A stretch of 51,479 nt of DNA from positions 1 to 51,479 of the forward strand of contig JBBTUB010000012.1 of the NCBI GenBank assembly GCA_038064015.1, written 5' to 3'. This document shows positions 1-51,479 of this stretch, piece by piece; position 1 is the first letter of the stretch; every line of letters starts with the position of its first letter. A program made the position numbers and the translations under genes. The notes below the pieces were generated by a model. That model did not search any database. It saw only the letters and a list, made by a program, of their open reading frames with translations, and had not been told where the DNA came from. Source of the DNA: Patescibacteria group bacterium (GTDB taxonomy: Bacteria; Patescibacteriota; Minisyncoccia; 2-02-FULL-40-12; IGHO2-01-FULL-4-A).

Positions 1-43
1 TCTCTTAGAACAGTACTCATAGGTTGTTACCAGATTTCTAACG

Positions 44-422
44 GGGCTTGACCGGATTTGATGGGAGCACGTTTACAACAAGCGCACGCCGAGCTCGCAC
101 ACACCTCGCCAAACTATGTGCAAAATTATAAGTGCTAAAAACACCTATTCAATGCCAAGCTATGCCCCTATGGGATATGGCTTCGCAACTGCCTAACATC
201 GTTTAAGCAGTCGTTCTACCGGGGATACTCGCTTACCGGCTAGGGCGTCATCAGCGAGTAACGTCACGAACCTGGTTGCTATGACGGATTCGTGCCGTAC
301 TACCCATGGCACGCGAGGGACTTTTCGTCCGTTTACCGGTCCTTCATGTATACAAACGGTCTACGCGTGTAGTGCTTGTGTAGCAATGCTTTCAGACGGG
401 AGTTCGACTCTCCCCGAGTCCA
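44..422 (+). ncRNA. ssrA: tmRNA (transfer-messenger RNA), one-piece
   Basis: 5' GGGCUUG (44-50) pairs with CGAGUCC (415-421), including the G3:U wobble. T-arm GGGAG/UUCGACU/CUCCC lies at 398-414 and the discriminator is A422. The 5' end GGGGCUUGACCGGAUUUGAUGGGA resembles the canonical tmRNA 5' end. An internal tag frame is present. CCA is not encoded. Confidence 0.8.
134..196 (+). other. putative tmRNA tag-peptide frame (AKNTYSMPSYAPMGYGFATA-stop)
   Basis: GCU resume codon at 134 follows an A/U-rich stretch and the in-frame UAA is at 194-196. The C-terminus is hydrophobic and Ala-terminal. The position inside the tmRNA is typical. Confidence 0.45.
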
Positions 423-433
423 CAAAACTAAAA

Positions 434-457
434 CAATCCGCCATGGCGGATTGTTTT
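434..457 (+). terminator. rho-independent terminator after ssrA
   Basis: Palindrome CAATCCGCC-ATGG-CGGATTG followed by TTTT. Confidence 0.6.
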
Positions 458-541
458 ATTGTATAAATAAATCTTATCGTGCTAAACTTAAGAGATAATC
501 ACCGCCATATCCGCCACGGCGAGATAGCGCGGAAACTTTTT

Positions 542-883
542 ATGGATGAACCAATGAACCAAGCGGCGACCCCGGCACCGATGCCTGCAAGCGATACGGA
601 GCAGCATAAAGTATTCGCGATCGTGGGATATATCATTCCGATTATTTTCTTTATCCCGATGTTGAGCGAAAGCGGCAAGAAAAGCGCCTTTGCCATGTTT
701 CACGCCAACCAACAGCTGGTGTTGCTCATCACGTGGTTGGTGGGTTGGGTAACATCCTTTATTCTCATCGGATTCTTTATCTCGATCTTCGCCTTTATCC
801 TCATGATCATCGGCATCATCAACGCCGCCGGCGGCCATATGAAAAAGCTCCCCCTCATCGGAAGCATCACGATCCTGAAGTAG
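542..883 (+). CDS. small polytopic membrane protein, DUF4870-like
   Basis: ORF 479-883; ATG at 542 preferred because 479 lies only about 20 nt past the ssrA terminator. Hydrophobic segments plus an FHANQQL motif resemble DUF4870. Confidence 0.6.
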   Translation: MDEPMNQAATPAPMPASDTEQHKVFAIVGYIIPIIFFIPMLSESGKKSAFAMFHANQQLVLLITWLVGWVTSFILIGFFISIFAFILMIIGIINAAGGHMKKLPLIGSITILK

Positions 884-1741
884 TCACTTCTTCGCGTGAA
901 ACCGCTCATGTACTTCGCGGAGCTGTTTGTCGGTGACATGCGTGTAGATTTGGGTTGTCGTGACGGACGCGTGCCCGAGCATAGCCTGGACGGAGCGGAT
1001 ATCGGCGCCATTGCGTAGCAAATCGGTGGCAAAATTGTGGCGCAAGGTATGCGGATGCACGCTTTTGCCGATAATGCCGGCTTTGATGGCGTACTTTTTG
1101 ACGATCCGCTGGACTGAGCGAGGCGTGAGGGGAAAAAGCTCCGGCTCGATATCGGTGCGTTTAGCCAGGTACGTTTTGATAGCGGCACGTGCCGTGGCTG
1201 ACAAGAACACGACTCGAATCTTACTCCCCTTCCCGCGTACCGAGAATTCTCCCCGATCCAGATCAATTTCAGCGTGCTTGAGCGACACGAGCTCGGACAC
1301 GCGAAGGCCCGTAGAAAAGAGCGTTTCGAGGATCGCACGGTCACGAGGATCTTCGGGAGATTTGAGAAACCGCTCCAGCTCGCCCTCATCCAAAAACGTC
1401 ACTTCGCGGTCTTCTTGCTTTGCCAGCTCAAGCTTTTCAGGCGCCAGCGCTTTGATGTCGCGCTTGGATAGATATTTGAGAAACGTCCGCAGGGCGATGA
1501 TGTGGTAGTTCTGGGTAATTTTCTTGAGGGGCTTTCCATGAGCATCTAAGAAACGATTCAAATGCAGTCGGAACTTGCGAACGCCTTCTTCGGTGATATC
1601 CCCAGGAGTTTTTGCCTCCAAAAACTTGAGGACGCGGCTGAGATAGTGGTCATAGTTCTGGACGGTCTTGGGTGAGCGATTTTTTTCAATTTCCAAGTAC
1701 TCCAAAAAGTCACTTTTAAGTCGCACAATATCCATTTGCAA
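884..1741 (-). CDS. tyrosine recombinase, XerC/XerD-like
   Basis: 285 aa. N-terminal SAM-like domain (FLEYLEIEKNRSPKTVQNY). C-terminal catalytic motifs HTLRHNFATDLL and GHASVTTTQIYTHV. Confidence 0.85.
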   Translation of the reverse strand: MQMDIVRLKSDFLEYLEIEKNRSPKTVQNYDHYLSRVLKFLEAKTPGDITEEGVRKFRLHLNRFLDAHGKPLKKITQNYHIIALRTFLKYLSKRDIKALAPEKLELAKQEDREVTFLDEGELERFLKSPEDPRDRAILETLFSTGLRVSELVSLKHAEIDLDRGEFSVRGKGSKIRVVFLSATARAAIKTYLAKRTDIEPELFPLTPRSVQRIVKKYAIKAGIIGKSVHPHTLRHNFATDLLRNGADIRSVQAMLGHASVTTTQIYTHVTDKQLREVHERFHAKK

Positions 1742-1770
1742 ATCTTACCAAGATATGATATCGTGTGTCC

Positions 1771-2037
1771 ATGCTTACGCCCCAGCAAAAAGGCAAAATA
1801 ATTTCTTCCAGTGCCGTCCACGACGGAGACACCGGTTCGCCTGAAGTACAGGTCGCACTCTTTAGTGCGGAAATTGAGCGGCTTTCAAAACACCTGAAGA
1901 AGCATACTAAAGACAACAGCTCGCGCCGCGGCCTTTTGAAAATGGTTGCCAAGCGCAAGCGATTGATGGACTACCTCAAGCGCGACAACCCGGAGAGCCA
2001 CGCGAAAGTAGCAAAAGCGCATATTTTGCGGGCCTAG
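1771..2037 (+). CDS. rpsO: 30S ribosomal protein S15
   Basis: DTGSPEVQVALFSAEIERLSKHLKKHTKDNSSRRGLLKMVAKRKRLMDYL is typical S15. ATG 1771 preferred over GTG 1765. Confidence 0.9.
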   Translation: MLTPQQKGKIISSSAVHDGDTGSPEVQVALFSAEIERLSKHLKKHTKDNSSRRGLLKMVAKRKRLMDYLKRDNPESHAKVAKAHILRA

Positions 2038-2076
2038 TTTTTTTTCTAAGTTTTTATATTTTCATAATTTTCCCCG

Positions 2077-2619
2077 ATGCCCGTTTCTATCAAGAAGGCC
2101 CCTACCCTTGTGAATAAAATCGAGTCAGAGCACCAACGAGTGGGCGTGTTTGTCGATGCGCAAAACATGTACCACACCGCGAAGAATCTCTACCACGCGA
2201 AGGTGAATTTCAAGAAAATCCTCGAGGAATCCGTCGGCGCTCGCAAGCTGATCAGAGCATTCGTCTACGTGATCAAAACCGAGACCGGAGAAGAAGCGGC
2301 ATTCGTAGAAGCCCTCGAAAAAAGCGGCTATGAGATCAAGATCAAGGATTTGCAAATCTTCAGCAGTGGAGCCAAGAAAGCCGATTGGGACGTCGGCATG
2401 GCCATCGACGCGGTGATTTTGGCCGATAAAATCGACGTTGCCGTGATTGTTTCCGGCGACGGCGATATGATCCCCCTCGTCGAGTATCTCAAGATTAACA
2501 AAGGCCTCAAAGTCGAGGCAATGTCCTTTGGCCGCAGCACGTCAGGCAAGCTCAAAGAAGTCGTCGATGTTTTTCATGATCTTGAGACTGATGTGAAGAA
2601 GTTCTTGATGTATTCGTAA
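2077..2619 (+). CDS. NYN-domain (LabA/DUF88-like) predicted RNase
   Basis: VGVFVDAQNMYH ... VAVIVSGDGDMIPLVEYL matches the NYN/LabA acidic-residue pattern. Confidence 0.75.
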   Translation: MPVSIKKAPTLVNKIESEHQRVGVFVDAQNMYHTAKNLYHAKVNFKKILEESVGARKLIRAFVYVIKTETGEEAAFVEALEKSGYEIKIKDLQIFSSGAKKADWDVGMAIDAVILADKIDVAVIVSGDGDMIPLVEYLKINKGLKVEAMSFGRSTSGKLKEVVDVFHDLETDVKKFLMYS

Positions 2620-2756
2620 ACTGTGCTATTGTTTCAATAGTAACTTAAACCAGTGTAAGCGGGACGAGGAATAGATCAAAGGGGCATTCGCCAAAGCTTT
2701 TTTCAGAAAGTTTCGGCCAAAATCTCTTACTCTCCTCTCTTCGCTGTCGGTGCAGT

Positions 2757-4829
2757 ATGGCAGTAAAAAAATATACCCGCGAGATCGCGGGGAGAACGTT
2801 GACGGTGGAGCTTGGCAAATTGGCCCAGCTCGCCGATGGCTCGTGTTATGTACAGTACGGTGGGACGGCGGTGCTCGTCACGGCGATCATGGCCAAGAAG
2901 CTCGCCAGTGCCGATTATTTTCCCTTATCGGTAGAGTACGAAGAACGGTATTACGCGGCAGGCAAAATCAAAGGCTCAAAGTGGATCAAGCGCGAGGCGC
3001 GCCCTTCCGAGGAAGCGATCCTGGCGGGCCGCTTGATTGACCGTGCCCTTCGCCCGCGGTTCGACACCGCGATCCGCAACGACCTCCAGGTTATCATCAC
3101 GGTGCTTTCCTTTGACCGAGTCAACGATCCCGATATTATCGGGCTTTTTGGCGCTTCGCTGGCGCTCATGATTTCCGATATTCCTTTTGACGGGCCGGTT
3201 GCTGGCGTGCGCGTGGGGCGTTCCGATGGAAAAATGGTTACCAATCCTACCTATGCAGATCGCCTGAAAAGCGACTATGATGTCGTCGTTGCGGGTACTT
3301 CAAAGCGCATGAATATGATCGAAACGGGGGCGAAGATCGTGCCCGAAGCGGATATCGTCAGCGCCGTTTCGTATGGTTTCAAAGAGCTTCAGCAGATGAT
3401 TGATTTTCAGAAAGAAATCGCCGCTGATGTCGCTCCGACCAAGCGCGAAGTGCGCAAAGTTTCACATGATGAGGCGCTGATCAAGCTGGTGCAGGATTTC
3501 GCTCATGCGAAGCTCGACGCCGTGCTGTACACCAGTAACAAGAAAGAATATGTCGATGGCATGGCGCGGCTCCACGAAGAGCTTGAAGCGCTCGTCGAGA
3601 AAGAAAAGCTCGCAGAGGCCAAGGCTATCTTTGAAGAAGCAGTGGATCATGTGGTCCACAAAAATATTATTGAGTCCGAGAAACGACCGGACGGGCGCCG
3701 CGTGGATGAACTTCGAGCACTTTCCGCGGAAGTCGCCTTACTCCCGAACACGCATGGGTCCGGACTTTTCCAGCGTGGGACAACCCAGTCACTCTCGATT
3801 CTCACTCTCGGCGCTCCCGGACTTGAGCAATGGGTGGAGACGATGGAAATCGATCTGACGAAAAAGCGCTTCATGCATCACTACGTATTCCCGCCGTTTA
3901 GCGTGGGCGAGGTGGGACGATTGGGTGCGCCCCGACGCCGTGATATCGGCCATGGATTCTTGGCTGAGCGCGCGCTTGAGCCACTCCTCCCGCCCAAGGA
4001 AGAATTCCCCTATACCATTCGCGTGGTGTCTGAAACCTTAGCGTCCAACGGATCTTCTTCTATGGCTTCGGTCTGCGGATCATCGCTTGCCATGATGGAC
4101 GGCGGCATACCCATCAAAAGCCCGGCAGCCGGTATCGCCATGGGGTTGATGTTTGATGAAAAAGGCGAGAAGTACAAAGTTCTCACTGATATCCAAGGCC
4201 CCGAAGATCATCATGGCGATATGGACATGAAAGTTGCCGGCACCCGCGATGGTATCACCGCCATGCAGATGGATGTCAAAATCGAGGGCATCACCGAGGA
4301 GATTCTTGCCAAAACGCTTGATCAAGCCCGTAAAGCCCGCCTTGAGATTCTCGATGCCATGGCGAAGGCGATCACGACTTCCCGTGCCGAGCTTTCAAAG
4401 TTTGCCCCTCGCGTCATGACGATTCAAATCAATCCCGAAAAGATCGGTGCTCTCATCGGCCCCGGAGGCAAGATCATTAATAAGATTATCGATGAGACCG
4501 GCGTTGCTATTGATATCGATGATAGCGGCCTTGTCTTTGTAACATCAGACAATCCCGACGCAATGGAGGCAGCCAAAAAACTCATCAACGCCATCACGTT
4601 CGAAGCAAAGCCAGGCGATGAATTTGAAGGAAGAGTGACACGTCTGCTAGACTTTGGCGCCATGGTGGAGTACTTGCCGGGCAAAGACGGCCTCGTGCAC
4701 GTGAGCGAGATCGAGACCAGCGAAAAAATCCGACGACCATCCGATGTGCTCAAGGTCGGGCAAGTTATCCACGTTCGAGTTAAAAATATTGATGAGTATG
4801 GTAGAATAAATCTGACGATGAAAAAATAA
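2757..4829 (+). CDS. pnp: polyribonucleotide nucleotidyltransferase (PNPase)
   Basis: 690 aa with two RNase PH-like domains, a KH domain (GPGGKIINKIIDETG) and a C-terminal S1 domain (GRVTRLLDFGAMVEYLPGKDGLVHVSE). Confidence 0.95.
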   Translation: MAVKKYTREIAGRTLTVELGKLAQLADGSCYVQYGGTAVLVTAIMAKKLASADYFPLSVEYEERYYAAGKIKGSKWIKREARPSEEAILAGRLIDRALRPRFDTAIRNDLQVIITVLSFDRVNDPDIIGLFGASLALMISDIPFDGPVAGVRVGRSDGKMVTNPTYADRLKSDYDVVVAGTSKRMNMIETGAKIVPEADIVSAVSYGFKELQQMIDFQKEIAADVAPTKREVRKVSHDEALIKLVQDFAHAKLDAVLYTSNKKEYVDGMARLHEELEALVEKEKLAEAKAIFEEAVDHVVHKNIIESEKRPDGRRVDELRALSAEVALLPNTHGSGLFQRGTTQSLSILTLGAPGLEQWVETMEIDLTKKRFMHHYVFPPFSVGEVGRLGAPRRRDIGHGFLAERALEPLLPPKEEFPYTIRVVSETLASNGSSSMASVCGSSLAMMDGGIPIKSPAAGIAMGLMFDEKGEKYKVLTDIQGPEDHHGDMDMKVAGTRDGITAMQMDVKIEGITEEILAKTLDQARKARLEILDAMAKAITTSRAELSKFAPRVMTIQINPEKIGALIGPGGKIINKIIDETGVAIDIDDSGLVFVTSDNPDAMEAAKKLINAITFEAKPGDEFEGRVTRLLDFGAMVEYLPGKDGLVHVSEIETSEKIRRPSDVLKVGQVIHVRVKNIDEYGRINLTMKK

Positions 4830-4841
4830 TAATTTTTTTGT

Positions 4842-6017
4842 ATGGCAGATCAACCACAAGCACCGATTCCTCCAAAGCCCGTCCCTCCCGCATTCTCTCG
4901 CCCCGTTCCTCCGCCAGCTCCCGCACCTATTTCCCCCGCTCCTCTTCAGGGACTTCAAGTCAAAGATACCAATATCTCCCACCTTTCGCCTTCACCCGCG
5001 CCTTTTAGCGGCACCGCAGTGCCTCCCGTTCGCACGATGAGCAGTGATTTAGGGGCGAAGCCCGCAGCACCCGTGGCTCCTCCAGCGCCTCCAATCTCTC
5101 CGCCTCGGCCCTTGCCCCCACCACCAGCGCCCGTGGTGCGACCTCCAGCCCCTGCTCCGGCTATGCCACCGCGGCCTATCGCGCCACCTACTCCCATCCG
5201 CCCTCCCGCCATATCAGTACCTGCGGCTCCGGTGAGTATTCCCCCTTCCTCTTCGGGGGGTGGTGGCAAGAAATGGATTATGATTGGCGTTGCCGGTCTG
5301 ATCGTGATTATCGGCCTGATATGGTTCCTTGCTACTCGCGGATCCGAGCCGGAAGTAACTCCGACACCTACGCCCACCGAGGAGCCCACCCCGACACCTA
5401 CTCCGGTCCCGCAAGGATTTGAGAATATATTTCCGCTGGATTCCACCCTCCTCCTGTATAGATCTGCTGCAGGTGCTCGTGTTGCTTTAGATACATTCAA
5501 TACATCGATCAATCAACAAACCCTGGCACCAGGAAGTCTCAAAATGTACCGTGTCGGGATTTCTCAAAGTGATAATCTTGCCGTCACACCTGCTGGGTTA
5601 CTGACTGATCTTGGGATTACGATGCCTACCGATCTATCAGGGGTTCTTGAGGTCAATACACCCATCGTATTTAGCCTTTTCGGCAAGCCTGATAGTACCA
5701 ATGGCCGCGGCTTTTTGCTGAAGCTGCAACCTGCCGCCAATGCCGAGGCAATCCTGGCATCATGGGAATCTACGATGACCACCGCGCTTAAAGACCTATT
5801 CAAGATCACGCCTTCGCGCGCTGCCAGTACGGGATTTCTTGAGAATACCTACCAAGGCGTCAAAGTCCGCTACCGCAATTTTGGTGACGCGCTGAATAGT
5901 ATTGACTATGCCGTCTTGACCATGCCCAACGGCGACCGCTACATCGTTTTCACCAACACCCGCGACCATATATTCCGTGTCATCGACACACTCGTAGGCG
6001 CGGTACCTGGCAAGTAG
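4842..6017 (+). CDS. hypothetical single-pass membrane protein with Pro-rich N-terminus
   Basis: About 150 aa of P/A-rich sequence, one TM segment (WIMIGVAGLIVIIGLIWFLA), a TPTPTP linker, then a roughly 190-aa C-terminal domain of unknown function. Confidence 0.6.
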   Translation: MADQPQAPIPPKPVPPAFSRPVPPPAPAPISPAPLQGLQVKDTNISHLSPSPAPFSGTAVPPVRTMSSDLGAKPAAPVAPPAPPISPPRPLPPPPAPVVRPPAPAPAMPPRPIAPPTPIRPPAISVPAAPVSIPPSSSGGGGKKWIMIGVAGLIVIIGLIWFLATRGSEPEVTPTPTPTEEPTPTPTPVPQGFENIFPLDSTLLLYRSAAGARVALDTFNTSINQQTLAPGSLKMYRVGISQSDNLAVTPAGLLTDLGITMPTDLSGVLEVNTPIVFSLFGKPDSTNGRGFLLKLQPAANAEAILASWESTMTTALKDLFKITPSRAASTGFLENTYQGVKVRYRNFGDALNSIDYAVLTMPNGDRYIVFTNTRDHIFRVIDTLVGAVPGK

Positions 6018-6048
6018 ATTTTTCTCTCCTCCCATGCTACGCTGAGGC

Positions 6049-6426
6049 ATGGACCAACAACACATTCAACAACTTACCAAGACGCTCCTTGAAGAAAAGG
6101 CGAAGATTGAGGCGGAGCTAAGCCGTATCGCGGTAAAAAATCCCAACATTAAAGGCGATTGGACTTCGGTGCCTCAAGACATGGCTGACCCCGCCGATAG
6201 TTTGGATGAAAAGGCTCAGACCGTGACCAATCTCGAAGAGCGGCGTGCCATCGAGCAAAGCCTCGAGCTGCGCCTCAAGGAAATCGCCGCTGCGCTCCAG
6301 CAACTTGATGCCGGCACCTATGGCATTTGCACTGACTGCTCAAAACCTATCCATGAGAAGCGGCTTGCGGCGGTGACGACTGCGAATCTTTGTATGGACT
6401 GTGCCAGCAAGGTGACTTTTTCCTAA
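6049..6426 (+). CDS. DksA/TraR-family C4 zinc-finger protein
   Basis: Coiled-coil N-terminus and CTDCSKPIHEKRLAAVTTANLCMDC (CxxC-17-CxxC). Confidence 0.8.
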   Translation: MDQQHIQQLTKTLLEEKAKIEAELSRIAVKNPNIKGDWTSVPQDMADPADSLDEKAQTVTNLEERRAIEQSLELRLKEIAAALQQLDAGTYGICTDCSKPIHEKRLAAVTTANLCMDCASKVTFS

Positions 6427-6431
6427 ATCCC

Positions 6432-7973
6432 ATGCCTTCAATTCGTGTTTTTTCCGGTGCCGCGCTCGGCCTCTCAGCCTTCCCGGTGGAAGTCGAGGTG
6501 GATTCGACGCCGGGGCTTCACTTTTTCAATATTGTCGGGCTTCCCGACAAGACGGTCGAAGAGTCCAAGGATCGCATCGCCTCCGCGATCAAAAATAGCG
6601 GCTTTATCGCCCCAAAACAGAAGAATCAGCGCATTATCGTCAACCTCGCACCCGCCGACGTGCGCAAGGAAGGGTCGGGCTTTGATGTCCCGATCGCCCT
6701 GGGCTATCTCCTGGCCACCAAGCAAATCAAATTCCTCACGGCCAAGCGCTTGTTTTTTGGCGAGCTGGCGCTCGACGGCCTGGTCCGCAAGATCGTCGGC
6801 GTGCTTCCGCTGGTCAGCATGGCGCGCGACCAAGGCTATGAAGAAGTCATTCTCCCACAAGAAAACGTTCCCGAGGCTTCGGCAATTTCGGGCATCAATA
6901 TCATCGGCGTCAGTTCATTGGCTCAATGCATTGGATACCTGGAGGGCACGGTAAAGCTTTCCCCGGCGCGGCCTTTGAACTATGCCGAGCACCTCAAGAA
7001 TACCGACATAAGCGGTTCTAGTATGGACGATATCAAAGGCCAAGAGCAGGCCAAGCGCGCTCTGATGATTGCCGCCGGTGGCGGCCATAATATCCTCATG
7101 CACGGCCCGCCGGGATCCGGTAAGACACTCTTGGCGCGTGCCTTAGCGGGCATCATGCCCCTGATGAACCACGAAGAAGCGATCGAAGTCACCAAAATCT
7201 ACAGCGTCGCGGGACTCATGGGCGACACTCCCCTGATCACCCAGCGGCCATTTCGAAGTCCCCATCACTCGACGTCATCGGTCGCTATTGTGGGCGGCGG
7301 GAGCTGGCCGCGCCCCGGAGAGATTACGCTTGCTCATCGCGGCGTGTTATTTCTTGATGAATTCCCCGAGTTCCCCCGTACTGTCATTGAGGCGCTTCGA
7401 CAGCCCATGGAGCAGGGCGAAGTCGTGGTATCGCGCGCGGCAACCTCGGTCAAATTCCCCGCCCGCTTCATGCTCGTCGCCGCCATGAATCCCTGTCCGT
7501 GCGGCAATCATGGCGATCCGGTCAAAGCATGCATTTGCACGGAGCCGATGATTGCCAGATACCAAAAGAAAATATCAGGTCCTATCCTGGACCGTATTGA
7601 TATCCAGATCAATGTTGCGCGTGAACAGTACGATAAGCTCGCTTCGGATGCTCCCCCGACAGGGCCAAGCCCACAATCCATGCGAGCAACCATTGCGGGG
7701 CTTCGTGGATTTCAGCGTGAGCGCTTTGTGGGCACTCCCCTACTTACCAATAGCGAGATGGGGCCACGAGAAATCCAAAAATATTGTAAACTGGACACCG
7801 TGTCCAATGATTTTATGCGCAAAATTGTCACCACCCATAACCTTTCGGGACGTGGGTACCATAAGATTTTAAAGCTCGCCCGAACGATTGCCGATCTTGA
7901 AAAAAGCCCGAACATCGGCATGAATCATCTCGCCGAGGCGGTTAATTATCGTATCCAAAGTGAGGTAATCTGA
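6432..7973 (+). CDS. Mg-chelatase-like AAA+ ATPase YifB/ComM
   Basis: Lon-protease-like N-domain, Walker A GPPGSGKT, VLFLDEFPEF, and a C-terminal ChlI/MCM-like region. ATG 6432 preferred over the longer ORF start at 6390. Confidence 0.9.
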   Translation: MPSIRVFSGAALGLSAFPVEVEVDSTPGLHFFNIVGLPDKTVEESKDRIASAIKNSGFIAPKQKNQRIIVNLAPADVRKEGSGFDVPIALGYLLATKQIKFLTAKRLFFGELALDGLVRKIVGVLPLVSMARDQGYEEVILPQENVPEASAISGINIIGVSSLAQCIGYLEGTVKLSPARPLNYAEHLKNTDISGSSMDDIKGQEQAKRALMIAAGGGHNILMHGPPGSGKTLLARALAGIMPLMNHEEAIEVTKIYSVAGLMGDTPLITQRPFRSPHHSTSSVAIVGGGSWPRPGEITLAHRGVLFLDEFPEFPRTVIEALRQPMEQGEVVVSRAATSVKFPARFMLVAAMNPCPCGNHGDPVKACICTEPMIARYQKKISGPILDRIDIQINVAREQYDKLASDAPPTGPSPQSMRATIAGLRGFQRERFVGTPLLTNSEMGPREIQKYCKLDTVSNDFMRKIVTTHNLSGRGYHKILKLARTIADLEKSPNIGMNHLAEAVNYRIQSEVI

Positions 7974-8021
7974 TATTTGCCATTTGGCAACTATTGTATT
8001 TTAACCCCATTTTTCCTAGTT

Positions 8022-8055
8022 AATAATAGTGGACATGGTGTCCACTATTATTTTT
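8022..8055. terminator. bidirectional hairpin between convergent genes
   Basis: Perfect 14-bp stem AATAATAGTGGACA / TGTCCACTATTATT (8022-8035 / 8039-8052) with a 3-nt loop, flanked by T/A runs. Confidence 0.6.
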
Positions 8056-9121
8056 ATTGCTGTTTGGCGATGACCTGACCACGAATCGGATAGCGGGCAA
8101 GAATGTTGTATGCTCCGTGCACTTCAACATGGAGATGCGGACCTGTAGATTTTCCAGTATTGCCCATATAGCCAATTACCTGCCCTTGGCTCACCGTTTC
8201 CCCTACTGATACAAGCGCTTGACTCAAATGACCATAGAGCGTCTCAGTGCCGTTGGCGTGAGTTATTCTAACCATTCTTCCATAGCCATGATAATTTCCA
8301 GTTGCCTGTACAAAATTAACTTGGCCACTTGCCATGGCATAAATCGGAGTTCCTACTTTGGCGGCGCAGTCATAGCCATTTCGAATATGGGCGCGCTGGG
8401 TGATGATACATGTCGCCGGGGTGATGTAGTAACCATCAAACTTTGGCAATCCCGCAAAGCGCTTACTGCCGGCCACGGGACGTACCGTAGCGACTGCCTT
8501 GGGCGCGAGAACGCCACCGGGTATGATTAACTCTTGTCCGATTCTGAGATCCCCAGAAAGAGGCAGGTCGTTGTACGAGACGATTTTATCGCTTGCCGCC
8601 TTGTATTTTTGAGCTATGGATCCTACCGTATCCCCTGACTTCACCACATGCACGACGCCATCGATGGGCGGAATGGTAAGAATCGTTCCCGGTTTCAGGG
8701 CATTAATGTTGGAGATATTATTGGCCGCAATGAGCGTCTGTATGCTGAGGTCATAGTCAAAAGCGATCTCAGAAAGTACATCGCCTCCTTGGACTTCATA
8801 TTTTCGTATACCATTGGACTCCTCTTCATGATCTATGGCGGACGCATCAACCGTTTGATATGCAAGCAAAGAACTTTCCTGAACGGTTGCTAATGTCTCC
8901 GTTCTGATGAGTTTACCGGAGCTTCCCAGGCTTCCCATCAAGCTATTGATATCGAACATTTGAGCCTGTGAAAGCTCAGAGGCAACCGTCGAGGCCGCGG
9001 TTCCCTCAATCGTGCTTGCCACCACCGTATCAAAAACGCTGGTTGTCCCAGCGCCCTTAAATGCAATGAGTCCGATGGCCAGCGCAATAACGCCAATAAA
9101 GCCGACCGAGTCGTTTTTCAT
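8054..9121 (-). CDS. LysM-domain M23 family metallopeptidase
   Basis: N-terminal TM segment, two LysM repeats (GDVLSEIAFDYDLSIQTLIAANN; GDTVGSIAQKYKAASDKIVSYN) and the M23 motif GYMGNTGKSTGPHLHVEVH. Confidence 0.9.
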   Translation of the reverse strand: MKNDSVGFIGVIALAIGLIAFKGAGTTSVFDTVVASTIEGTAASTVASELSQAQMFDINSLMGSLGSSGKLIRTETLATVQESSLLAYQTVDASAIDHEEESNGIRKYEVQGGDVLSEIAFDYDLSIQTLIAANNISNINALKPGTILTIPPIDGVVHVVKSGDTVGSIAQKYKAASDKIVSYNDLPLSGDLRIGQELIIPGGVLAPKAVATVRPVAGSKRFAGLPKFDGYYITPATCIITQRAHIRNGYDCAAKVGTPIYAMASGQVNFVQATGNYHGYGRMVRITHANGTETLYGHLSQALVSVGETVSQGQVIGYMGNTGKSTGPHLHVEVHGAYNILARYPIRGQVIAKQQ

Positions 9122-9280
9122 GAATCTTATACAGTGTTCGATGGTCGTATGAGTGCTAATTTCTTTAGGAATTTGCAGGACTCTACGTCTTTTCAGCTAG
9201 GATCCAGTTTAGCCGATCGAGCCTCTCCAGTCAACCGCTTTTAGTTGATAAGAAGTGTTATTTTTGTTTCACTAGAAACT

Positions 9281-9658
9281 GTGGAAGACACAAAAATTCT
9301 TGGTAATCGGGCAGAAACTGTCGCGGCTACGTACCTGGAAACCAAGGGGTATAGGGTCTTAGAGCGAAATTATCGCAAACCCTGGGCTGAGATCGACATT
9401 ATTGCCAGGTACGAAGACGTCGTCGTGTTTGTTGAGGTGAAGGCAAATGCCAAAGATTTTGGGCATGAGTTCAATCCAGAAGTGCGGGTGGATCATAAGA
9501 AGCTCGCCAAGATCACTCGCGCGGCGCCGCTCTACCTGGAGTACACCTACAAGAACATGAATACCGAATGGCGTGTAGATATCGTTTCTGTTACATTCGT
9601 AGGAGAAGCCAAGGCGCATATCACCCATTTTAAAAATGTCGCAGAAGCCCAAAACTAA
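9281..9658 (+). CDS. YraN-family (UPF0102) endonuclease-like protein
   Basis: GNRAETVAATYLETKGYRVLERNYR..EIDIIA..VVFVEVKA. Start uncertain: GTG 9281 or TTG 9245. Confidence 0.75.
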   Translation: MEDTKILGNRAETVAATYLETKGYRVLERNYRKPWAEIDIIARYEDVVVFVEVKANAKDFGHEFNPEVRVDHKKLAKITRAAPLYLEYTYKNMNTEWRVDIVSVTFVGEAKAHITHFKNVAEAQN

Positions 9659-9992
9659 TCATGCCATCGTCATCGGCCTAGAAGGGGAGCTTGGCTCCGG
9701 TAAGACCACATTTGTGCAAAAATTCGCCAAAGCACTAGGAATTACGGAGCATATTACGAGTCCCACATTCGTTATTTTAAAAAAATATGGCAACCTAGTG
9801 CATATTGACGCGTATCGACTTAAGAGTAGCGAAGATCTCAAGAAGCTCGGTATTCAAGAACTCATCGAAGACCCCCGAAATATTATTTTCATAGAGTGGG
9901 CGGATTTAGTTGCTGATATTTTACCAAACGATCGTATCACGATACACTTTGAGCATGTCAGCGAAGGGAAAAGAAAAATTAGTATTGATTGA
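9636..9992 (+). CDS. tsaE: tRNA t6A37 biosynthesis ATPase TsaE
   Basis: LEGELGSGKTTFVQ, SPTFVILKKY and HIDAYRL are YjeE/TsaE signatures. Confidence 0.85.
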   Translation: MSQKPKTNHAIVIGLEGELGSGKTTFVQKFAKALGITEHITSPTFVILKKYGNLVHIDAYRLKSSEDLKKLGIQELIEDPRNIIFIEWADLVADILPNDRITIHFEHVSEGKRKISID

Positions 9993-12123
9993 TAGCAACG
10001 CGCTGGTGCATCGCGCATTTCACGCGTTGCCGCCCTTGACATCTCCAAAAGGCGTGGTAATAAACGCCGTTTTTGGATTTAGCTCGGTGCTGATCAAGAT
10101 GATCAAGGAGATTAAGCCGGACTACATCGTGGCGACGTTTGATCTTGCCGGACCGACGTTTCGTCATGAACAGTTTGAGCAATATAAAGCGAAGCGCGTC
10201 AAGGCTCCCCAGGAACTCTACGACCAGATCCCGCTGGTGAAAGAAGTTCTCGAGGGTTTTGGGATCCCGATTTTTACTAAGCAGGGCTACGAAGCAGATG
10301 ATCTTATTGGCACGATTGCCACGCGAATGAAGCAGGAGGCCAATATCCAGACGATTATCGCGACGGGGGATTTGGATACGCTGCAGCTTGTTGAGAGCGA
10401 CCATGTCGTCATTTTCACACTGCGCAAAGGCGTCCAAGATACGATGATCTATGACGAAAAGGCGGTTCGTGAGCGCTACGGCCTGAACCCGGACCAACTG
10501 GCAGACTATCGAGGACTTAAGGGCGACCCCTCGGATAATATTCCCGGAGTGCCGGGAATCGGGGAAATAACCGGAGCCAAGCTCATTCAAGAGTATGGAA
10601 GCCTGGAAGAACTCTATGAGAACCTCGATAAACTGCCTGAGAAACTAAAAGAAAAGCTGGAAGCTAACAAAGACCAGGCGTTTTTTTCCAAGCAACTCTC
10701 GGTGATCGTGACTGACCTGGAAGTGGATTTTTCGCTGGCCGGAGCAAAGTGGCGAGATCATGCGGATGTGCCAACGCTCGAAAAGCTTTTTACCGGCTTT
10801 GGATTTAAGTCACTGATCAAGCGGCTTGGGGAAATTGATTTGGGAAGACAGGGTACTTTACTTGAGGAAAGCGCTCCGCAAACGCTTGAGCAGCGATTCG
10901 CCGATCTTGGCATGCAAGATATTTATGAAAAGCTGGAGAAGCCGCTGGTGCCAATCCTCGAGGACATGCAGCGATGGGGGATTAAGATTGATACTAAAAT
11001 ATTGGAAAAACTTTTAGTGAGTACGAACAAGGAACTGGAGAAACTTGAAAAAGAAATCTATCGGCTTTCCGGGGTGACGTTTAATATCAACTCTCCAAGC
11101 CAACTTGGCGAGGTGCTTTTTAATAAGATGGGAATTACCGGAAAAGTCAGGAAGACAGGGAAAGGGGCACTTTCCACGGCCGCACCTGAGCTTGAGAAGC
11201 TTAGCGAGGATAATCCGATCATCGAGCCCATTTTGCAGTATCGCGAGCTTCAGAAGCTTAAAACCACGTATATCGAGCCTTTTCCGGCACTCGTAGCTGC
11301 CGATGGCCGCATCCACACGACCTACAACCAGACCGGCACGACCACCGGTAGGATTTCCTCGGAAAACCCGAATCTCCAAAACATCCCGATCCGCACCGAG
11401 CTGGGGCAGGAATTCCGCAAAGCGTTTATCGCGGAAGATGGCTACCTGCTCCTGTCCTGCGATTATTCCCAGATTGACCTTCGCGTCGTCGCGCACATCG
11501 CCAAGGATGAGAAGATGATTGCCGCATTTCGAAGTGGGGAGGATATTCACACGAGAACCGCAAACGTTTTGAATATTTCGCGACGTGAGGCCAAGGCGCT
11601 GAATTTTGGCATTATCTACGGAATGGGAGCGATGGGTTTTGCCCGCTCGGCCGGCGTGAATCGTACCCAGGCGCGGGAATTCATTGACGCCTACCTCAAG
11701 GAATTCAAAGGCGTGGCGGCCTACATGGAGGCTACGAAGCGGCAAGCGCATCGCGACGGCTATGTCGAGACACTCTTTGGCCGGCGCCGGGTGATCCCTG
11801 AGCTGTCATCCACGATGCCGCAGGTTCTGGCGGCAGGGGAGCGGATGGCGATTAATATGCCGATCCAGGGTACGGCGGCGGATATCATGAAGCTGGCCAT
11901 GATCCAAGTCCATGAATATTTACAAAAAAATTATTCATCCGATGATGCGCGGATGCTCTTGCAGATCCATGACGAGTTGGTGTTTGAGGTGAAACAAAAC
12001 CTCGTCCCTACACTTGCGCCCAAACTCAAAGAAATTATGGAGAACGTGCACAAGTTTGGCGTGCCGATTGTGGTGGATACGAAGGCGGGAAAGAACTGGC
12101 AGGAGATGTCGCCCATACAATAA
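9955..12123 (+). CDS. polA: DNA polymerase I (5'-nuclease plus polymerase; no 3'-5' exonuclease domain evident)
   Basis: LIDSNALVHRAFHAL and GDPSDNIPGVPGIGEITG mark the 5'-nuclease. RIHTTYNQTGTTTGRISS, DYSQIDLRV and QIHDELVFE mark the Pol A motifs. ATG 9955 gives 722 aa. Confidence 0.9.
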   Translation: MSAKGKEKLVLIDSNALVHRAFHALPPLTSPKGVVINAVFGFSSVLIKMIKEIKPDYIVATFDLAGPTFRHEQFEQYKAKRVKAPQELYDQIPLVKEVLEGFGIPIFTKQGYEADDLIGTIATRMKQEANIQTIIATGDLDTLQLVESDHVVIFTLRKGVQDTMIYDEKAVRERYGLNPDQLADYRGLKGDPSDNIPGVPGIGEITGAKLIQEYGSLEELYENLDKLPEKLKEKLEANKDQAFFSKQLSVIVTDLEVDFSLAGAKWRDHADVPTLEKLFTGFGFKSLIKRLGEIDLGRQGTLLEESAPQTLEQRFADLGMQDIYEKLEKPLVPILEDMQRWGIKIDTKILEKLLVSTNKELEKLEKEIYRLSGVTFNINSPSQLGEVLFNKMGITGKVRKTGKGALSTAAPELEKLSEDNPIIEPILQYRELQKLKTTYIEPFPALVAADGRIHTTYNQTGTTTGRISSENPNLQNIPIRTELGQEFRKAFIAEDGYLLLSCDYSQIDLRVVAHIAKDEKMIAAFRSGEDIHTRTANVLNISRREAKALNFGIIYGMGAMGFARSAGVNRTQAREFIDAYLKEFKGVAAYMEATKRQAHRDGYVETLFGRRRVIPELSSTMPQVLAAGERMAINMPIQGTAADIMKLAMIQVHEYLQKNYSSDDARMLLQIHDELVFEVKQNLVPTLAPKLKEIMENVHKFGVPIVVDTKAGKNWQEMSPIQ

Positions 12124-12132
12124 CTCCCCCGA

Positions 12133-12153
12133 CCCCTCTTACTTTAAGAGGGG
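12133..12153 (+). terminator. hairpin after polA (weak terminator)
   Basis: CCCCTCTTA-CTT-TAAGAGGGG; no clear U tract. Confidence 0.35.
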
Positions 12154-12234
12154 AGGAATTAATTGTTACAACACAGATAAGCTAATTTAACAAGCCCTAC
12201 CAGCCCACTCAAAAACTCGCTATACTAGCTCTAC

Positions 12235-13272
12235 ATGATGCCGTTTGAGCGCAGGCAAAAGAGACGAATACCCAAGAAGGCGATAATTATCGCCATAGTG
12301 GTTTTCATGCTGGCGCTGACGGGTTTTGCGGTGGCGAAGAAAAGAGATATCACGATCAGGAATCCAGCAGGGGCGGCGAAAATCCAGACACCGGTATCAA
12401 GCAAAGGCCAGCTGACGGGAACGGACTGTCCGCCGGCCGGCGAGACAGGCGAGAAGCCGATCGGGCGGCCGATGGCGGTCATGCTCGCGTCTGATCCGGA
12501 AGCCCGGCCGCTCGGAGGGATTGGCTCTGCCGACATGGTCATTGAGATGCCCGTGACGGAGGGGGGCGTGACGCGCATGATGGCGGTGTTCCAGTGCGCG
12601 CTGCCAAGTGAATTTGGCTCGATCCGCTCCGCACGCATGGACTTTATCCCACTGGTCAAAGGCTTTGACGCCCTCTACATGCACTGGGGAGGGGAGCATG
12701 ATGCACTTGCGAAGCTCAATGCTCGAGCAACAGATAATGTAGACTGCCTCAAATACGACGGCAGTGCGTGCCGCCGCAAAGCAAATCGCCCGATGCCACA
12801 CAACGGCTACTCAACGCCAAACTTGTTCTTAGACAAAGCAAAAGCGTTGGGACATGACATCGCCCGCCACGCCGTGAGTTATCTGTTTGATGCTAAAGCC
12901 AAGAGTCAAGGCACGATTGCTCCGCCCACGCTCTACGCCGGAGGCTTTCGCGTTACCTGGACGTATGATCCGGCAACCAACAGCTACGCCCGCGTGCGTG
13001 GCGGCACGGCGGAGATTGACCGACTTACCAACACTCAAGTCAAAGCAAGTAATATTATTTTTCTTAATACCACTTCCGAGTACGTCAATATTCTCTACAA
13101 TCGAGTAAAAACGACCGGAACTGGGACCGCGACCATCTACCAAAACGGGATTGAGCTAAGCGGTACTTGGGAAAAATCTGGTGATACCGGCAAGCTCACG
13201 ATCAAAGGCGCGGACGGTAAAGAAATCAAACTCACGCCAGGCTCTACGTGGTTTGAAATTGTAACGCCATGA
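12235..13272 (+). CDS. DUF3048-domain lipoprotein-like protein
   Basis: N-terminal TM segment. RPMAVMLASDPEARPLGGIGSADMVIEMPVTEGGVTRMMAVFQ matches the DUF3048 (YerB-like) N-domain pattern. Confidence 0.75.
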   Translation: MMPFERRQKRRIPKKAIIIAIVVFMLALTGFAVAKKRDITIRNPAGAAKIQTPVSSKGQLTGTDCPPAGETGEKPIGRPMAVMLASDPEARPLGGIGSADMVIEMPVTEGGVTRMMAVFQCALPSEFGSIRSARMDFIPLVKGFDALYMHWGGEHDALAKLNARATDNVDCLKYDGSACRRKANRPMPHNGYSTPNLFLDKAKALGHDIARHAVSYLFDAKAKSQGTIAPPTLYAGGFRVTWTYDPATNSYARVRGGTAEIDRLTNTQVKASNIIFLNTTSEYVNILYNRVKTTGTGTATIYQNGIELSGTWEKSGDTGKLTIKGADGKEIKLTPGSTWFEIVTP

Positions 13273-14069
13273 TCACGCATATCTATGGCACCGACACGTA
13301 TCGTGTCAAAGAATATCTCAAGGAGCATGCGGCCGGGGCAATCATCGGCGAGGATGGGTTAAAAATGCAGGGGCTATTTGATCAAGCACCGGTGATTCTC
13401 TATGACCCCCCGGCAAAGACCAGAATTCCTGAAGATCTGGAAGTTTTTATTGTTTCTGAGAAACCCGTCAAACGAACTGGCGGGTCCGCCAGCCCGGGTG
13501 GCGGAAAGCTAAAAGCTAAGAACGCCGTCGAGCTTAATATATTGAAAGGCGCGGAAATCATTTCGTGGATCAAGAGCGAAGCGAAGCGGCAGGGCTTTGC
13601 GATTGATGCCGAGGCGGTGAAGCTCTTGGCGCAAAACTATCGCGACACCTGGCAGACGAAGCTCACGCTCGATATGCTCTGCAACTATGCGGCAGACGCG
13701 ACGATACGCGCGCGTGATGTGACAATCCTGGCTCCGACCGTGTCTGAAGAAAAAATCTTTGACTTAACCGACGCGATCGCGGGCCGGCAGAAAGGACAGG
13801 CCGTGGTCCTCTTGTCTCGACAGCTTGAGCAGGGGAGTGACCCGTACTATCTCTTTTCCATGATCGTCGGACAGTTCCGCAATATGATCGCCCCAAAGCG
13901 CGCCGGCGTGCATCCGTACGCGTCGGGGAAAGCGGCTGGCTTCGCGAAGCGTTTCCAGCCCGGCGAACTACCTATCTTCTACCGGCGCTTGTCGGCCCTG
14001 GAGCATGGCGTCAAAGGGGGAGAGTATGATATAACCGATGGGCTGTATAAGTTTATTTTTTCGCTTTGA
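13269..14069 (+). CDS. holA: DNA polymerase III delta subunit-like (short)
   Basis: IYGTDTYRVKEY at the N-terminus; IFDLTDAIAGRQKGQAVVLLSRQLEQGSDPYYLFSMIVGQFRNM resembles the HolA C-terminal domain. 4-nt overlap with the upstream gene. Confidence 0.55.
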   Translation: MITHIYGTDTYRVKEYLKEHAAGAIIGEDGLKMQGLFDQAPVILYDPPAKTRIPEDLEVFIVSEKPVKRTGGSASPGGGKLKAKNAVELNILKGAEIISWIKSEAKRQGFAIDAEAVKLLAQNYRDTWQTKLTLDMLCNYAADATIRARDVTILAPTVSEEKIFDLTDAIAGRQKGQAVVLLSRQLEQGSDPYYLFSMIVGQFRNMIAPKRAGVHPYASGKAAGFAKRFQPGELPIFYRRLSALEHGVKGGEYDITDGLYKFIFSL

Positions 14070-15664
14070 ACTTTCAACATATCGGCAAAGCTTCGGATCT
14101 ACTCAAGCGCGGCGATCGGTACCTGTACCGGTTTTTTGAGATGGTTCCGGGTTTACTGACGTGGATCACACTCGGCGCGGTCATCGTATGCTCGTTTTTC
14201 TTTCCTACCGAAACTGCTCTTTTTATTATCGTCTTTGATATGTACTGGCTCGTCAAAACCGTCTACCTCTCGCTCCACCTGCGCGTCGCGTATTCCCAGG
14301 TCCGCAAGAATCTCAAAATTGACTGGCTCGCCGAAGTTGAAAAGCTGGGGACCGACTGGCATGATCTTTACCATCTTATCCTATTGCCTACGTATCGTGA
14401 GCCTTTGGAGGTGATTCGTGATTCGATCAAGGGCTTGCAAAAATCCCACTATCCCCAAGACCGCATGATCGTGGTGCTCGCCCAGGAAGAGCGTGCCGGC
14501 AAAGCGTGGAATGAAGAAATCGCTCGCACGCTCACCGAAGAATTTCAAGCTATATTTTTCAAGTTCATCGTCACCGAGCACCCCGCTGATATCGCCGGAG
14601 AGATTGCCGCCAAGGGCGCTAATATTGCATGGGCAGGCAAGCAGGTTGTGCGGGATGTAATCGATGCGGAGGCAATAGCGCACGATCGCGTACTCGTGTC
14701 AGTCTTTGACATTGATACGGTGGTCTATCCGGAATATTTCGCCCGCCTTACCCACGCGTTTTTGACCACCGAAAATCCGCTGCGCGCTTCCTATCAGCCG
14801 ATCCCGTTTTTCACTAATAACATTTGGGAGGCACCGTCGTTTGCTCGCGTCGTCGCGTTTTCCTCGACATTTTGGCAGACCATCCAGCAGGAGCGCCCGG
14901 AAAACCTGATCACGTTTTCAAGCCACTCCATGCCGCTGACCGCCGTGGTGGATATCGGCTTTTGGCAAGCTAATATGGTCAACGAGGACTCGCGGGTTTT
15001 TTGGCAGTGCTTCCTGCGCTACGACGGCGACTACAAGGTTGTGCCACTGTACTATCCCGTCGCGATGGATGCCAATGTTGCGCCGACGTCGCTTCGCACC
15101 GTCCTGAATGTCTACAAGCAGCATCGGCGGTGGAGCTATGGGAGCGAGAACGTGCCGTATTTTTTGTTTGGCTTCATCAAAAACCGCAAGATCGCGTTCC
15201 AAAAAAAATTCTTTTATACCTTGATGATCCTGGAGGGCTACTGGTCCTGGGCGACTAACGCGCTGATCTTGTTCTTACTCGGGTGGTTGCCGGGGTTTGT
15301 CGGGGGACCGGGGTTTAACGGCACCGTGCTGTCGTTTAACCACACCTACTTGAGCCAGACGATCATGCGACTCGCTTTGATCGCCCTGTTCACGCCGGTA
15401 TTACTCTCTTTGTTTATCTTACCGCCCCGTCCCCCCAAGTTCGGCAAATTTCAGTATTTCTGGATGGTCGTCCAATGGATCTTATTCCCGCTCACGACGA
15501 TTTTCCTCGGCTCGATCCCGGCGCTGGATGCGCAGACGCGGCTCATGCTAGGGAAGTATATGGGTTTCTGGATCACCCCCAAACATCGGCCTGGTGCCTT
15601 ATCCACAGAATCCGCGACCTCGGCGCATTCTGGCGTTGAGCGCTCCGTTCCTCCTTCCGAGTAG
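14066..15664 (+). CDS. membrane-bound family 2 glycosyltransferase
   Basis: N- and C-terminal TM bundles flank a GT2-like domain (LLPTYREPLEVIRDSIKGL, VFDIDTV). The start codon is non-ATG and uncertain. Confidence 0.7.
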   Translation: MNFQHIGKASDLLKRGDRYLYRFFEMVPGLLTWITLGAVIVCSFFFPTETALFIIVFDMYWLVKTVYLSLHLRVAYSQVRKNLKIDWLAEVEKLGTDWHDLYHLILLPTYREPLEVIRDSIKGLQKSHYPQDRMIVVLAQEERAGKAWNEEIARTLTEEFQAIFFKFIVTEHPADIAGEIAAKGANIAWAGKQVVRDVIDAEAIAHDRVLVSVFDIDTVVYPEYFARLTHAFLTTENPLRASYQPIPFFTNNIWEAPSFARVVAFSSTFWQTIQQERPENLITFSSHSMPLTAVVDIGFWQANMVNEDSRVFWQCFLRYDGDYKVVPLYYPVAMDANVAPTSLRTVLNVYKQHRRWSYGSENVPYFLFGFIKNRKIAFQKKFFYTLMILEGYWSWATNALILFLLGWLPGFVGGPGFNGTVLSFNHTYLSQTIMRLALIALFTPVLLSLFILPPRPPKFGKFQYFWMVVQWILFPLTTIFLGSIPALDAQTRLMLGKYMGFWITPKHRPGALSTESATSAHSGVERSVPPSE

Positions 15665-15780
15665 CTTTCGCTACACCTCAGTTCGGTACTCGCGCTCGCC
15701 TCAGACTGCATCCGATCTCGCGAATTCGCAGGAGCAAGAAATAGATTTATAGAAATTAAAAACGGTGACACATGGATGTG

Positions 15781-15821
15781 CCACCGTATAGGTGAACCGA
15801 GGCGATCCACCTATACGGTGG
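15781..15821 (-). terminator. hairpin downstream of pepE
   Basis: Perfect 14-bp stem CCACCGTATAGGTG / CACCTATACGGTGG (15781-15794 / 15808-15821). A second small hairpin and a T run follow on the minus strand (about 15756-15780). Confidence 0.5.
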
Positions 15822-15837
15822 TTGCGGCTCGGGGGAG

Positions 15838-16581
15838 CTACGGCGCTGCCAGGATAGCGCCCTCGATGTTTGTCTCATCCGAAATGTCGACGGGCTCCTT
15901 GCCAGGCAGGAAAAGCAGTGCGAGTTTGGGGCCGCCAAGACCGCTAACGCCCCTCTCGACATGAATCCACGAGCCCTCACGAAGTCCGACGACGGGCGTG
16001 GCGCTTTCCTCGTGGAACTCCCGGATCCGCTGCTCCCGAGTCTCGCCCATGTGCTGCGAGTTCGGGTCGAGGTCGAGGTAGTGCGGGTTGATCTGGTAGG
16101 GTACGAGGTCGAGGGCGTCGAACGTTCCGGGATTCACGATCGGCATGTCGTTCGTGGTACAGATCGTCGGACACGCCACGACTGTGCCCGCGCTAGCGCC
16201 GATGTAGGGGACACCTTCGTTGATCACCTGATGAGCGATCGCCCGCAGATTCCCGCTTCTCGCAAGCTCATGCTGAAGCCGAAAGGTGTTGCCCCCCCCT
16301 ACGAAGATCGCGGTGTCAGGCAGAGGCGCCCAGAGCTTTGCGGCCGTCGTATCCTTCTGGACGACATTATCCACCGAGATGAGCTCGATGCCCATGGCTT
16401 CGAAACGTGCACGAGCCTTCTCTGTGTATGCAGCCCAGTCCTTGAGGGCATAGGGCACGAAGACGATGCGCTTGATTCCTTTGAGGAAAGCCAGGATCGC
16501 CGACTCGACGTGGTCGAGATAGCCCTGACCGTGGTTGGTTGAGTTGCTGATCAACAGCGCGCGAACGCGAGAATTGTTCAT
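15838..16581 (-). CDS. pepE: peptidase E (S51 family alpha-aspartyl dipeptidase)
   Basis: LISNSTNHGQGYLDH, FVPYA and FVGGGNTFRLQHEL are PepE motifs. ATG 16581 is preceded by a strong AAGGAGG SD. GC is visibly higher than in the neighbouring genes. Confidence 0.8.
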   Translation of the reverse strand: MNNSRVRALLISNSTNHGQGYLDHVESAILAFLKGIKRIVFVPYALKDWAAYTEKARARFEAMGIELISVDNVVQKDTTAAKLWAPLPDTAIFVGGGNTFRLQHELARSGNLRAIAHQVINEGVPYIGASAGTVVACPTICTTNDMPIVNPGTFDALDLVPYQINPHYLDLDPNSQHMGETREQRIREFHEESATPVVGLREGSWIHVERGVSGLGGPKLALLFLPGKEPVDISDETNIEGAILAAP

Positions 16582-16637
16582 GCGTCCTCCTTCCAGGACA
16601 TGCAAAATCTATACTTATCAGCTCTTCCTGTCAATTT

Positions 16638-18674
16638 TTATTCAAAGTGAACGATTCGCTGCAAACGGGCAAGATTTTCCCGAAGCAACGGGTAACGCGC
16701 CAACGTCGGATCGTCTTTGAGGAGCGTCTTTGCTTCTTCGCGAGCTTGTTTGATGAGCCCAAGATCGGAGAGTGAGGCCATGGCGAGGTCGGGGATGCCG
16801 GATTGGCTGGTGCCCGTAAATTCACCGGGGCCGCGGATTTTGAGGTCCATCTCGGCAAGCTCAAAGCCGTTGTTCGTCTTTTCCATGGCTTTGAGTCGAC
16901 GAGTCATCGCGATTTCGGGCGAACTGGTAAATAAGAAGCAGTACGATTGGTGCGCGCCACGACCCACGCGCCCGCGAAACTGATGGAGTTGCGCCAACCC
17001 AAATCTTTCAGCAGATTCTATCATCATAATAGTAGCATTGGGGACGTCGACGCCGACTTCGATGACTGACGTGGCAACGATGATGTCGTACTTTTTTGCT
17101 TTGAAATCAGACATAATCTGATCTTTCTCTTTCGATTTTAATTTTCCATGCAACATCGCAACTCTTCTATGAGGAAAGATCGTTTTCGAAAGTTTTTCAT
17201 ATTCTTCCGTGACCATCTTCATCTCCGCCAAAAGCAACTTGCTTTTGGCGCCCTCGGATGACGGGGCAATCCTCGGACAAATTACAAAAACTTGCCGGCC
17301 TTGGATGATTTGTTCTTCGATAAATGCATAGGCTTCAGGGCGCTTTTCTTCGGGCACGACCCTGGTGATGATCTCCTGCCGGCCTTTTGGCTTTTCCTTG
17401 ATCAGCGATACATCAAGATCGCCATAGATCGTGAGCGCGAGTGTTCTTGGAATTGGCGTCGCCGTCATACTTAATAAATGCGGCACGAGTGTTTGCTCCT
17501 TGATCAGTTTCATTCTTTGTTTCACGCCAAACCGATGTTGTTCGTCGATAATCACCAGGCCAAGTTTTTTGAACGTTACCCCCTTCTGTATTATGGCATG
17601 CGTGCCAATGATGATGTCGGCGTCCGGATGTATTTTTTTGCTTCCGGTAAGCAGTCCCAGAGAAATACCCGGGGGGATAAGGTCTGATATCGTGGCATGA
17701 TGTTGATTGGCAAGCAGCTCCGTCGGTGCCATAAAAATTGCCTGATACCCGGCATGTGCCGCCTGGTACGCGGCGATGAGTGCTACGACGGTCTTGCCCG
17801 AGCCGACATCGCCATTGAGAAGGCGATTCATGGGATGGGGTTGGCTGATATCCTTGAGGATCTCAAATGCCGCGATACGCTGATCATTAGTAAGCGTAAA
17901 CGGCAGGCTTTTTACAAAATCGGCGATCAATTCTTTTTCAAATGCAATCGCCGGCGCGGCAAGCGCTTGCATCGCGGCCCGGTCTTGGAGCGTGCGAAGC
18001 TGGAGGAGTAAGAGCTCCTCGAAGGCAAAGCGTTTGCGCGCGGGCTCGGCGTCTGCAAGCTTTACCGGAAAATGGATCGCTTTGAGCGCAGACGTGTAAT
18101 CAGGAAAGTTGTATTTTGTTTGGATGTCAGGCGGCAGGGGATCAGGAATGTCGGTAAAATAATCTAAGAGCGGCTTGATAAGAAAGCGCAGATACTTGGA
18201 GGTCACGCCCTCAGTCTCCGGATAGATCGGCACGAGGCGCCCGGTATGACGTAGCTCCGCTTGGCTAATCTTTTCGTAGCCCGGGCTCGACAAAAATAAT
18301 CCGCGCTTATCAAGCCCCACTTTGCCGGACAAGCTCACCAGGGTGCCGATGGGAAATGTAGCCTCAAGATAGGGCTGGTTGAACCACACGACCCGAATGC
18401 CACCCGACGCATCACTGACCATCGCGCTGGTAATCGTGATGTTTTTCTTCCACGAGCGTACGGTCTCGATTTTTACCACTTCGCCCTGGACGCTCACGAC
18501 CTCACCGGCAGTTTCAATCGCTCCAATTTCAATCACATTGCTAAAATCTTCGTAGCGCGCCGGAAAATGCCGGATCAAGTCGCCGACGGTAGTAATCCCA
18601 AGCCGCCGCAGCCGCGGCAACATCCGCGGCCCGACATGGTGGAGTTTTTCGATGGGTAAATCAAGAGAAATCAT
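16638..18674 (-). CDS. recG: ATP-dependent DNA helicase RecG
   Basis: 678 aa with an OB wedge domain, GDVGSGKT, DEQHRFG and QLHQFRGRVGRG. Confidence 0.95.
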   Translation of the reverse strand: MISLDLPIEKLHHVGPRMLPRLRRLGITTVGDLIRHFPARYEDFSNVIEIGAIETAGEVVSVQGEVVKIETVRSWKKNITITSAMVSDASGGIRVVWFNQPYLEATFPIGTLVSLSGKVGLDKRGLFLSSPGYEKISQAELRHTGRLVPIYPETEGVTSKYLRFLIKPLLDYFTDIPDPLPPDIQTKYNFPDYTSALKAIHFPVKLADAEPARKRFAFEELLLLQLRTLQDRAAMQALAAPAIAFEKELIADFVKSLPFTLTNDQRIAAFEILKDISQPHPMNRLLNGDVGSGKTVVALIAAYQAAHAGYQAIFMAPTELLANQHHATISDLIPPGISLGLLTGSKKIHPDADIIIGTHAIIQKGVTFKKLGLVIIDEQHRFGVKQRMKLIKEQTLVPHLLSMTATPIPRTLALTIYGDLDVSLIKEKPKGRQEIITRVVPEEKRPEAYAFIEEQIIQGRQVFVICPRIAPSSEGAKSKLLLAEMKMVTEEYEKLSKTIFPHRRVAMLHGKLKSKEKDQIMSDFKAKKYDIIVATSVIEVGVDVPNATIMMIESAERFGLAQLHQFRGRVGRGAHQSYCFLFTSSPEIAMTRRLKAMEKTNNGFELAEMDLKIRGPGEFTGTSQSGIPDLAMASLSDLGLIKQAREEAKTLLKDDPTLARYPLLRENLARLQRIVHFE

Positions 18675-18683
18675 ATCTGAATA

Positions 18684-19535
18684 CTAAGATAACTTAATTG
18701 CCGCTAGAATCATGATTCCTGCCGCCACAAAACGGACCGCATAGATACGGATAGTGTGCTTTTCCAGAAGAGCCGGGGCAAATGTTGAGAACAGGAAGGC
18801 GAAGATCATAGAAAAGGGGATCGAGATAATGGCGGAAGAGATAGTCACATTTGCACTGAAGGCCTTATTCGCCGCCAAGTCCCCAAAGGCACTCAGAAGT
18901 CCAGTTATGATTGCGCCAGAATAATTTCTTATCGGTGTTTTACGCAAGTCTTTGTAAAAAAGAGGAAGTGTACTGAGAGAGAAAATTGTAGCAATAAGTG
19001 CCATCCAAAGTGAGGTTGTCCAAAAGCCGTTAGCGGCAATTGAATTTTTTATTGTGAAGCCAAAGATGGCTGAAGTAAAAACGGCAAGCATTCCAAGCAT
19101 GCTTTGTTTTCGGAAGAAGGCTTTGAGTCTGAAATGTTCGTCTATGTTCAAAAAGATACCTGCAGTGAAGATGATCCCAATGAGCAGGTATTGGCCGCCC
19201 GTGAGAACTTCGCTTAAAAAGGCGGCGCCAAGTAGAGCGGTAAAAACAGATCGGAAGTTATAGAGTGGACCAATGACGGATACATCTAACTGATTAAGTG
19301 CGAGGATATATAGCGTCCCTACGAGAAACGCAAAGAAACCAGCCAGTGCTATGCTTCCCCAAGCCACCGGCATCGGAGCGTGATATGTGAGTGCGATCGG
19401 GAGAATACCAATCAAAATGAAAAACTCCCAAACAAAGTGAAATAGCCATGGATTGGCAACCCGATGTCGTATTGTTAATTTCCCAGTTATGGCATTGACG
19501 CCATAAATTATGGAGGCAATCCAAGCGTAGAACAT
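18684..19535 (-). CDS. EamA/DMT-family transporter
   Basis: About 10 predicted TM helices in a two-fold repeat pattern typical of EamA. Confidence 0.75.
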   Translation of the reverse strand: MFYAWIASIIYGVNAITGKLTIRHRVANPWLFHFVWEFFILIGILPIALTYHAPMPVAWGSIALAGFFAFLVGTLYILALNQLDVSVIGPLYNFRSVFTALLGAAFLSEVLTGGQYLLIGIIFTAGIFLNIDEHFRLKAFFRKQSMLGMLAVFTSAIFGFTIKNSIAANGFWTTSLWMALIATIFSLSTLPLFYKDLRKTPIRNYSGAIITGLLSAFGDLAANKAFSANVTISSAIISIPFSMIFAFLFSTFAPALLEKHTIRIYAVRFVAAGIMILAAIKLS

Positions 19536-19556
19536 ATCAGCAGTGTATCATTTTTG

Positions 19557-19628
19557 TGCACCCGAGAGGAATCGAACCCCTATCAGATCCTCCGCAAGGA
19601 TCCGTCCTATCCGTTGAACGACGGGTGC
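19557..19628 (-). tRNA. tRNA-Arg (anticodon GCG)
   Basis: Folded by hand. Acceptor GCACCCG/CGGGTGC, D stem GTTC/GGAC, anticodon arm GATCC-TTGCGGA-GGATC, T arm AGGGG-TTCGATT-CCTCT, discriminator A. No encoded CCA. Confidence 0.85.
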
Positions 19629-19649
19629 GTCTTGTAACTAACTCAAAGC

Positions 19650-20240
19650 CTACAATCCCAACCTTCGAGTGAGCGTGTGGATAAACGTCTCCTCGTGTTC
19701 TTCCTCGGGAATAAACTCTAGCAAAATCGCTCTGATTTGAACAGGGTCCTGATCCTCGATCTGGATCTTTACGTAGGGATGGTGCCATTTTTTGAGATGG
19801 AGGCTTAGCTCGCGGATATCATACTCCGGCTCGTAATGGACCCAAAACGACTTGATCTGCTCGTAGCGATAGCTGTGGTCGCCGACATTGAGGCGCAAGG
19901 GTGAGACCTCAATCTCAACCAGCGGCACGGGGCGGCGCACATGCACGACGGTCATGATCGCCAACAGCGCAAATAGGATCACGGTCGTCACGTCTTGCTG
20001 GAAGATTGCGATCAGTACGGCCGCTACCGCCAAGAGCGCCGCGAAAACATACGGCGCACGCAGCCCGTGTCGGCGATACGTCGCCGGCGCCGTCCACACG
20101 AGCGTGTGGTAGGGGAGCGCCTCACCGCTATCCGTGAGTAATTTTTGCTCCTGAACTACCGGATGAGGAATCGCAGACTCAACTACAACCGGCTCGGGCT
20201 CTTGGGTTTGTTGCTTACGAAGATCAATGACACGTGCCAT
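19650..20240 (-). CDS. hypothetical membrane protein (two TM segments plus a C-terminal soluble domain)
   Basis: ORF with two adjacent hydrophobic helices (APYVFAALLAVAAVLIAIF / TTVILFALLAIMTVV). No family recognised. Confidence 0.55.
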   Translation of the reverse strand: MARVIDLRKQQTQEPEPVVVESAIPHPVVQEQKLLTDSGEALPYHTLVWTAPATYRRHGLRAPYVFAALLAVAAVLIAIFQQDVTTVILFALLAIMTVVHVRRPVPLVEIEVSPLRLNVGDHSYRYEQIKSFWVHYEPEYDIRELSLHLKKWHHPYVKIQIEDQDPVQIRAILLEFIPEEEHEETFIHTLTRRLGL

Positions 20241-20255
20241 GAGTACAGTATATCA

Positions 20256-20909
20256 CTATTTATGAAAGCCTTCCGCACTATCATCTCCGAGATGTGCATA
20301 ATCATTCCATGTCATCAGGCGCCAGCCGTGCGCTTCCTGCTCAAACATCGTAATGCCCGTTTGCGTGAGTTTCATGTGGCGGTAGGCAGCGTGAAACAAA
20401 TCCGGCGTCGCCAGGTCATCGAAAATGAGGATAAGAGACAACATACGAATGACACCGGCGTGGGCAACAATCAAAAGCTGATCCGAAGGCTCGGATGCTA
20501 GCGCGAGAGCAAATTGCTTCATTCTCGATGTGAGATCAAATAGATTTTCCTCGTCGCTGAAATGCCAATTCGGATCGTTGTGATTTTCCGTCAGAATTTT
20601 TCTGATCCGCAAAACTTCCGGGTCATCATACAATTTTCCCTCGATTTCACGGGGCTTCTTGATTTCCCGGAGTAAATCATTGATGCCGACCGAAACCCCG
20701 ATCTCGCGGGCAATGATGTCCGCCGTCTGTCTTGCGCGGAGCAGGGGACTACAAATGATGCTCTTGATCGGAATCGAGGCGAAGCGTCGTGCCGTCGCGC
20801 GCGCCTGGGTGATACCATGAGCCGAAAGCTCCGCGGCATCGTCTTGATTTTTCTTTTCAGCGATGGCGGTTGATTCCCCGTGGCGTACAAGATAGACTTT
20901 TTTAGGCAT
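20256..20909 (-). CDS. histidine phosphatase family protein (PGAM-like)
   Basis: VYLVRHGES catalytic RHG motif, SPLLRARQTA, and a later AHAGVIR motif. ATG 20909 preferred. Confidence 0.85.
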   Translation of the reverse strand: MPKKVYLVRHGESTAIAEKKNQDDAAELSAHGITQARATARRFASIPIKSIICSPLLRARQTADIIAREIGVSVGINDLLREIKKPREIEGKLYDDPEVLRIRKILTENHNDPNWHFSDEENLFDLTSRMKQFALALASEPSDQLLIVAHAGVIRMLSLILIFDDLATPDLFHAAYRHMKLTQTGITMFEQEAHGWRLMTWNDYAHLGDDSAEGFHK

Positions 20910-20971
20910 GTGTTCACTATACTCGAAACTAGGTTGCGAAATCAACAAAAACGTGCAAAACTAGGTGATCG

Positions 20972-21063
20972 GGAGGAGTCGGATAGCGGTCAATTCCGCC
21001 TCTTTGCTAAAGAGGTTGCCGGGTAAAACCGGCTCGAGGGTTCGAATCCCTCCTCCTCCGCCA
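20972..21063 (+). tRNA. tRNA-Ser (anticodon GCU), class II, CCA encoded
   Basis: Acceptor GGAGGAG/CTCCTCC, anticodon arm CCTCT-TTGCTAA-AGAGG, long variable arm GCCGGGTAAAACCGGC, T arm GAGGG-TTCGAAT-CCCTC, then G-CCA. Confidence 0.9.
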
Positions 21064-21067
21064 TGCT

Positions 21068-21643
21068 ATGAATCCTGCAAATTACCCCGAAGAAAAAAAC
21101 TTAAACGACCGTTCCAAGTTGGCGATCAAGCTATTCCACGAGATCGCGCAAGGTGCTCGAATACATGGTTGGCAGATAAGCTTCCTGACCGGTTTTGCCA
21201 TTGACGCTCACTTTGGATATCTGACCAAAAACCATAAGGATGTTGATATCATCATTTCAAAGGACGAGGCGAAGCAACTCACTACATACCTTACCACGTT
21301 AGGGCATACCGTATTTGAAGTCGAGGATACCAAAGGAGAATGTCTGAAGGTTGATCATGCCGACCCAGAACGGCCAAGCCAGGCGCTCGCAGATCTCCAT
21401 TATTTCTGGGAAGAGGATGGAAAGGTCGTGATACCGCTCAAAGGAAAAAAACTTGTCTTCAGTGGAAGCTTTTCTGAAATGACGGAAAGTCGTAAACTAC
21501 TCGGAGAAGATATTACGGTTCTCAAGCCTCATTATTTATTAGAAGAAAAGAAAGGCTGGTGCGAACAAGTTGGTCTTTCTCAATGCAGAGAAAAACCAGA
21601 ATTGTATCAGGCCGATATTGATAAGATTACGTTTTTGTTATAA
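21068..21643 (+). CDS. Pol-beta-superfamily nucleotidyltransferase, ANT(2'')-like (Aminoglyc_resit-type) fold
   Basis: GWQISFLTGFAIDAHFGYLTKNHKDVDIII resembles, from memory, the WIGGGWAIDARLGRVTRKHDDIDL core of aminoglycoside 2''-nucleotidyltransferase family proteins. Confidence 0.5.
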   Translation: MNPANYPEEKNLNDRSKLAIKLFHEIAQGARIHGWQISFLTGFAIDAHFGYLTKNHKDVDIIISKDEAKQLTTYLTTLGHTVFEVEDTKGECLKVDHADPERPSQALADLHYFWEEDGKVVIPLKGKKLVFSGSFSEMTESRKLLGEDITVLKPHYLLEEKKGWCEQVGLSQCREKPELYQADIDKITFLL

Positions 21644-21645
21644 CA

Positions 21646-21732
21646 GGAGAGGTGGCTGAGCGGTCGAAAGCAGCGGTTTACTAAACCGCCGAACCCGTAA
21701 GGGTTCCGTGGGTTCGAATCCCACCCTCTCCG
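21646..21732 (+). tRNA. class II (Ser-type) tRNA with apparent anticodon ACU
   Basis: Acceptor GGAGAGG/CCTCTCC, anticodon arm GCGGT-TTACTAA-ACCGC, variable arm GAACCC-GTAA-GGGTTC, T arm GTGGG-TTCGAAT-CCCAC, discriminator G. Confidence 0.75.
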
Positions 21733-21755
21733 CAAAAGTGTGATATGCTTCAGCT

Positions 21756-22451
21756 ATGGATCAATCAAAGAATAATTTACTGATTGCAATAGGCATGCTC
21801 CTCCTCGGGGGAGTGCTAGGATTCTTCATCGGACATCCGAGTATGGCGAAACCATCTCGGGTTACTCGAGTTCCCACGTCTATACCATCCGAATCCATCT
21901 CCATACCGCCCACACCGAGACCCCAAAAAACAGATATAGTTTTTGCTTCTACCCCCGCCACACCGGCAGGCGAGAAGATCAAAGTCACCCTGACAACACT
22001 TCCGATTACTTTTTCACTGCCGCGAGGATATGCCGCGTTTCAAGGGGAAGGCTTTGAAGGGGGTTACGGCACTTCAGTTGGGATTGGTAAACAAGTTCGT
22101 GAAGGATATTTTCATGATGCTCCGCTTGGCCTCAGCATTTCACGTCGTGCATATGATATGGATCATGATCGTGATTATCGACCCAGTGAATATATTGATG
22201 TCCTATTCGCAAATCAAGAAGATTTCGGATCAGCTCAATATATGAAACTCTTCGGAAATAAAGCTGTTCGTTATACGATTGATAGCGGGGGTGAGACGAT
22301 TGTCGGCTACATTCGAGCTGATCAATTGAGTGGATTCGAATATGCCGATGAATACCTAGTGACCATAAGCTCTGCCAATTATGGGACTGGTATAGGTGAC
22401 GATCAAAATCTCTTTGATACGGTCGTCAGCACACTTCGGATCGGCAAATAG
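21756..22451 (+). CDS. hypothetical N-terminally anchored extracytoplasmic protein
   Basis: Signal-anchor LLIAIGMLLLGGVLGFFIG followed by a soluble domain. No family recognised. Confidence 0.55.
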   Translation: MDQSKNNLLIAIGMLLLGGVLGFFIGHPSMAKPSRVTRVPTSIPSESISIPPTPRPQKTDIVFASTPATPAGEKIKVTLTTLPITFSLPRGYAAFQGEGFEGGYGTSVGIGKQVREGYFHDAPLGLSISRRAYDMDHDRDYRPSEYIDVLFANQEDFGSAQYMKLFGNKAVRYTIDSGGETIVGYIRADQLSGFEYADEYLVTISSANYGTGIGDDQNLFDTVVSTLRIGK

Positions 22452-22458
22452 TTTTCGA

Positions 22459-24597
22459 CTACGCTTTCTTTTTCCACTCTTTCTTCGGCTTCGGAGGATT
22501 GTCTTTCCAGTGTTGGAGGGCGGGGGCGAGGTCGGCTTCGGACTCGGGTTTTTTGCTCATGAGAAAATTACAATCGGGATAGCGGGCGCAGCCGTAAAAT
22601 ATCTGGCCTCTTCCTCTCGATTTTCTTTCAACCAGCTCGCCAATCTGACAATTCGGACACTTAAAGCCGATCTTGTTTAAAATCTTCGTAATGCCTTTGC
22701 ATTTCGGATAGTCCATGCAGCCCAAGAAAAATCCAAACCGTCCGCGCTTGATTTCCATGTCTTTGCCGCAGATTGGGCACTTCTCGCCTTTGGTTTTTTC
22801 GCTCAGCGCGTTAATCTGCGCCTGCTCTTCGGGCATGGGCTGAGTGATTTTTGACTCCGGATCGGGACAGGCGAGAAACTTGCCCATGCGGCCGAATTTT
22901 ATGAGCATCATTTTGCCGCAGTGCTCACACTTCGTCGTGGATTCCTGGACGACTTTTTCGACTTCCTTTTCTTTTTCTTTGAGATGCGTATGAAACGGAT
23001 TGTAAAACTCGGCCACGACCGGGACCCATTTCACTTTGCCTTCAGCGATATGATCAAGCTCCGCTTCAACGTGTGAGGTAAAGTTGATGTCCACGATTTG
23101 AGGGAAGTGCTCGACGAGCATGTCGTTAACGAGAAAGCCGATTTCGGTGGGATGATATTTTTTCTCAATTTTCTCGACATAGCCGCGATCCTGGATCGTG
23201 GTCAGCGTCGGCGCGTAGGTGGACGGCCGACCGATGCCGTGGGACTCCAGGGCTTTGACGAGCGTCGCGTCGGTGTAGCGGGGAGGCGGCTCGGTAAAAT
23301 GCTGCAAGGGCTCAAGTTTCTTGAGATCGAGCACTTCGTTTTTTGATAACTCGGGGAGTTGGCCCTCCACTTCATCTTCTTCCTCATCTTTGCCCTCGGT
23401 ATACGCACGAATAAAGCCATCAAATTTCACGACGCTACCCGTAGCGCGAAAAAGATGCTGACCCGCTTCGATATCAACTGAGGTCTGATCCATGACCGCA
23501 GGAGCCATCTGGGAGGCGATTGCTCGTTTCCAGATCAATTCATAGAGCCGGTCCTTGGATTGCACGGCAAAGCTTGTCGGTCGGATCGCCTCGTGCGCTT
23601 CTTGGGCTCCTTTGTCTTTGGTCGTGTAGCGCCGCGGGTTGCTATATTCTTTGCCAAAATGCTCGCCGACGACGCTTGCAGCTTCGGCGATCGCGCTTTC
23701 GGCTAAGTTCAGGCTGTCCGTACGCATGTAGGTAATGAGTCCGGTCTCGTAGAGTTTTTGGGCCGCCATCATGGTTTGCTTCGCGGACCAGCCTAACTTC
23801 CGTGACGCTTCTTGTTGTAAGGTTGATGTAATGAACGGTGGTGATGGGTTGCGCTGGACTTCTTTTTTGGTGATATCGCGAATCGTGTATCGCGAATCGT
23901 GTAGCGTCTGAATAATTTTTTTAGCTTCGGCCTCGTTGGTGACTGCAAACTTATCGAGTTTCTTATCGCCAATCTGGATGAGCTTGGCTCGAAATGTTTT
24001 TTGCTCACCATTTTTGGCGAGATCAGCCTCGATGCTCCAGTATTCTTCTTTATTGAATTTTTGGATCTCACGCTCGCGCTCCACGACAATGCGCACGGCG
24101 ACTGACTGCACCCGCCCGGCTGAAAGTCCAAACCGCACCTTCCTCCACAAGAAAGGGGAGAGCTCATAGCCAACGAGGCGATCAAGAATGCGGCGCGCCT
24201 GCTGGGCATCGACAAGATTCATGTCCAGTTCTCTTGGATGTTTCAGGGCTTCCTGAATGGCGGTCTTGGTGATTTCGTGAAACACAATGCGCTTGGGCTT
24301 CTTCAGATCAAGCGTTTCGCTCAAATGCCAGGCGATTGCTTCTCCTTCGCGGTCTTCGTCGGACGCGAGGATGACCTCGGTCGCATGCTTCATCGCGTCC
24401 TTGAGATCCGCGACGGCCTGCTTCGCTTTGGTCGGGACGGTGTAGGTGGGCTTAAAGTTTTTTTCCGTATCAACGCCAATCTTGCTCTTGGGCAAATCCC
24501 GCACGTGGCCGTAGCTTGATCGTACGATAAAATCACTCCCAAGAAATTTGGAAATAGTCTTTGCTTTGGTCGGCGATTCTACGATAACTAATTGCAT
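22459..24597 (-). CDS. topA: DNA topoisomerase I
   Basis: TOPRIM start MQLVIVESPTKAKTI, the YMRTDS active-site region, and several C-terminal CxxC zinc ribbons. Confidence 0.95.
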   Translation of the reverse strand: MQLVIVESPTKAKTISKFLGSDFIVRSSYGHVRDLPKSKIGVDTEKNFKPTYTVPTKAKQAVADLKDAMKHATEVILASDEDREGEAIAWHLSETLDLKKPKRIVFHEITKTAIQEALKHPRELDMNLVDAQQARRILDRLVGYELSPFLWRKVRFGLSAGRVQSVAVRIVVEREREIQKFNKEEYWSIEADLAKNGEQKTFRAKLIQIGDKKLDKFAVTNEAEAKKIIQTLHDSRYTIRDITKKEVQRNPSPPFITSTLQQEASRKLGWSAKQTMMAAQKLYETGLITYMRTDSLNLAESAIAEAASVVGEHFGKEYSNPRRYTTKDKGAQEAHEAIRPTSFAVQSKDRLYELIWKRAIASQMAPAVMDQTSVDIEAGQHLFRATGSVVKFDGFIRAYTEGKDEEEDEVEGQLPELSKNEVLDLKKLEPLQHFTEPPPRYTDATLVKALESHGIGRPSTYAPTLTTIQDRGYVEKIEKKYHPTEIGFLVNDMLVEHFPQIVDINFTSHVEAELDHIAEGKVKWVPVVAEFYNPFHTHLKEKEKEVEKVVQESTTKCEHCGKMMLIKFGRMGKFLACPDPESKITQPMPEEQAQINALSEKTKGEKCPICGKDMEIKRGRFGFFLGCMDYPKCKGITKILNKIGFKCPNCQIGELVERKSRGRGQIFYGCARYPDCNFLMSKKPESEADLAPALQHWKDNPPKPKKEWKKKA

Positions 24598-24599
24598 GA

Positions 24600-25466
24600 C
24601 TAGGAATATACCACGAATTTACCATTCCCCAAATTTCGCACTTTCTTTTCCACTTCCATGATCATCAATGTTGCGCTCATCTGGGACGTGTCGAGCTTCG
24701 TGGTGCGGATCAGCTCATTGATCGTCAGCGGTTCTTCGGCAAGCGCTGTGAGAATCGCCGCTTCGTGCGGATTTGACGGGGTGATGGCCTGGGCGCTCGG
24801 TAGGAATTTTCCATAGTCTTCCAGGATATCTTCCACTTTTAAAACCAACTTGGCGCCTTTCTGGATAAGGTAGTTCGTGCCCTGCGACTTGGCGGCGTAG
24901 ATCGGCCCCGGCACGGCAAAGACATCGCGCCCCTGATCGAGTGCCGCTTTGGCGGTGATCATCGTGCCGCTTTTGATATCGCCTTCGACGACCAAGACAC
25001 CTTTACTCATGCCGCTGATGATGCGGTTGCGGGCGGGGAAGGTAAATAGCTGCGCGCGGACATGCGGCTCGTATTCGCTGATCACCGCACCGCCTGCCGC
25101 CAGGATCTGATGGGCGAGGCGAAGATTTTGGTGGGGATAGAGCATCTCGTCGGAAAGCCCGCTGCCGACCACTGCGATGGTGGGAGTCTTTTCGGCAAGC
25201 GCGGTCCGATGGGCGAGCGCATCTATTCCCAGCGCGAGGCCACTGACAATCGTAAAACCGGCGCGGGCGATGCCGGTGGCAAGATCGGCGCCCGAGCGCT
25301 TGCCATAGTCGGTGAGTGCCCGTGTGCCGACAATCCCAAAACACTCGCCCGTGAGCGCCTCGACATTGCCCCGTACGTACAACACGACTGGCGGATCAAA
25401 GATATGCCGCAGGAGCGGGGGATAGTGCTCGCTCTCAAGCGTGATCGAGGTGATCGGAAAGTCCAT
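24600..25466 (-). CDS. dprA: DNA processing protein DprA (Smf)
   Basis: IVGTRALTDYG, SGLALGIDALAHR, and a C-terminal winged-helix region. Confidence 0.9.
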   Translation of the reverse strand: MDFPITSITLESEHYPPLLRHIFDPPVVLYVRGNVEALTGECFGIVGTRALTDYGKRSGADLATGIARAGFTIVSGLALGIDALAHRTALAEKTPTIAVVGSGLSDEMLYPHQNLRLAHQILAAGGAVISEYEPHVRAQLFTFPARNRIISGMSKGVLVVEGDIKSGTMITAKAALDQGRDVFAVPGPIYAAKSQGTNYLIQKGAKLVLKVEDILEDYGKFLPSAQAITPSNPHEAAILTALAEEPLTINELIRTTKLDTSQMSATLMIMEVEKKVRNLGNGKFVVYS

Positions 25467-25929
25467 GGAGGGCAGTTTTAAAAATATTATTAAGTTCTGA
25501 TATCTCGGTCGGCGTAAACTTAGATAACACGAAATCCGCGACCGTTCCCGCGGCCCGCATTTTTTTTAATTTGGGGTTGGCGATGCCAATACGAATTCTC
25601 CAGAATTTATTAGTTTTTAAGTGCTCGATAATATTCTGCACCCCCCGATGCCCGGCGGAGTTGCGCTCAAATGAAACTCTGAATTTCCCAAACTCAATAT
25701 CGAGATCGTCGTGGGTCACCACGAGCCGGGCGGGTTTGATCGCGTGTTTTTTGATAAATTTCTTAACGGCAAGTCCCGACTGGTTCATGTACGTATCAGC
25801 CCGCTCAAGCTTCCAGGAGCCTGGATGGTCATGCGCTTCAAGATAATCCAGGAACATGAACCCTACGTTGTGCCGCGTGTTTTTATATTCGGTACCCGGA
25901 TTGCCAAGACCGACCAGCAGTGTTTTCAT
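25435..25929 (-). CDS. pth: peptidyl-tRNA hydrolase
   Basis: MKTLLVGLGNPGTEYKNTRHNVGF, YMNQSG and DDLD motifs. ATG at 25929 gives 164 aa. The rest of the 392-aa ORF is antisense to lepB. Confidence 0.9.
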   Translation of the reverse strand: MKTLLVGLGNPGTEYKNTRHNVGFMFLDYLEAHDHPGSWKLERADTYMNQSGLAVKKFIKKHAIKPARLVVTHDDLDIEFGKFRVSFERNSAGHRGVQNIIEHLKTNKFWRIRIGIANPKLKKMRAAGTVADFVLSKFTPTEISELNNIFKTALHGLSDHLDHA

Positions 25930-25962
25930 AGAATCAGTATACCTGATATACTGAAAAAGTTC

Positions 25963-26556
25963 ATGGACGAACCAGAATACAATCCCCAGATTCCCGAAGT
26001 CGGCCCGGTCTATCAAGGCTTTGCTTTTTTGTGGGAGATCATCAAGGTGATCATCATCGCCCTGGCAATCATCATCCCGGTGCGGTATTTTCTCGTCCAA
26101 CCGTTTTTTGTGAATGGCGCCTCGATGGAAGAGAATTTTCACGCCGGCGACTATATTTTGATTGATGAGATCAGCTACCGCTTCTCCGATCCGATACGAG
26201 GAGAGATTGTCGTCTTTCGCTATCCCAATGACCGTACGCAATTTTTTATCAAGCGCGTGATCGGGCTTCCCGATGAAACTATCGAGATCAAGAATGATAC
26301 CGTTACGATCTATAATAAAGAGCGCCCGGGGGGCTTTGTGCTCAAAGAACCATATCTCGATGCGAGCCAGGAAACCCGAGGCAATCTTCGCTACAAGCTT
26401 GATCCCAATGAATACTTCGTGATGGGAGATAATCGGCTGCATAGTTCCGATTCCCGGATGTGGGGAGCATTGAACCGCTCGCTGATTACCGGCCGAGTCT
26501 TTTCCCGGGCGTGGCCGTTGCGACAGGCGCAGTTTGTACGCGCGCCCGTCTACTGA
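25963..26556 (+). CDS. lepB: signal peptidase I
   Basis: TM anchor, then VNGASMEENF (catalytic Ser), FFIKRVIGLPDE (Lys) and GDNRLHSSDSR. ATG 25963. Confidence 0.9.
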   Translation: MDEPEYNPQIPEVGPVYQGFAFLWEIIKVIIIALAIIIPVRYFLVQPFFVNGASMEENFHAGDYILIDEISYRFSDPIRGEIVVFRYPNDRTQFFIKRVIGLPDETIEIKNDTVTIYNKERPGGFVLKEPYLDASQETRGNLRYKLDPNEYFVMGDNRLHSSDSRMWGALNRSLITGRVFSRAWPLRQAQFVRAPVY

Positions 26557-26569
26557 TATACTGCTTTTC

Positions 26570-27865
26570 ATGGCAAAACCCAAAAAACAAGACCTCCAGT
26601 CGCCAAAAGGCATGCACGATATCTTGCCAGCCGATCAGCCCTATTGGGCTTTTGTATTGAAGAAGGCCAAGTCGCTCCTTGAGGACTACGGCTTTGAGCG
26701 CATCGATACGCCCATCGTCGAATACGCGAGCCTTTTTGAAAAATCAACCGGCGAGTCAACCGACATTGTTCAGAAAGAGATGTACACGTTTCGAACCAAA
26801 GGCGGCGAGCAATTCGCACTTCGTCCCGAGTTCACTCCCGGCATGGTCCGCGCGTATCTGGAGCACGGCATGCAGGTCATGCCGCACCCGGTGCAACTGT
26901 GGAGCTTTGGTCCGCTGTTTCGCCACGACAATCCCCAGGCGGGACGATATCGCCAGTTCCACCAGCTGAATATCGAAATGTTTGGCGATGAAAGCCCGGC
27001 GGCCGACGCGCAGAGTATTTTTATGGGATACAAGATCCTGGAAAGTCTTGGACTCAAAAATCTCATCGTCCGCATCAACAGCATCGGCGATCAAAACTGC
27101 CGACCTCACTATCTCAAGGCACTCAAGGATTATTTTCGAGGACGCGACAAAAAACTCTGCGCGAACTGCCAAGCCCGGCTCAAGACGAATTTGCTTCGCG
27201 TGCTGGACTGCAAAGTGGAGACGTGCCGCGAAATTTCCAAGGATGCTCCGCAGTTCCTCGACTACCTCGATGATGATTGCAAAAGGCATTTCAAAGAAGT
27301 GCTTGAGTTCCTTGATGAAGCCGGCGTTCCGTATCTCCTTGATCATCGGCTGGTTCGCGGGCTGGATTATTATACCCGCACGACGTTTGAATTCTACGTG
27401 GAATCGCCCGAAGAGGGGACGGCTCAGTCGGCACTGGGCGGCGGCGGGCGCTATGATCGCCTCGTTGCCTTGATGGGCGGCCCCAAGACACCCGCCACCG
27501 GCTGGGCGCTTGGCATTGAGCGAATCATCTTGGCACTCAAAGACAAAGGCATCGCGGCTCCTCAGACTCATCTGCAACCCAAAGTGTTCCTGGCGCAACT
27601 CGGCGAGATGGCCAAAAAGAAGAGCCTTCGGCTTTTCGAAGAATTCCGCAAAGCCGGCATTGTCGCCAAGGCATCGTTCGGCCGCGACAGCATCAAGTCA
27701 CAGCTCAAAATCGCTAACCGTCTTGGCATCAACTACACCTTAATCATGGGACAGAAAGAAGCGCTGGACAGTACGATCATTTTGCGAGAAATGGATTCAG
27801 GCGTCCAGGAAACCGTCCCCGCCGAAAAAATCGTTGAGCTCATGAAGCAAAAAATAAAAAAGTAA
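26570..27865 (+). CDS. hisS: histidine--tRNA ligase
   Basis: KGMHDILP, LRPEFTPG, YRQFHQ, class II motif 3 GGGGRYD, and a C-terminal anticodon-binding domain. ATG 26570. Confidence 0.95.
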   Translation: MAKPKKQDLQSPKGMHDILPADQPYWAFVLKKAKSLLEDYGFERIDTPIVEYASLFEKSTGESTDIVQKEMYTFRTKGGEQFALRPEFTPGMVRAYLEHGMQVMPHPVQLWSFGPLFRHDNPQAGRYRQFHQLNIEMFGDESPAADAQSIFMGYKILESLGLKNLIVRINSIGDQNCRPHYLKALKDYFRGRDKKLCANCQARLKTNLLRVLDCKVETCREISKDAPQFLDYLDDDCKRHFKEVLEFLDEAGVPYLLDHRLVRGLDYYTRTTFEFYVESPEEGTAQSALGGGGRYDRLVALMGGPKTPATGWALGIERIILALKDKGIAAPQTHLQPKVFLAQLGEMAKKKSLRLFEEFRKAGIVAKASFGRDSIKSQLKIANRLGINYTLIMGQKEALDSTIILREMDSGVQETVPAEKIVELMKQKIKK

Positions 27866-28179
27866 TGTCGGACATTTTTTGCAAAATAATTGCCGGAGAA
27901 ATTCCTGCCGAAAAAATCGCCGAGACTGCCGACTGGATTGCGATTCATGATATTCATCCCAAGGCTCCAGTACATGTGCTGGTAATTCCGAAGCAGCATG
28001 TGGAATTACAAGATATTGATCCGGCACTCGCTGGCGCCCTGCTGGTGGGCGTGCGAGAAGTCGCCCGGAAACTCGAAATAGACAAATCGGGATTCCGTGT
28101 TATGATCAATCACGGTGAGCACGGGGGGCAAGAAGTGTCCCATCTTCACCTCCACCTACTTGGTGGAAAGAAGCTTTAG
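27865..28179 (+). CDS. HIT-family (histidine triad) nucleotide-binding protein
   Basis: IFCKIIAGEIP and the HLHLHLLGG triad. ATG overlaps the hisS stop codon. Confidence 0.9.
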   Translation: MSDIFCKIIAGEIPAEKIAETADWIAIHDIHPKAPVHVLVIPKQHVELQDIDPALAGALLVGVREVARKLEIDKSGFRVMINHGEHGGQEVSHLHLHLLGGKKL

Positions 28180-28198
28180 ATTAGAAAGGAGGCTCATT

Positions 28199-28462
28199 AT
28201 GGAAGTAAAACGAAAACCCAATGAAAGTCCCATGTCGCTGATGCGACGTTTTAGCCGTTTGGCCCAGCAAACCAAGATTGTCAGCAACGCCAAGCAAAAG
28301 CGCTATACCCGCCGCAAGACCACCGACCGCATGGAAAAGAACCGCGCCATCATGCGCGAGGAGCTTCGCGCACTGCGCCGCCGCCTCGAGCGCCTGGGCA
28401 AATTTGACGACGAAACCTTTGAAGAAGAAAAGCGCAAGCTAAAACAAAAACTCGATCTCTAA
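28199..28462 (+). CDS. rpsU: 30S ribosomal protein S21 with basic C-terminal extension
   Basis: MEVKRKPNESPMSLMRRFSRLAQQTKIVSNAKQKRYTRRKT is S21-like. A strong AAAGGAGG SD sits 7 nt upstream. Confidence 0.75.
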   Translation: MEVKRKPNESPMSLMRRFSRLAQQTKIVSNAKQKRYTRRKTTDRMEKNRAIMREELRALRRRLERLGKFDDETFEEEKRKLKQKLDL

Positions 28463-28506
28463 CCCCTCCGCTCCTCCCCTTAAATTTAAGGGGAGGTCGG
28501 GAGGAG
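28463..28506 (+). terminator. imperfect long hairpin after rpsU
   Basis: CCTCCGCTCCTCCCCTTA-AATT-TAAGGGGAGGTCGGGAGG. Same CCCCT..TTAA..AGGGG flavour as the hairpin at 12133. Confidence 0.45.
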
Positions 28507-28516
28507 ATGTGAACTC

Positions 28517-29089
28517 ATGGAAAACAACAAAACCGGTATGCTTGCCATGTCAGTCGGCCTCCTGCTCGTCGGTTTGATTGCGGGGTATTTTATTGGGAAA
28601 AGTGGGACAGATCCTGTGGTATATCAGACCGCAACACCAACGATGACGGCTTCACCCAGCACATCCACAACGCCGGATATGGCTGGATGGAAAACATTTA
28701 ATGCTCTGAAAAGTGGTTATAGTTTCTCGTATCCAGCAAGTTGGCCAATCGTAGAATCAGAAAAAGCATATCCAGCAGATCAAGGAGCACTCGTGACGAC
28801 ATTTGGCGCCAACTATCTTTTTGATGTAAATGTCAGAACATTACCTGCCACTGATCAGATCGTTAGTCAACATGATAAATGTGATGGTCCAAATCAAAAG
28901 AATATTGGCAAAATTACTATTGCCGGATCAGAGGCCACAAAGTGCGGTGTATCTGGCGGTGTACCGACATATCAGGCCATGATGCAAAAGGCTTCTTCAT
29001 CGGAACGAGCTGACGTGTATGTTTTTACTTGTGGCACCGAAGAAAAAATCTGTGATCAAGTACTCTCCACATTCCGTTTTACTAAATAG
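28517..29089 (+). CDS. hypothetical N-terminally anchored extracytoplasmic protein
   Basis: TM anchor MLAMSVGLLLVGLIAGYFIG, an S/T/P linker and a soluble domain containing Cys residues. Confidence 0.55.
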   Translation: MENNKTGMLAMSVGLLLVGLIAGYFIGKSGTDPVVYQTATPTMTASPSTSTTPDMAGWKTFNALKSGYSFSYPASWPIVESEKAYPADQGALVTTFGANYLFDVNVRTLPATDQIVSQHDKCDGPNQKNIGKITIAGSEATKCGVSGGVPTYQAMMQKASSSERADVYVFTCGTEEKICDQVLSTFRFTK

Positions 29090-29091
29090 TA

Positions 29092-29523
29092 ATGCTCAAA
29101 ACTAAACTCCAAGAAGATCTTAAGGCTGCGATGAAAGCGGGGGAGGCGGAGAAGCGGGATGTCCTGCGGATGCTTTCGAGCGCGATCAAGAACAAAGAAA
29201 TTGAAAAAAGAATCGAGCTCACAGACGAGCAAGCACTCGAAGTCATCGCGAGCGAAGTAAAGAAGCGCCGCGAATCGATCACGCAGTTCATGGCAGGCAA
29301 TCGGCCGGAATTGGCGGCGAAAGAAGAAGCAGAAATTAATATACTGGCAACGTATTTACCCGCGCAACTTGGCGAAGAAGAGCTCAAAAAAATTGTCACT
29401 GAAACTCTGGCTGGCATGGATAAGAGCGATGTCGGCGGCGCGATGAAAGCCGTCATGGCGAAAGTAAAAGGCAAGGCCGATGGCGCGCTCGTCAGCAAAC
29501 TCGTCAAAGATGCTCTCGGTTGA
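29092..29523 (+). CDS. GatB/YqeY-domain protein
   Basis: LQEDLKAAMKAGEAEKRDVLRMLSSAIKNKEIE ... MKAVMAKVKGKADGALVSKLVKD is typical YqeY. Confidence 0.85.
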   Translation: MLKTKLQEDLKAAMKAGEAEKRDVLRMLSSAIKNKEIEKRIELTDEQALEVIASEVKKRRESITQFMAGNRPELAAKEEAEINILATYLPAQLGEEELKKIVTETLAGMDKSDVGGAMKAVMAKVKGKADGALVSKLVKDALG

Positions 29524-29863
29524 GGCTATCGTAGCCGCATGCTGTAAGGCTCTCAAGTTACCGCGTTCTGGCGTGGAGCTTTCGGTTAATATCGTGAGTC
29601 CGCAAAAGATGCGATCCCTCAATAAAACCTATCGGGGCAAAGACAAACCGACGGACGTGCTCTCGTTTCCGATCAGAGTAAAGCATGATATACTCTATCT
29701 GGGCGATATTTTTATTAATCGCACTGATGCGAAGAAAAATCTTCCATTTTTAGTGGTTCATGGCTTTTTGCATTTGATGGACTACGACCATGAGCGATCG
29801 GAACGTGAAGAGAAGATAATGTTTACCTTACAAGATGAAATCCTCAGTCATTTGCGGAATTGA
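29510..29863 (+). CDS. ybeY: rRNA maturation RNase YbeY (short)
   Basis: DVLSFP and the HGFLHLMDYDH zinc motif. ATG 29510 overlaps the upstream gene. Confidence 0.8.
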   Translation: MLSVEAIVAACCKALKLPRSGVELSVNIVSPQKMRSLNKTYRGKDKPTDVLSFPIRVKHDILYLGDIFINRTDAKKNLPFLVVHGFLHLMDYDHERSEREEKIMFTLQDEILSHLRN

Positions 29864-31073
29864 CATCGGTAATTCCCTGATCAAAACCGTCATCGCGGAG
29901 TTCAACCAAGAAACGCTGCAACCGCGCATCATTGGCGTGGGCAGCGCCGCGTCCAACGGCCTTCGCCGCGGCATGGTCGTAGACATGGAGGAGGCGATTG
30001 AAAGTGTCCGCAATTCACTGGACCAGGCTGAGCAGATGGCCGGCGCCAAGGTGGAGCAAGCCTATGTCTCGATCAACGGCGTTCACATCAAAACCCAAAG
30101 TTCTCGAGGCGTCATCGCGGTGTCGCGAGCCGACAATGAGATCGCCCAAAGCGACGTCGCGCGGCTCATCGAAGCCGCGTCCACCGTCAGCTTGCCGCTC
30201 AACTACGAAATCATCCATGTGATCCCCAAGACCTTTATCATCGATGGCCACGAGCACGTCAAAAATGCCCTCGGGATGAAAGGAGTGCGCCTTGAGGTAG
30301 AAGTGCTGCTCGTCGAGGGTCTCTCGCCGTATATTCGCAATCTTGCCAAGTGCATCAACGCCAATGGCATAGAAATCGCGGAGTTCGTGTTCGCTCCGCT
30401 TGCCGCCGCCAAGTCCGTGCTCGACAAGCATCAGCGTGAGTATGGGGTTATGCTGGTGGATATCGGCGGGGGAGTATCTTCACTGGCCATGTTTCACGAG
30501 GGCGATCTCCTCCATACCGCCGTATTGCCAATTGGTTCCCATCATATTACCAAGGACATCGCCATCGCGTTTCGTACGTCCATGGACAATGCCGAGCAGA
30601 TCAAAACGCAATACGGTATCCTAGGCAGCGCCGATCTGACGTCTGCCAAGAAAGAAAATATAGACCTCTCTCCGATTCTCGGCGAAGAAGCCTCCGTCTC
30701 GCGCAAGCATATCGCCAAAATCATCGACGCTCGCATCGGCGAACTTTTCGATATGATTTCCAACGAGCTCAAAAAACCAAGCGGCAACTATATGCTGCCC
30801 GCCGGCCTCGTGCTGTCGGGAGGGGGAGCGAATCTCACGGGCATGGGCGCCTTTGCGAAAGACCGCCTTGGGCTTTCCGTTCGCATCGGAGGAGATTATA
30901 CGCTCGACGGAGTTTCGGAAGAAATCCGCGACCCCTCATATGCCGTTGCGGTTGGTCTCGTGTTGTGGGCCGTGGAGCGGGCACAGGTGGGTGGAGCGGG
31001 AGGACGCTCCGGCCAATTTTCCAAGAATATCTTTAAAAAGGCGGGGAAGTGGCTGAAAAACTTCATGCCTTGA
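29835..31073 (+). CDS. ftsA: cell division protein FtsA
   Basis: Actin-fold motifs GIDIGNSLIK, MLVDIGGG and LSGGGANLTG, plus a C-terminal amphipathic tail. Confidence 0.9.
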   Translation: MKSSVICGIDIGNSLIKTVIAEFNQETLQPRIIGVGSAASNGLRRGMVVDMEEAIESVRNSLDQAEQMAGAKVEQAYVSINGVHIKTQSSRGVIAVSRADNEIAQSDVARLIEAASTVSLPLNYEIIHVIPKTFIIDGHEHVKNALGMKGVRLEVEVLLVEGLSPYIRNLAKCINANGIEIAEFVFAPLAAAKSVLDKHQREYGVMLVDIGGGVSSLAMFHEGDLLHTAVLPIGSHHITKDIAIAFRTSMDNAEQIKTQYGILGSADLTSAKKENIDLSPILGEEASVSRKHIAKIIDARIGELFDMISNELKKPSGNYMLPAGLVLSGGGANLTGMGAFAKDRLGLSVRIGGDYTLDGVSEEIRDPSYAVAVGLVLWAVERAQVGGAGGRSGQFSKNIFKKAGKWLKNFMP

Positions 31074-31135
31074 CCCCGACGTTTCTGTCGGGGTTGACTG
31101 TGGATAGCCTTTCGTGATAGACCAAAGGCACTTCT

Positions 31136-32275
31136 ATGGCTCAAGTCAAACCACCTTTCGAAACATTTGCCCGCATTAAAGTCGTCGGCGTAGGCGGCGG
31201 AGGCAACAAGGCGATCCAGCGCATGATGGCTTCAAAGATCCATGGCGTGGAGTTCGTCGCGGTGAATTTGGATGCGCAAGATCTCAATGTCGCCAATGCT
31301 CCGACCAAGATTCTCATCGGCAAAAACATCACCCGAGGCCTTGGTGCCGGCATGAACCCCGAGATCGGACAAAAAGCCGCGCAGGAAAACAAAGACGAAA
31401 TTTCAGAAGCCCTCAAAGGATCCGACATGGTGTTCATCACCGCCGGCCTCGGTGGGGGAACGGGCACGGGAGCTGCGCCGGTCATCGCTGAGATCGCCCG
31501 AGATTTGGGAGCACTCACAATTGGCGTGGTAACCAAGCCGTTTTCCTTCGAGGGCATGGCGCGCACCCGCATCGCCGAAGAAGGCTGGGCGCTCTTGCGT
31601 GATAAAGTAGACGCTCTTATTACGATTTCCAACGATCGCCTCCTCTCGATCATCGATCGCAAGACGCCGCTTCTTGAAGCATTTCAAAAAGTAGATGATG
31701 TTCTGCACCAGGGCGTGCAAGGAATTTCCGATCTGATCACCGTACCGGGCATCATCAATGTAGACTTTGCCGATGTCCGTACCATCATGCAAAATTCAGG
31801 CTCAGCGCTTATGGGTATCGGCACCGCCAGCGGGGAAGACCGGGCGATTGATGCCGCCAAAGCCGCGATCAATTCGCCGTTGCTTGATATCTCGATTGAT
31901 GGGGCGCGGGGAGTGTTATTCAATGTGTCGGGTGGCGCGGATCTCGCGATGGCGGAAATAAGCGAGGCGGCCAAGATTATCACCGCAAGCATTGATCCGA
32001 ATGCCAAAGTCATCTTTGGAGCTGTCCAAGATGATACGCTGAAAAAAGGCGAGATCCAGGTTACGGTCATCGCCGCAGGATTCAACAACCCAAGCTCCAA
32101 AGTAGCGGGGACGCAATCTCCGGTGACATTCTTCGGCAATGTACCGGGCAATGGCGGCATGACGAAACGAGAAGATCCCATGATCCCTGAAACGAAGGTT
32201 CCTGAAGTCGTCGATACCTCGGTAGAAGATGATGAATTTGAAATTCCCGCGTTTATTAGGCGCAAAATGAAGTAA
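31136..32275 (+). CDS. ftsZ: cell division GTPase FtsZ
   Basis: IKVVGVGGGGNKAI, the GGGTGTGAAPVIAE tubulin signature, and a C-terminal DDEFEIPAFIRR peptide. Confidence 0.97.
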   Translation: MAQVKPPFETFARIKVVGVGGGGNKAIQRMMASKIHGVEFVAVNLDAQDLNVANAPTKILIGKNITRGLGAGMNPEIGQKAAQENKDEISEALKGSDMVFITAGLGGGTGTGAAPVIAEIARDLGALTIGVVTKPFSFEGMARTRIAEEGWALLRDKVDALITISNDRLLSIIDRKTPLLEAFQKVDDVLHQGVQGISDLITVPGIINVDFADVRTIMQNSGSALMGIGTASGEDRAIDAAKAAINSPLLDISIDGARGVLFNVSGGADLAMAEISEAAKIITASIDPNAKVIFGAVQDDTLKKGEIQVTVIAAGFNNPSSKVAGTQSPVTFFGNVPGNGGMTKREDPMIPETKVPEVVDTSVEDDEFEIPAFIRRKMK

Positions 32276-32282
32276 TGAAGAC

Positions 32283-32310
32283 TTGACAGTCAACGAGTAC
32301 CTGCTAAGAT
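32283..32310 (+). promoter_or_regulatory. sigma-70-like promoter (TTGACA-16-TAAGAT)
   Basis: TTGACA at 32283-32288 and TAAGAT at 32305-32310, immediately after the ftsZ stop codon. Confidence 0.4.
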
Positions 32311-32317
32311 GGATTCT

Positions 32318-32395
32318 ATGAAAGTAAGCATTAGAATGACTGTGAAGGTCTGCCCCATCGTCCCGACCAATCGGAGCGGTGTTGCTTGCGTATAA
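32318..32395 (+). CDS. candidate leaderless 25-codon sORF (MKVSIRMTVKVCPIVPTNRSGVACV)
   Basis: The ATG lies 7 nt after the -10 box, the TAA at 32393, and the unit ends at a strong terminator at 32431-32462. There is no homology support. Confidence 0.25.
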   Translation: MKVSIRMTVKVCPIVPTNRSGVACV

Positions 32396-32430
32396 GATCA
32401 GAACAGGAAATCTACTAAACTGAACTTAAC

Positions 32431-32462
32431 AAAGCCCCCGCTCCAACGAGCGGGGGCTTTTA
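32431..32462 (+). terminator. strong rho-independent terminator
   Basis: AAAGCCCCCGCTC-CAAC-GAGCGGGGGCTTT plus T (13-bp stem). Confidence 0.8.
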
Positions 32463-32467
32463 CAATT

Positions 32468-32616
32468 ACCAAAGACACACCGAGGAAGGTTCCTGCGGGG
32501 ATCCTTCGTGGAAAAGGTCGTGTCTTTGGCTTATCCATGCAAGGGTCCCCTCACGAGTCTTCCTAATTCAGGGAAGGCTTTTTTCAACCAAAGACACAAA
32601 AAAAGAGGGAGGGGCT
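32468..32616 (+). promoter_or_regulatory. structured leader upstream of the GC-rich orphan ORF
   Basis: A 10-bp stem CCAAAGACAC/GTGTCTTTGG (32469-78 / 32520-29) encloses an imperfect inner helix. A small hairpin plus T6 lies at 32558-32584. The 12-mer ACCAAAGACACA is repeated at 32587-32598. An AGGGAGGGG SD precedes GTG 32617. Confidence 0.35.
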
Positions 32617-33447
32617 GTGGAATATTACACTGAGTCGGGTAAAGCGCGAGAGAGTTTGCTTGGTAGACAGGATCTCCGGGCCAAAGTCGAGGCGTGGTGG
32701 GTAACGGAAGGATGGGGGATACCGCCCTTTCACGTCACGACCGAGCTCCCAGGGTTCCTGGTTCGTAACATCGCCACTGCACGATACGAGGACTGCTTGT
32801 TCGCGCTGATGGCCGAGCGGGCGGGATTCACACCGGTCTGGGGGCAGTTCGTGAGAGACATCCATTCCATGAGATCGTCCGTGAAGAAGTCGTACCTCGT
32901 AGGCGAATTCTGCTCCGGCAGGGGAAAACGCGGTGGTCCCAAGACTGACCGCCATGAGTTCTTGCGGGTGGCAAACGGACGGCCCGGTCCCAAGCGCACG
33001 CTCCATCTCGTCCACGAGCGGTGGGTCGATCGGGAGATCCGGCTCATCACTGAGGAGCGAACTGGCGAATCGCTCGTTGCTCGCCACAACGGGTACCAAC
33101 GCCGAATACTCGGGGTTGAGGACGATCGCCGCATCGAGTTCTCCGCGTGGCTTCGCCAGGAGCGCGGCGGCAAGGTAGACAAGTCTCAAGCCTACTATCC
33201 GCGCTATCTCTCGATGTTCGTCGCCCACGCCGTCCTGTTCGAAGACTACCACGGCGGCGAGTCGGGCACCGAGCTGGACGGTTTCACGGCAACCGTTTTC
33301 GAGCCGGCGTTCAAGCAGGTGACGGAACGATTCGGTGTCTCGCCGATCATCGTCCCGCTTCCATGGTGGCCGGAGCTCGCGTTCTATCCGCATCCAGATG
33401 CCGGGGACTGGCGAACCCACGGCATCATCCCGCCGGAGTATTTCTGA
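32617..33447 (+). CDS. hypothetical protein, GC-rich orphan (no family recognised)
   Basis: 276-aa ORF starting at GTG 32617, preceded by an SD, with high third-position GC. The antisense 278-aa ORF is judged an artefact of the high GC. Confidence 0.6.
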   Translation: MEYYTESGKARESLLGRQDLRAKVEAWWVTEGWGIPPFHVTTELPGFLVRNIATARYEDCLFALMAERAGFTPVWGQFVRDIHSMRSSVKKSYLVGEFCSGRGKRGGPKTDRHEFLRVANGRPGPKRTLHLVHERWVDREIRLITEERTGESLVARHNGYQRRILGVEDDRRIEFSAWLRQERGGKVDKSQAYYPRYLSMFVAHAVLFEDYHGGESGTELDGFTATVFEPAFKQVTERFGVSPIIVPLPWWPELAFYPHPDAGDWRTHGIIPPEYF

Positions 33448-33464
33448 TCCGGTGGCTTAGTTCC

Positions 33465-33507
33465 TTGGCGGCTCCGACATGATACAAATCATTGTCGGAG
33501 CCGCCAA
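33465..33507. repeat. perfect 15-bp inverted repeat / hairpin
   Basis: TTGGCGGCTCCGACA (33465-79) and TGTCGGAGCCGCCAA (33493-507). The 13-nt loop is itself partly self-complementary. Confidence 0.7.
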
Positions 33508-33709
33508 CCCAATTATGTTGCATATCATTCTCAAAATTCTTATGATTGGCTTCGGTGTTATTTGTGGCTGTCTCTTTACGCTGCCAATGTTCATCTTCGT
33601 GCTGGAAGATACAAAAGCATATGTACTCTTTGGCATCGGTTGTGCAATCGGGGTCGTAGCCGCGCTCGGTCTTGCCTATATGCTCGTACTCTACGTTGAC
33701 AGAGGATAA
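33479..33709 (+). CDS. hypothetical small membrane protein (2 TM)
   Basis: 76-aa hydrophobic ORF whose start codon lies inside the 33465-33507 hairpin, so its reality is uncertain. Confidence 0.35.
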   Translation: MIQIIVGAANPIMLHIILKILMIGFGVICGCLFTLPMFIFVLEDTKAYVLFGIGCAIGVVAALGLAYMLVLYVDRG

Positions 33710-33726
33710 AATAATAATACACTTTT

Positions 33727-34668
33727 ATGTTTCACACACTACAATTCATCAAAGAATTCTCATCAATCTATCATCGACAAGGAAAACAAGAAACGAAAGC
33801 GGCTCGTTTGATCATGCGCATATTGCGCGATCACGACATTCCCTTTGTTGTCGAACCCTTTGCCACGTATATTCCAAAGTTTATTCGCGCCACCCTGAAA
33901 GCCGATGGGAAGAGTATCCCTGCAATCCCAACCTCCTTCGTAAGTGGCGTAATTTCCGGCAAGTACAACATTATCAGCTCGCTCATCTCATCTCAGAGAT
34001 TCATCGAAGACTCCAACATCAACTTTAACCCGCATTGCAGGGACATATCGCGTAGCAATCACTATTTTGCTCCTTCCGTTGCCGTGGAACCAAAATACCT
34101 CAAGCAAATTTGCGATGCAAAGAAAATTGTAGGCAAGGTTATTGTAAGAAAACAAAAACATACATCTCTGAATATCCTGGTTGGTAACTTAAGAAATCCT
34201 GGAGCGATTGTCTTCGCACACTATGACTCAATCGGCCCCGGTGCGGTTGATGATGCTTCGGGGATCGCTCTCCTACTGCACCAGGTGATCACCGATCCAG
34301 AAAAACTAAAAAACGTTCTTTTCGTCTTTGCCGGTAATGAAGAGCTATCATACGATAAGCCACTCTACTGGGGCCATGGGTATCGGGCATTTGAACGAAA
34401 ACATACTAGTTTACTTCACCACGCATGGATGATTCTTGCGGTTGATTCGATTGGTAATTCTAAGCCGGTTTTTTACCGGAAAGAATCAATCGTGAAATTG
34501 GGATTACCTTTGAAGAATCTCCATACTTGGGCTGATAAAACTTCCATGCTTTGTGGTGATTTCGATGCACTTATGGAGATCTATCACAGCGATCTCGATA
34601 CATATGACCGGATCAAGAAGAAACATTTTGACCAATCAATTCTTGCATTGAGTAAGATCCTAAGGTAA
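33727..34668 (+). CDS. M28-like Zn-dependent exopeptidase
   Basis: FAHYDSIGPGAVDDASGIALLL resembles the M28 metal-binding His/Asp motif. Confidence 0.6.
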   Translation: MFHTLQFIKEFSSIYHRQGKQETKAARLIMRILRDHDIPFVVEPFATYIPKFIRATLKADGKSIPAIPTSFVSGVISGKYNIISSLISSQRFIEDSNINFNPHCRDISRSNHYFAPSVAVEPKYLKQICDAKKIVGKVIVRKQKHTSLNILVGNLRNPGAIVFAHYDSIGPGAVDDASGIALLLHQVITDPEKLKNVLFVFAGNEELSYDKPLYWGHGYRAFERKHTSLLHHAWMILAVDSIGNSKPVFYRKESIVKLGLPLKNLHTWADKTSMLCGDFDALMEIYHSDLDTYDRIKKKHFDQSILALSKILR

Positions 34669-34771
34669 CTTATCCACAGTTGCGCTCGACTGCGTTACTG
34701 GAGTAGAATACGTCTAGGTTGGTCCGATTATAACTTAATTTTTTAAACGAGTCATTTCGACTTCCTATTTT

Positions 34772-37549
34772 ATGTCCCAAAATCTTTTCCCGCTCCAGAA
34801 CGAAGAACTCAAGGAAATCATGGAGCAGCCCCAGCAATCGCGAGGATTATCCTGGGCGAGGCTTTTTGGCGAAGGCGATCCCTATGACGCGATTACCTGG
34901 GAGCGGCGAGATGCGCGCATTACCAAAGGGAGCGGCAAGGTTGTGTTTGAGCAAACCGATATCGAAGTTCCCAGTTTTTGGTCGCAGACCGCGATCGACA
35001 TCGTCGCTTCGAAGTATTTTCGCGGCAAGCTCGGCACGCCCGCGCGGGAGACGAGCGTCAAGCAGATGATCAATCGCGTCGCCGACACGATTTCCGGCTG
35101 GGGATTCAAAGACGGCTACTTCGCGACTGCGGAGGATTACCAAAATTTCAAATACGATCTCCGATATCTCTTGGTCAACCAGTATGCGGCGTTCAACAGC
35201 CCCGTATGGTTCAATGTCGGCGTCCATGAGCGGCCACAATGCTCCGCATGCTTCATCCTTGCCGTGGAAGACAACATGCAGTCGATCCTGGAGTGGTACA
35301 AAGACGAAGGATGGATTTTTAAATACGGATCGGGATCAGGGACCAACTTGTCCAAGCTCCGCTCATCAAAAGAGCAGTTATCACGAGGCGGTTATTCTTC
35401 AGGCCCTGTCTCGTTCATGAAAGGCGCCGATGGCGTTGCCAACAGTATTCGCTCCGGTGGCACCACACGCCGCGCGGCCAAGATGGTGGTGCTCAATGTC
35501 GACCACCCGGATCTCAAAGATTTTATCTACTGCAAGAAAAATATCGAAGAGATGACCCGCATTCTCGAGGCGAGTGGCATCCAAAATTCCATCGAGGGCG
35601 ATCTTTTCTCTCCCTATACGCTCTTGCCGTATCAAAATGCCAACAATTCAGTGCGCGTTACCGATGAGTTTATGAAGGCGGTTGAAGCAGACCGTGATTG
35701 GGATTTCAAAGCCGTCACCACGGGAGCAACGATTGAAACCCACAAAGCCCGCGAGGTGATGCACTGGATCTCCGACGCCGCGTGGCACTCGGCCGATCCG
35801 GGAATGCAATACGACACCACGATCAATGACTGGAATACGGTTTCCAATACCGGGCGCATCAATGCGTCCAATCCCTGCAGCGAATATATGCACCTGGACA
35901 ACAGCGCCTGCAATCTTGCTTCGATCAATTTGCTTCGTTATCTCAAAGAAGATGGATCGTTTGATGTGGAGCTTTATAAGAAGACCATTGATACGATTAT
36001 CACCGCGCAAGAAATCATCGTCGGCAATTCTTCATATCCCACCGAGCGCATCACCCGAAATGCCATGGACTATCGCGAGCTTGGCCTCGGCTACGCCAAC
36101 CTTGGCTCACTCCTGATGAACCTGGGGCTGCCCTACGACTCCGATGAGGGGCGCGCCATCGCAGGGGCGCTGACCTCGATCCTATGCGGGGAAGCCTACG
36201 CGCAATCCGCCCGGATCGCCGCGATCACCGGGCCATTCGCCGGCTATGCCACCAACCAGGAGCCGATGCTCAACGTCATCAAGAAGCACGGTGCCGCCGC
36301 GGAGCAGCTTGCAGCCGGCGCGGTCACCGGAAATGGCCACTTCGCGCCGCCGGAACTCTTTCAGACCAGCGTCAATGTGTGGCGCGAAGCGCTTGACCTG
36401 GGCCGCCAGTATGGCTACCGCAACTCTCAAGCCACCGTGCTCGCTCCCACCGGCACCATCGCGTTTCTCATGGATTGCAATACCACCGGGATCGAGCCGG
36501 AGTTGGCGCTCGTGAAGTACAAAAAGCTTGTGGGAGGTGGCACGCTCAAGCTCGTGAACGCGCAAGTGCCCGCGGCGTTGCGCCAGCTCGGCTACAACGA
36601 GCAGGAGATTTCCGATATTGCCGCCTATCTGGTAGAAAAAGAAACCGTCGAGGGGGCGCCGAACATAAAGGAAGAGCACCTCCCGGTCTTTGATTGCTCC
36701 TTCAAGGCGGCCAATGGCTCGCGCACGATTGGCTACATGGGGCATGTCAAAATGATGGGCGCGGCTCAGCCGTTTATCTCGGGAGCAATTTCAAAGACCG
36801 TCAATCTTCCCACTGAGGCTACGGTGGATGATATCCGCAACGTATTTATCGAGTCTTGGAAACTGGGCCTCAAGGCCGTGGCGGTCTATCGTGACGGATC
36901 CAAGTCAGTCCAGCCGATGAGTACCACCGAAGCCAAAGACAAAAAACTGGTGGAGCATGCCAACGGCTATACACGTATCAAGCTTCCCGATGAGCGCCCG
37001 TCGATCACGCACAAATTTGCCATCGGCAATCACGAAGGCTACCTCCATGTCGGTATGTATCCTGACACCAAGAAGGTAGGAGAGACGTTTATCACGATTG
37101 CGAAAGAGGGGAGTACGATCTCGGGACTCTTGGATGTTGTCGCGACGCTTGCCTCGATGTGCTTGCAGTCCGGCGTACCCCTCAAAGTGCTGGTCAAGAA
37201 ATTCAAAGACATGCGATTCGAGCCATCAGGCATCACGACCAATGCCGATATCCCGTTTGCCAAGTCATTCATGGACTATATCTTCAGGTATCTCGGGATG
37301 AAGTTTTTGAACGAAAAAGACCGCGAAGAAATCTTTGGGCCCTCGGAAACGCCGGTTGACACGGTGGCCGCCCCGGCAGTCACTCCTGCCATCACTCCAG
37401 CACCCGCCCCCGTCAATTCCGGATGGGATGACGTAAAAGAAGCTCACACTGACGCGCCACTGTGCAGTGAGTGCGGCACGATGATGTTTCGAGCCGGCTC
37501 CTGTTTCTCGTGTCCCAATTGTTTCGCCACCACCGGCGTTTGCAACTAA
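34772..37549 (+). CDS. nrdJ: class II adenosylcobalamin-dependent ribonucleotide reductase
   Basis: 925 aa. NPCSEY active-site loop, TGIEPE, AISKTVNLP, and a C-terminal CxxC...CxxC tail (CSECGTMMFRAGSCFSCPNC). Confidence 0.95.
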   Translation: MSQNLFPLQNEELKEIMEQPQQSRGLSWARLFGEGDPYDAITWERRDARITKGSGKVVFEQTDIEVPSFWSQTAIDIVASKYFRGKLGTPARETSVKQMINRVADTISGWGFKDGYFATAEDYQNFKYDLRYLLVNQYAAFNSPVWFNVGVHERPQCSACFILAVEDNMQSILEWYKDEGWIFKYGSGSGTNLSKLRSSKEQLSRGGYSSGPVSFMKGADGVANSIRSGGTTRRAAKMVVLNVDHPDLKDFIYCKKNIEEMTRILEASGIQNSIEGDLFSPYTLLPYQNANNSVRVTDEFMKAVEADRDWDFKAVTTGATIETHKAREVMHWISDAAWHSADPGMQYDTTINDWNTVSNTGRINASNPCSEYMHLDNSACNLASINLLRYLKEDGSFDVELYKKTIDTIITAQEIIVGNSSYPTERITRNAMDYRELGLGYANLGSLLMNLGLPYDSDEGRAIAGALTSILCGEAYAQSARIAAITGPFAGYATNQEPMLNVIKKHGAAAEQLAAGAVTGNGHFAPPELFQTSVNVWREALDLGRQYGYRNSQATVLAPTGTIAFLMDCNTTGIEPELALVKYKKLVGGGTLKLVNAQVPAALRQLGYNEQEISDIAAYLVEKETVEGAPNIKEEHLPVFDCSFKAANGSRTIGYMGHVKMMGAAQPFISGAISKTVNLPTEATVDDIRNVFIESWKLGLKAVAVYRDGSKSVQPMSTTEAKDKKLVEHANGYTRIKLPDERPSITHKFAIGNHEGYLHVGMYPDTKKVGETFITIAKEGSTISGLLDVVATLASMCLQSGVPLKVLVKKFKDMRFEPSGITTNADIPFAKSFMDYIFRYLGMKFLNEKDREEIFGPSETPVDTVAAPAVTPAITPAPAPVNSGWDDVKEAHTDAPLCSECGTMMFRAGSCFSCPNCFATTGVCN

Positions 37550-37573
37550 AGCGAAACGTGCTATACCCAAGGC

Positions 37574-37990
37574 ATGGACATGCGAGGCGATGAAGATGAA
37601 CTGAAGTACCAGGTCATCTACGGCCATGCGAATTCTCCGAACTATTATGGCGATATCGTCAGAGGACTTTTCGTCGCCGCTGATGTAATTATTCTATTAG
37701 CCCTGCCATTTTTTTATCCGAGGCTCCATGTTCCCGTCATCGTTCCGGTGACTGGCGTGATTATTTCAGGCCTCGCGGCGGGGTTAACGAGCGCCAGATT
37801 TAAATGGACCCTTGGTGCCAATACGCTGATCTCTGTCGTGGCATTGGCGCTTCTCGAATACTGCGCGCTCATGAATTATCGATCACCGTCGATGAGTACG
37901 GTGTATCTATTTTTGAATCAGGTCCTCGTACTGCTCTATTTTTTCGCGCTCTATTATAGCGTGCAGACACTGCGAAAGTGGATGAAATAA
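37574..37990 (+). CDS. hypothetical polytopic membrane protein
   Basis: 138 aa with about 4 hydrophobic helices. Confidence 0.5.
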   Translation: MDMRGDEDELKYQVIYGHANSPNYYGDIVRGLFVAADVIILLALPFFYPRLHVPVIVPVTGVIISGLAAGLTSARFKWTLGANTLISVVALALLEYCALMNYRSPSMSTVYLFLNQVLVLLYFFALYYSVQTLRKWMK

Positions 37991-37996
37991 GCTGGG

Positions 37997-38070
37997 CGGG
38001 GACGACGGGACTCGAACCCGCGACCTCTTCCGTGACAGGGAAGCGCTCTAACCAATTGAGCTACGTCCCC
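37997..38070 (-). tRNA. tRNA-Asp (anticodon GUC)
   Basis: GGGGACG acceptor, anticodon arm CTTCC-CTGTCAC-GGAAG, T arm GCGGG-TTCGAGT-CCCGT, discriminator G. Confidence 0.9.
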
Positions 38071-38105
38071 AGCACCGATATCCTAGCGTATTTTTTGACA
38101 GAACG

Positions 38106-38840
38106 CTAGTCGGGGATAATCAGTGACCCGATGGATTCACCCTGGAGGGCCTTGGCGATGTTGCCTTTCTTGAGAATATTGAGAACACGAATTGGCATTT
38201 TATTTTCTCCGGCAAGGGTCACGGCGGTGCGATCAAGGATACCGAGCTTTTGAGTGATGAAATCGTGTTGAGAAATTTGTTCGATGAACACCGAATCCTG
38301 GTGCGCGTTCGGATCCTTACTGTAGACTCCGTCCACTTTGGTGCCTTTGATGACGATTTCAGCTTCAAGCTCAATGGCGCGCAAGACAGCGGCAGTATCG
38401 GTGGTAAAGCGGGGATTGGCGCTACCTCCGGCAAGCACCACAATCCGGCCCTTATCCATGTGAGCCATCGCGCGGCGGCGGATGTAGGGCTCGGTGAATG
38501 CGCGAACCTCCACGGCGCTCATCACGCGGATTTCGAGGCCATGTGTTTTTTCAAGAAAATCCTGCAAGATAATGCCGTTGATCACGGTCGCGAGCATTCC
38601 CGCCTGGTCGGCGATGATGGGGCTGCTCCCGATGTCTCCCACGAGACGAGAGCCGCGAATCAGATTACCTCCGCCGATCACGATCGCGATCTGACAGTCG
38701 GTGGTTTTCACCGCATCATGAATCTCATGAGCGATAAACTGGATCGCCTCCTTATCAAACCCCGTCTTGCCGTTGCCGCTCATCACTTCGCCGCTGATCT
38801 TCAAAAGTACCCGCTTCAGAGCCGATGTTTGTTTTTTCAT
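38106..38840 (-). CDS. pyrH: UMP kinase
   Basis: RVLLKISGE, IVIGGGN and TTDTAA motifs; 244 aa. Confidence 0.95.
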   Translation of the reverse strand: MKKQTSALKRVLLKISGEVMSGNGKTGFDKEAIQFIAHEIHDAVKTTDCQIAIVIGGGNLIRGSRLVGDIGSSPIIADQAGMLATVINGIILQDFLEKTHGLEIRVMSAVEVRAFTEPYIRRRAMAHMDKGRIVVLAGGSANPRFTTDTAAVLRAIELEAEIVIKGTKVDGVYSKDPNAHQDSVFIEQISQHDFITQKLGILDRTAVTLAGENKMPIRVLNILKKGNIAKALQGESIGSLIIPD

Positions 38841-38842
38841 AG

Positions 38843-38914
38843 TGCCGGCGAAAAGAGTCGAACTTTTGTCTGGTCGTTATGAGTGACCTGTTCTAACCGT
38901 TGAACTACGCCGGC
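38843..38914 (-). tRNA. tRNA with CAU anticodon (elongator Met, or Ile2 if lysidinylated)
   Basis: Acceptor GCCGGCG/CGCCGGC, anticodon loop CTCATAA (A31-C39 mismatch), T arm AAAAG-TTCGACT-CTTTT, discriminator A. Confidence 0.85.
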
Positions 38915-39591
38915 TTTCGTGCATCTAAAAACCCCGATATTAGCCCTAGTATTCTATACAATAAATCGGTTCCTTTCAACATTCGAAGCCGAAAGGTACC
39001 AAAATATTCGTCGTGGTTTTCGTAGCGCTTGTTTTGTTTTGATTGTAAGAAAACAGTACTCTGGAAACGATCAAGAGGAAGTTTAAGATATGTGGCCCAA
39101 TATTCCTTGATCTTGCGATCGCGAGATTTGTGAATTTTATTAATGGAAACCCTGAAGGTAAAGTTGTTGGGCGAAAGAGAAAAAAATCTATAAAACCAAT
39201 GCAACATGAACTTGATGACTTCAGGATCGGAATTCACAAAATCAATATTGCGATTCTTCTTCGATCCCTCGGCTAAATACAGCATCAAACCTGCGACAAA
39301 GTATTCTTCCTTGGAAATATTTTGAAAAACTTCTTTTCCTTCTTGGCGATATAATTCTATTCTCGCAAGTCGCTTCTTCTTATTAACTAAAGCGCCATTG
39401 AGTTGTCCTTGCCGGACCGCGCCCTGTTTAAGTTGCGTGAGTGCTTCATTTTGTTCTTTAGTTAGTTCAATATCCCTACACCAATAACTAATCGTGCTCT
39501 TGGGCATCTTGAGTAGGCGAGCTATGTCTTTGATGCTTCTGCCGTTTTTGCGTAATTTCCTTGCTTGAATTCTTATCTGTGATTTTGCCAT
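38905..39591 (-). CDS. free-standing HTH + LAGLIDADG-like putative homing endonuclease
   Basis: N-terminal HTH (GRSIKDIARLLKMPKSTISYW), a single LAGLIDADG-like motif YFVAGLMLYLAEGSKKN, AT-rich codons, and a stop codon inside the 5' end of the tRNA. Confidence 0.5.
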   Translation of the reverse strand: MAKSQIRIQARKLRKNGRSIKDIARLLKMPKSTISYWCRDIELTKEQNEALTQLKQGAVRQGQLNGALVNKKKRLARIELYRQEGKEVFQNISKEEYFVAGLMLYLAEGSKKNRNIDFVNSDPEVIKFMLHWFYRFFSLSPNNFTFRVSINKIHKSRDRKIKEYWATYLKLPLDRFQSTVFLQSKQNKRYENHDEYFGTFRLRMLKGTDLLYRILGLISGFLDARKPA

Positions 39592-39646
39592 ACCCTAGAG
39601 TTATTATACTGATGTTAGTATAGCACGGGTACAGAAATAGATAAAG

Positions 39647-39674
39647 TTGATAACTTTCTGGGGTGTGCTATGCT
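39647..39674 (+). promoter_or_regulatory. promoter for tRNA-fMet (TTGATA-16-TGcTATGCT)
   Basis: TTGATA at 39647-52 and an extended -10 TGCTATGCT ending at 39674, 16 nt before the tRNA 5' end. Confidence 0.45.
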
Positions 39675-39690
39675 GTAACCAGTTACCAAT

Positions 39691-39969
<279 letters not shown>

Positions 39970-39980
39970 CAGTCGTTTAA

Positions 39981-40122
39981 CAATTCCTGCAAGGTGAAGT
40001 GGGTGAAATTCCCACGCTGTCGCGCAACGGTTATAGCCCGGTCCCATGCAGTGGTAATTATACCGCCCGCGTCAGGCACTTAGGTTTTTTATAACACAAG
40101 GATCCCGCCGCGGCGGGATTTA
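39981..40122 (+). promoter_or_regulatory. cobalamin (B12) riboswitch candidate plus downstream hairpin
   Basis: AAGGUGAAGUGGGUGAAAUUCCCACGCUGUCGCGCAACGGU (39991-40031) matches the conserved AAGGGAA..GGUGAAAAUCC...GCUGUCCCGCAACUGU core. A GUCAGGCAC B12-box-like element lies at 40071-79. Hairpin ATCCCGCCGCGGCGGGAT plus TTTAT ends at 40124, before ATG 40128. Confidence 0.6.
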
Positions 40123-40127
40123 TCGTT

Positions 40128-40658
40128 ATGGTGAAGTATCTTCTTGGCTGGTTAGTGGTATTCGCGATTCGTCTCATGCCGTTTCGTCCGGCTAATGTCG
40201 AGCCGCTCATGGCGACGCTGATGCCGTATTCCAAAAAATATGGCTGGATCGGTGGATTTGTTTTCGCGTTTTTCGGCATCGTACTGTTCGACGTGGCCAC
40301 CGGCAACGTCGGCCTCTGGACGTGGATCACGGGGGGAGTCTATGGGCTCATCGGTACCGGCGCGTACTTCTACTTCAGGAATCGCCCCGCCACCGCAAAG
40401 AATTTTGTCATCTTCAGCGTCCTCGGCACACTCGTCTTTGACGCGATCACGGGACTTGGCATCGGGCCGATCTTTTACGGCCAGCCTTTCATGCAGGCGC
40501 TGACAGGGCAGATCCCATTTACGCTCAGGCACCTTTTGGGTAACGTTGTGTTGGCGCTGTTCGTCGCTCCGGCAATCTATCGCTGGGTCGTTGAAAATCC
40601 CATATTCGCGACGCGGTTGCTCTGGAATCGGTTGGCACATCATGCTACCATACGGTAA
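40128..40658 (+). CDS. polytopic membrane protein, ECF S-component/DUF6580-like; putative corrinoid uptake
   Basis: About 6 TM helices and an N-terminal IRLMPFRPANVEPLMA motif. The function is inferred only from the upstream riboswitch candidate. Confidence 0.65.
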   Translation: MVKYLLGWLVVFAIRLMPFRPANVEPLMATLMPYSKKYGWIGGFVFAFFGIVLFDVATGNVGLWTWITGGVYGLIGTGAYFYFRNRPATAKNFVIFSVLGTLVFDAITGLGIGPIFYGQPFMQALTGQIPFTLRHLLGNVVLALFVAPAIYRWVVENPIFATRLLWNRLAHHATIR

Positions 40659-40832
40659 TGCGGTGGTATGTGGTAAGCCTGATCAGCACCGCACTCGCAG
40701 CGGGTATTGGGCTTGTGCTGATTATCTTAAATACGACGCCTGATAGCGCAGGAAACGGCATCAAAGCGCTTTTTTTCGTTACCCTGATACTTACCGTCGG
40801 TAGCATCATAGCACTGATCATCAATTCACTGT

Positions 40833-40855
<23 letters not shown>
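40658..40855 (+). CDS. hypothetical small membrane protein (2 TM)
   Basis: The ATG overlaps the upstream TAA (TAATG). Two hydrophobic helices. Confidence 0.4.
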
Positions 40856-44017
<3,162 letters not shown>

Positions 44018-44040
44018 GACCGAGTATGGTAGCTTGTAGG

Positions 44041-44059
44041 TAGCCCTTCGGGGGCTTTT
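44041..44059 (+). terminator. rho-independent terminator after gyrB
   Basis: AGCCC-TTCGG-GGGCT followed by TTTT. Confidence 0.55.
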
Positions 44060-44071
44060 TAGAACCAAGCA

Positions 44072-44257
44072 ATGTCAAAATTCATAGCATTTTTGAAAGA
44101 CGTGCGTGTGGAACTCGCCAAAGTAACCTGGCCAACACGCCAAGAGACGGTACGCTATACCCTGATTGTCATCGGGAGTAGTATCGCGGTGGCGATCTTT
44201 TTGGGTGCATGCGATCTGCTGTTCCAGTACCTTTTAAAAACTTTTGTTTTAAAATAA
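44072..44257 (+). CDS. secE: preprotein translocase subunit SecE
   Basis: 61 aa; FLKDVRVELAKVTWPTRQE followed by a single TM segment. Confidence 0.85.
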   Translation: MSKFIAFLKDVRVELAKVTWPTRQETVRYTLIVIGSSIAVAIFLGACDLLFQYLLKTFVLK

Positions 44258-44803
44258 ATGTCAAAACAAACAACAAGCGGTGAACGAAACTGGTACGCCC
44301 TCCACACCTACTCGGGCTACGAGGACAATGTTTCCCGCAACCTCAAGCAGCGCATCGAGTCGCTCGGGTATGAAGATAAGATTTTCAATGTGCTCGTTCC
44401 CAAAGAAAAGAAAATCAAGATCCGTGGCGGGAAGCGGGAAGTCTATGAAGAAAAAATCTACCCCGGGTATGTCCTGGTTGAGATGGTCGTGAGCGATGAT
44501 TCATGGTACGTCGTGCGCAATACGCCCAACGTCACGGGCTTCATCGGCGCCGGCGTCATCCCTACGCCGCTTTCCAACGAAGAAGTCGAAGGGCTCATGA
44601 AGCGCATGGGTGTCGATGAGCCCAAGTACAAGATTGAGATTGCGGTGGGGGATAATGTGAAGATCATGGACGGCCCATTCAAAGACTTTGACGGGCGCAT
44701 TTCCGAGATTGACGAGGAGCGCGGACGTGTTAAGGTGTTAGTCACGATGTTCGGCCGCGAAACCCCCGTAGAGCTCGATTTCCTCCAAGTTAAAAAACTA
44801 TAA
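44258..44803 (+). CDS. nusG: transcription termination/antitermination factor NusG
   Basis: [14 protein letters not shown] domain and a C-terminal KOW domain ([22 protein letters not shown]). Confidence 0.95.
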
Positions 44804-44805
44804 CC

Positions 44806-45228
44806 ATGGCAAAAGCAATCAAAACAATTATCAAGCTGCAGTTGGAAGCCGGCAAAGCGACTCCGGCTCCTCCCGTTGGTACGGCGCTCGGGCCACACGG
44901 GCTCAATATCGCCGACTTCGTAAAGAAGTTCAATGAGGCGACGCAGGAGAAGTTGGGGGAGATCGTCCCGATCGAGATTACGGTTTTCGAAGACCGCTCG
45001 TTTACGTTTATCATGAAGACGCCACCGGCGGCTTTCTTGATCCGCAAAGCCGCGGGACTCGAAAAAGGCTCAGCGGTACCCAATAAGAACAAAGTCGGCA
45101 AGATTACCAAGGATCAAGTCCGTGCGATCGCCGAGCAAAAAATGCCCGACCTCAACGCCAACGATGTCGAGCAAGCCATGAAAATCATCGAGGGAACTGC
45201 ACGAAGTATGGGAGTTGAAATAAAATAA
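44806..45228 (+). CDS. rplK: 50S ribosomal protein L11
   Basis: [35 protein letters not shown]. Confidence 0.97.
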
Positions 45229-45234
45229 TCTGAC

Positions 45235-45795
45235 ATGGGAGTTAAAAACGATCGCTGGATACGAGAAATGGCTAAAAAGGGGATGATCAAGCCCTATGCC
45301 GAAAAGCAGGTTGGAAAAGGCAAGGTTTCATATGGCGTTTCATCCTATGGCTACGATGCGCGTATTGACCGCCAGTATAAAATTGCGACTGATATCAATA
45401 CAACCATCATAGATCCCAAGCATAGCGATCCAAAATCGTTTGTCGATTACGAAGGAAACTTTTGTCTCATTCCGCCACATTCGTTTGTGCTTGCGAAGAC
45501 CGTAGAATATTTCAAAATTCCACGCGACGTACTAGTTATTTGTCTCGGCAAATCCACCTATGCGCGCTGTGGCCTCATTGTAAATGTCACTCCACTTGAG
45601 CCAGAATGGGAAGGCTATGTAACCATGGAGATTTCCAATACCACGGCCCTGCCGGCGAAAATTTACAGCAACGAAGGCATTGCACAGTTTCTTTTTCTGG
45701 GCGCCGAGGAAATTTGTGAAGAGTCCTATGCGGATAAAAAAGGGAAGTACCAAAAACAACAAGGCATTGTAATGGCAAAGGTGCTCAAGAAGTAA
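45235..45795 (+). CDS. dcd: dCTP deaminase
   Basis: [31 protein letters not shown], and a C-terminal [11 protein letters not shown]. Confidence 0.9.
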
Positions 45796-46276
45796 GCCGC
45801 TCCAATGTGACGAATGAATACTCGAAAGGATTCTCGGCATCGGCTGGGAATTTTTTTTCTTCCGTGACGCGCCACTGAGCGGCCTCATAACTAGGAAAAT
45901 GGGCATCCCCGGGAAAATCTTTTTCAATCAAGGTCAAATACATCCGATTTGCAAGCGGCAGTGCTTGCTCAAAAATTTGCGCCCCGCCAATTATAAAAAC
46001 CTCTTGTTCTTCTTGGACAAGCCGCAGCGCATCTTCAAGTGAGCTTACAACCTCGCATCCCGGAATTACCAAATCCGCTTGTCGGGTAATGACCATGTTG
46101 CGACGCTGGGGAAGCGGCCTGCCAATTGAATCGTACGTCTTGCGACCCATGATAATTGGGTGACCGGAAGTAATTTCTTTAAAATGCTTTAGGTCCGCCG
46201 GAAGATTCCAGGGAAGCCTGTTATGATCTCCAATAACACGATTAGCGCCAAGAGCCGCAATAAGCGAAATTATCAT
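45785..46276 (-). CDS. folA: dihydrofolate reductase
   Basis: [52 protein letters not shown]. Confidence 0.9.
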
Positions 46277-47085
46277 ATTGCAATAGGCGCTTTAATAGAG
46301 GGGAGTGGATCGTAATTTTCTAACGTGAAATCCTCATATCTAAAATCAAAAATTGATTTTACTGCTGGATTTATCTTCATCGTGGGCAAGGCACGGGGAG
46401 TACGGCTCAATTGCTCATCAACCTGCTCAACGTGATTGAGGTAGATATGCACATCACCAAACGTGTGAACAAATTCTCCGAGCTTGAGTCCTGTGACTTG
46501 TGCCATCATCATCGTCAGCAGTGAATAGGAAGCAATGTTAAATGGAACTCCAAGAAAGACATCAGCGCTGCGTTGATACAGCTGACAAGAAAGCCTGCCG
46601 TTCACGACATAAAACTGGAACATGGTATGACAAGGCGGGGGAGCCGTCTTCGTGCCGCCAATGAGCTGTTGAAGGTCCGCCACATTCCAGCCGCTCACCA
46701 TAAGTCGCCTGGAGTCTGGATCTTTTTTTATCATTTCCTCTACCTGTGCGATTTGATTGATAGCGGTGCCATCGTACCCTTGCCATCGGATCCACTGTTT
46801 GCCGTAAATTGGACCGAGTTCGCCATGCTCATCCGCCCACTCATCCCAAATATGGACTCCGTGGTCGGTTAGGTATTTGATATTCGTATCACCCCTCAAA
46901 AACCATAGGAGCTCATAGATAATACCTTTCATAAAGACCTTTTTTGTCGTCATGAGCGGAAAGCCTTTTGAAAGATCATAGCGAACCTGGCGTCCAAACA
47001 CGCTTATGGTTCCGGTGCCTGTGCGATCTTCTTTTTTTACACCATGTGCCTTTATATCGTTCAATAAATCAAGGTATTGTTGCAT
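46273..47085 (-). CDS. thyA: thymidylate synthase (ThyA type)
   Basis: [39 protein letters not shown]. Confidence 0.97.
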
Positions 47086-47123
47086 GGTTGGAGTATACCA
47101 AAGATCGTGATAAGCTCAAATCT

Positions 47124-47705
47124 ATGCAAAGTGGCAAATTCATTGTCCTCGAAGGCATCGACGGCTGCGGCAAGACCACGGTCGCCAAGCTCCTGGCACC
47201 GCGCCTCAAGGCGCTCGTCACCCGAGAGCCTACATCGATCGGAGCGGGAAGAAAAATTCACAACATCCTGCGCCATCGAGTCAAAGCACCGAGTCCTTTG
47301 GAATTTCAAAAGCTCTATATTGCCGACCGTGGCGAACATCTCAAGCGTGTCATCACCCCCGCCCTGGCCCAGGGCAAGAACGTGATTTGTCAGCGCTACT
47401 CGCTTTCTACCTTCGCTTTCGGCATGGCATTTGGTGTTGCCTATGATGATCTCAAGCATCGAGTACCTAAGCCGGATGTTACGTTTCTTCTTGATCTGCC
47501 AGCGAAAGAAGCGATGAAGCGCATCGCCAAGCGTAACCGGAGCAATGAGTATTTTGAAAAAACAAAAAAACTCGAAAAAGTGCGACGGCAGTATCGACTA
47601 CTTGCTAAGCGCAAAGAATTTGGGGAAATTGTCGTCCTCAACGCCCTACAAACGCCACGCATGTTGATATCGCAGATTGACGCAGTACTCTCGCGTAGAT
47701 CATAA
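47124..47705 (+). CDS. tmk: thymidylate kinase
   Basis: FIVLEGIDGCGKTT P-loop, DRGEH and LDLPAKEAMKRI. ATG 47124. Confidence 0.9.
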   Translation: MQSGKFIVLEGIDGCGKTTVAKLLAPRLKALVTREPTSIGAGRKIHNILRHRVKAPSPLEFQKLYIADRGEHLKRVITPALAQGKNVICQRYSLSTFAFGMAFGVAYDDLKHRVPKPDVTFLLDLPAKEAMKRIAKRNRSNEYFEKTKKLEKVRRQYRLLAKRKEFGEIVVLNALQTPRMLISQIDAVLSRRS

Positions 47706-47709
47706 TGAG

Positions 47710-48132
47710 TTGGTGAATACCAATAAATTATTAGCAGCATTTGCTTTTGCGCTGGCGGCATGCGGGACGTTTTGGTACGGAGTTGCCACGCAGGGGATTG
47801 CCGACCAGGCTTTCAATGAAACGGGACTCCAAGTTAGCTTTAGTAATTCGGAAGCCCAGGAGCCGGAAGAATCATGCATGCCCATGAGTGTTTCGATAAC
47901 GAGAACTCTTAAAAAAGGCTCGCAGGGAGATGATGTAAGGCAACTCCAGCGCTTCCTCACGCGAGACTATGCACTCGATCCCGAAGAGATCATGACTGGA
48001 TACTTTGGTGACCAGACGGTGCGCTGGGTGAAAGAATTCCAGCTTGACCAGCGACTCCCGCAAACCGGCATCCTGGATGCCGCAACCAATCAGGCGATCC
48101 AGCGGGAACTTGCGCTTGAATGCACGTATTAA
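47710..48132 (+). CDS. peptidoglycan-binding (PG_binding_1) domain lipoprotein
   Basis: Lipobox-like FALAAC. GSQGDDVRQLQRFLTRDYALDPEEIMTGYFGDQTVRWVKEFQLDQRLPQTGILD. Start TTG/GTG at 47710/47713 is uncertain. Confidence 0.7.
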   Translation: MVNTNKLLAAFAFALAACGTFWYGVATQGIADQAFNETGLQVSFSNSEAQEPEESCMPMSVSITRTLKKGSQGDDVRQLQRFLTRDYALDPEEIMTGYFGDQTVRWVKEFQLDQRLPQTGILDAATNQAIQRELALECTY

Positions 48133-48133
48133 T

Positions 48134-49666
48134 ATGAAATATGTTTTTGCAATCCTCGGTGCACTACTGATAGGAGTAATCCCTCTTTATGCCAAAACAG
48201 TCCAGGCAGATTACTTCGAAGGCCATGCGGGGCCGATTCAAACTGTCCCTGCCAACAGCGCCATCACCGGCGTTGGATACGGTTCTGACGATGAATATTC
48301 CATTATCGGGATCCGACAAGGAAAAATAAATCAGGATGGGACGATATCATTCGATCCGGCTCCCTGGAAAATTGCAACATTTGATTGCATCCGTTATACC
48401 AACGGCAATTGCGTAGAAGACGGTGTGCGTACGGGCTACGCTGCTGTTGCGCCAAGTTACAAGATTCTTTTTTCGGCTCCTAATAACAAGTATCTAACCG
48501 GTTGGTCATGGAGAAGTAATACCAGCGGCGGAAGACCGGGGGATAGCGGCTATCCTCGCCAAGCTTGTTTCTATCAGGAATACACCGATTATGATCCGGT
48601 AACAAAAGTCCTGGGCCAAAAACATGGTTGGGGAGATTCGTTCACAGGCACATGTGTTGACCGAGGATACCATCCCACAGATATTCGAGGAAAAGTATCG
48701 GCGGATCCCGGATATGTCATCACGGCATTGGCATTTAGAATTTCCAATGATGCAGACGGGGTATATAAAGTCAGCGAATTGCCAGTCTATGAGTCGTTTG
48801 GGACGGCGTATGGTATGGCGACTCCCACCCCAACTCCCACCCCAACCCCTACGCCCACTGTTCCGCCACCTTCTGCGGAGCCTTTGACTTGCACTCCAAA
48901 GATCCAAAACGCGAAGATTGGCCAGCAAATCCAGCTCCGCGCCTGGGGTGGAACGGGAAATTATAATTGGTTCGCCGCGGGAGGGTCTCCGCAGAGCGGT
49001 CATGAGAGAACATTTAGTGTTTCATATCAAAAAGCGGGGAATAAAGAAATTGCGGTACAAAGTGGAAGCGGAGCAAACTTAAAAACAGCTCGCTGTAAGG
49101 TCACGATTACGGCGACTGCTACCCCGACGCCAACTCCCACGGCGACCCCAACTGCCACGCCAACTATGACTCCCACCCCCACTCCGACACAAACCGCCAT
49201 TCCTACACCGACCAGGACACCGACGCCAACGCCGGTCCCGCCGCAAAGTCTTCGTGAAGGCGACGTGATTACTTCCTTTGTATATGACGGCAACCCCGAT
49301 ATCTTCATCATCAACGGGTTTTCCTATAAACGGCTTTTCTTGAATGAGATTATCTTCAGCTTTTACGGTCATCTCACCGGAGGATACCGGAATGTTAAGC
49401 AAGTATCTCCGTCCGTCCAGCGTGCCTATGTCTCCTCCGTGCTGTACCGAAATTGTGAAACCAATGATGCGCGCATCTGGGCCCTTGAAGTAACGGGCGA
49501 TGATACCGGCAAGCTGCACCACGTCAACATGTCGGGAACAAGCGCTACCCAGCAGGATCCGAATTTCTTTAGAAAAATCTTTTGTATCAATACCCGGGAA
49601 TACAACTGGTACCCCAAAAGCTCCACGGCATACACCTCACTCTCACAGATTCCAAATTATCGATAG
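48134..49666 (+). CDS. secreted multidomain protein with two Pro/Thr linkers
   Basis: Signal peptide MKYVFAILGALLIGVIPLYAKTVQA and three modules separated by (TP)n runs at about 48821-48860 and 49107-49240. No family recognised. Confidence 0.7.
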   Translation: MKYVFAILGALLIGVIPLYAKTVQADYFEGHAGPIQTVPANSAITGVGYGSDDEYSIIGIRQGKINQDGTISFDPAPWKIATFDCIRYTNGNCVEDGVRTGYAAVAPSYKILFSAPNNKYLTGWSWRSNTSGGRPGDSGYPRQACFYQEYTDYDPVTKVLGQKHGWGDSFTGTCVDRGYHPTDIRGKVSADPGYVITALAFRISNDADGVYKVSELPVYESFGTAYGMATPTPTPTPTPTPTVPPPSAEPLTCTPKIQNAKIGQQIQLRAWGGTGNYNWFAAGGSPQSGHERTFSVSYQKAGNKEIAVQSGSGANLKTARCKVTITATATPTPTPTATPTATPTMTPTPTPTQTAIPTPTRTPTPTPVPPQSLREGDVITSFVYDGNPDIFIINGFSYKRLFLNEIIFSFYGHLTGGYRNVKQVSPSVQRAYVSSVLYRNCETNDARIWALEVTGDDTGKLHHVNMSGTSATQQDPNFFRKIFCINTREYNWYPKSSTAYTSLSQIPNYR

Positions 49667-49684
49667 GAGTGCTAAGCTAATAGT

Positions 49685-51064
49685 ATGGACTATGAACCGA
49701 CCATCGGCCTGGAGATTCATGCCGAGCTCAAAACACGCACCAAGATGTTTTGCTCGTGCAAGAACGATCCTGACGAAAAACGCCCCAATACCAATGTCTG
49801 TCCCATCTGCATGGGGCATCCAGGTACTCTGCCTACCATTAACAGTGAAGCAATCCGACAAATCGTCCGCGTCGGCTTGGCGCTTGATTGCGAGATTAGC
49901 GAACACTCCAAGTTTGACCGCAAGAGCTATTTTTATCCCGACCTTCCCAAGGGCTATCAGATTTCGCAGTACGATCTGCCGGTGTGCAACGCGGGGATGC
50001 TTGTAGGCGTGCGCCTCGAGCGCATTCACATGGAGGAGGACGCAGGCAAGCTCATGCATGCTTCTGATGACCAACATAGCCTCGTTGATTACAATCGCGC
50101 AGGTCTGCCGCTCATGGAGCTCGTTACGAAGCCCGACATCACGTCCAGCGAACAAGTCGGGCAGTTTGCCAAAGAGCTCCAGCTCATTTTGCGCTACCTT
50201 GGCGCGTCGGATGCCGATATGGAAAAAGGTCAGATGCGGGTAGAGGTAAATATTTCTATAAAAAAAATAGGCGAAAAAGAACTTGGCACCAAAGTCGAGG
50301 TCAAAAACATCAACTCGATGAGCGCGGCGATGAAAGCCGCGGAGTATGAATTCAAGCGCCAGGTTGAGGCACTCGAAAAAGGCGAGAAAATTATCCAAGA
50401 GACCCGCGGCTGGGACGATACCAACAACACGACGTATAGCCAGCGCACCAAAGAGGGGAGCGCGGACTATCGCTATTTTCCGGAGCCGGACTTGCCCCCA
50501 ATGCGTTTCACGCCGGAACATGTGGAAACAATCCGCGCCACGCTGCCGGAACTGCCGAGTCAGCGCCGCGTCCGCTTCAAGCTCGAGTACGGCCTGACTG
50601 ACGCGCAGATTGAGATTTTTACCGTCACTAAAGAATTTGGAGATTTTTTTGAAGAAGTGGCCAGTGAGCTTGGCGATCCCACGCTCAATATTCTGGCGGC
50701 AAACTATATTGTCACTGAGCAACCAAGCAAGATTTCGCCGGAAAACTTCGCCGAGCTCATCAAGAAAATTGCAAATAAAGAGCTCTCCTCCACAGCCGCC
50801 AAGACCGTCCTTGATGAGATGGCAGTCTCGGGCCGCGATCCTGATGAGATTATCAAAGAAAAAGATTTGGGCCAGATCTCCGATGCGGGCGATCTTGCAA
50901 ATGCCGTAGATGACGTCATCACCGCCAATCCCAAGCCCGTGGAACAATACAAAGCCGGCAAAGTCGAAGTCCTCAAGTTCCTCGTCGGCAAAGTCATGGC
51001 CGCGACGAAGGGAAAAGCCAATCCTGAAGTCGTGATGGAATTGCTGAAACAGAAACTAACATGA
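49685..51064 (+). CDS. gatB: Asp/Glu-tRNA amidotransferase subunit B
   Basis: YEPTIGLEIHAELKTRTKMFCSC, DLPKGYQISQ, NRAGLPLMELV, and a C-terminal GatB_Yqey domain. Confidence 0.95.
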   Translation: MDYEPTIGLEIHAELKTRTKMFCSCKNDPDEKRPNTNVCPICMGHPGTLPTINSEAIRQIVRVGLALDCEISEHSKFDRKSYFYPDLPKGYQISQYDLPVCNAGMLVGVRLERIHMEEDAGKLMHASDDQHSLVDYNRAGLPLMELVTKPDITSSEQVGQFAKELQLILRYLGASDADMEKGQMRVEVNISIKKIGEKELGTKVEVKNINSMSAAMKAAEYEFKRQVEALEKGEKIIQETRGWDDTNNTTYSQRTKEGSADYRYFPEPDLPPMRFTPEHVETIRATLPELPSQRRVRFKLEYGLTDAQIEIFTVTKEFGDFFEEVASELGDPTLNILAANYIVTEQPSKISPENFAELIKKIANKELSSTAAKTVLDEMAVSGRDPDEIIKEKDLGQISDAGDLANAVDDVITANPKPVEQYKAGKVEVLKFLVGKVMAATKGKANPEVVMELLKQKLT

Positions 51065-51291
51065 AACCAAAAGCAACACTGACTAATTTTGAGACTACTC
51101 CGGAGCAGCAACTACACCCTGAGACATTGCGGCATTTTGCAGAAAAACAACAATTTCAGGCAACTGTCGGCGAATCAGTTGACCCGCAAATTCGACGGCG
51201 TGTAAAACAGAAAGTAAAAGAGATCACGGGAGAAGATGTTGATCAGATGCTAGAAAATTTTGGACCAAAAGAAGAGCATCGTTCACAGTAG
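51061..51291 (+). CDS. hypothetical small protein
   Basis: 76-aa ORF whose ATG overlaps the gatB stop codon (ATGA). It overlaps the 3' end of the convergent miaA by about 68 nt, so it is doubtful. Confidence 0.25.
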   Translation: MKPKATLTNFETTPEQQLHPETLRHFAEKQQFQATVGESVDPQIRRRVKQKVKEITGEDVDQMLENFGPKEEHRSQ

Positions 51292-51479
51292 TAATCCATC
51301 GGATATTTTTATTTCGCTTAAACCACGTCATCTGACGCTTGGCGTATTGGCGGATGGCGGTGGCAAGCTGGGTGACCATCTCGTCGTAGCTTAGTTTTTC
51401 TTGCAGGTACTGACTGATCAAGCGATACTCCAGGCCAAAGGCATCCAGTCGTCCCCATGACACACCCGCGTCATGGAGT
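51224..51479 (-). CDS. miaA: tRNA dimethylallyltransferase, C-terminal fragment (runs off the window)
   Basis: GLEYRLISQYLQEKLSYDEMVTQLATAIRQYAKRQMTWFKRN is the conserved MiaA C-terminal region. Confidence 0.8.
   Translation of the reverse strand, partial: LHDAGVSWGRLDAFGLEYRLISQYLQEKLSYDEMVTQLATAIRQYAKRQMTWFKRNKNIRWITTVNDALLLVQNFLASDQHLLP

Follow-up and report, generated by a model that had tools for sequence, protein, structure and literature searches.

LAGLIDADG homing endonucleases are characterized by magnesium-dependent, site-specific double-strand cleavage that leaves 4-nt 3′ overhangs, and those with a single motif per chain dimerise. Phages and organelles are the main known sources of free-standing homing endonucleases, and the group I introns of bacterial tRNA genes are mostly ORF-less. 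Free-standing enzymes of this kind, intronless homing, and collaborative (trans) homing are all established (PMC3984707; PMC2790892; PMC2330249). In phage T4, SegB is a free-standing GIY-YIG homing endonuclease encoded in the tRNA cluster, and its spread carries flanking DNA of the tRNA region along with it (PMC2330249). Precedents for collaborative homing include T4 mobE, which is paired with the I-TevIII-defective nrdB intron (PMC2790892), and the cyanophage pair F-CphI/psbA (PMC6083498); in both, the target is the intron-insertion site. The LAGLIDADG fold has also been co-opted as a transcription factor, as in WhiA (PMC3984707).

The gene described here resembles segB in being a putative free-standing endonuclease gene located among tRNA genes. 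Unlike SegB, which is a single case of a GIY-YIG phage element that neither abuts nor overlaps a tRNA gene, it belongs to a cellular family of LAGLIDADG type with one clade per tRNA. It lies in a 51,479-nt stretch of DNA, hereafter the window, from a Patescibacteria group bacterium (GCA_038064015.1, JBBTUB010000012.1:1-51479). The original prediction of a free-standing, AT-rich ORF wedged between tRNA-Met and an intron-bearing tRNA-fMet was confirmed in its coordinates, tRNA overlap, GC content and neighbouring intron (Table 1). The ORF has an ATG start, and the two peptides quoted in that prediction are both found in it, at residues 17–37 and 97–113. Its GC content is 0.38–0.40 throughout, compared with ~0.52 in the flanks; over the locus as a whole, the ORF has a GC content of 0.393 and the remainder 0.528, a difference of 13 points. 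The ORF and the tRNA(CAU) gene, which was predicted on the same strand by both ARAGORN and Rfam, overlap by 10 nt, such that the stop codon TAG forms tRNA nucleotides 8–10. At its other end, 100 nt separate the ORF start from the tRNA-fMet gene, and the distance to the intron is 139 nt. A chance ORF is ruled out because homologues are plentiful: one search returned 54 that are full-length, and a second yielded 1,512 representative clusters at E ≤ 1e-10 (3,451 at E ≤ 0.001). The members are nearly all unnamed proteins of Patescibacteria, together with some from Omnitrophota.

Table 1. Features of the tRNA-Met/tRNA-fMet locus, in coordinates of the window.
Feature	Coordinates	Strand	Basis and remarks
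ORF with HTH and single LAGLIDADG domain; free-standing, homing-endonuclease-like gene	38905..39591	-	228 aa; homologues; AF2 model with pLDDT 91.3
N-terminal three-helix HTH, residues 3–38	39478..39585	-	Sub-threshold Pfam matches and structural matches
Long single helix, residues 45–88	39328..39459	-	Secondary structure of the model; joins HTH to nuclease-like domain
LAGLIDADG-fold domain, residues 92–227	38911..39318	-	I-DmoI profile match and VIA-align; alpha-beta-beta-alpha-beta-(alpha)-beta-beta-alpha
LAGLIDADG-like motif YFVAGLMLYLAEGSKKN, residues 97–113	39253..39303	-	Putative catalytic E108, G109 and K111
Elongator tRNA-Met(CAU)	38842..38914	-	ARAGORN and Rfam; nt 1–10 form the last codons and stop of the ORF
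Promoter-like TTGAAA-17-TAGAAT	38951..38979	-	Inside the ORF 3′ end, 37 nt upstream of tRNA-Met; 10/12 consensus match
Spacer from ORF start to tRNA-fMet	39592..39690	.	Divergent promoter-like sites
Initiator tRNA-fMet, exons 39691–39729 and 39935–39971	39691..39971	+	RF00028 and alignment to contig L164
ORF-less group I intron, 205 nt	39730-39934	+	Inside tRNA-fMet; limits from alignment to intron-less relative
772-nt segment (ORF and upstream region)	38915..39686	.	Stands in place of the 82-nt spacer of L164

The AlphaFold (AF2) model of the full protein consists of an HTH, a 44-residue helix, and a LAGLIDADG-fold domain. The N-terminal HTH had been anticipated in the original prediction, and it is borne out by the model and by matches to the Pfam families HTH_38, HTH_23 and HTH_28 at E-values from 1.6e-5 (HTH_38, the best) to 3.6e-4, all below the curated cut-offs. 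Its structural matches are the HTH domains of resolvases and transposases (Z 5–6), and R14 and W37 are invariant in this region of the family alignment.

The LAGLIDADG assignment, also part of the original prediction, is supported by profile and structural comparison and not by Pfam. The Pfam models LAGLIDADG_1, LAGLIDADG_2, LAGLIDADG_3 and WhiA gave no match to the 228-aa protein at E ≤ 10, and no LAGLIDADG model was among the 25 most-matched families when 63 relatives were scanned with Pfam at E ≤ 0.1. The protein itself had HTH matches alone in Pfam, NCBIfam and PHROGs, and no match in PDB with phmmer. It is therefore outside the Pfam LAGLIDADG families as currently built. A profile of the family, on the other hand, matched the second LAGLIDADG domain of I-DmoI in PDB (E 0.0011) over the motif helix, the hairpin and the next helix, with the motif AGLMLYLAEG aligned to GLYVAEGDK of I-DmoI. 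When the LAGLIDADG-fold domain was modelled alone (pLDDT 94) and compared using VIA-align, the best seven matches were all LAGLIDADG domains (Z 5.9–7.0, rmsd 2.8–4.2 over 79–92 residues), with every Z below 8, a range in which, as the tool warns, a score can reflect a common arrangement. WhiA was the best of these matches (Z 7.0), and the others at the top included the TliVMA intein endonuclease, I-DmoI, I-Vdi141I and E-DreI. I-CreI, the comparison suggested in the original prediction, appeared lower down together with I-CeuI, I-MsoI and PI-PfuI; a further structural comparison agreed. Foldseek searches of PDB with the full and domain models ranked no LAGLIDADG protein and returned weak OmpA-like and IspF rows (rmsd ~7–13 Å). 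In the ESM Atlas, the automatic name “Homing endonuclease LAGLIDADG domain-containing protein” is attached to two clusters of similar structure. From the model and these comparisons, we accept the LAGLIDADG fold with good, though incomplete, confidence.

As in the homodimers I-CreI and I-CeuI and the second domain of I-DmoI, the motif helix ends in E-G and is followed by a beta-hairpin, and the cores match at Z 4–7; as in I-CreI and I-CeuI, there is one domain per chain. Across 323 relatives, E108 is conserved in 97%, G109 in 99% and K111 in 91%. In the model, the small residues G101 and A/G107 of the motif helix and the long helix at residues 45–88, a possible dimerisation element, are compatible with a homodimer, and the protein probably acts as one. 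Unlike I-CreI, I-CeuI and I-DmoI, the family protein carries an N-terminal HTH, the 44-residue helix and one additional helix inserted in the alpha-beta-beta-alpha-beta-beta-alpha core, and its gene is encoded in neither an intron nor an intein. The patchy, site-specific distribution of the family is shared with LAGLIDADG homing endonucleases, whereas the failure of the Pfam LAGLIDADG models to detect it is not.

Throughout the family, the constant feature is a tRNA gene directly downstream, rather than the intron. At 56 related loci in species-representative genomes, tRNA-Met usually starts within a few bases of the ORF end and on the same strand. Another 31 copies in relatives precede genes for tRNA-Lys(CUU), Gln, Ile(GAU), Ile(UAU), Glu, Gly(GCC), Gly(UCC) and other tRNAs. 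A same-strand tRNA gene is present within 250 nt downstream in ~83% of 122 distinct members; in 56 of the 100 members that have one, the stop codon falls inside it, and in 24 it is at tRNA nucleotides 8–10 (UAG). In a FastTree phylogeny, clades follow the identity of the downstream tRNA, with 30 label changes compared with 70.8 in shuffles, none of 200 shuffles having as few. The Lys(CUU) clade covers both Patescibacteria and Omnitrophota. The tRNA-Met abutted by the ORF is the only non-initiator CAU tRNA in the window's genome, where AUA is read by tRNA-Ile(UAU). Since it is the sole elongator tRNA-Met of that genome, the possibility of an element carrying a spare tRNA was rejected.

The ORF is gained and lost between close relatives, and in the closest comparison the tRNA-fMet intron is gained or lost with it. 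The closest relative found is a metagenome contig (L164), in which the neighbouring pyrH is 93% identical. Its gene order is an intron-less tRNA-fMet, a spacer of 82–86 nt, tRNA-Met (72/73 bases identical), pyrH and tRNA-Asp. The tRNA-fMet exons of the window and L164 are identical at 79/79 positions, and homology returns at base 1 of tRNA-Met (200/215). Between the two tRNA genes nothing aligns, apart from the last few bases beside tRNA-fMet, such that 772 nt in the window replace 82 nt in L164; apart from this, the two loci differ only by the 205-nt intron. Because the empty and occupied spacers have no common sequence, this comparison does not reveal the insertion point or the target. A member of the same genus (G001) likewise has tRNA-Met and an intron-less tRNA-fMet 67 nt apart without the ORF, while the same site is occupied by both ORF and intron in a second congener (G002) and in a further locus (L176). 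The comparison of synteny with ORF-lacking relatives that the original prediction had proposed thus places the breaks in homology at the two tRNA genes, and its suggestion of a mobile origin against a tRNA agrees with the empty site in the nearest relative and the variable occupancy within the genus.

No terminal inverted or direct repeats were found flanking the insert. The NCBIfam models of IS transposases (IS630/IS3/IS1) scored 12–18 bits against cut-offs of 100–160 and covered the HTH region alone. A transposon or IS transposase was rejected on these two grounds, namely the lack of terminal repeats and of a transposase domain. A phage vector is not indicated either: a tblastn search of a phage collection gave no match, and IMG/VR contained four weak relatives alone. 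One relative, 28% identical, is found on a viral-collection contig, where it is followed by tRNA-Val.

The explanation that we favour, and hold to be reasonably probable, is that the ORF encodes a free-standing homing endonuclease for which tRNA genes provide the landing site as well as the homology arms, the intron travelling with it. A homodimeric HTH-LAGLIDADG enzyme would cut the ORF-less tRNA-fMet/tRNA-Met intergenic allele at the 5′ border of the tRNA gene or close to it, and the ORF-bearing allele would serve as the template for repair of the break. The near-invariant tRNA genes on either side, which are conserved even between phyla, would act as homology arms. The ORF and its promoter would be copied in, and the group I intron in tRNA-fMet would follow by co-conversion. 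As the insert would fill the spacer as far as base +1 of a tRNA gene that is essential and single-copy, it would be harmless, and neither an intron nor an intein would be needed. What the data show is the fold, the conserved catalytic-type residues, the site-specific clades, the patchy multi-copy distribution with decay, the low GC content, and the presence/absence polymorphism at tRNA borders; that the protein cuts DNA, where it would do so, that it dimerises and which way the gene was transferred are inferred.

The similarity to WhiA raises a different explanation, which we consider unlikely, that the protein is a domesticated LAGLIDADG-HTH DNA-binding protein, regulating the tRNA gene it precedes or serving another host role, and inherited vertically with frequent loss. 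WhiA (DUF199), a domesticated non-nuclease, combines a LAGLIDADG fold with an HTH and is the best structural match to the family protein; the gene is directly upstream of a tRNA gene with which it is probably co-transcribed, and a promoter-like site for that tRNA is present inside the ORF. WhiA differs, however, in having two LAGLIDADG domains and a C-terminal HTH (the matched structures are ~280–300 residues long), whereas the family protein combines a single domain with an N-terminal HTH, conserves E108 and is patchily distributed in 0–9 copies. The 97% conservation of a catalytic-type glutamate also counts against a domesticated regulator, WhiA being described only as a transcription factor that co-opted the LAGLIDADG fold (PMC3984707).

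The relationship between the ORF and its hosts bears on the same question. The identity between ORFs falls with host distance, from 59% within the genus to 51% within the family and 46–47% within the order, and ORF GC content correlates with that of the host (r 0.78); the former pattern would fit vertical descent with loss as well as it fits homing. Both are consistent with a domesticated regulator. The demography, on the other hand, argues against one. Among 41 relatives, the family was found in 35, with 0–9 copies per 0.5–1 Mb genome; several copies are fragments or have internal stops, and in several relatives of 95–100% completeness the family was not found. The ORF is missing at the same tRNA gene in both the closest relative and a congener, and different congeners would have it “serve” different tRNAs. 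The window's genome (744 kb) has four paralogues, of which three directly precede tRNA-Met, tRNA-Gly(GCC) and tRNA-Trp and one is without a tRNA. In G002, the Met and Gly sites are occupied, while Trp has a decayed remnant and Tyr a truncated copy; G001 has a copy at Ile(UAU), and Ser(GGA) has a fragment. The ORF also evolves faster than its neighbour, with 59% identity between the window's genome and G002 compared with 82% for the adjacent pyrH. The GC content of the ORF is below that of its flanks in 107/110 loci.

The intron beside the ORF matches the Rfam group I intron model RF00028 at 39716–39922 (61.4 bits) and is ORF-less because its 205 nt are too short for an ORF. It interrupts a tRNA-fMet with a C1-A72 mismatch and a GGG/CCC anticodon stem. 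This type of tRNA-fMet intron has been catalogued (Williams 2020; 10.1101/2020.01.27.920355), and the portion of the catalogue consulted does not mention the neighbouring ORF. The original prediction suggested that the endonuclease-type gene, though separate from this intron, could be a trans-acting maturase or mobility factor, or a remnant of one. A tie between the two is real but secondary: it is seen at the fMet and Phe sites, where family ORFs are enriched next to intron-bearing tRNA genes, and in the joint gain or loss of the nearest comparison; it does not extend to most clades, which have no intron nearby.

Strict collaborative homing would make more of this tie than we do, and we judge it quite unlikely. 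The enzyme would target an intron-less tRNA-fMet at the position in the anticodon loop where the intron inserts, the ORF would exist chiefly as the mobility engine of the ORF-less intron, and the intron would shield the host allele from cutting. The short distance between ORF and ORF-less intron, their joint absence from L164 and G001 and joint presence in G002 and L176, and the mobE/I-TevIII and F-CphI/psbA precedents are all in keeping with it. The counts, which are phylogenetically non-independent, point in the same direction: the tRNA-fMet next to ORFs of the Met clade is intron-bearing in ~40 cases and intron-less in ~18, and all five full-length ORFs at the Met site in the 41 relatives are accompanied by the intron. 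Where ARAGORN saw no upstream tRNA, the opposite strand usually carries a group I intron at the tRNA-fMet position. A family ORF is also located between Phe and Gly(GCC) in 8/9 loci with an intron-bearing tRNA-Phe; at this site, 2/10 ORFs are next to an intron-less Phe, and a Phe intron is found in ~1 of ~30 ORF-less genomes. Close linkage by itself, however, would yield such an association. The ~18 ORFs beside an intron-less tRNA-fMet have their catalytic glutamate intact, for which collaborative homing predicts self-cutting, and at least six loci, and at least four genomes among the 41 relatives, have the intron without the ORF, such that all four combinations of ORF and intron occur. Most clades (Lys, Ile, Trp, Gln, Arg and Gly-UCC) have no intron nearby, and conversely most tRNA introns lack a family ORF, among them those in tRNA-Thr(UGU) (nine cases), Asn, Asp, His, Ser and Arg. 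Unlike in the mobE and F-CphI systems, the host gene here is a tRNA gene in a cellular genome, many members have no intron nearby, and the intron-insertion site is no more than a candidate target. We regard the intron as a passenger or partner in close linkage, which would be co-converted when the segment between the tRNA genes is replaced, and not as the reason for the family's existence.

The trans-acting maturase also raised in the original prediction, an RNA-binding LAGLIDADG protein that would aid the folding and splicing of the tRNA-fMet intron, is extremely improbable: such maturases are known, including a bacterial example (PMC3984707), and the ORF has an intron without an ORF nearby, but the window's genome has four paralogues and one group I intron, seven relatives have ORFs without a detected group I intron, four have an intron without the ORF, and the HTH and conserved glutamate point to DNA.

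Under the homing-endonuclease explanation, the family comprises large numbers of unnamed and probable selfish DNA-cutting enzymes adjoining tRNA genes in the ultra-small Patescibacteria. Our literature searches found no description of this family. What is new is an architecture in which a long helix joins an N-terminal HTH to one LAGLIDADG domain, together with the systematic placement against tRNA genes, one clade per tRNA, and the scale of the family in Patescibacteria. If the proteins cut DNA, a family of >1,500 clusters now labelled as hypothetical or as “XRE-type regulator” would be a lineage of selfish nucleases at the tRNA loci of reduced genomes. They would also provide a concrete mechanism for the co-mobilisation of ORF-less tRNA introns, as well as a source of compact LAGLIDADG scaffolds that are assisted by an HTH and cover many natural specificities. 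The abutment of tRNA genes explains recurrent assembly breaks and annotation oddities at Patescibacteria tRNA clusters, such as ORFs that run into tRNAs.

The position of the stop codon inside the tRNA gene invites speculation that a co-transcript cut by RNase P would yield an mRNA lacking a stop codon. A bolder proposal, which we regard as unlikely, is that the family is the missing mobility engine of the ORF-less group I introns of Patescibacteria tRNA genes, with tRNA pairs as universal landing pads and homology arms across distant lineages, and that, in the many members with the stop codon inside the tRNA, tmRNA would tag the product of this mRNA for degradation, so that tRNA maturation would throttle the output of endonuclease. 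As for transcription at this locus, the spacer upstream of the ORF contains the promoter-like sequences TTGATA-16-TATGCT for tRNA-fMet and a TATAAT 11 nt before the ATG of the ORF. The tRNA-Met may be transcribed from the promoter-like site in the 3′ end of the ORF or by read-through. In a survey of internal promoters at 91 loci, at least 9/12 consensus matches were seen 17 versus 12 times and at least 10/12 matches 9 versus 1 times, a weak enrichment.

The 744-kb genome from which the window derives (G000) encodes three more paralogues of the 228-aa ORF, which share 24–28% identity with the window copy. tRNA-Trp and tRNA-Gly(GCC) genes are found directly downstream of two of these three, and the paralogue on contig C11 is a member of a clade without a downstream tRNA.

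Features in the window and ORF paralogues in the genome G000
Feature	Location	Strand	Remarks
AdoCbl-II (cobalamin) riboswitch match	window 39984-40054	+	37 bits, barely above 36.5-bit cut-off
Hydrophobic ORF, 176 aa	window 40128-40658	+	downstream of AdoCbl-II match
Ribonucleotide-reductase-like ORF, 925 aa	window 34772-37549	+	Cys-rich C-terminus
G000 paralogue	C11:3267-3932	+	one of loci L082-L084
G000 paralogue	C22:3548-4198	-	one of loci L082-L084
G000 paralogue	C15:53801-54436	-	one of loci L082-L084
tRNA-Ser, anticodon ACU	window 21646-21733	+	ARAGORN; unusual A34
tRNA-Ser(GCU)	window 20972-21063		neighbours tRNA-Ser(ACU)

Relatives of the ORF that lack the HTH were found at three loci, L149 (genome G027, contig C5), L151 (G028, C9) and L154 (G031, C5). 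These ORFs of 173–247 aa align to the LAGLIDADG domain only (family profile positions 91–205), and in all three cases a group I intron lies 41–102 nt away. A tRNA-Met gene is located downstream of the ORF at L149 and L151, and no tRNA was called at L154. LAGLIDADG-domain-only proteins, for example of 158–180 aa, are also numerous among the representative-cluster matches. In the ESM Atlas, HTH_23 proteins of 279–311 aa from Actinomycetota are structurally similar to the ORF (TM by query 0.66–0.78), and the range of the family architecture may therefore reach past Patescibacteria.

Group I introns inside tRNA genes are very frequent in the window's order. Among the related genomes G001–G040, tRNA-Thr(UGU) is split in nine cases, and introns also interrupt the genes for fMet, Phe, Asp, Asn, Ser(UGA/GGA), His, Arg(GCG) and Thr(GGU). 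A single genome contains up to 10 group I intron matches, and some loci have two adjacent split tRNAs.

The contigs of several close relatives end at or just past the tRNA-fMet gene. Such breaks occur at position 1 of L164 (the closest relative found, without ORF and intron), at position 3 of contig C5 and the end of contig C1 in the congeneric G001, and at loci L166 and L167. They may reflect strain-level polymorphism of the intron and ORF in the samples, or repeats of the tRNA.

Immediately downstream of tRNA-fMet in the window, the AdoCbl-II riboswitch match precedes the hydrophobic ORF, which may be a riboswitch-controlled B12 uptake gene; the ribonucleotide-reductase-like ORF is 2 kb away. 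Elsewhere in the window, the unusual tRNA-Ser(ACU) was also called as a tRNA by Rfam (58.5 bits).

Follow-up and report, generated by a model that had tools for sequence, protein, structure and literature searches.

The leader and two genes described here very probably make up a class II-type cobalamin OFF switch on a two-gene transcript, encoding a solitary CbrT-like corrinoid importer and a protein of 65 residues. They lie in the 51,479-nucleotide stretch of DNA analysed (the window), which is contig C12 of a host genome of 743,627 bp in 33 contigs, estimated to be 95.3% complete. The features concerned, with their helices and the supporting evidence, are as follows.

34772–37549, + strand: NrdJ, class II (B12-dependent) ribonucleotide reductase (PF02867, 454 bits; PF08471, 79.6 bits)
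39984–40054, + strand: cobalamin aptamer of the compact class II type (RF01689, 37.0 bits; helices covary among 18 related leaders)
39987–39994 with 40044–40051, + strand: helix P1/P3, with a single A-A mismatch
39999–40015, + strand: helix P4, loop UGAAAUU
40018–40026, + strand: helix P5, with L5 CGC at 40021–40023
40028–40040, + strand: helix P6, with no extension in the window or in the related genome G001
about 40035–40045, + strand: equivalent of the J6/3 'B12-box' (J6/3 and the 3' strand of P3), diverged (AGCCCGGUCCC)
40065–40077, + strand: P13 regulatory hairpin (13 nt), stem GCC/GGC, loop CGCGUCA, containing a portion of GUCAGGCAC (40071–40079)
40100–40127, + strand: GC-rich hairpin and U-rich tail, putative intrinsic terminator (sequence, RNAfold)
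40128–40658, + strand: predicted CbrT-like ECF S-component, candidate corrinoid importer, 176 aa, six helices (AF2, structure match, family profile)
40658–40855, + strand: predicted two-helix small membrane protein, 65 aa, whose ATG overlaps the S-component stop (TAATG)

The initial annotation had proposed a cobalamin riboswitch on the basis of conserved core strings at 39991–40031, and all the strings that it quoted are found in place. With Rfam cmscan, positions 39984–40054 (+) match RF01689 (AdoCbl-II, clan CL00101) at 37.0 bits (gathering score 36.5); the E-value is 3.2e-5 over the whole window and 1.9e-7 in a 301-nt local search. This is the single cobalamin-riboswitch match in the 744-kb genome. 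Of the two Rfam models suggested at the outset, RF01689 recognises the leader, and RF00174, the general cobalamin model, gives zero matches across the host genome. A margin of just 0.5 bit is unconvincing by itself, and the RNA was therefore sought in relatives. Among 61 related genomes compared, five encode an orthologue of the 176-residue protein, and the regions directly upstream of these genes are as follows.

G000 (the window genome): riboswitch on the same strand, RF01689 37.0 bits
G001: riboswitch on the same strand, RF01689 43.7 bits
G010: riboswitch on the same strand, RF01482 50.1 bits (gathering score 50)
G030: riboswitch on the same strand, RF01482 41.9 bits (gathering score 50)
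G002: just the first ~30 nt of the riboswitch left

P6 bears an inserted hairpin in most leaders other than those of the window and G001, which is why these other leaders match RF01482. The survey was extended to species-representative genomes, 430 of which encode a relative of the protein; the best 80 loci were retrieved with a 21-sequence alignment and searched with a covariance model built from seven leaders, then with a second model built from the matches of the first. The RNA occurs at 18 places: 13 on the same strand directly upstream of the gene (13 of the 82 family loci examined), four on the opposite strand, and one farther upstream, where a 376-aa ORF that begins inside the match separates the RNA from the gene. 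The second round of modelling brought no additional riboswitches within the 80 loci. A weak match to RF01689 in G005 (21.6 bits; no S-component gene), which the lineage models miss, was dropped.

Across the 18 sequences, in an alignment that is fitted to the model and hence favours the structure, 94.7% of the cells fall in standard pairs, compared with 77.6% after shuffling and 31–49% with slid partners. Double changes occur at 15 of the 25 pairs, values that none of 500 shuffles matches, and covariation is strong in P1/P3, P4 and P13; it is also plain in an unfitted MAFFT alignment. The P5/P6 pairing proposed by RNAalifold departed from the known architecture, and an Rfam-like structure was imposed. 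Since the RNA is conserved at the same place in orthologous leaders, a chance match is excluded, and the identification of 39984–40054 as a cobalamin riboswitch aptamer, resting on an RF01689 score above the cut-off and on this covariation, is solid at the level of sequence comparison. The one element of the initial reading that has to be abandoned is the B12 box, which had been placed at GUCAGGCAC: this segment is part of the P13 hairpin, and the B12-box equivalent lies at about 40035–40045.

That the RNA might be a decaying, non-regulating relic, comparable to the mostly deleted copy of the sister species G002, is brought to mind by its marginal Rfam score and its diverged B12-box segment. 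Moreover, G002 tolerates its loss: there, the remainder of the aptamer and the hairpin preceding the ATG are deleted and the S-component gene is retained. We nevertheless consider a relic highly improbable: all the helices of the window leader are intact bar the one A-A mismatch in P1/P3, its L5, L13, P13 and downstream hairpin match those of G001 and of more distant genomes, and it scores 98–108 bits under the lineage-specific models.

Beyond the aptamer, the P13 hairpin is kept in all 13 orthologous leaders; in G010 and G030 it corresponds in the alignment to the 3' hairpin of RF01482. Each of the three stem pairs has changed on both sides, the stem reading GCC/GGC, GUC/GAC, GCU/AGC or ACU/AGU. 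Its loop contributes GCG (40069–40071), complementary to the L5 CGC (40021–40023), and this complementarity is nearly invariant among the 13 orthologous leaders. At locus L021, L5 reads AGCG and L13 reads CGCU (C-to-A in L5, G-to-U in L13), which, judged by eye, is an apparent compensatory change. Five DUF4430-type leaders and the leader of L022 are off this L5/L13 register. In class II switches, an L5-L13 kissing loop is stabilised by cobalamin (PMC5028336). An equivalent kissing loop in the window leader is likely from its sequence, a grade kept at this level because L022 does not fit.

The expression platform follows P13 and a U6 run (40085–40090). As first annotated, a stable hairpin with a short tail precedes the ATG: it comprises seven Watson-Crick pairs (40102–40108 with 40113–40119) closed by a CGCG loop, its free energy computed alone with RNAfold is -14.6 kcal/mol, and the tail UUUAUCGUU runs up to the ATG at 40128. 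A separate hairpin with a U run after P13 is present in 12 of the 13 orthologous leaders, the exception being L009, in which a U7 run comes immediately after P13; this recurrence points to transcription attenuation. Furthermore, inspection by eye indicates that in most leaders P13, through its 3' arm, could pair with the 5' arm of the downstream hairpin (CAGGC/GCCUG, CGGCA/UGCCG, UAAGCA/UGCUUG, AGGCAA/UUGCUU), both partners changing together between genomes, which is what an antiterminator freed without ligand would be expected to look like. This arm complementarity is weak in the window and in G001. Folding of the window did not yield a convincing antiterminator, the minimum-energy fold retaining both P13 and the hairpin. 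The candidate pairings tried and rejected join the 5' arm of P13 to the 3' arm of the hairpin (-13.6 kcal/mol against -20 kcal/mol for the hairpin) or the 5' strand of P1 to the hairpin; compared with the terminator fold, they come out as less stable or of nearly equal energy. A consensus terminator scan called none on the + strand at 40100–40127, since the U tract is too interrupted.

These features leave room for a genuine riboswitch that controls translation initiation, an extended hairpin hiding the start codon of a leader devoid of a Shine-Dalgarno sequence. Indeed, RNAfold predicts a lower stem between UUAUAAC (40088–40094) and GUUAUGG (40125–40131) that includes the AUG (40128–40130), and the tail is poor as a terminator. 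The switch-less leader of G002 is A/U-rich, unstructured and without a Shine-Dalgarno sequence, which suggests that initiation depends on an open start region. In addition, ribosome loading is what P13 controls in those class II cobalamin switches that have been studied well (PMC5028336). On the other hand, the U runs of four to seven residues that accompany the hairpin in 12 of the 13 leaders lie, in several of them, 30–180 nt from the start codon, a distance that termination fits better, and the equivalent hairpin of G001 is followed by a clean U5 tract. Control exerted at initiation is therefore a possibility that we retain with some doubt. Analogy and the conserved parts give OFF regulation itself a good foundation, and the window copy would act, putatively, by ending transcription, by occluding the start codon or in both ways.

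The open reading frame under this leader, 40128–40658, has no earlier in-frame start and carries RLMPFRPANVEP. The 175 homologues of its product come mostly from Patescibacteria; for the proteins of the window in general, nearly all homologues belong to metagenome bins of Patescibacteria (Paceibacterota-type). The AlphaFold2 model, computed with an alignment of 56 relatives, has six helices and a pLDDT of 96.2, in agreement with the 176-residue protein of roughly six transmembrane segments initially described. In a VIA comparison, its first match is 4HUQ_S (Z 16.1, rmsd 2.6 over 154 residues), followed by FolT, RibU, PanT, BioY and ThiT. The modelled product thus has the fold of an ECF S-component, a match that does not reveal the substrate. 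The CbrT chain of 6FNP is not among the Foldseek and VIA structural matches listed, which has no bearing either way.

Sequence families are less generous, as the protein matches no Pfam or NCBIfam family at cut-off. Its best Pfam match, PF07155 (ECF riboflavin S-component, RibU), stays below threshold (22.9 versus 26.7 bits), as does NCBIfam PRK13661 (18.8 versus 99), and PF20221 (DUF6580) does not match at E-values up to 10. Among the 56 relatives, 27 touch PF07155 and 15 match DUF6580 at E-values up to 0.01 (best 2.7e-12). The initial assignment as ECF S-component/DUF6580-like is therefore upheld for the fold; the DUF6580 part applies to those 15 relatives and not to the window protein. When the 56-member family profile was run against all PDB chains, it retrieved only chain A of 6FNP (182 aa; E 1.7e-8, residues 9–151), which we take, from its length and name, to be CbrT; no RibU, ThiT, FolT, BioY or BtuM chain appeared at E-values up to 10. 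The motifs PNV(E/Q)P and F-x-x-x-H-x-x-GN are common to the family and to the 6FNP chain. Within the family, His135, Asp105 and Gln128 are invariant or nearly so. Of the three relationships initially put forward for profile comparison (CbrT, BtuM and DUF6580), only that to CbrT is borne out for the window protein, and CbrT, rather than BtuM, is the nearest to it of the characterised proteins by sequence.

The neighbouring genes also connect the family with B12. In 22 of the 80 loci, the next gene downstream on this strand encodes a class II RNR (domains: ATP-cone, RNR_Alpha and RNR-II insertion), and none of these 22 has a riboswitch. In four loci a cobalamin riboswitch adjoins the gene on the opposite strand, and a DUF4430 gene follows this riboswitch in three (L025, L044 and L065). 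L025 and L041 encode, farther along, another DUF4430-containing protein, the cluster representative of which weakly matches the eukaryotic cobalamin-binder type; transcobalamins carry DUF4430 as their C-terminal domain (PMC4350170). Riboswitches in 13 genomes, nrdJ operons and homology to CbrT are three independent lines that tie the family to B12 and support the candidate corrinoid importer of the initial annotation. Vitamin B12 or other corrinoids are the most likely cargo of the solitary S-component.

A cargo other than a complete corrinoid, be it the alpha-ribazole/DMB precursor, riboflavin or another vitamin, has to be weighed here. Import of a lower-ligand precursor has reportedly been proposed for the riboswitch-controlled CblT. 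The best Pfam match of the window protein is to the riboflavin family, though below its cut-off, and S-component folds are silent on substrate. Against this, CobS was not found in the host genome (~95% complete), so that a lower ligand could not be attached, which argues against precursor import. The switch is of the cobalamin and not of the FMN type, the family profile finds CbrT and none of RibU, ThiT, FolT and BioY, and members of the family occur alongside nrdJ and DUF4430 genes. A non-corrinoid cargo accordingly appears improbable, and import of B12 or related corrinoids is the reading that we follow below.

The physiology of the host is coherent with such an importer. Patescibacteria have tiny genomes and lack B12 synthesis, and NrdJ requires AdoCbl. 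NrdJ, located 2.6 kb upstream of the leader and initially singled out as the only ribonucleotide reductase of the window, proves to be the sole PF02867 match, and the only class I/II large subunit, of the whole genome. Within the limits set by ~95% completeness, neither NrdD nor a further B12-binding domain (PF02310) was found in the host, and BtuC gave no convincing match (best 14.5 bits, at a contig end). An adenosyltransferase of the PduO or CobA type was likewise not found in the host, a point against the proposal given the AdoCbl requirement of NrdJ; G001 has PduO and G030 CobA. NrdJ-type reductases are encoded by 55 of the 61 relatives and the S-component by five, which means that most relatives must get B12 otherwise and that this protein is not the general route of the group.

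PF02361 (EcfT/CbiQ) gave no match, at E-values up to 0.1, in any of the five genomes that carry the gene (G000, G001, G002, G010 and G030; 90–100% complete), whereas the control search recovered it from 13 of the 14 reference genomes. It follows that the 176-residue protein probably works alone, without the ECF module that CbrT needs. One may object that the protein binds B12 but requires an unrecognised partner, for example the 65-residue protein, an energising module that has diverged, or a factor of the cell on which an episymbiont would live. The solitary CbrT of Lactobacillus delbrueckii gave no B12 uptake in E. coli (PMC5997447), so that transport without EcfT is not a given; a conserved membrane ORF of 65 codons appears translationally coupled to the gene; and at 95% completeness a module may be missing from the assembly. 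Yet EcfT was found in none of the five genomes, BtuM and some BioY proteins are solitary S-components able to transport (PMC6072759), and the 65-aa ORF is confined to very close relatives. We therefore regard the need for a partner as unlikely and retain autonomous transport as the working assumption.

The 65-aa ORF shows 68–83% identity in four close relatives and its product has no family match; it is absent from G001, and the ORF at the same position in G002 is weakly similar (E 0.047). Given the TAATG overlap, this gene is probably co-transcribed with that of the S-component and under the same switch. Prediction of a complex between the S-component and the 65-aa protein scored 0.00, which has no bearing for or against binding. 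At the other end of the transcript, the aptamer starts 14 nt after an initiator-type tRNA gene interrupted by a group I intron (RF00028, 61.4 bits), and the order tRNA, riboswitch, gene is kept in G001, where the tRNA is intronless, and in G002, where it has an intron. The sole promoter-like site on the + strand comes before the tRNA, making co-transcription of tRNA and leader possible. A broader and tentative proposal, which we would not yet rely on, is that the family (at least 430 species genomes, mostly Patescibacteria) represents a second, cysteine-free lineage of B12 importers independent of the ECF module and derived from a module-dependent S-component, and that in this genus the promoterless riboswitch mRNA is the 3' trailer of an intron-containing initiator-tRNA precursor.

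Taken together, the conserved parts suggest the following course of events. At high intracellular corrinoid, the ligand would bind the four-way-junction aptamer (39984–40054); we infer both this binding and the form of the ligand. Binding would lock the L5-L13 kissing loop with the P13 hairpin (40065–40077). The GC hairpin and U-rich tail (40100–40127) would then form, and transcription would end and/or the start codon be buried. When B12 is scarce, the leader would refold, the importer would be made and the cofactor would be supplied to NrdJ.

The host depends on a B12-requiring enzyme for every deoxynucleotide, and the supply of the vitamin therefore bears on its reliance on neighbouring cells. 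The leader of 145 nt and the protein of 176 residues form a compact and testable pair that raises two questions: by what means an S-component lacking its ATPase module would transport a 1.3-kDa cofactor, a question shared with BtuM and solitary BioY, and how the kissing loop of a minimal class II switch is coupled to a separate terminator. A literature search for DUF6580, or for 'cobalamin riboswitch' in Patescibacteria, found no paper.

Among known RNAs, the leader is closest to the class II cobalamin riboswitches (RF01689, formerly AdoCbl-variant, e.g. env8HyCbl; and RF01482), with which it shares a compact four-way junction free of the large peripheral extension, as well as the GGUGAAAUUCC and GCAACGG conserved cores and an L5 whose sequence complements that of the P13 loop further downstream. 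It departs from them in several respects. The P13 stem of the window has just 3 bp and lies ~50 nt before the start codon, so that the ribosome-binding site falls outside P13 itself. P13 is followed by another strong hairpin, whose U-rich tail runs up to the ATG, and the J6/3 'B12-box' is diverged, with a score barely over the cut-off.

Regarding the protein, 6FNP is ECF-CbrT of L. delbrueckii, a proven transporter of cobalamin and cobinamide whose gene is located in an nrdJ-cbrS-cbrT-pduO cluster (PMC5997447). The window protein belongs to the same six-helix fold class, and its relatives likewise have nrdJ and DUF4430-type neighbours. However, CbrT needs an ECF module, whereas EcfT was found neither in the host nor in the four relatives carrying the gene; the helix 1 alanines of CbrT (A-LLT-A) are not conserved in the window family; and the window gene, unlike that of CbrT, would be under riboswitch control. 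BtuM of Thiobacillus denitrificans (PDB 6FFV, 8C7P and 8OVV) is a solitary, S-component-like B12 transporter that works alone, and it resembles the window protein in being small, of S-component fold, from an organism without an ECF module and proposed as an unaided B12 importer (PMC6072759). The two nevertheless show no detectable sequence relation (profile E-values up to 10), and the fold match is weaker (Z 9.6, against 16 for FolT and RibU). The essential cobalt-ligating Cys80 of BtuM has no counterpart in the 176-aa protein, since this protein contains zero cysteines, and BtuM is mostly Proteobacterial. It is already known that B12 riboswitches precede B12 transporters and that CbrT is an S-component for B12, and the pairing of a B12 switch with a B12 S-component was predicted earlier (Rodionov 2009, as cited in PMC5997447). 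What differs here is a CbrT homologue with no detectable ECF module and no Pfam family of its own, placed under a leader whose short P13 stands apart from a terminator-like hairpin.

Only 14 nt separate the cobalamin riboswitch that precedes the S-component gene from the 3' end of a tRNA gene lying upstream, and the region around this pair comprises the following features.

38905-39591, minus strand: ORF of 228 aa with only weak helix-turn-helix matches
39691-39969: tRNA(CAU) gene split by a group I intron located in the anticodon loop
40658-40855: ORF of 65 aa with two helices, whose start overlaps the S-component stop codon (TAATG)
40833-41972: fusion of a PheS catalytic core with an FDX-ACB domain (PF01409 plus PF03147)

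The sole promoter-like site on the plus strand is found at 39647-39674, 5' of the tRNA, and the genus has conserved the succession of tRNA, riboswitch and S-component gene upstream of position 39984 and beyond. Together with the short gap, these features suggest that the riboswitch leader may therefore be the 3' trailer of the tRNA transcript. The split tRNA(CAU) gene (39691-39969) was not detected by ARAGORN, and its intron matches RF00028 at 39716-39922 with 61.4 bits. The orthologous tRNA carries an intron in the genome of a sister species, G002, and has none in G001. The 228-aa ORF sits between this split gene and a tRNA-Met gene (38842-38914). Furthermore, the motif CCCGCC-NN-GGCGGG occurs twice in the window (chance expectation, 0.21), with one copy in the intron (39794-39807) and the other in the hairpin that precedes the ATG (40104-40117); a single loop base distinguishes them.

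G002 represents a natural loss of the predicted riboswitch control. Indeed, upstream of its orthologous S-component gene (loci L007/L012), about 30 nt of the riboswitch 5' end are left, a deletion having removed the remaining aptamer, P13 and the hairpin, and what persists of the leader is A/U-rich and devoid of a Shine-Dalgarno sequence.

Downstream of the S-component gene, the 65-aa ORF is 68-83% identical across four close relatives and matched no family. The PheS/FDX-ACB fusion gene is followed by gyrB and not by pheT; the same architecture is found 3' of the S-component gene in G001 and, judging solely by the size and position of the ORF, in G002.

As regards cobalamin use, the sole ribonucleotide reductase found in the genome harboring the window is the AdoCbl-dependent NrdJ, and no cobalamin adenosyltransferase of the PduO or CobA type was found in this whole genome (95% complete), while PduO is present in G001 and CobA in the related genome G030. 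NrdJ-type reductases (PF08471) occur in 55 of the 61 related genomes and the S-component family in only 5.

In four loci from other Patescibacteria (L025, L041, L044 and L065), the S-component gene adjoins a divergent, antisense cobalamin riboswitch, which is followed by a DUF4430 gene in three of them. L025 and L041 also carry a larger DUF4430-containing protein, whose cluster weakly matches squalene-cyclase and eukaryotic cobalamin-binder types; at another locus, L040, such a larger protein is encoded directly 5' of the S-component gene on the same strand.
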